From Candidatus Altiarchaeales archaeon (GTDB lineage Archaea > Altiarchaeota > Altiarchaeia > IMC4 > QMZM01), in NCBI GenBank assembly GCA_003663175.1, contig QMZM01000018.1, positions 1 to 15,433 on the forward strand: DNA of 15,433 bases, written 5' to 3'. Positions 1 through 15,433 of this stretch are shown here, piece by piece. The position numbers were made by a program, and so were the translations under genes. How positions within the stretch are numbered: position 1 is the stretch's first letter; each line of letters opens with the position of its first letter. The notes beneath the pieces are model-generated. The model saw nothing but the letters and a program-made list of their open reading frames with translations. It was not told the DNA's origin and did no database searches.

Positions 1-1755
1 AGTGTAGTAGTTTGTGTAGATGTTTGTCCCCAATTGCTTTGTGGTGTTCCAGTTGTTTTGGTAGATGGTTCCAGTAAAATTTATGTTTACAGAGTTGTTT
101 AGCAGGTTGTTGTAGATGTAGTTTGAGCTTGAACTATCGATATAAATTCCATACTTTGAATTTCCTAAGATTGTGGAGTTTGTTATTGTGTTGGAATTTG
201 AACGGATGATATAGATTCCGTAGGTATTATTCTCTGCTCTTAGATTAGTGAAGTTGTTGTTAAGATTATTATAAAAATAAATTCCTTCGCTGTTCTTTAC
301 AGTAATTTTGTCAAATACATTATTGTGACTCGTATAGTCGATATAAATTCCATATGATGTTATATTGGCTATAGTTATATTCTCAAAAGTGTTGGAGCAT
401 GCATATCTTAGAAGTATTCCTACATCACAATCGGTGACTGTAATATTTGCGAATTTGTTATACATTGGGTAATAAACATTATAACCAAGATAAATTCCTC
501 GGTAAAGATTTGCAAATACACTGTTCGTTATGTTTGTATACTTAGTTGCTATTAAAATCAAACCATTATTCTTTTTATCTGTATGGTTCATGGTTAGATT
601 ATCGATTGTTGAGTAATCCGCGCCGCACAGAATAATTTCTGAAACATTGTTATTCCAATTTTGGATATGGACAGAGGAGTTGAAGAAAACTATCGGCTTG
701 TTATCTGTTCCTGTAACATTTATGAACTGAGAGTGGCAATCCATAAAGTTTACTTTTGTGAAATAATAAATATCATAGTTGGTGTTATTAATAACTTTGA
801 CATTCTTTAAAATTGTGTGGTCTGAGTAATAAATATTCACACCGTATTTACTTCCTATTATAGTTATATCTGTTAAGTTGTTGTAATCCGACTCCTCAAG
901 TTTAATTCCGTTCTCACTCATGCTTAGGTTTGATAAGGATATGTTTGATAAGGAATTGTTATCTGAGTGAAGAAGATATATCACTGTAGCAAGATATGAC
1001 TCAGATTCAACCACCAAATTTTCCAGAGTATTTCCGTCAGCATTTCTCAAATAGATGGCTCTACCTCCCCAGCCAGTTACAGTGCAGTTTCTTATCGTGA
1101 TGTTTGTTAGCTCCTCTAAATCCCTGCTAATTACAATTCCACTCATTACAATTCCATAGCTTGTAGTCTCATTTCCATCAATGGTATTTCCTTGGCAATC
1201 CAAAACTACATTGTTCGCTGTTATATTGATGCAGGAAGGTATTGAGGAATTTATTATGCTATCGTTTAAATAATAGGTTCCTGAATCAACTAAGATTGCG
1301 CACCTCGAGAAATTTCCCCCTATACCTATTGTTCTGGTTCCAGATGAGTATGTTCCACTAGCGTCTGTGCAGTTTATATACCATGTGTGGTCTCCGGGAG
1401 CTAAAGTACCGTTTACTGTTAGCGTTGTTTCTGTGTTGTTCTGGACAGAAGAATTCTCGTCATGAAGAGTGCCATCTATATAGAGAGCGCACGAATAGGT
1501 TGAATTTGTAGTGCTGTACGAAATAAAGGTAAAGACGGGTGTCGTATTTAGAGTCTGGGTGAGGTTTGCTGGCGATAAAGAGGTATAGTATATAGTTCCA
1601 TGGGATTGTTGTGAAAAGAGGTCTGCCGTACTATTGCTCGCTCCAGCAATAAGGATGAGTGCGAGCGTAAAACATAAAATGAAACCAAAATCTAGCATCC
1701 TCAACATACCCACAGAATTCGAGGCTTTTACGGCATTAGATTTTATTATCTTCAT
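1..1755 (-). CDS. Secreted or surface right-handed parallel beta-helix (PbH1/NosD-like) repeat protein, N-terminal 585 aa. The C-terminus runs off the window start. It carries a signal peptide and is predicted to be heavily N-glycosylated.
   Basis: I translated the reverse complement by hand from 1755 down to 1. It is one open frame of 585 codons with no stop. The ORF track misses it only because it leaves the window. The N-terminus is MKIIKSNAVKASNSVGMLRMLDFGFILCFTLALILIAGASNS, with a hydrophobic h-region that is signal-peptide-like. Internal Met starts at 1708 and 1698 are alternatives. Repeated ~22-25-aa units such as ...NxxxxNNxI..N...YGIYI..S.NN.I.NN... (SYGIYIDYTSHNNVFDKITV, NTYGIYIIRSNSNTITNSTI, SKYGIYIDSSSSNYIYNNLL) are typical of parallel beta-helix repeats. 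Roughly 35 N-x-S/T sequons occur in 585 aa. Confidence 0.8.
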   Translation of the reverse strand, partial: MKIIKSNAVKASNSVGMLRMLDFGFILCFTLALILIAGASNSTADLFSQQSHGTIYYTSLSPANLTQTLNTTPVFTFISYSTTNSTYSCALYIDGTLHDENSSVQNNTETTLTVNGTLAPGDHTWYINCTDASGTYSSGTRTIGIGGNFSRCAILVDSGTYYLNDSIINSSIPSCINITANNVVLDCQGNTIDGNETTSYGIVMSGIVISRDLEELTNITIRNCTVTGWGGRAIYLRNADGNTLENLVVESESYLATVIYLLHSDNNSLSNISLSNLSMSENGIKLEESDYNNLTDITIIGSKYGVNIYYSDHTILKNVKVINNTNYDIYYFTKVNFMDCHSQFINVTGTDNKPIVFFNSSVHIQNWNNNVSEIILCGADYSTIDNLTMNHTDKKNNGLILIATKYTNITNSVFANLYRGIYLGYNVYYPMYNKFANITVTDCDVGILLRYACSNTFENITIANITSYGIYIDYTSHNNVFDKITVKNSEGIYFYNNLNNNFTNLRAENNTYGIYIIRSNSNTITNSTILGNSKYGIYIDSSSSNYIYNNLLNNSVNINFTGTIYQNNWNTTKQLGTNIYTNYYT

Positions 1756-1775
1756 TACAATCACCAAGATACGGC

Positions 1776-1790
1776 GACTTTTAAGTCCTA
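1776..1790 (-). promoter_or_regulatory. Candidate archaeal TATA box (minus-strand CTTAAAAG) centred about 27 nt upstream of the ATG at 1755. This would imply a leaderless or near-leaderless transcript of the surface-protein gene.
   Basis: The + strand has cttttaag at 1778-1785. The spacing to the ATG (1755-1753) matches the archaeal TATA-to-TSS distance of about -26/-27. There is no obvious SD-like purine tract before the ATG. Confidence 0.35.
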
Positions 1791-2221
1791 TAATCCTATA
1801 ACGATTTTGCCCTCAATCCTAAACATGTAATATTTTTTGATTCTGATATTAAATCTGAGTGTGAATGAATATTTCATGTAGGTGGTGTGCAAAATTCCTA
1901 CACGCTGAGAGTATAAAGGTGAAGTAATCTAAGGGGTTACATGCCATCACCACAATATACATTAATATCGTCATGACGAAACAGTAAAGTTTACGACTTC
2001 ACCGATCAGATTATGAAGTTATAGATAGCTGCGAATGACTCTATCCAAATTAATCCACTTTCCTTTCCAATGGTGGTAAAGTGTGCGGGACAAAGCCTTG
2101 ATTTCGGAACTCTACAGTCTCGGTTCATGAGGGAGTATATATAAACGATAATTTAGAATAAATACTGCCGCAATTGTAATTATTAAATTTCCAATAACTG
2201 ACAATTACATCAAAAAATCGA

Positions 2222-2557
2222 TTAATCTTTTGTCTCTCCCAAGACCTCCTTCATAAGACTAATGCTAAGATCCAATACCTCAACCAATTTCCTTCTCGTT
2301 GATTCGATGTCCTCCGAATTTAGTTGAATCTCCTGCAGCGCCTTTCCCAATGTGTTGCAACCCACAATACTCTCGATCCATGCTGCAAAGTCATTTCTAT
2401 TGTCCATATGAAATGCTATAACATCCCCGGGAACAATTTCAATTGCATTTCTGAGCCCCTCTATGTCATGGATTTCTGCTATAACCACATCATGGTCTCT
2501 CTTCAATTTGAATGAATTCTCGCTTTCAACTGGTCTGAGATAATTTTTTATTTCCAT
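2222..2557 (-). CDS. Hypothetical small soluble protein (111 aa)
   Basis: Clean ORF with a 43-nt gap downstream of the MFS gene on the same strand. I recognise no motif. No TM segments or Cys clusters. Confidence 0.5.
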   Translation of the reverse strand: MEIKNYLRPVESENSFKLKRDHDVVIAEIHDIEGLRNAIEIVPGDVIAFHMDNRNDFAAWIESIVGCNTLGKALQEIQLNSEDIESTRRKLVEVLDLSISLMKEVLGETKD

Positions 2558-2600
2558 TTTTCTGCTTCATTTAATAAATTTCCATTTTTAAAATATAAAG

Positions 2601-3776
2601 TTAGCGGTTTTCCCTTCGAAATATTGTTAAGAGGAATAAAACCGCAATGAGGCTCATTATTCCGCCATAGATAAATGTCATCTCATGTGAAATATTCCAG
2701 AGGAATCCCGCTATTACACTTGAAGGTAGAGTCATTATGCCATTTACCGTATGGAATGTTCCAAGTGCCGTTGACCTCACCCTTTCCTTAGATAAATCAG
2801 ATACATAAGCCCTCTGATTTCCATCGATTATTGCGTCTGCAATTCCATAGACTGAAAACAGAATGAGAAATGCCAGTAGAGAATTTAGATACGCAAATCC
2901 GAGGCATGTAAATGAAAAGAGAGCATAACCGAGAATAATAATCCTTTTTCTCCCAATTCTATCGGAGATGATTCCAAATGGAATTGAGAACATAACCTTA
3001 AATGTCTTGAATAATGCATATAGTAAAATTGGCACTGCAATTGCAAATTTTCCGGTAAGGGATTCTTCTACCCTGAGAATAAAGAACATATAACTGAAAT
3101 TTGCCAGCGCGAATATCCCGGAGATTAGGATAAATACTCTCAATTCCCTGGATAATCTTCTCAGATTTATTCTTAGGGTTGTATCAATTGGTTTTCTCTT
3201 CTTTTCCCTCACGAGGTAGAGCGGAAGTATTGACGAAAAGGAGATTATCGCAGCGATGAATATTATACTACTTAAACCAATATCAAAAAACCAGAACAAT
3301 ATAAAGGCAGAAATCGTTCCAAGAATTGCCCCGGCCTCATCAAATGCCCTGTGAATTCCAAATCCCTTGCCCTTTTCCCTCGGCATCGATTCCGAGAGTA
3401 TCGAGTCTCGTGGTGATGTCCTAATGCCCTTACCTACCCTCTCAAGCGAGGTAAACAACAACACATGTTGCCATTTGCTGGAGAATGACAACAGCAACTT
3501 GAATATTGCAGATGTAAGATAACCAGAACAGACAAATACCTTCCTCTTCCCAGTTTTGTCGGATAAATAACCACTGATCACATTCAATAAACTTGAGACA
3601 CTATCTCTTAAACCTGCAATCAATCCGATCTCAATTCCCCCACCACCAAGTAATTTTATGAAGACTGGAAGAATTGGTATTATCATCTCGCTGCTCAGGT
3701 CATTCAAGAAACTTACTATTCCTAAGAGAATAACATTTTTTCCTCCCGGAATGGTGTTCTTTTCTCCAATTCTCAT
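2601..3776 (-). CDS. Major facilitator superfamily (MFS) transporter
   Basis: About 12 hydrophobic segments. The MFS signature loop between TM2 and TM3 is GYLSDKTGKRKVF (G-x-L-aD-r-x-G-r-r/k). It is repeated in the second half as GIISDRIGRKRIIILG. The ATG overlaps the stop of the upstream gene (ATGA at 3773-3776). Confidence 0.85.
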   Translation of the reverse strand: MRIGEKNTIPGGKNVILLGIVSFLNDLSSEMIIPILPVFIKLLGGGGIEIGLIAGLRDSVSSLLNVISGYLSDKTGKRKVFVCSGYLTSAIFKLLLSFSSKWQHVLLFTSLERVGKGIRTSPRDSILSESMPREKGKGFGIHRAFDEAGAILGTISAFILFWFFDIGLSSIIFIAAIISFSSILPLYLVREKKRKPIDTTLRINLRRLSRELRVFILISGIFALANFSYMFFILRVEESLTGKFAIAVPILLYALFKTFKVMFSIPFGIISDRIGRKRIIILGYALFSFTCLGFAYLNSLLAFLILFSVYGIADAIIDGNQRAYVSDLSKERVRSTALGTFHTVNGIMTLPSSVIAGFLWNISHEMTFIYGGIMSLIAVLFLLTIFRRENR

Positions 3777-4768
3777 TTTCTTATCTTGGTTAGAATACCG
3801 AAATACCTAAATATAAGAATTGAGGATATTAAAATAAGAATCGCAATTCTGATGTCCCTCAGGACCAGATATCCCAAAATCAGAATTAAAACCGAAAGGA
3901 ATTTGAACATAAATCCAATTTCAAGGAATTTTATTCCAATGAATATTAATGGAATTGAGATGAGTAGGAGTGATATGGAGATCAATGAGATGAGAATTAC
4001 ATAATTTAATGCTAAGGTTATGTATCCTGTAAGAAATTCTCCATATTCTATACCATTGGAATTCTCAATAACTGGGATTAAAGAAATAGAAACCAAGAGC
4101 AAAAGTAGGATTAATGCCCCAATTTTATGCTCCATAAATGACCTGAGGAATTGTTTAAAATCTGCACTGCTTGGAGCAACCCCCAAGCCAAGACATATCT
4201 GCATATACAGCACGATAATCAATATCGGGTCAAAATTTATTTTAAATTGTAGATAGAAGAGACTCCATATTTTAATGAGCGACTTTAGGATGCCGTCCAT
4301 TGACTCTACATCTAAAATCTTCACAGTAATCAAATCGTTGCCAGAATATGAGTTATAGAAATTAAATAAAGCAACTAAAAGCAGACCGCATCCAATGAAT
4401 GGCGCAATTCCAATAAAAAGGGTTTTAATTGGAATTAATATGTCATCCTTACATCTATATCTAACCTCACCCAAGGTTCCATTTTTCATATCTGGACGAA
4501 ATAATGAGATATCCATTACTTGACATCCAAGCAATTTGGCGGCGATATAGTGAGAGAGTTCGTGCATCACCGTTCCCGGGAAAATTAAAAGCAGGAATAG
4601 TCTTCTTCCAACACTTGAAAATATATAAATCTCCAAAAAATCATTCAATGATATTTGTATTGCAAACAATGCGGGGATTAGGGAATAATTTCTAAGAGCG
4701 CTATCATATAATAAAAACCACAGAAGTGCCGAAATCAGGACGAATGAAAATATTGTTATTATTCTCAT
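3773..4768 (-). CDS. Polytopic membrane protein with an intramembrane HExxH motif. It may be an M50/site-2-protease-like zinc metalloprotease.
   Basis: Several TM helices. PGTVMHELSHYIAAKLLGCQV resembles the M50 HExxHxxxAxxxG signature embedded in a TM helix. A later ...VESMDGIL... may correspond to the LDG motif. It is translationally coupled (ATGA overlap) to the MFS gene. The family assignment is tentative. Confidence 0.5.
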   Translation of the reverse strand: MRIITIFSFVLISALLWFLLYDSALRNYSLIPALFAIQISLNDFLEIYIFSSVGRRLFLLLIFPGTVMHELSHYIAAKLLGCQVMDISLFRPDMKNGTLGEVRYRCKDDILIPIKTLFIGIAPFIGCGLLLVALFNFYNSYSGNDLITVKILDVESMDGILKSLIKIWSLFYLQFKINFDPILIIVLYMQICLGLGVAPSSADFKQFLRSFMEHKIGALILLLLLVSISLIPVIENSNGIEYGEFLTGYITLALNYVILISLISISLLLISIPLIFIGIKFLEIGFMFKFLSVLILILGYLVLRDIRIAILILISSILIFRYFGILTKIRK

Positions 4769-4840
4769 TGCATTAATCTATCTTAATCGAATAAATATAA
4801 TTTAGAATATAAATTTAGGATACAATTTTAGAATGTTAGA
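4769..4840. promoter_or_regulatory. Divergent intergenic region with AT-rich TATA-like elements serving the membrane-protein/MFS operon on - and the DRG GTPase gene on +.
   Basis: aataaatataat (about 4790-4801) sits about 25 nt upstream of the - strand ATG at 4768. gaatataaattt (about 4806-4818) sits about 29 nt upstream of the + strand ATG at 4841. Confidence 0.3.
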
Positions 4841-5935
4841 ATGCCGACAATTGAAGAAAGGATAAGGGAAATTGAGGAAGAGATAAGGAAAACTCCATAT
4901 AATAAAAAGACTCAGCACCATATAGGTAGGCTAAAGGCAAAACTTGCAAGACTGAGGGAAGAATTAATATCGAGAGGCGGCGGGGGTGGTGCAAGAACAG
5001 AGGGCATCAGAAAGTTTGGTGATGCGAGTGTTGCATTAGTCGGTTTTCCGTCCGTTGGAAAATCAACCCTGTTGAATAAATTGACAAATGTTAAGTCAAA
5101 AATTGCAGAATACGAGTTCACAACCCTGAGCGTAATCCCCGGGATGATGAAGTATAATGGGGCAGATATTCAGTTAATTGATTTGCCCGGGATTATAGAG
5201 GGAGCATCGATCGGTAGAGGAAGGGGGAAAGAAATTCTCTCGGTGATTAGGAATATGGATTTAATTCTGATAATTGTTGATGCCTTAAGGATTGAGCAAC
5301 TCGGGATTATAGAGGATGAACTATACAAGATTGGAATTAGGCTAAATCAAAGGCGCCCAGATATTAAGATAGAGAGAAAGCACAGTGGAGGGATTCATAT
5401 TATCTCAAATAAGAATCTAAAAATTAAAAAAGAATTAATCAAGGAAATTCTCAACGAATATAAGATTCATTCCGCAGATGTAACGATCCATGAAGAAGTT
5501 GATGAGGAGAAGATTATAGATGCCATAGTCGGAAACAGAGTCTATATTCCATCGATCATCGTAATTAATAAGATAGACCTCCTTGATGACTTAAATTCAT
5601 TAAATTCAATTGGAGAGAAGATCAAGAGAGAATTTATTCCAATATCTGCGAAGAATGGAACGAATCTTGATGTGTTGAAGGATGAGATATTTAGGAGATT
5701 GGGATTTATAAGGATTTATATGAAGCCCCCCGGTAAAGAGGCAGATATGGAAGAGCCATTGATAATGAAGAGTGGTTCGAGAATTATAGATGTATGTGAT
5801 AAAATTCACCAGGATATTAAGAAGGGATTTAGATATGCGAGGGTCTGGGGAAATTCCGTAAGATTCGATGGTCAGATTGTTGGCTTGGAGCATGAGGTTA
5901 AGGATGGGGATATAGTTACAATTATAACGAGATGA
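4841..5935 (+). CDS. Developmentally regulated GTP-binding protein (DRG/Rbg1-type, Obg-family GTPase) with a C-terminal TGS domain
   Basis: N-terminus MPTIEERIREIEEEIRKTPYNKKTQHHIGRLKAKLARLREEL followed by a Gly-rich stretch, as in DRG1/2. G1 is GFPSVGKST, G3 is DLPG, G4 is NKID. The C-terminal GDIVTIIT is TGS-like. Confidence 0.9.
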   Translation: MPTIEERIREIEEEIRKTPYNKKTQHHIGRLKAKLARLREELISRGGGGGARTEGIRKFGDASVALVGFPSVGKSTLLNKLTNVKSKIAEYEFTTLSVIPGMMKYNGADIQLIDLPGIIEGASIGRGRGKEILSVIRNMDLILIIVDALRIEQLGIIEDELYKIGIRLNQRRPDIKIERKHSGGIHIISNKNLKIKKELIKEILNEYKIHSADVTIHEEVDEEKIIDAIVGNRVYIPSIIVINKIDLLDDLNSLNSIGEKIKREFIPISAKNGTNLDVLKDEIFRRLGFIRIYMKPPGKEADMEEPLIMKSGSRIIDVCDKIHQDIKKGFRYARVWGNSVRFDGQIVGLEHEVKDGDIVTIITR

Positions 5936-5945
5936 TCCGAGATGA

Positions 5946-6140
5946 TTAAGACTCACCCTCCTTCTTCTTCACCCTTGTTATATAACCAGCAATCTTATTT
6001 CTCATCGTCTTTGATTCGACATTACTAAACTCCTGAACCTTCCTCTTGTTTGTTTCAAAATCTGTTGTAAATTCATCACCATATTCCTCCAAGAGTTTGT
6101 CCGCAATCCTCTTCAAAAATGCCTGTTTTATTCTCCCCAT
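5946..6140 (-). CDS. rps17e: 30S ribosomal protein S17e (eS17)
   Basis: [38 protein letters not shown]...[11 protein letters not shown] matches the conserved eS17 N-terminal pattern MGxIrxxxiKRxa..L.ekY...F..DFe.NK..v.e......K.[11 protein letters not shown]. Confidence 0.85.
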
Positions 6141-6146
6141 TCCACA

Positions 6147-7010
6147 TCACCTATATAATAGATCCCAAATTGTTATTTCTTCATCATCCTCGACCCTAAC
6201 AATTTGTGGTTCCCCCTCAATTCCAGCCAATTCTGAAGCAACCTCTATTGCCTTGTCCATTCCACCAATATAATCAATTAACCCCAAATCCTTTGCATCT
6301 TTCCCAAGATATATGCTTCCATCGGAGATATTCCTGACATATTCTGGAGAGAGATTTCTATTCTTTGCAACATCATTTATGAAGTCGTTATAGACATCAT
6401 CAACTATCTCTTGCAATTCCCTTTTTTCTTCTTCCGTCATTTCTCTATATGGACTTCCAATGTCCTTTACATCGCCGGACTTTATAACAGTAACATTTAT
6501 TCCAATCTTTTTATATAATTCATAATAATGTTTAATTGTCATAATAACACCAATACTGCCAGTTATTGAATTCTCATCCGCAACGATCTTATCTGCCCCA
6601 GAAGCGACATAATATGCCCCCGAAGCTCCAACCTCTCCAATCCACGCAACAACGGGCTTTTTACACTCCTTTACAGCCCTCATTAATTCTCTGCTCGCGA
6701 CAACACTTCCACCGCCGGAATTTATATCGAGAATTATTGCCTTTGTAAATGGATCGCCATCCTCTCTCTTAATTATCTCCTTTAATTTTCTTACATTTGC
6801 ACACTGGGGTGTTTCAAGGATAGTTGCCTGACAACCCTCAATTGTTATCTCACCCTTTATTGGAATTACTGCTATCTTGTTTCCAATTCTGGGCACCTCA
6901 CCACTTAAAATTCCCACAATGAAAAATGTCATTCCCATAATCCCCAAAATGAACAGAAAGATTGCCCCAATCGTAATCAAAATCTTCCACTTCCTTTTCA
7001 TCCAACTCAC
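6147..7010 (-). CDS. sppA: Signal peptide peptidase SppA (S49 family, 36K type). It has an N-terminal TM anchor.
   Basis: N-terminal TM helix, then the ClpP/crotonase-fold S49 signature ...AIILDINSGGGSVVASRELMRAVKE...PVVAWIGEVGASGAYYVASGADKIVADENSITGSIGV... Confidence 0.85.
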   Translation of the reverse strand: MSWMKRKWKILITIGAIFLFILGIMGMTFFIVGILSGEVPRIGNKIAVIPIKGEITIEGCQATILETPQCANVRKLKEIIKREDGDPFTKAIILDINSGGGSVVASRELMRAVKECKKPVVAWIGEVGASGAYYVASGADKIVADENSITGSIGVIMTIKHYYELYKKIGINVTVIKSGDVKDIGSPYREMTEEEKRELQEIVDDVYNDFINDVAKNRNLSPEYVRNISDGSIYLGKDAKDLGLIDYIGGMDKAIEVASELAGIEGEPQIVRVEDDEEITIWDLLYR

Positions 7011-7076
7011 CAGGGTATTGATTAAGTTAATAAGACATGACCCTCTCTATTATCTCTTGTTATTTTTGTATTAGAG

Positions 7077-7150
7077 TGCGGTCGCCGGGATTTGAACCCG
7101 GGTCGCGGGCTTGGCAAGCCCGAGTGATAACCAGACTACACTACGACCGC
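7077..7150 (-). tRNA. tRNA-Gly (anticodon GCC), 74 nt, no intron, CCA not encoded
   Basis: The reverse complement GCGGTCGTAGTGTAGTCTGGTTATCACTCGGGCTTGCCAAGCCCGCGACCCGGGTTCAAATCCCGGCGACCGCA folds as a cloverleaf. The 7-bp acceptor stem is GCGGTCG/CGACCGC. The anticodon stem is CGGGC/GCCCG with loop TTGCCAA. The T-arm is CCGGG-TTCAAAT-CCCGG. The discriminator is A. A TATA-like element (taaataaa) lies about 25-32 nt upstream on the - strand. Confidence 0.9.
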
Positions 7151-7264
7151 TAAATCACGAATCATGAAATGTTGATTTATTTAGGATTATTGGGATACAA
7201 TTATTATTTTAGGATAATTAATAAACTTATAAGGATGTAAGAAATAAATATTTGGATTGAAAAA

Positions 7265-8263
7265 ATGCACGAGTCGGTTTTCTTATTATTTATTTTATCA
7301 TTCATCGGCACTTATCTCATGACTCCTTGGATAATACCAAAACTGAGAAGAGCAAAGATTACTGGAAAGGACATGAATAAACCCGGAATGCCGGAGATTC
7401 CGGAGATGGGTGGTTTTGCAATCGTCTTTGGCACCTCCTTAGGTGTTTTGACAGCGATCGCGGCTTATACATTCTCTGAACAGATTTATTCCATTACCGG
7501 GCTTACATTATTTCCAGAACTTAGACTTGAACTCATATTTGCTTCTCTATCAACAATTCTCATAATCTCGATAATTGGGATATTTGATGATTTATTCTCT
7601 ATGAGGCAAATTGTTAAGGCTTTATTGCCATTATTTGCAGCACTTCCATTGGTTGCTGTAAAGGCTGGAACAACAAAGATGGTAATTCCATTTATCGGCT
7701 CTATAGAATTCGGTATACTCTACATTCTAATTCTTGTTCCAATAGGAATTACCGGGGCGTCAAATGTTACAAATATGCTCGCTGGTTTTAACGGGCTTGA
7801 GGCGGGAATGGGATTGGTTGCATGTTTATCCCTGGCATTTATTGCATTCAAAACAAATAATCCCGAGAGTTTTATAATTCTAATCGCCATTAGTGGTGCG
7901 CTGCTAGCATTTTTATTCTATAACTGGTATCCCGCAAAGATATTAATCGGCGATATCGGAACCCTGACAATAGGTGCTGCGATCTCCTCTGCAGTAATTG
8001 TTGGAAATTTTGAGACCGCTGGAATAATCGTGATAATTCCGTATGCCATTGATTTTTTTATAAAGGCAATAAATGGATTTCCATCAGGCGATTGGTGGGG
8101 CACATGCATAAATGGAAAATTATACTGCAAAAAAAAGCCAATAAGTTTTTGTCAGTGGATAATGAAGCTTAGTAATGGAATCTCTGAGCAGAATTTGGTT
8201 TTATCATTAATTTTCTTTGAATTTATCTGTGGAATTATCGCAATTTTAATATTTTCTATTTAA
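7265..8263 (+). CDS. aglH: UDP-GlcNAc:dolichyl-phosphate GlcNAc-1-phosphate transferase (AglH/GPT/WecA/MraY superfamily). It is the initiating enzyme of N-glycan assembly.
   Basis: Polytopic membrane protein with the family motifs IGIFDDLFSM (DDxxD), NVTNMLAGFNGLEAG (Nxx-N-x-x-DG/NG-L) and YPAKILIGDIGTLTIGAAI (cf. akiFmGDtGSL). Confidence 0.8.
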   Translation: MHESVFLLFILSFIGTYLMTPWIIPKLRRAKITGKDMNKPGMPEIPEMGGFAIVFGTSLGVLTAIAAYTFSEQIYSITGLTLFPELRLELIFASLSTILIISIIGIFDDLFSMRQIVKALLPLFAALPLVAVKAGTTKMVIPFIGSIEFGILYILILVPIGITGASNVTNMLAGFNGLEAGMGLVACLSLAFIAFKTNNPESFIILIAISGALLAFLFYNWYPAKILIGDIGTLTIGAAISSAVIVGNFETAGIIVIIPYAIDFFIKAINGFPSGDWWGTCINGKLYCKKKPISFCQWIMKLSNGISEQNLVLSLIFFEFICGIIAILIFSI

Positions 8264-8370
8264 GACTGATGAAAAATTCGGTGAAAAATAGAACTTAACT
8301 TAAGAAAATTTGCACATCTCTCGCATATTTATTTAATTAAAAGTTGTAATAGTAATAAGAACAAATAAAG

Positions 8371-9519
8371 ATGGCTTTAATACCACTTGGAGAAGGTCAA
8401 AAGAGGAGAGGGTTTTCGCTCAGAGGTAAGCAGGAGACCGGATTTAGATGGATGGATGTGATCTATGTTCTAATAATGGCATTTCTTTTTGTTATGCTTA
8501 TATTCCCCCCAACAGATGCGATCGTAATTGGAAATTTTTATATAAATTTTCGCCTCTTTGTTTTACTGTTGATTGCCATCCTATATATCCAAAGGACTAT
8601 TGTTAAATTTGATGAATATGAGAGGGGCGTTGTTTTTAGGCTGGGTAAATTCAAGGAAGTTGCCGGACCTGGTTGGACACTGATTTTCCCGCTTCTTGAG
8701 AAGTATGTTAGGGTAGATTTGAGGTTGCATGTATATACCATAGACCCCCAAGAGGTTGTTACAAGGGATAAGGTTAGATTCTTGGTATCGCCGGAGGTTT
8801 TTATGTATGTATCGGACCCAAAGAGTGCAGTTATAAATGTCAGAGATTATGAGAGTGCAGTCCTAAGCTATGTAAATTCCGCATTAACCCATATATGTGG
8901 AAGTTCCACTTCTGACTATATAGTTTCTCATATGGATGAGATAACTCATAAGATCGAGGCATCCATACATAAAGCCGCAAATCAGCCGGGGAGAGAATGG
9001 GGTGTGGTTGTTCCGAAGATTAAATTAACATTTATAAGATTTCCCGAGAAGGTACAGGATGCCATGCATGAGAAGGTTGCTGCAGAGCAATTGAAGTTGG
9101 CTGCACATGAAAAGGCCGAAGCAATTAAGGTTGAAATCGATGCCATTAGAGAAGCTGGTTCTAAATTGACAGACCCTGCTCTAACATATATGTACTTAGA
9201 GGCATTAGATAAGATCGCGAGAGGAAGGGCAACAAAAATAGTATTGCCGTTGGAGATTTCAAGATTGGCAGAATCGATTACAAAGAGGACTGGTGTTTCT
9301 CCGGAGTCATTAATTACACCAGAGATGGTCAATTATTACAAAGATGTTATGGATAAGTATGAACAGAGGATAAGAAGCATAGAGAAGAAACTAGAGAAGG
9401 ATGAAATCGAACCAAAGAGATTAGAAGAGTACAAGGAGGATATTGAAAAAGAGGAGGAAGAATATAAAAAGAGAATTGAGGAAATAAAGAAGAGATTGGG
9501 TGTGATTAAAAATGAGTGA
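8371..9519 (+). CDS. SPFH/band-7 (stomatin/prohibitin-like) membrane protein with a long KE-rich coiled-coil C-terminus
   Basis: N-terminal TM helix, then the SPFH core FDEYERGVVFRLGKFKEVAGPGWTLIFPLLEKYVRVDLRLHVYTIDPQEVVTRDKVRFLV. The C-terminal third is charged heptad-like (EEYKEDIEKEEEEYKKRIEEIKKRL). Confidence 0.85.
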   Translation: MALIPLGEGQKRRGFSLRGKQETGFRWMDVIYVLIMAFLFVMLIFPPTDAIVIGNFYINFRLFVLLLIAILYIQRTIVKFDEYERGVVFRLGKFKEVAGPGWTLIFPLLEKYVRVDLRLHVYTIDPQEVVTRDKVRFLVSPEVFMYVSDPKSAVINVRDYESAVLSYVNSALTHICGSSTSDYIVSHMDEITHKIEASIHKAANQPGREWGVVVPKIKLTFIRFPEKVQDAMHEKVAAEQLKLAAHEKAEAIKVEIDAIREAGSKLTDPALTYMYLEALDKIARGRATKIVLPLEISRLAESITKRTGVSPESLITPEMVNYYKDVMDKYEQRIRSIEKKLEKDEIEPKRLEEYKEDIEKEEEEYKKRIEEIKKRLGVIKNE

Positions 9520-9787
9520 TGAAGATTTAAACACCAATAACATCACAATCGATGAAAGTGGGAAATCTGTTACCGTGAGAGTAAATCCAAAATTATACAA
9601 GGTTCATGTAATAATGAGGGCCGCCGACGAATTAATTGACGATAATCACATAATAATAAATGGTGACCCAGAAAAAAGCATAATAGTGAAATTTATATCA
9701 AAAAAGGACGAGGTGACGAGGGAGGAATTGTTAAAGACGGCGTACGAATTTAACACATTATTGGTTGCGATAAGTGGCAAGGGTTAA
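9512..9787 (+). CDS. Hypothetical 91-aa soluble protein, translationally coupled between the SPFH gene and the REase-fold/PAP2 fusion gene
   Basis: Its start overlaps the SPFH stop (ATGA at about 9512-9519). Its end overlaps the next ORF by 14 nt. There is no TM segment and no recognisable motif. Confidence 0.6.
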   Translation: MSDEDLNTNNITIDESGKSVTVRVNPKLYKVHVIMRAADELIDDNHIIINGDPEKSIIVKFISKKDEVTREELLKTAYEFNTLLVAISGKG

Positions 9788-11537
9788 TATGGACATCCCC
9801 TTCATATTTGATAAGGGTCCCCCAGAGCCCGAAAGACTAGAATTGGATGAGAACAAACTGAGAAAACTTCTATCTAAATTATTACCCGAATTTAATCTAG
9901 AGATAAAATATATGGAAAGGACCAGGGAGGGAGACATTATTATCGTTTCTCATCATTTTGTCCTAAATAAAGATGTAAGAACCCTTCTCAGGGCCATCTC
10001 ATATCACGGTCCGATAGAAAGAGAAGATATTGAGGACCTTCAAGAAGATATGTTACAAATTGGTGCAATAAATGGCATTCTAATTACATCTTCATATTTT
10101 ACGAAGGATGCGCAGAAATATGCCAAACACTTGCCAATAAGACTTGTTGATGGAGCCGAGCTAATAGAACTCTTAGAGGAACATAGGGTTGTTGAGGCAA
10201 AGGGGGCGTTTCTTCCAAGATTCACCGATGAAGAGGTTATAGATTATTTTGAGAATAGGAAAAGGGAAAGATTATTTGGGCTTTTTCCATCCGATGAGAA
10301 GATCGTCGAGATAGATAGGAGATATATTCCATTGGCACAGTTTAGATTTAGGCAAATTCTTAATGATAAGGAAATTATAAGGAATGTTTATGTTGATCTA
10401 CACAGCGGCGATGTTCTCTACCTGGAGGAGGATAAGATAATGCGAGATGACTTCATAAGGAGGATCATGGATCTGCCTCAAGATGCAAAAAAGGAGTATA
10501 TGGATTTGATAAGATATGGGGAATTAAAACATAAGTATGTCAAGGGAAAAACTCTAAATATATTGGAGAGGAAGGGTCTTGTGATTGTTCAGATGGACGG
10601 TAGGGGCGATAAATTAAATCTAATACTCGATGAAATTTCAGACGCCGTCACTATAACAACAAGTGAGATTTCAACACCAACATCTGAAGCGCCAAAACTA
10701 AAGAAGAGAGAGAAAGAAAAACAAGTTAGGGCAATTATCTATAAACCGGAGATCGATATATCATTTGACCTTGAGCACTTTATGGAATTCAGTAAAGAAA
10801 TAAAAAAGGAATTCGACCCAGATCCAATAAATTACAAATATGATGAGATTTTGGATATATTGCAAAATTTATACAAGAAAGATAAGATTTCATATGATGG
10901 TCTTGTCTATTTGCCATATTATAAGTGTAAGTATGTGACTTCAGATAATGTAGAAAGGTATGATAAATTAATTGCTCCAAAATTCAAACCATTCATGCCA
11001 AAATTTGATAAGTATCTTATCTATAGAATTATCGACAAATTTCCCGCAATTCCATATCTATTTATAGCTATCATGTATTTAATTATAAATTTGAAGGAAA
11101 TCGACAAAGTGATACATATATTTTCATCCGCGTTCATATTTTTATTGATTTGTATTATAGTTGGAATTCTGCTGAAGATTATATTCAAAACGGAGAGAAG
11201 AATTCCGAGGTATACCGGCACAATAGCAAAATATGGATTTCCATCAATTCATAGTATGGCATCCATCGGTGGCATAGCATTTGTGTATTTTGTAAATCCA
11301 TTCTTCGCATTGCTTCTAATCCCCCTGGGTTTGCTCTATGTGCACTCAAGAATTAGCCTCAAGGTCCATTCCGAGATCGATGTCTTGGGAGGGGCGATCA
11401 TTGGAATAATAATTGGAATATTCTGTGGAATCTACATACTTAAAATCCATTTGCCATATGAAATAGAAATTCTATTTAGTATCCTATTCTTTATCGTGCC
11501 ATTGGCCATAACATTTATAGAACTAAGAATGCGATAA
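9774..11537 (+). CDS. Fusion protein: N-terminal Mrr-like restriction-endonuclease-fold domain plus a central region, then a C-terminal PAP2 (type-2 phosphatidic acid / polyprenyl-pyrophosphate phosphatase) multi-TM domain
   Basis: The N-terminal ...GILITSSYFTKDAQKYAKHLPIRLVDGAELIELL... closely matches the C-terminal half of the Mrr_cat restriction-endonuclease domain (gilvTtssFtkeAreyA...ieLidgeeLlell). The canonical D...(E/Q)xK catalytic residues are not obvious. The C-terminal 150 aa are hydrophobic and carry the PAP2 motifs PSIHS (PSGH) and SRISLKVHSEID (SRxxxxxHxxxD). A KTERRIPRY segment approximates motif 1 (Kx6RP). Confidence 0.7.
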   Translation: MARVNMDIPFIFDKGPPEPERLELDENKLRKLLSKLLPEFNLEIKYMERTREGDIIIVSHHFVLNKDVRTLLRAISYHGPIEREDIEDLQEDMLQIGAINGILITSSYFTKDAQKYAKHLPIRLVDGAELIELLEEHRVVEAKGAFLPRFTDEEVIDYFENRKRERLFGLFPSDEKIVEIDRRYIPLAQFRFRQILNDKEIIRNVYVDLHSGDVLYLEEDKIMRDDFIRRIMDLPQDAKKEYMDLIRYGELKHKYVKGKTLNILERKGLVIVQMDGRGDKLNLILDEISDAVTITTSEISTPTSEAPKLKKREKEKQVRAIIYKPEIDISFDLEHFMEFSKEIKKEFDPDPINYKYDEILDILQNLYKKDKISYDGLVYLPYYKCKYVTSDNVERYDKLIAPKFKPFMPKFDKYLIYRIIDKFPAIPYLFIAIMYLIINLKEIDKVIHIFSSAFIFLLICIIVGILLKIIFKTERRIPRYTGTIAKYGFPSIHSMASIGGIAFVYFVNPFFALLLIPLGLLYVHSRISLKVHSEIDVLGGAIIGIIIGIFCGIYILKIHLPYEIEILFSILFFIVPLAITFIELRMR

Positions 11538-11846
11538 TTAGTATCCTGCGGGCCTACTATATAGAAAATTAACCAGGGCCAGTGCAAGGGCAATTATAAA
11601 AAGACCAAGGAGCGTATAAATTAAGCCATTTCTGGCTTCTCTTTTGTCCTCGGTGGTGGAGGCGGTTATAAATTTAAATCCATGAAATATTAATAGGAGA
11701 GTCGCAAATGCTGTGGATATCCCATATATAAGATTCACGAAATCCCAGATCGATGCCTCCCTCAACTCGATGGGTATGATGTGCTGAGAATAAACATTAG
11801 AAATTAATATAAAGACTAAAAAAATTACCAAGATTTTATATTTCAT
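11538..11846 (-). CDS. VirB2/TrbC-like pilin candidate (conjugative or Ced-type pilus subunit), 102 aa
   Basis: Cleavable signal peptide MKYKILVIFLVFILISNVYS|QH. The mature part of about 80 aa has two hydrophobic helices (IWDFVNLIYGISTAFATLLLIFHGF and GLIYTLLGLFIIALALALVNFLY) separated by a short polar loop (TASTTEDKREARN). This is the hallmark size and topology of VirB2/TrbC/TraA/CedA1 pilins. It lies in an operon with a VirB4-like ATPase. Confidence 0.6.
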   Translation of the reverse strand: MKYKILVIFLVFILISNVYSQHIIPIELREASIWDFVNLIYGISTAFATLLLIFHGFKFITASTTEDKREARNGLIYTLLGLFIIALALALVNFLYSRPAGY

Positions 11847-11885
11847 ATTTTCCCTTCACTATTGAATTTAATTTAAATCCTTGGG

Positions 11886-12146
11886 TTATACCATATTTGC
11901 CCTTATTATCTCCTCCAATATTTCAAGAAACTTCTTTTCTTGATCCTCGGTCAATTCAACTAAACCACCTTCTTCGATGCGCAAATCGTTGTTGTCTGCA
12001 ACAACAACCAATGCCCTTGAAACTGGGACACCGAATATCTTTCTCAGATCTTCGTTGGCATTCAGGTCCTTTATTATATTCTCAAGTATGTCCATCCGTA
12101 TTCCAACCCTGTCCGGGTTTACCTTCTCGGTTTCTTCTTCTGGCAT
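11886..12146 (-). CDS. Small acidic soluble protein (86 aa) of unknown function inside the VirB4/pilin cluster
   Basis: Clean ORF 15 nt downstream of the VirB4-like gene and 39 nt upstream of the pilin gene, on the same strand. Glu/Asp-rich with no TM. Confidence 0.55.
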   Translation of the reverse strand: MPEEETEKVNPDRVGIRMDILENIIKDLNANEDLRKIFGVPVSRALVVVADNNDLRIEEGGLVELTEDQEKKFLEILEEIIRANMV

Positions 12147-12161
12147 TTTTCATACCTCCAT

Positions 12162-14468
12162 TTATTTCGTTTCAAATATCTTCCTTATCTTTGCGGGAAC
12201 TTGAGTCCTCAACAGTATTTCACCAAATTCATCATATTTCTTTAATTCTGGATCTGTGACAACATAGAAATAGATGTCATATCTCCTTAACATTTTTAGT
12301 TTATCCCTCATTCTATCTAAGCTTATTTCAACATTTGGTTCTGCAATTATCTCTATCGCCACTATCTCTCCAGTTAATGTCTCAAATGTTATATCTGGCA
12401 GTGTTGTGTGATGAATTAACACCCTATCGGTATATTTCTTTATTTCTTCGTATATGAGATACTGCAAAACGAAATGTTCATCAGTTTCTTTGGTTTCATT
12501 TCTTATAATAAACACCTCATTCATTCCTTCTAAGTTCTCCACCTTAACCTCGTGGAATCCCATATTAAGAAGAGCCTGCATTTCATCATAACTCAACTTA
12601 GCTTCACGATGGATCGGCTTTGTCACATCAAATTCCATCTTGGCTTCATATTCGACCTCTGGACCCTTTTTCTCTTCTCTTACCAATTCTCTCAACTCAT
12701 CTGGCTTTGTTGTTATTATACGATGTTCCTCGGGCGATGCTTGGATATAGATGGGCACCCTTGAATTCCCAGCTATAAGTAATGCATTACCGATACCCGC
12801 TCTCTTCACGAATTCTGCCTCGGCCTCATTTAAATGAAATCTTTCCACAATATCATCTATTACCGTTGTATCTTGCTTTAATAATAATTTTGTTGCCGTG
12901 TTTGCCATTACTGCCCTACCAGCCCTCGATGTCAACACATCCTCAACATCTTGGGTTATCATTATAAGACCGAGATTGAATTTTCTACAGGTCTTTATTA
13001 TTCTGAAGACATACTCCCCCTCTTCACCGGCCGATAGGACAGTCCATGCCTCGTCTATAACAACAATCTTCCTCTTCTTAGATTTCTTCATTTGATTGTA
13101 GATATATTCCAAAAGGAGGAACATAATTGGACCCTTCCCAACATCTGGTATATCCCTTATATCGAATGATATCATTCTATTGTCCAATTCCATCTTTGTG
13201 TGCTGATTTAGAAATCTGAGACCACCAGTGACAAATGGCTTTAATCTCGTCACTATGGCCATTGCAGGTTTATAGATTATATCCTTATCGGACCTTGTTA
13301 ATGGAAGTACATGATTATATAAATCCTCGAGGATTGGTGGTGTTTTGGACCACGTTCTTGGGTCATGGGTAATCCCAGCATCTTCATATGTAGAATCAAT
13401 ACAATCATCTAGGATCGCCCTCATACTCTCGTCCATTCCACCCATCAACACTCTAAAGAATGAAAGCAGAGATAATTTCTTCTCATCATAACTCTGGCCC
13501 AACATATCCATGGGATTTATAATGTTATCCGAATCCGGCGCGATCCTAATTATCTTACCATCAAATGTCTTCACCAAGTCGGTATATTCTGCTTGCGGGT
13601 CAATTATATTTATATCAACACCCTCCATAAATTCCCTCATAATTAATAATTTTATACAATAGCTCTTCCCACCGCCCGATGTACCCAAGACAATTATATT
13701 TGGATTACTCAGCTCAAAGGGATCAATAATTATGGGGATATTATTTATCTGATTAAACCCTATCAAGATTCCCGTTGTGTGATGCTCGAGTGAAGTAGTT
13801 GCGAATGGGAAGCACGCCGCTACCCCAGATGATGTAATGTTTCTTGTTATATGAATCTCATCATTCCCTATTGGCAATACCGACCTTAATGCGGAGTACA
13901 TCTGAAATGATGGAATCTTCGGTGTTATCATTATCGATGTCATGTTCGCCTTTATCTTACTTGTGACCTTATCCAAGGTTTTTTTGTCATGCGCCTTTGC
14001 ATCAATATATAGACTCATATCGAACATCTTCTCAGTCCCAGCCTGTATCTGGCTCAGCAGTGCCATTGTATCTTGATGCTTTTGTATCAATGATTGTGGA
14101 ACGATCTTGCCCTCGGACTCAAGTGCATAGATGTCTGTCTTCTGCTTTTTCAGTTCATTTTCCAACATCGTTATTGTAGATTCAATTGAATACGGTCTTA
14201 TATGAATTGATAAATCAAAATCGAGATTCATCTCAATAAGCCTTGTTAACCATCCCGGCTCAACCACCCTGGGAAAATTTATTGCCGCAATTACCCTGTG
14301 AAATTTGTTATCTATATCGATATAGTCTGGATGCCTCTTAATTGTGGAGGGTGATGTCAAATATGTTAGTAATTTATTCTTGTATTCATCATACAATTTC
14401 TTCTTCCCTTCCTTTTTCTTCTTCATGAATGGCAGTTTTTTTATTGGAAGTTTTATGTTTGGAAACAT
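12162..14468 (-). CDS. VirB4/TrbE/TraC (CedB-like) family conjugation-type ATPase, 768 aa. It appears to lack its usual N-terminal domain, which is encoded by the upstream ORF.
   Basis: The mid-domain FHRVIAAINFPRVVEPGWLTRLIEMNLDFDLSIHIRP matches the conserved VirB4 region (y.r.l.i..yP..v..gwl..L......d.s.hi.p). Walker A is IIVLGTSGGGKSYCIK. The next block is IIDPQAEYTDLV...GKIIRIAPDSDNIINPMD (cf. iDpkGEy..l....gG..i.l.....NPld). Walker B is RKIVVIDEAWTVL. The family-specific ...CRKFNLGLIMITQDVEDV matches (gRKyn..l.laTQ...d). Confidence 0.85.
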   Translation of the reverse strand: MFPNIKLPIKKLPFMKKKKEGKKKLYDEYKNKLLTYLTSPSTIKRHPDYIDIDNKFHRVIAAINFPRVVEPGWLTRLIEMNLDFDLSIHIRPYSIESTITMLENELKKQKTDIYALESEGKIVPQSLIQKHQDTMALLSQIQAGTEKMFDMSLYIDAKAHDKKTLDKVTSKIKANMTSIMITPKIPSFQMYSALRSVLPIGNDEIHITRNITSSGVAACFPFATTSLEHHTTGILIGFNQINNIPIIIDPFELSNPNIIVLGTSGGGKSYCIKLLIMREFMEGVDINIIDPQAEYTDLVKTFDGKIIRIAPDSDNIINPMDMLGQSYDEKKLSLLSFFRVLMGGMDESMRAILDDCIDSTYEDAGITHDPRTWSKTPPILEDLYNHVLPLTRSDKDIIYKPAMAIVTRLKPFVTGGLRFLNQHTKMELDNRMISFDIRDIPDVGKGPIMFLLLEYIYNQMKKSKKRKIVVIDEAWTVLSAGEEGEYVFRIIKTCRKFNLGLIMITQDVEDVLTSRAGRAVMANTATKLLLKQDTTVIDDIVERFHLNEAEAEFVKRAGIGNALLIAGNSRVPIYIQASPEEHRIITTKPDELRELVREEKKGPEVEYEAKMEFDVTKPIHREAKLSYDEMQALLNMGFHEVKVENLEGMNEVFIIRNETKETDEHFVLQYLIYEEIKKYTDRVLIHHTTLPDITFETLTGEIVAIEIIAEPNVEISLDRMRDKLKMLRRYDIYFYVVTDPELKKYDEFGEILLRTQVPAKIRKIFETK

Positions 14469-14469
14469 T

Positions 14470-15360
14470 TTAGGATTCAGATAAAATTTGGGTTGAGGAT
14501 TTGGATATCTTTTCTGGGGTCTTCCACAATCTCTTATACATTGTTACTGGAGATACAAATTCCTCATCGATATAGATCATCTCTGTGAAATACGATGCAT
14601 ATAAATTCAACAATTCCTTGGTATTCAATCTCTTTGAATTTATTCCAGAATATGATAGTGAATCCATAATATTTCTACACCGCACATCAAGACTTCTCAG
14701 GACCTCTCTCTCATCCCAGTGTTTCTTCGCCGGAATTACGATGTAGAATAATCTATCATTTATCTTTATATCCTTTATAAATTCATTCATATATGTTGCA
14801 AAGTGTTCATAATATGCTAAGGAAATCTTATCATCCCTCTCCTCAATTCTCCTCTTTAATGCTGCGAGATAATCACCAATATCCAAATTGACACTCTTCA
14901 TAACAATCTGAATTGGAAAATCAATTGTATTCAAAAATTCTAAAAAACCATATATCACGGAATCTTGGTCATCCTTGCTCAGCATACCAAAATTTATTGG
15001 GGTTACCTGTATAATCCCCAATGCCCTACCATCTTTCATAAACACGGTATCTGCCCTTATGTCCTTCACCTCCATGAGGTTCTGTGCATCTGGAGACAGC
15101 CAAGAAATCCTCTTCTTAGCCCCGGCAAATGTGGCGAGAGTCATGATATAGGCATCTAAGTTCAGTAAAGCAAATGCTAAGCCCCCTCCACCAACGACCA
15201 AAACGATTAATATTTTAAAAAACTCCGGCTTTATATTGGAAAACATCCAAACATATAGGCAAATTGCCCCAGCAACTCCAATATATATGGATTGCTTTAT
15301 TGTAAATGGTCCGATGAATCTCTCCTCATACTTCACATCGGTTGGAATTATTACTGGCAT
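14470..15360 (-). CDS. Membrane protein with a 2-TM, VirB3-like N-terminus plus a VirB4 N-terminal-domain-like soluble region. It is probably the 5' portion of a split or frameshifted VirB3-VirB4 gene.
   Basis: Two TM helices (SIYIGVAGAICLYVWMF and ILIVLVVGGGGLAFALLNL). Then EVKDIRADTVFMKDGRALGIIQVTPINFGMLSKDDQDSVIYGFLEFLNTIDFPIQIVMKS, which matches the N-terminal domain of TraC/VirB4-type ATPases (I.dg.i..kdG.y..il.v.pinf.l.s..e......f...l..l....qi....). Its stop TAA (14470-14472) is followed by one nt and then the ATG of the ATPase ORF. Confidence 0.7.
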   Translation of the reverse strand: MPVIIPTDVKYEERFIGPFTIKQSIYIGVAGAICLYVWMFSNIKPEFFKILIVLVVGGGGLAFALLNLDAYIMTLATFAGAKKRISWLSPDAQNLMEVKDIRADTVFMKDGRALGIIQVTPINFGMLSKDDQDSVIYGFLEFLNTIDFPIQIVMKSVNLDIGDYLAALKRRIEERDDKISLAYYEHFATYMNEFIKDIKINDRLFYIVIPAKKHWDEREVLRSLDVRCRNIMDSLSYSGINSKRLNTKELLNLYASYFTEMIYIDEEFVSPVTMYKRLWKTPEKISKSSTQILSES

Positions 15361-15433
15361 TTTAATTTAATTATTATTTGAATTTTGCAATTATTAGTCT
15401 CTTATATCTATATCTTCCTTGAGTGTCTACATA

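What the first reader, a model, noticed from the sequence alone, without database searches (positions are those of the whole stretch)
9774..11537. Unusual fusion of an Mrr-like restriction-endonuclease-fold domain to a PAP2 lipid-phosphatase membrane domain
The N-terminal 140 aa contain a near-textbook match to the C-terminal half of the Mrr catalytic domain (GILITSSYFTKDAQKYAK...IRLVDGAELIELL). The last 150 aa form a multi-TM domain with PAP2 motifs 2 and 3 intact (PSIHS; SRISLKVHSEID). I do not know this domain combination as a described architecture. The REase-fold half lacks an obvious D-(E/Q)xK triad, so it may be a non-catalytic sensor or DNA-binding module. Alternatively it is a divergent nuclease tethered to the membrane. 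The gene is the last cistron of a translationally coupled SPFH, 91-aa, fusion operon. It lies downstream of aglH, so the PAP2 half is a plausible dolichyl/polyprenyl pyrophosphate phosphatase. The eukaryotic Dol-PP phosphatase CWH8/DOLPP1 is a PAP2 member.
Basis: partly seen in the sequence, partly recalled or inferred. Interest (0 to 1): 0.7.

Follow-up and report, generated by a model that had tools for sequence, protein, structure and literature searches.

The report
Dead-nuclease–PAP2 phosphatase fusion in SPFH operon
An uncultivated archaeal group (Altiarchaeota) has a membrane lipid-phosphatase joined to a catalytically dead restriction-nuclease-like domain and an undescribed domain, always encoded next to a stomatin-like scaffold gene; sequence-based topology suggests its active site faces the cell interior, which would be unusual for this enzyme family.

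Summary
ORF 9774/9789..11537 (+) encodes a 582–587-aa protein. Pfam gives a full-length Mrr_cat match (E 4.8e-13) and a PAP2 match (E 7.7e-8). All PAP2 catalytic residues are invariant in 17 homologues. The nuclease (E/Q)xK motif is lost in every member.

It has no Pfam match, and its only PDB fold match is to the winged helix. It also occurs alone, with an Mrr domain, and at the N-terminus of Cdc48-like AAA ATPases.

The fusion is rare: 19 clusters at 90% identity and 9 of 185,579 species genomes; every one that carries a taxon name is Altiarchaeota. No paper describes it. The SPFH / ~95-aa / fusion gene order holds in 26 of the 27 retrieved loci that encode a REase–X–PAP2 fusion. aglH adjacency occurs only in this organism.

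Topology reasoning places the soluble domains and the PAP2 active site together on the cytoplasmic face, so the Dol-PP-recycling idea is not supported. Best reading: an SPFH-associated, regulated lipid-phosphate phosphatase acting on the inner leaflet. The function is inferred, not shown.

The parts
8371..9519 (+). SPFH/Band-7 (stomatin-like) gene, first cistron. The N-terminus is K/R-rich and is followed by two hydrophobic segments split by a PP turn. The C-terminus is an E/K-rich coiled-coil-like tail.
   Evidence: Pfam Band_7 E 6.4e-31. 54-66% identical orthologues lie directly upstream of the small ORF in 16/17 and 11/11 loci.
9512..9787 (+). 91-aa soluble protein, second cistron. It has no known family.
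   Evidence: It overlaps the SPFH stop by 8 nt. It is highly conserved: 28 invariant columns in 8 sequences. No Pfam, NCBIfam, PADLOC or PDB match. A metagenome pattern scan found it only between SPFH and the fusion wherever the contig extends far enough.
9789..11537 (+). Fusion gene, third cistron. The probable start is ATG 9789; the longest ORF starts at GTG 9774. Residue numbers below count from the GTG.
   Evidence: Homologues begin at 'MD', which corresponds to M6-D7.
9828..10175 (+). Residues 19-134: Mrr-type restriction-endonuclease fold that is catalytically degenerate. D54 is D/E/Y across the family. The QxK strand reads LLRAISY.
   Evidence: Pfam Mrr_cat E 4.8e-13; NA-iREase1 scores 25.8 bits against a cut-off of 27. 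Foldseek matches MspJI, AspBHI, AF1548 and Rpb5. Catalytic columns are shown.
10197..10451 (+). Residues 142-226: N-terminal half of the undescribed 'X' module (one helix plus long beta-hairpins; DRRYxP and YVDL motifs).
10452..10595 (+). Residues 227-274: winged helix-turn-helix inserted in the X module.
10596..10715 (+). Residues 275-314: variable, disordered S/T/K-rich linker.
   Evidence: pLDDT below 50. Lowest column identity of any region, 0.46.
10716..10982 (+). Residues 315-403: C-terminal half of the X module (FDPDPxxY, LPYYxCKY and PKFK motifs). It packs against the N-terminal half.
   Evidence: The model of the module alone has pTM 0.78. Invariant residues are P381, Y382, Y383, C385, Y387, R395, P402 and F404.
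10983..11534 (+). Residues 404-587: PAP2 membrane domain. It has an amphipathic helix (411-422) and six transmembrane helices: a 425-438, b 440-471, c 492-505, d 509-529, e 534-555, f 562-586.
   Evidence: Pfam PAP2 E 7.7e-8. The profile matches AaLpxE 6ebu (E 4.8e-9) and BsPgpB 5jki (E 2.2e-7). Foldseek gives TM-scores of 0.60 and 0.53 normalised to those targets.
11175..11207 (+). PAP2 motif C1 variant, K468-x6-R475-x2-P478.
   Evidence: K468, R475 and P478 are invariant in 17 sequences. Standalone relatives have the canonical KxxxxxxRP.
11241..11252 (+). PAP2 motif C2, P490-S-I-H493.
   Evidence: Invariant.
11346..11381 (+). PAP2 motif C3, S525-R526-x5-H532-x3-D536.
   Evidence: Invariant.

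Best explanation
The gene encodes an integral-membrane PAP2 phosphatase that looks catalytically competent. In this Altiarchaeota lineage its cytoplasmic N-terminus carries two regulatory or adaptor modules. The first is an Mrr-type restriction-endonuclease fold that has lost its (E/Q)xK catalytic motif. The second is an undescribed ~260-aa module (called X here), made of a beta-rich core with an inserted winged helix. The gene is co-transcribed with a stomatin-like SPFH scaffold and a ~95-aa soluble protein.

Proposed mechanism (inferred, not shown): the SPFH protein assembles on the cytoplasmic face of the membrane. Through the small protein and/or the dead-nuclease/X region, it binds and confines or gates the PAP2 enzyme. 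The PAP2 active site is predicted to sit on the same cytoplasmic face, directly beneath the X module. There it would remove phosphate from an inner-leaflet isoprenoid lipid phosphate or pyrophosphate, such as newly made polyprenyl-PP, archaetidic acid or a phospholipid-phosphate intermediate. This would tune lipid composition in an SPFH-delimited membrane patch.

What the computations establish: the domain composition, the catalytic-residue pattern, the operon conservation and the lineage restriction. What is inferred: the topology, the partner interactions and the substrate.
For: Architecture and residues:
- Pfam Mrr_cat and PAP2 both score above their cut-offs.
- K468, R475, P478, PSIH490-493, S525, R526, H532 and D536 are invariant in 17 homologues that are 39-53% identical overall. 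The PAP2 core is the most conserved region.
- The QxK strand reads LLRAISY, LVRARAY or IVVWTKY, against IIQCKRY in canonical Mrr relatives.
- The fold model (pLDDT 78.7) matches MspJI/AspBHI for the N-terminal domain and LpxE/PgpB for the membrane domain.

Coupling to SPFH:
- The SPFH / small ORF / fusion order holds in 16/17 loci, and in 11/11 loci found through the small protein wherever the contig extends far enough.
- A divergent Altiarchaeota fusion (P0027) is still directly preceded by an SPFH gene.
- A relative whose PAP2 domain is replaced by an ArsP_1-like permease domain (P0032) still follows SPFH and the small ORF.
- Flanking genes are housekeeping genes and differ between loci, so the triad is the conserved unit.

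Topology:
- The protein has no signal peptide. The X module also occurs in soluble proteins and at the N-terminus of AAA+ ATPases, so it is cytoplasmic.
- In the AaLpxE crystal structure, the N-terminal amphipathic helix lies on the active-site side of the membrane (PMC6581854).
- K+R counts are 15.7 for the N-flank, the two active-site loops and the C-tail combined, against 1.4 for the three opposite loops. Standalone relatives give 13.5 against 1.5.
- E. coli PgpB and YbjG, whose active sites are known to face the periplasm (PMC4641660), instead carry K/R clusters (RFRIK and PRRR in PgpB; the C-tail in YbjG) opposite the active site.
- This subfamily has one extra C-terminal transmembrane helix before its K/R-rich tail.

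Analogy and weak context:
- In B. subtilis, YisP is a farnesyl-PP phosphatase whose product stabilises flotillin (SPFH) microdomains (PMC8144471).
- The closest standalone PAP2 (P0044) sits beside a UbiA prenyltransferase.
Against: - There are no experimental data, and no physical interaction between any of the three proteins has been shown.
- The topology comes from sequence rules and homology only. I could not read coordinates from the AF2 model. A review states that the PAP2/LPT catalytic centre is 'always' lumenal or external (PMC5798408), so the prior runs against an inward-facing site.
- One lineage (L015) has the fusion without an adjacent SPFH gene. A more divergent X+PAP2 protein (P0028) also lacks SPFH.
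- The P0032 case, with a swapped membrane domain, could mean the membrane part is only an anchor.
- The substrate is unknown.
- A dead nuclease plus a winged helix is not an obvious regulator of a lipid enzyme.
- Recurrent adjacency to a VirB4/pilin cluster hints at a different, DNA-related role.
Confidence: 0.45

Rival explanations
1. The PAP2 half is an outward-facing dolichyl- or polyprenyl-pyrophosphate phosphatase. It recycles the lipid carrier released by N-glycosylation and is functionally linked to the upstream AglH-like GT4 gene.
For: A GT4 (AglH/MraY-like) gene lies immediately upstream in the window. The best NCBIfam matches, though weak, are undecaprenyl-PP phosphatases and LpxE. 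Structural relatives LpxE and PgpB do dephosphorylate C55-PP (PMC6581854). In L003-L005, PMT and GT2 genes lie a few kb upstream.
Against: GT4 is adjacent only in this organism (the window and L027, the same organism). No GT4 hit was found in any locus from another organism. An outward-facing site would require exporting a ~400-aa N-terminal region that lacks a signal peptide and whose X module is otherwise cytoplasmic. The charge distribution argues for an inward-facing site. The NCBIfam scores are 19-22 bits against cut-offs of 177-250.
Confidence: 0.1
2. This is a conflict or defence module. The dead Mrr-like domain plus the winged helix senses foreign or modified DNA at the membrane. It then switches on the PAP2 domain as a toxic effector that depletes lipid carriers or phospholipid precursors, giving an abortive-infection-like outcome. 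SPFH keeps the effector in check.
For: The N-terminal domain matches PADLOC models mREase_IV and PDC-S02 (E down to 1.6e-7). It also scores close to the cut-off of the NACHT-associated inactive REase family. Some soluble relatives keep an intact D...ExK motif (P0048). The membrane domain can be swapped like an effector module (P0032). The X module is also fused to AAA+ ATPases.
Against: The PADLOC hits cover only the generic Mrr fold. The operon is a stable chromosomal locus between housekeeping genes (chorismate synthase, fumarase, RNase HII) with conserved synteny across species, not a variable defence island. No viral structural relatives of the X module were found. SPFH is more conserved (54-66% identity) than is typical for fast-evolving defence genes.
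Confidence: 0.12
3. The protein works with the neighbouring type-IV-secretion-like apparatus (VirB2-like pilin, VirB4-like ATPase, PrgI/TraC-like protein). In this reading it is a membrane-tethered DNA-binding factor, a dead nuclease plus winged helix. The PAP2 domain acts as an anchor, or it remodels the lipids that co-assemble with the pilin.
For: The pilin gene abuts the fusion stop codon with zero intergenic bases. The VirB4 cluster lies directly upstream of SPFH on the same strand in about 7 distinct other loci (L003-5/L013, L014, L016, L017/L037, L028, L029, L030). In the window it is convergent downstream. Adjacency therefore recurs in two different arrangements. Archaeal VirB2-like pili are stoichiometric pilin-lipid complexes (PMC9905601).
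Against: About half of the loci, including the 1.56-Mb contig, have the triad without any T4SS-like genes nearby. The invariant PAP2 catalytic residues argue against a pure anchor role. The cited paper reports no phosphatase requirement.
Confidence: 0.1

Closest known systems
Small bacterial membrane PAP2 phosphatases: Aquifex LpxE (6EBU), B. subtilis PgpB/YodM (5JKI), E. coli PgpB and YbjG
   Same: Same fold and the same catalytic motifs (C1 K...R, C2 PSxH, C3 SRx5Hx3D). An amphipathic helix precedes the core. These are the best sequence-profile and structural matches.
   Different: There is one extra C-terminal transmembrane helix. C1 has a 2-residue insertion before the proline. A ~400-aa cytoplasmic N-terminal extension is present. 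The charge distribution predicts the opposite membrane orientation. The substrate is unknown.
Mrr / MspJI-type (type IV) restriction endonuclease catalytic domain, Pfam Mrr_cat; and inactive derivatives such as NA-iREase1
   Same: The profile matches over its full length and the predicted fold is the same. As in NA-iREase1, the catalytic residues are lost.
   Different: The (E/Q)xK motif is absent and the Asp is not conserved. There is no NACHT/STAND partner. The domain is N-terminal to a winged helix rather than C-terminal as in Mrr. It is tethered to a membrane enzyme.
SPFH-partner operons (stomatin-NfeD/STOPP, HflK/C-FtsH)
   Same: An SPFH scaffold gene is translationally coupled to genes for a membrane protein that is the likely client.
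   Different: The partners are not NfeD or a protease. Neither the 91-aa protein nor the fusion matches any NfeD model. The client is a phosphatase.
B. subtilis flotillin microdomains and YisP (farnesyl-PP phosphatase)
   Same: An SPFH scaffold is functionally linked to an isoprenoid-(pyro)phosphate phosphatase whose product shapes the microdomain (PMC8144471). This is the closest functional analogy to the proposed mechanism.
   Different: YisP is a soluble enzyme with a terpene-synthase fold, not a PAP2. It is not in an operon with the flotillins. The analogy is functional only and is untested here.

Membership tests
PAP2 superfamily (PF01569), membrane lipid phosphatase branch | Profile match above the curated threshold | tested here: met
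   32.6 bits against a cut-off of 27.2, E 7.7e-8. The family profile hits LpxE at 4.8e-9 and PgpB/YodM at 2.2e-7.
PAP2 superfamily (PF01569), membrane lipid phosphatase branch | Catalytic motifs C1 KX6RP, C2 PSGH and C3 SRX5HX3D | tested here: met
   C2 (PSIH) and C3 (SRISLKVHSEID) are exact and invariant. C1 keeps K468 and R475 at the canonical spacing, with the proline displaced by 2 residues. All are invariant in 17 sequences.
PAP2 superfamily (PF01569), membrane lipid phosphatase branch | Fold: helical bundle superimposable on PgpB/LpxE | tested here: met
   Foldseek against 5jki gives TM-score 0.53 and against 6ebu 0.60, normalised to the target, both with probability 1.00.
PAP2 superfamily (PF01569), membrane lipid phosphatase branch | Active site on the external or lumenal face (stated as universal in PMC5798408) | tested here: not met
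   This is a sequence-based prediction only. The cytoplasmic N-terminal domains are attached on the active-site side. K+R is 15.7 on that side against 1.4 on the opposite side. It needs experimental confirmation.
PAP2 superfamily (PF01569), membrane lipid phosphatase branch | Phosphatase activity on lipid phosphates | not testable with these tools
   Requires an enzyme assay.
Mrr_cat / PD-(D/E)xK nucleases (PF04471) | Profile and fold match | tested here: met
   49.7 bits against a cut-off of 21, covering profile positions 4-115 of 115. Foldseek hits MspJI, AspBHI and AF1548.
Mrr_cat / PD-(D/E)xK nucleases (PF04471) | Catalytic D ... (E/Q)xK residues | tested here: not met
   The QxK strand is LLRAISY here and differs between clades. 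The Asp column is D/E/Y.
NACHT-associated inactive REase 1 (PF22722) | Profile match above threshold and association with a NACHT/STAND NTPase | tested here: not met
   25.8 bits against a cut-off of 27. No NTPase is present in the protein or the operon.
Undecaprenyl-/dolichyl-PP phosphatases (YbjG, SepP, LpxE equivalogs; DOLPP1/CWH8) | Equivalog-level sequence match | tested here: not met
   NCBIfam scores are 19-22 bits against cut-offs of 177-250. DOLPP1/CWH8 itself was not compared.
Undecaprenyl-/dolichyl-PP phosphatases (YbjG, SepP, LpxE equivalogs; DOLPP1/CWH8) | Conserved genomic linkage with glycosylation genes | tested here: not met
   The GT4 gene is adjacent only in this organism.
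SPFH-NfeD operon | SPFH gene followed by an NfeD-family partner | tested here: not met
   SPFH is present (Band_7 E 6.4e-31). Neither downstream protein matches an NfeD model. The only NfeD1b_N-like hit is a peptidase S49 on the other strand, 1.3 kb away, and it is not conserved.

The most novel reading that the evidence does not exclude
This subfamily would be the first PAP2 phosphatases whose catalytic centre faces the cytoplasm. In Altiarchaeota the enzyme is capped by a nuclease-dead Mrr/winged-helix module and held in a stomatin-like SPFH assembly. Such an enzyme would be a candidate for the cytoplasmic-face polyprenyl-PP or lipid-phosphate phosphatase. Such an enzyme has been postulated but never identified for bacterial C55-PP (PMC4641660); to my knowledge none is assigned in archaea. 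The middle 'X' module, shared with Cdc48-like AAA ATPases, would be a new adaptor domain.
Probability: 0.25. Interest if true: 0.8.

Novelty: new variant of a known kind. Interest (0 to 1): 0.6.

Why it matters
Three things would follow if the reading holds.

- It would break the rule that PAP2 active sites always face outward. It would also give a concrete candidate for lipid-(pyro)phosphate dephosphorylation on the cytoplasmic leaflet. Who performs that step is still an open question for bacterial carrier lipids; for archaeal dolichol and phospholipid synthesis, I say so from general knowledge only.
- It would add a non-protease client to the SPFH scaffold family. The operon is compact enough to be reconstituted.
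- It defines a previously undescribed ~260-aa domain that links dead nucleases, membrane enzymes and AAA+ ATPases in a poorly known archaeal phylum.

The limits are that the system is confined to uncultivated Altiarchaeota and that every functional statement is inferred.

Tried and rejected
- A phmmer search of the whole protein against PDB sequences found nothing at E ≤ 1.
- The word-index homologue search with the X-module alignment A2 returned only 2 proteins. It did not even return the window's own protein, so it was uninformative.
- The afdb50 fold library was unavailable, so UniProt-level distribution of the X module could not be checked.
- The BFVD viral structure library gave no match at E ≤ 0.001.
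- The 91-aa protein gave only noise against Pfam, NCBIfam, PADLOC and PDB. The best hit was HxsD at E 0.023, 15 bits against a cut-off of 50.
- Literature searches for Altiarchaeota + SPFH and for PAP2 + restriction endonuclease + SPFH found nothing relevant.
- I considered that archaeal conjugation-type pili might use headgroup-free lipids made by a phosphatase. The cited paper instead describes lipids with phosphate head groups.
- I considered peptidase S49 (6147-7010) as an NfeD-like partner and rejected it. It is on the opposite strand and is not conserved in other loci.
- An assembly or frameshift artefact is rejected because the full-length architecture recurs in independent assemblies.
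Full report
**What is there**

The window is a 15.4-kb contig of a Candidatus Altiarchaeales MAG. The protein is deposited at NCBI as hypothetical protein DRO94_02155. The window is 37% G+C.

ORF 9774..11537 (+) gives 587 aa from a GTG. Homologues and the deposited annotation begin at the ATG at 9789 (582 aa), one base after the stop of the preceding 91-aa ORF.

Pfam gives two matches above their curated cut-offs:
- Mrr_cat: 49.7 bits, E 4.8e-13, residues 24-134, covering essentially the whole profile (positions 4-115 of 115).
- PAP2: 32.6 bits, E 7.7e-8, residues 482-551.

The NACHT-associated inactive REase model scores just below its threshold (25.8 bits against 27).
- The nuclease-fold match is full length, not half.
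- PAP2 motif 1 is also present.
- About 260 residues between the two domains form a third conserved module.

**Catalytic residues**

I aligned 17 full-length homologues that are 39-53% identical to the window protein. The PAP2 residues K468, R475, P478, P490-S-I-H493, S525, R526, H532 and D536 are invariant. The PAP2 core is the best conserved part of the protein. This argues for an active phosphatase and against a mere membrane anchor.

The nuclease signature, by contrast, is gone. Canonical Mrr relatives read GG(V/I)D...(I/V)(I/V)QCKRY. The fusion proteins read D/E/Y at the Asp column. At the QxK strand they read LLRAISY, LVRARAY or IVVWTKY. The replacements differ between clades, so there is no hidden alternative triad. 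A soluble relative (P0048) still has D...EVK, which points to secondary loss.

**Structure**

An AlphaFold2 model of the whole protein (pLDDT 78.7) has five parts:
- a REase fold at residues 19-134;
- a beta-rich module at 142-403, interrupted by a winged helix (227-274);
- a disordered linker (275-314) within that module;
- an amphipathic helix (411-422);
- six transmembrane helices.

Foldseek against the PDB matches MspJI, AspBHI, AF1548 and Rpb5 for the first domain. It matches B. subtilis PgpB/YodM (5JKI) and Aquifex LpxE (6EBU) for the last. Sequence profiles agree: LpxE E 4.8e-9 and YodM E 2.2e-7.

**Distribution**

The full architecture is rare, and every example that carries a taxon name is Altiarchaeota:
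- 19 clusters at 90% identity among 5.8 billion;
- about a dozen representatives at 50% identity among 1.8 billion;
- 9 of 185,579 GTDB species genomes. Seven are titled Altiarchaeota or Altiarchaeales; the other two are unclassified archaeal MAGs.

Database names are 'hypothetical protein', 'restriction endonuclease' or 'PAP2 family phosphatase'. No paper in the library describes it.

The exhaustive profile search also showed that the parts occur separately:
- X alone (~260 aa);
- REase+X soluble proteins (370-490 aa);
- X at the N-terminus of Cdc48/Vps4-like AAA ATPases, some with DUF835;
- X+PAP2 without the REase domain;
- REase+X fused to an ArsP_1-like permease domain instead of PAP2;
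- standalone ~180-aa PAP2 proteins 28-46% identical to the fusion's membrane domain.

Several of these are also Altiarchaeota. In one MAG an X-only gene overlaps the start of an X-AAA-AAA gene.

**Gene context**

The SPFH / ~95-aa / fusion order is conserved in 16 of 17 loci retrieved through the fusion. The exception is L015, where archaeal pilin-like genes precede the fusion. The order also holds in all 11 metagenome loci retrieved through the small protein, wherever the contig extends far enough.

The coupling persists in more distant relatives:
- A divergent Altiarchaeota fusion (P0027) is directly preceded by an SPFH gene with no small ORF between them.
- The relative with the permease-like membrane domain (P0032) also follows SPFH and the small ORF.

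Genes on either side are housekeeping genes and vary between loci: chorismate synthase, fumarase, RNase HII, RFC-like. The triad is therefore the conserved unit, and REase+X is the constant partner of SPFH.

SPFH and the small ORF overlap by 8 nt. The small ORF and the fusion are 1 nt apart. The AglH-like GT4 gene upstream of SPFH in the window is not found near the triad in any other organism.

A VirB2-like pilin / VirB4-like ATPase / PrgI-TraC-like cluster abuts the fusion's stop codon in the window, in convergent orientation. In about seven other distinct loci it lies directly upstream of SPFH on the same strand. About half of the loci lack it.

**Topology argument**

This is inference. It has four steps.

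1. The N-terminal ~400 residues have no signal peptide. The X module is fused elsewhere to ATP-dependent AAA+ enzymes and occurs in soluble proteins. It is therefore cytoplasmic.
2. Only one amphipathic helix and two hydrophobic helices separate X from motif C1. In the AaLpxE crystal structure, the equivalent N-terminal amphipathic helix lies on the membrane surface on the active-site side (PMC6581854). X and the active site should therefore share a side.
3. Charge bias agrees. K+R sums to 15.7 for the N-flank, the two active-site loops and the C-tail. It sums to 1.4 for the three opposite loops. In standalone relatives the figures are 13.5 and 1.5.
4. As a control, E. coli PgpB and YbjG have periplasm-facing active sites established by experiment (PMC4641660). 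They carry their K/R clusters (RFRIK, PRRR, and the YbjG C-tail) opposite the active site. The present subfamily has one extra C-terminal transmembrane helix before its K/R-rich tail. That is what an inverted enzyme with a cytoplasmic C-terminus would need.

The SPFH protein has a K/R-rich N-terminus followed by two hydrophobic segments separated by a PP turn. This looks like a stomatin-type hairpin and would put its SPFH domain in the cytoplasm too.

I could not read model coordinates, so the geometry was not checked directly. A review states that PAP2/LPT catalytic centres are always external or lumenal (PMC5798408). The prediction therefore runs against a strong prior and needs an experiment.

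**Interpretation**

The best-supported reading is an SPFH-associated PAP2 lipid-phosphate phosphatase with regulatory domains acting at the cytoplasmic leaflet. The dead nuclease fold and X would serve as the interface to SPFH and the small protein, or as a gate over the active site.

The nearest functional precedent is B. subtilis YisP, a farnesyl-PP phosphatase whose product stabilises flotillin microdomains (PMC8144471). Two weak context clues point to isoprenoid lipids:
- A standalone relative sits beside a UbiA prenyltransferase.
- Another lies 4 kb from a polyprenyl synthase.

A defence-system reading rests only on generic Mrr-fold hits and fits poorly with the stable housekeeping context. 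A role with the T4SS-like cluster remains possible for part of the lineage; archaeal VirB2-type pili are pilin-lipid complexes (PMC9905601).

**Verdict**

This is a real, conserved, lineage-specific and undescribed architecture built from known folds plus one new module. I rate it a new variant of a known kind, of moderate to high interest. The interest comes mainly from the predicted inverted PAP2 topology and the non-canonical SPFH partnership. Both can be tested directly.

Noticed in passing
window 11538-15360 (- strand); also L003-L005, L013, L014, L016, L017, L028-L030, L037: There is a type-IV-secretion-like cluster: T4SS_pilin/TrbC (102 aa), an 86-aa ORF, a VirB4/TraG-P-loop ATPase (768 aa) and a PrgI/TraC-like protein (296 aa). 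It abuts the fusion's stop codon with zero intergenic bases. In about 7 other distinct Altiarchaeota loci it lies directly upstream of SPFH on the same strand, with a different gene order. This may be a chromosomal Ced/Ted-like DNA-transfer system linked to the triad.
   Followed up: partly
window 10197-10982 (residues 142-403); P0096, P0110, P0119, L019 6001-9629: The ~260-aa 'X' module (a beta core with an inserted winged helix) has no Pfam model, and its only PDB fold match is to the winged helix. It also forms the N-terminal domain of Cdc48/Vps4-like single and double AAA ATPases, some ending in DUF835. In one MAG an X-only gene overlaps an X-AAA-AAA gene.
   Followed up: partly
L023 1124-2767 (P0032): This relative is SPFH / small ORF / REase+X fused to an ArsP_1-like permease domain instead of PAP2. 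The membrane domain of the system is therefore exchangeable.
   Followed up: partly
L021 5001-6538; L024 7001-12252: The closest standalone PAP2 (P0044) is followed by a 279-aa UbiA-family prenyltransferase. The Altiarchaeales IMC4 standalone PAP2 (P0047) is followed by AMMECR1, with a polyprenyl synthase 4 kb away.
   Followed up: no
window 6147-7010 (-): A peptidase S49 (SppA-like) with a weak NfeD1b_N match lies 1.3 kb upstream of the SPFH gene on the opposite strand. It recalls stomatin-NfeD protease pairs but is not conserved next to the triad in other loci.
   Followed up: partly
window 7076-7150 (-): tRNA-Gly (GCC) lies between the S49 peptidase and the GT4 gene.
   Followed up: no
window 1-1812 (-): A partial ORF of more than 604 aa has NosD/right-handed beta-helix repeats and an Ig-like domain, and runs off the 5' end of the window. 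It is probably a surface protein.
   Followed up: no
L001 1-3012 (JGI Ga0315273_10000001, 1.56 Mb contig): A called gene of 26,652 residues ends about 3.5 kb upstream of the triad in a near-complete Altiarchaeota genome. It is a giant protein with no Pfam hit on record.
   Followed up: no
L007 3582-4646 (-): A second, different PAP2-type gene (PAP2_3, 354 aa) lies 2 kb upstream of the triad in one lineage.
   Followed up: no
L020 6001-8655; L026 7001-9442: Soluble REase+X paralogues occur as a tandem pair of 398 and 484 aa. The first keeps D...EVK. They are followed by a convergent UPF0020/N6_N4 methyltransferase and gatB, and this synteny is conserved in two MAGs.
   Followed up: no
window 8325-8342: An A/T-rich TATA-like stretch (atatttatttaattaaaa) lies ~30-45 nt upstream of the SPFH start codon. 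It is a possible archaeal promoter for the three-gene operon and was not tested.
   Followed up: no

Follow-up and report, generated by a model that had tools for sequence, protein, structure and literature searches.

Does a compact gene cluster set among housekeeping genes of an archaeal chromosome encode a machine for moving DNA? The window (the whole stretch of DNA that was analysed, 15,433 bp) corresponds to one complete NCBI contig from the MAG of an uncultivated archaeon, Candidatus Altiarchaeales. A sequence-only reading had described four co-directional, closely packed minus-strand genes in it as a conjugation-type DNA-transfer module. The four genes are present at 11538-11846, 11886-12146, 12162-14468, and 14470-15360, with intergenic gaps of 39, 15, and 1 nt, and their profile matches leave little doubt that they encode a T4SS-derived VirB3/VirB4/pilin module. 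Their neighbours in the window encode a DRG GTPase, S17e, a protease of the S49 family, a GT4/AglH-like protein, and Band7. The features are listed below.

8371-9519, plus strand: Band7/SPFH membrane scaffold (Band_7, E 6.4e-31)
9512-9787, plus strand: 91-aa protein (p91), between the Band7 and 587-aa genes
9774-11537, plus strand: 587-aa protein, probable associated gene, with an REase-like N-domain, a module 'X', and a 6-TM PAP2 part
11538-11846, minus strand: 102-aa VirB2-type pilin precursor, with a signal peptide, then two hydrophobic helices with a charged loop between them
11886-12146, minus strand: 86-aa acidic cytoplasmic protein, operonic between VirB4 and pilin
12162-14468, minus strand: 768-aa VirB4-family ATPase by profiles, with a CagE/TrbE-like middle, a P-loop ATPase, and an extra C-terminal domain
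12165-12626, minus strand: the VirB4 C-terminal domain (aa ~615-768), a small N-terminal α/β subdomain followed by a PD-(D/E)xK restriction-endonuclease-like fold
14470-15360, minus strand: 296-aa protein, by profiles and TM prediction a VirB3/PrgI-like 2-TM anchor joined to a TrsD/TraC-like VirB4 N-terminal domain

Components of the minus-strand operon

The assignment of the 768-aa protein to the VirB4 family was borne out. It matched the NCBIfam model conju_CD1110 ('VirB4-like conjugal transfer ATPase') with 329.9 bits (cutoff 325) over residues 39-574, a span that includes the VirB4 middle domain, and it also matched VirB4_plasma (267 bits) and P-loop_TraG (E 5e-24). The top PDB match was the C-terminal domain of Thermoanaerobacter VirB4 (4ag5, E 7e-34). 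The Walker A motif GTSGGGKS (262-269), the Walker B motif DEAW (472-475), the RK pair (495-496), and Q506 were unchanged across 16 homologs.

The 296-aa protein had been read as a 2-TM protein carrying the VirB4 N-terminal domain, and the profiles agree. Its matches were to PrgI (E 2.1e-5; 25.4 bits, slightly below the cutoff of 27), to NCBIfam TrsD (E 9.7e-7), and, over residues 15-277, to the N-terminal part of VirB4 models (VirB4_plasma, E 2e-15). TM helices are predicted at 25-43 and 50-68, and the precomputed Pfam assignment is PF26593 TraC-like. In ~30 of 36 DPANN-type homologs, the VirB3/N-domain and VirB4 form a single polypeptide, which provides Rosetta-stone evidence for their interaction.

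The 102-aa protein matched PF18895 T4SS_pilin with 50.7 bits, above the cutoff of 26.6. Its hydrophobic segments (5-23, 36-54, and 74-92) are in keeping with the signal peptide plus two hydrophobic helices on which the VirB2-like pilin call had been based. Weaker matches were to TrbC/VirB2 (E 0.0026) and to the pilin-like conjugal transfer family Mbov_0395 of NCBIfam (E 2.9e-7), whose cutoff of 40 lies above the 30 bits obtained. The pilin profile had no significant match among solved VirB2 structures (E 1.1). The 86-aa protein had no match in Pfam, NCBIfam, PADLOC, or PDB. Only the nearest Altiarchaeota relatives (L006, L008, L011, and L016) have a homolog at that position, with 50-72% identity.

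Upstream genes and missing components

The operon had been thought to start at 15360. This is wrong because on a longer contig (L001) the next upstream gene ends 13 nt away. The sequence upstream of 15360 on that contig encodes a 262-aa winged-helix protein, which is cytoplasmic, and another pilin; the window carries the distal two-thirds of the apparatus. The second pilin lies just outside the window end, is 27% identical to the 102-aa pilin (E 3e-11), and clears both the T4SS_pilin and TrbC cutoffs. Both are VirB2/T4SS_pilin family members with a Sec signal. An AT-rich TATA-like sequence lies upstream of the second pilin gene and an oligo-T tract past its stop codon.

The sequence-only reading had seen no integrase, relaxase, VirD4, or VirB6-like gene in this chromosomal setting, and none was found in the window or in the 10 kb beyond 15433. 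Likewise, no VirB6-like channel, T4CP/VirD4, or relaxase was found within 22 kb around the genes, so the machine is incomplete unless these parts lie elsewhere or are dispensable. The two earlier suggestions are each partly right. More of the system does lie past the window end, namely the winged-helix protein and the second pilin. The locus is nevertheless a reduced form, with neither a VirB6-like polytopic gene within 22 kb nor pilin-fused surface proteins nearby, both of which relatives have.

A nuclease-like domain on VirB4

The C-terminal domain of VirB4 had been overlooked, and the fusion of a nuclease-like domain to the end of this ATPase is previously unreported. Its α/β subdomain resembles, by our own reading, a winged helix. 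The PD-(D/E)xK nuclease-like domain is common to the Altiarchaeota orthologs and to a DPANN-type sister clade, whose VirB4 is 38-43% identical over the full length, this domain included. D692, E706, and K723 are kept between clades that share only 40% identity, a point in favour of a retained, putative active or binding site. However, the canonical (D/E)xK lysine is absent (position E706+2 holds I, V, E, or S), making catalytic competence uncertain.

The sister clade was found in Woese-, Pace-, Nano-, and Iainarchaeota MAGs, and paralogs of its type occur in two Altiarchaeota genomes (LFW-28 and SCGC AAA252-I15). A midpoint-rooted NJ tree separated 39 orthologs cleanly from 36 DPANN-type and paralog sequences. 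Integrases accompany 10 of 37 sister-clade loci and methylases 13 (N6/N4 in 11, MT-A70 in 3, both in one), and type I R-M genes accompany several.

Plus-strand neighbours

Synteny with plus-strand genes had also escaped notice. Band7, p91, and the 587-aa gene form a conserved trio, and the 587-aa gene converges on the pilin gene with a gap of zero. Module 'X', in the middle of the 587-aa protein, is beta-rich plus winged-helix; the upstream winged-helix protein has a module paralogous to one in the 587-aa protein. The PAP2 part is a lipid-phosphate phosphatase with 6 TM. VirB4, Band7, p91, and REase-X-PAP2 are co-directional in that order at L010, L017, L018, L024, L040-42, L044, and L050, and L048 has VirB4-Band7-p91 followed by the contig end. 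In one genome (L088), the trio lies ~115 kb away from VirB4, so a functional link is not established. The 587-aa gene is probably associated with the T4SS-type operon, and Band7 and p91 possibly are.

DNA or another substrate

What would such a machine transport? By homology to bacterial T4SSs, the VirB3-like protein would dock a VirB4 hexamer at the cytoplasmic membrane, and VirB4, using ATP, would pull pilins out of the membrane and polymerise them into a conjugative-type pilus or translocon. At the cytoplasmic entrance of the machine, the nuclease-like domain might bind DNA or nick it, replacing the relaxase and coupling protein absent from the locus, and the system could then mediate exchange of chromosomal DNA among cells, in analogy with Ced/Ted. 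Three points suggest DNA as the substrate, namely the nuclease-fold fusion, the accessory winged-helix protein, and the location of the sister clade in islands with integrases; the proposal is tentative, its chances falling a little short of even. The conjugation-type components claimed earlier are real, and DNA transfer itself is a plausible inference. As a whole, the gene data tilt slightly towards a fixed, vertically inherited chromosomal T4SS-derived apparatus that is conserved across Altiarchaeota and serves DNA exchange.

Another possibility, of minority but appreciable weight, is that the same machinery does not handle DNA but forms a filament on the cell surface, for adhesion or contact between cells, or a conduit for proteins or small molecules, as suggested for the essential Patescibacteria T4SS, and that the nuclease-fold domain is an inactive regulatory or oligomerisation module. 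In relatives, pilins occur in arrays, and pilin hairpins are joined to large secreted proteins of the PKD/Ig type. Furthermore, the locus shows conserved synteny with the glycosylation/envelope genes PMT_2, GT2, GT4, and PAP2, which suits a cell-surface theme no less than a DNA theme. The missing ExK lysine, T4CP, and relaxase point the same way, and the chromosomal T4SS of Patescibacteria, the best-studied analogue of this kind, is a precedent: epibiotic growth depends on it, and it is not known to transfer DNA (PMC12102498, PMC12857230). Harder to reconcile with a non-DNA substrate are the conservation of D692, E706, and K723, the conjugative-element style of the sister-clade islands, and the winged-helix modules that accompany the operon.

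A probable core chromosomal locus

Could the genes belong to an integrated conjugative element (ICE), a decaying remnant or an active part, lying by chance among housekeeping genes? The top-scoring VirB4 models derive from ICE and plasmid proteins, related DPANN-type loci lie in mobile islands, and the absence of several T4SS parts is remnant-like. However, the genes are intact and tightly coupled, and full-length VirB4 orthologs (61-85% identity) occur among housekeeping genes in 44 Altiarchaeota species genomes, where two arrangements recur (type A at ~14 ortholog loci, type B at ~19). Some of these orthologs carry inteins. In two genome pairs, VirB4 is 70% and 68% identical, whereas the DRG GTPase reaches only 59% and 55%, so VirB4 is the better conserved of the two. 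The operon is native in composition: its GC, GC3, and codon usage did not differ from the remaining contig in a comparison that had been proposed earlier. Integrase, orphan methylase, and type I R-M profiles had zero matches across 649 kb of ortholog loci and flanks, and flanking direct repeats were not found. An ICE is very unlikely; the locus is most probably domesticated, part of the core chromosome and not of a mobile element. Because its sister clade resides in integrase/methylase/R-M islands, the system looks domesticated in the manner of Ced/Ted (PMC9905601), which together with the Patescibacteria system (PMC12102498) are precedents for domesticated T4SS derivatives lacking a relaxase. 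Neither the phylum-wide conservation nor the mobile-element sister clade was visible from a single window.

The least probable reading is anti-phage or anti-plasmid defence on the model of MADS or Dnd/Dpt, in which an ATPase of the HerA/FtsK type carrying a nuclease would act with an Mrr-like endonuclease. In its favour, the ATPase domain matched PADLOC mad8 (1.7e-25), DndH (1.3e-15), and HerA as well as DptH in PDB (E 1.3e-7), and the plus-strand neighbour matched PDC-S02 and type IV REase models. Against it, the VirB4-specific model scored far higher (330 bits over 39-574, middle domain included), the operon also encodes a VirB3-like partner and two T4SS pilins, the genes behave as a conserved core set and not as a variable island, and the Mrr-like domain is without a conserved catalytic motif.

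Comparison with known systems

The earlier comparison with Ced was drawn from Crenarchaeota, whereas the host here belongs to Altiarchaeota. Ced membership was rejected (CedB model, 53.9 bits against a cutoff of 700; CedD, 53.3 against 600), and the ATPase groups with Firmicutes/Mycoplasma-type (MPF-FATA-like) VirB4s. By profile score, the nearest systems appear to be MPF-FATA and Patescibacteria-type. Ced (Sulfolobales) and Ted (Thermoproteales) are, like the Altiarchaeota locus, archaeal, chromosomally domesticated conjugation derivatives with a VirB4-like ATPase, VirB2-like pilins, and no relaxase (PMC9905601), and they share the pattern of a chromosomal derivative whose ancestor or sister is a mobile element. 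Their VirB6-like CedA/TedA has no counterpart at this locus, and a nuclease-like VirB4 fusion does not appear in the consulted passages of PMC9905601. Unlike those of Ced/Ted, the Altiarchaeota pilins have Sec signal peptides and match PF18895. DNA import was shown experimentally for Ced (van Wolferen 2016; Beltran et al. 2023, PMC9905601), while for the Altiarchaeota locus DNA transfer is proposed.

The Patescibacteria (CPR) system (Quinonero-Coronel et al. 2025, PMC12102498; Wang et al. 2023, as cited there) likewise is chromosomal, lacks a relaxase, and belongs to small-genome lineages. In each, the VirB4 is related to the monoderm MPF-FATA class and is accompanied by a PrgI/VirB3-like partner and a TrsD-like protein with the VirB4 N-domain; the VirB2-like pilins, matched by PF18895 or PF04956, are often arrayed. 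The Altiarchaeota host is archaeal, however, and VirB3 and the TrsD-like domain form one protein, joined to VirB4 too in DPANN, whereas VirB3-VirB4 fusions were not found in Patescibacteria (PMC12102498). The Altiarchaeota VirB4 has its C-terminal PD-(D/E)xK-like domain, whereas the word 'nuclease' is absent from the text of PMC12102498, and no VirB6/PrgH, VirB8, or VirB1 homolog lies nearby, unlike in Patescibacteria.

The MPF-FATA T4SSs of Firmicutes/Tenericutes ICEs, exemplified by CD1110/CTn2-type VirB4 and the Mycoplasma ICE Mbov_0395/0397, gave the best ATPase profiles (conju_CD1110 and VirB4_plasma) and, in the Mbov_0395 family, the best pilin-like profile, below its cutoff. They also have a PrgI-type VirB3 in common with the locus. 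They reside on ICEs or plasmids, whereas the Altiarchaeota locus has a conserved chromosomal position in archaea, and their relaxase, T4CP, VirB6 (PrgH/CD1112-type), VirB8-like protein, and cell-wall hydrolase are all absent from it. The DPANN-type sister clade shares the upstream T4SS_pilin genes and the nuclease-like VirB4 C-terminus. Unlike the Altiarchaeota orthologs, it occupies islands that also carry tyrosine integrases, orphan DNA methylases, and R-M systems. There, a single polypeptide of ~1000 aa usually comprises VirB3, the N-domain, and VirB4, while VirB4 is separate in the window, and the DPANN-type operon adds two proteins, one VirB6-like with 6 TM (~290 aa) and one secreted (~450 aa).

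The minus-strand operon

The Altiarchaeales contig carries four tightly packed, co-directional genes, three of which encode parts of an MPF-FATA-like T4SS. A VirB4 ATPase, a VirB3/PrgI-like partner, and a VirB2/TrbC-type pilin were each recognized.

14470-15360, minus strand: VirB3-like protein, 296 aa
12162-14468, minus strand: VirB4-family ATPase, 768 aa
11886-12146, minus strand: acidic protein, 86 aa
11538-11846, minus strand: pilin, 102 aa

The sequence-only reading had placed the four ORFs at these coordinates, which proved exact. The genes are separated by 39, 15, and 1 nt, the last being the distance between the VirB3-like stop codon and the VirB4 start, and GGAGG-type Shine-Dalgarno-like motifs lie 5' of both small genes.

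The assignment of the 768-aa product to the VirB4 family, made earlier from motifs, was borne out. Residues 39-574 scored 329.9 bits against NCBIfam conju_CD1110 ("VirB4-like conjugal transfer ATPase, CD1110 family"; curated cutoff 325). The score on the VirB4 model from Mycoplasma ICEs was 267 bits, and TraC-F and VirB4_CagE gave 145 bits each. The Pfam match was P-loop_TraG (5e-24), and the nearest solved structure in the PDB was the Thermoanaerobacter VirB4 ATPase domain (4ag5, E 7e-34). The motifs picked out by eye (FPRVVEPGWL, the Walker A GTSGGGKS, DEAW, and RK...TQ) were invariant in an alignment of 16 homologs.

The VirB3-like protein has two predicted N-terminal TM helices and, as had been proposed, carries the VirB4 N-domain. 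It matched PrgI and TrsD as well as the first 260 residues of VirB4 models. Its match to PrgI, the VirB3 of Gram-positive systems, lies slightly under the cutoff (E 2.1e-5; 25.4 bits, cutoff 27), and its ortholog in a related locus (L007) has a precomputed PF12666 PrgI match. The pilin call likewise stood, with T4SS_pilin PF18895 at 50.7 bits (cutoff 26.6) on a protein consisting of a signal peptide and two hydrophobic helices with a charged loop between them. A profile of 44 pilins gave only non-significant PDB matches (VirB2 8cue, E 1.1; inovirus coat protein, E 0.62). Single-sequence PDB searches with the pilin, the 86-aa protein, the VirB3-like protein, and the Mrr-like domain of a neighboring gene returned nothing useful. 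The 86-aa acidic protein had no match in Pfam, NCBIfam, PADLOC, or PDB.

A nuclease-like domain at the VirB4 C-terminus

VirB4 residues ~615-768 match no Pfam family. The AF2 model of this region (pLDDT 92.1) consists of a small N-terminal α/β subdomain (β-α-β-β), which appears winged-helix-like in the model, followed by the alpha-beta-beta-beta-alpha-beta core of the PD-(D/E)xK superfamily. Foldseek pointed to the same kind of fold: NucS/EndoMS ranked first (prob 0.99), with a best E value of 2.4e-3 and no value <1e-3, ahead of YaeQ, Hjc, and Card1. P691-D692 sits directly before beta2 and E706 lies in beta3. Across both VirB4 clades described below, E706 never varies and D692 is conserved to at least 90%. 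The +2 position after E706 is I, V, E, or S, not the canonical K, and a nearly invariant K723 is found in the next helix. The domain is rare, with only 167 representative clusters, which comprise VirB4 C-termini and small proteins that lack annotation.

Upstream of the operon

An identical VirB4 was also found on longer metagenomic contigs, of which one (L001, 31.4 kb) reaches 10 kb past the window end. The operon had been thought to start at 15360. This was wrong: on L001 the VirB3-like gene is preceded, at a distance of 13 nt, by a gene for a 262-aa cytoplasmic protein, and before that gene lies a second pilin gene (114 aa). Homologs of the 262-aa protein fell into only 2 clusters. The second pilin passes PF18895 (42.0 bits) and PF04956 TrbC/VirB2 (28.6, cutoff 27.9), and shares 27% identity with the window pilin (E 3e-11). 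Its gene has an AT-rich TATA-like region upstream, overlapped by a 19-nt inverted repeat (L001 7591-7639; 84% complementary, 11-nt spacer), and an oligo-T tract 3' of its stop codon (L001 8050-8068). These sequence features suggest that the second pilin may be made from a separately regulated, strongly expressed transcript.

Farther upstream are a PMT_2 glycosyltransferase, a GT2, and several GT-C-like polytopic proteins. A 110-aa ORF (L001 5533-5865) directly 5' of the PMT_2 gene (L001 5866-7452) copies the PMT_2 C-terminal domain at 43% identity, and a 70-nt DNA repeat (84% identical) marks this duplication.

The sequence-only reading had seen no VirB6-like, VirD4-like, relaxase, or integrase gene, and none appeared in the 22 kb around the operon. 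Pfam/NCBIfam scans of the window genes and the scanned upstream ORFs, and the precomputed Pfam matches of the other L001 genes, held no relaxase, VirD4, or integrase. A VirB6-like profile built from 26 DPANN-type 6-TM proteins matched only the two small pilins on L001 (19.3 and 14.9 bits), and the same profile matched 600-1770-aa polytopic proteins at 40-64 bits in type B Altiarchaeota loci. Genes for VirC1/ParA, Rad50, and HerA, which accompany the TedA, TedB, and TedC genes in Ted systems, were absent from the window and L001.

Locus layouts and plus-strand neighbors

Neighborhood clustering of VirB4 loci gave three layouts.

Layouts of VirB4 loci
DPANN type: pilin (~110 aa); secreted protein with C-terminal anchor (~450 aa); 6-TM VirB6-like protein (~290 aa); VirB3-VirB4 as one polypeptide (~1000 aa)
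Altiarchaeota type A: GT2; PMT_2; pilin; VirB3-like; VirB4; Band7; ~95-aa protein; REase-like/X/PAP2; all co-directional
Altiarchaeota type B: polytopic VirB6-like proteins (600-1770 aa); Zn-ribbon protein; 330-420-aa protein; VirB3-like; VirB4; 50-aa protein; 2-3 pilins

The window shows a relative of type A: its last three genes are inverted, and their end abuts the pilin stop codon.

8371-9519, plus strand: Band7 protein
9512-9787, plus strand: p91
9774-11537, plus strand: REase-X-PAP2 protein, 587 aa

In the closest relative (L008, VirB4 79% identical), the acidic-protein and pilin genes are separated by five additional genes, so the window locus is a reduced form. One of the five (L008 4509-7205) encodes an 898-aa secreted protein with a C-terminal T4SS_pilin/TrbC hairpin. 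Another related locus, L006, encodes a 372-aa secreted protein with the T4SS_pilin hairpin at its C-terminus (13320-14438, minus strand) and a 442-aa secreted protein with the hairpin N-terminal, followed by a PKD domain (18620-19948). Such fusions would serve as adhesins or pilin-anchored surface proteins. Relatives also often have arrays of 2-5 pilin genes. The type B 330-420-aa protein encoded upstream of the VirB3-like gene was considered as a divergent copy of the winged-helix module X and rejected (hhalign probability 0.05).

The 587-aa product has three modules: an Mrr-like REase-fold domain, the X module with a MarR-like winged helix, and a 6-TM PAP2 core. The catalytic positions of the Mrr-like domain (D ... 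(E/Q)xK) are not conserved, and the PAP2 motifs KX6RP, PSGH, and SRX5HX3D are intact. A database copy (locus tag DRO94_02155) is identical over 99% of the length. Homologs formed 19 clusters, and the 5 with organism names were all Altiarchaeota/Altiarchaeales. Neither this architecture nor the VirB4 C-terminal domain appears to have been reported before. There is no obvious rationale for a DNA-binding-like soluble module on a lipid phosphatase.

Do these three genes belong to the system? Because X resembles the 262-aa product of the gene that opens the VirB3/VirB4 operon (30% identity, E 3e-20), it is tied to the T4SS-like system. The trio adjoins VirB4 in ~14 loci. In a 1.56-Mb genome it lies ~115 kb from VirB4, and the trio therefore counts as a possible, not a certain, member. 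Band7 may instead work with the S49 protease (6147-7010, minus strand), and PAP2 may instead act in dolichol-phosphate cycling together with the GT4/AglH-like gene beside it. The S49 protease, called "SppA", also matches NfeD1b_N, and because of this match may be a stomatin-specific protease that partners the nearby Band7/SPFH protein, and not a signal-peptide peptidase. On the 1.56-Mb Altiarchaeota contig, the end of a gene for a product listed at 26,652 residues (L088, 1-3012) adjoins a GNAT/phosphoribosyltransferase protein and a Band7/p96/REase-X-PAP2 trio.

A phylum-wide VirB4 and its probably mobile sister clade

Protein and genome searches found full-length VirB4 orthologs (61-85% identity) in 44 Altiarchaeota species genomes, on contigs that include the 1.39-Mb IMC4 SM1 contig and one of 1.56 Mb. 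A second VirB4 group (38-43% identity) came from MAGs of Woese-, Pace-, Nano-, and Iainarchaeota; two Altiarchaeota genomes hold a VirB4 of this group as an extra copy. A midpoint-rooted NJ tree separated 39 orthologs cleanly from 36 second-group sequences. In some VirB4 orthologs the ATPase region is interrupted by an intein: the 1426-aa P0141 has Intein_splicing and LAGLIDADG matches, and P0108 and P0111 have precomputed Intein_splicing matches. Inteins usually reside in conserved essential proteins.

The idea that the locus is the remnant of an ICE is poorly supported. Its neighbors in ortholog loci are housekeeping genes such as PheRS, ThrRS, eRF1, and DRG, and the four genes resemble the remaining contig in GC, GC3, and codon usage. 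In other words, the genes look native, in agreement with the chromosomal setting described in the sequence-only reading. There are no tRNA-flanked or direct-repeat boundaries. VirB4 is also more conserved than the DRG GTPase, being 70% and 68% identical in two genome pairs whose DRG is 59% and 55% identical. Profiles for tyrosine integrases, N6/N4 and MT-A70 methylases, and type I R-M had no match in 649 kb of ortholog loci, the integrase profile giving 0 matches in 46 loci, and the relaxase, VirD4-type coupling protein, and integrase that mark a conjugative element were not found among the window genes or on L001. In contrast, the same profiles found integrases in 10 and methylases in 13 of 37 sister-clade loci, and R-M, GmrSD, and UvrD-type genes are present in many. 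A defense role is also poorly supported, since PADLOC gave only generic P-loop and REase matches.

From these gene contents, the DPANN-type systems would be passengers of integrase-bearing islands, and the Altiarchaeota system would be their domesticated chromosomal derivative or sister. The same domesticated-versus-mobile relationship has been proposed for Ced/Ted and crenarchaeal conjugative plasmids (PMC9905601).

Two Altiarchaeota genomes contain both VirB4 forms, namely LFW-28 (L043, L051) and SCGC AAA252-I15 (L036, L056), and their DPANN-type copies are flanked by type I R-M and methylase genes. The dual copies suggest that the mobile form also circulates in Altiarchaeota. Several VirB4 contigs of either type (L049, L059, L064, L069-L071, L077, L078, and L084) are binned as Spirochaetia, Methanosarcinales, or Bdellovibrionales, probably through mis-binning or mislabeling in public assemblies.

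Comparison with known systems

The sequence-only reading had likened the module to Ced and related systems. A Ced system comprises a CedB-type ATPase with CedA, CedA1, and CedA2, and the likeness to it did not hold: the NCBIfam equivalog NF041017 CedB reached 53.9 bits on VirB4 against a cutoff of 700, and there was no Ced model among the pilin matches. By profile score, VirB4 belongs with MPF-FATA-type VirB4s, not with CedB. Closest in parts list and lifestyle is the chromosomal T4SS of Patescibacteria. The present system differs in its archaeal host, in its fused VirB3/TrsD, in the nuclease-like domain of VirB4, and in having no VirB6, VirB8, or VirB1 genes near the locus, and the best 120 VirB4 matches included no Patescibacteria sequences.

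Database annotators had already labeled some orthologs "VirB4 family" or "TraC". Searches of the available literature found no description of a T4SS in Altiarchaeota or of a nuclease-like VirB4 fusion, and term searches of a 2025 T4SS review yielded, from its archaeal section, only Sulfolobus plasmids and pT33-3. Nearest in the literature are the nanohaloarchaeal SPEARE giant proteins, proposed to contain a VirB4/TraG-like ATPase (PMC10266531).

Possible mechanism and significance

How would such a machine work? The parts list, the fusions, and the conservation are observed, and established bacterial T4SS biology supplies the anchoring and pilus-assembly roles. The VirB3-like protein would anchor the VirB4 hexamer; because VirB3 and VirB4 are fused in ~30 sister loci, a direct interaction between them is supported. 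VirB4 would dislocate membrane-embedded pilins and polymerize them into a pilus. Three features point to DNA as a candidate substrate, namely the nuclease fold joined to VirB4, the partners with winged helices, and the sister clade in its mobile setting; on the same grounds the VirB4 C-terminal domain may replace the relaxase and coupling functions missing from the loci.

The full form of the DNA proposal is a long shot. It holds that the PD-(D/E)xK domain on VirB4 is an archaeal substitute for relaxase and coupling protein, with one polypeptide that nicks or grips DNA and powers both pilus assembly and DNA translocation; that this machine drives relaxase-less ICEs in DPANN; and that Altiarchaeota have domesticated it as a core gene set for chromosomal DNA exchange in biofilms, possibly also with DPANN episymbionts. 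The main rival takes the same machine but makes it a surface filament or a non-DNA conduit. Synteny with glycosylation genes, the pilin-fused PKD/Ig proteins of relatives, and the imperfect catalytic motif of the VirB4 C-terminal domain favor this rival, and a non-DNA filament or conduit role has been suggested for the Patescibacteria T4SS (PMC12102498, PMC12857230).

To our knowledge, no relaxase is known for archaeal conjugation, and the only domesticated T4SS derivatives described are Ced and Ted, both from Thermoproteota. The Altiarchaeota locus points to a third, independent case. It is conserved across 44 recovered Altiarchaeota species genomes, its VirB4 has diverged less than a universal GTPase, and its sister clade in DPANN archaea is associated with mobile elements. 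On the DNA proposal, the DNA-processing activity that is missing has a concrete, testable candidate in the nuclease-fold domain on the VirB4 motor. Should the DNA role prove wrong, the locus would still encode a conjugative-type pilus predicted to be core equipment of a free-living archaeal phylum, for which no prior report was found in the available literature. The recent finding of a chromosomal T4SS with VirB2-like pilins in small-genome Patescibacteria is extended by this locus to archaeal small-genome lineages.

Other genes in the window

An Rfam scan detected only a tRNA-Gly. This sole tRNA, Gly(GCC) (7076-7150, minus strand), sits between the S49 protease and GT4/AglH-like housekeeping genes, with no integrase or repeat nearby. 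A partial minus-strand ORF runs off the window start (1-1812; at least 585 aa) and has an N-terminal hydrophobic segment, many N-x-S/T sequons, NosD/right-handed beta-helix repeats (E 2e-27), and a weak Ig-like Big_13 match below cutoff (E 0.0018). Its product is probably a glycosylated surface protein.
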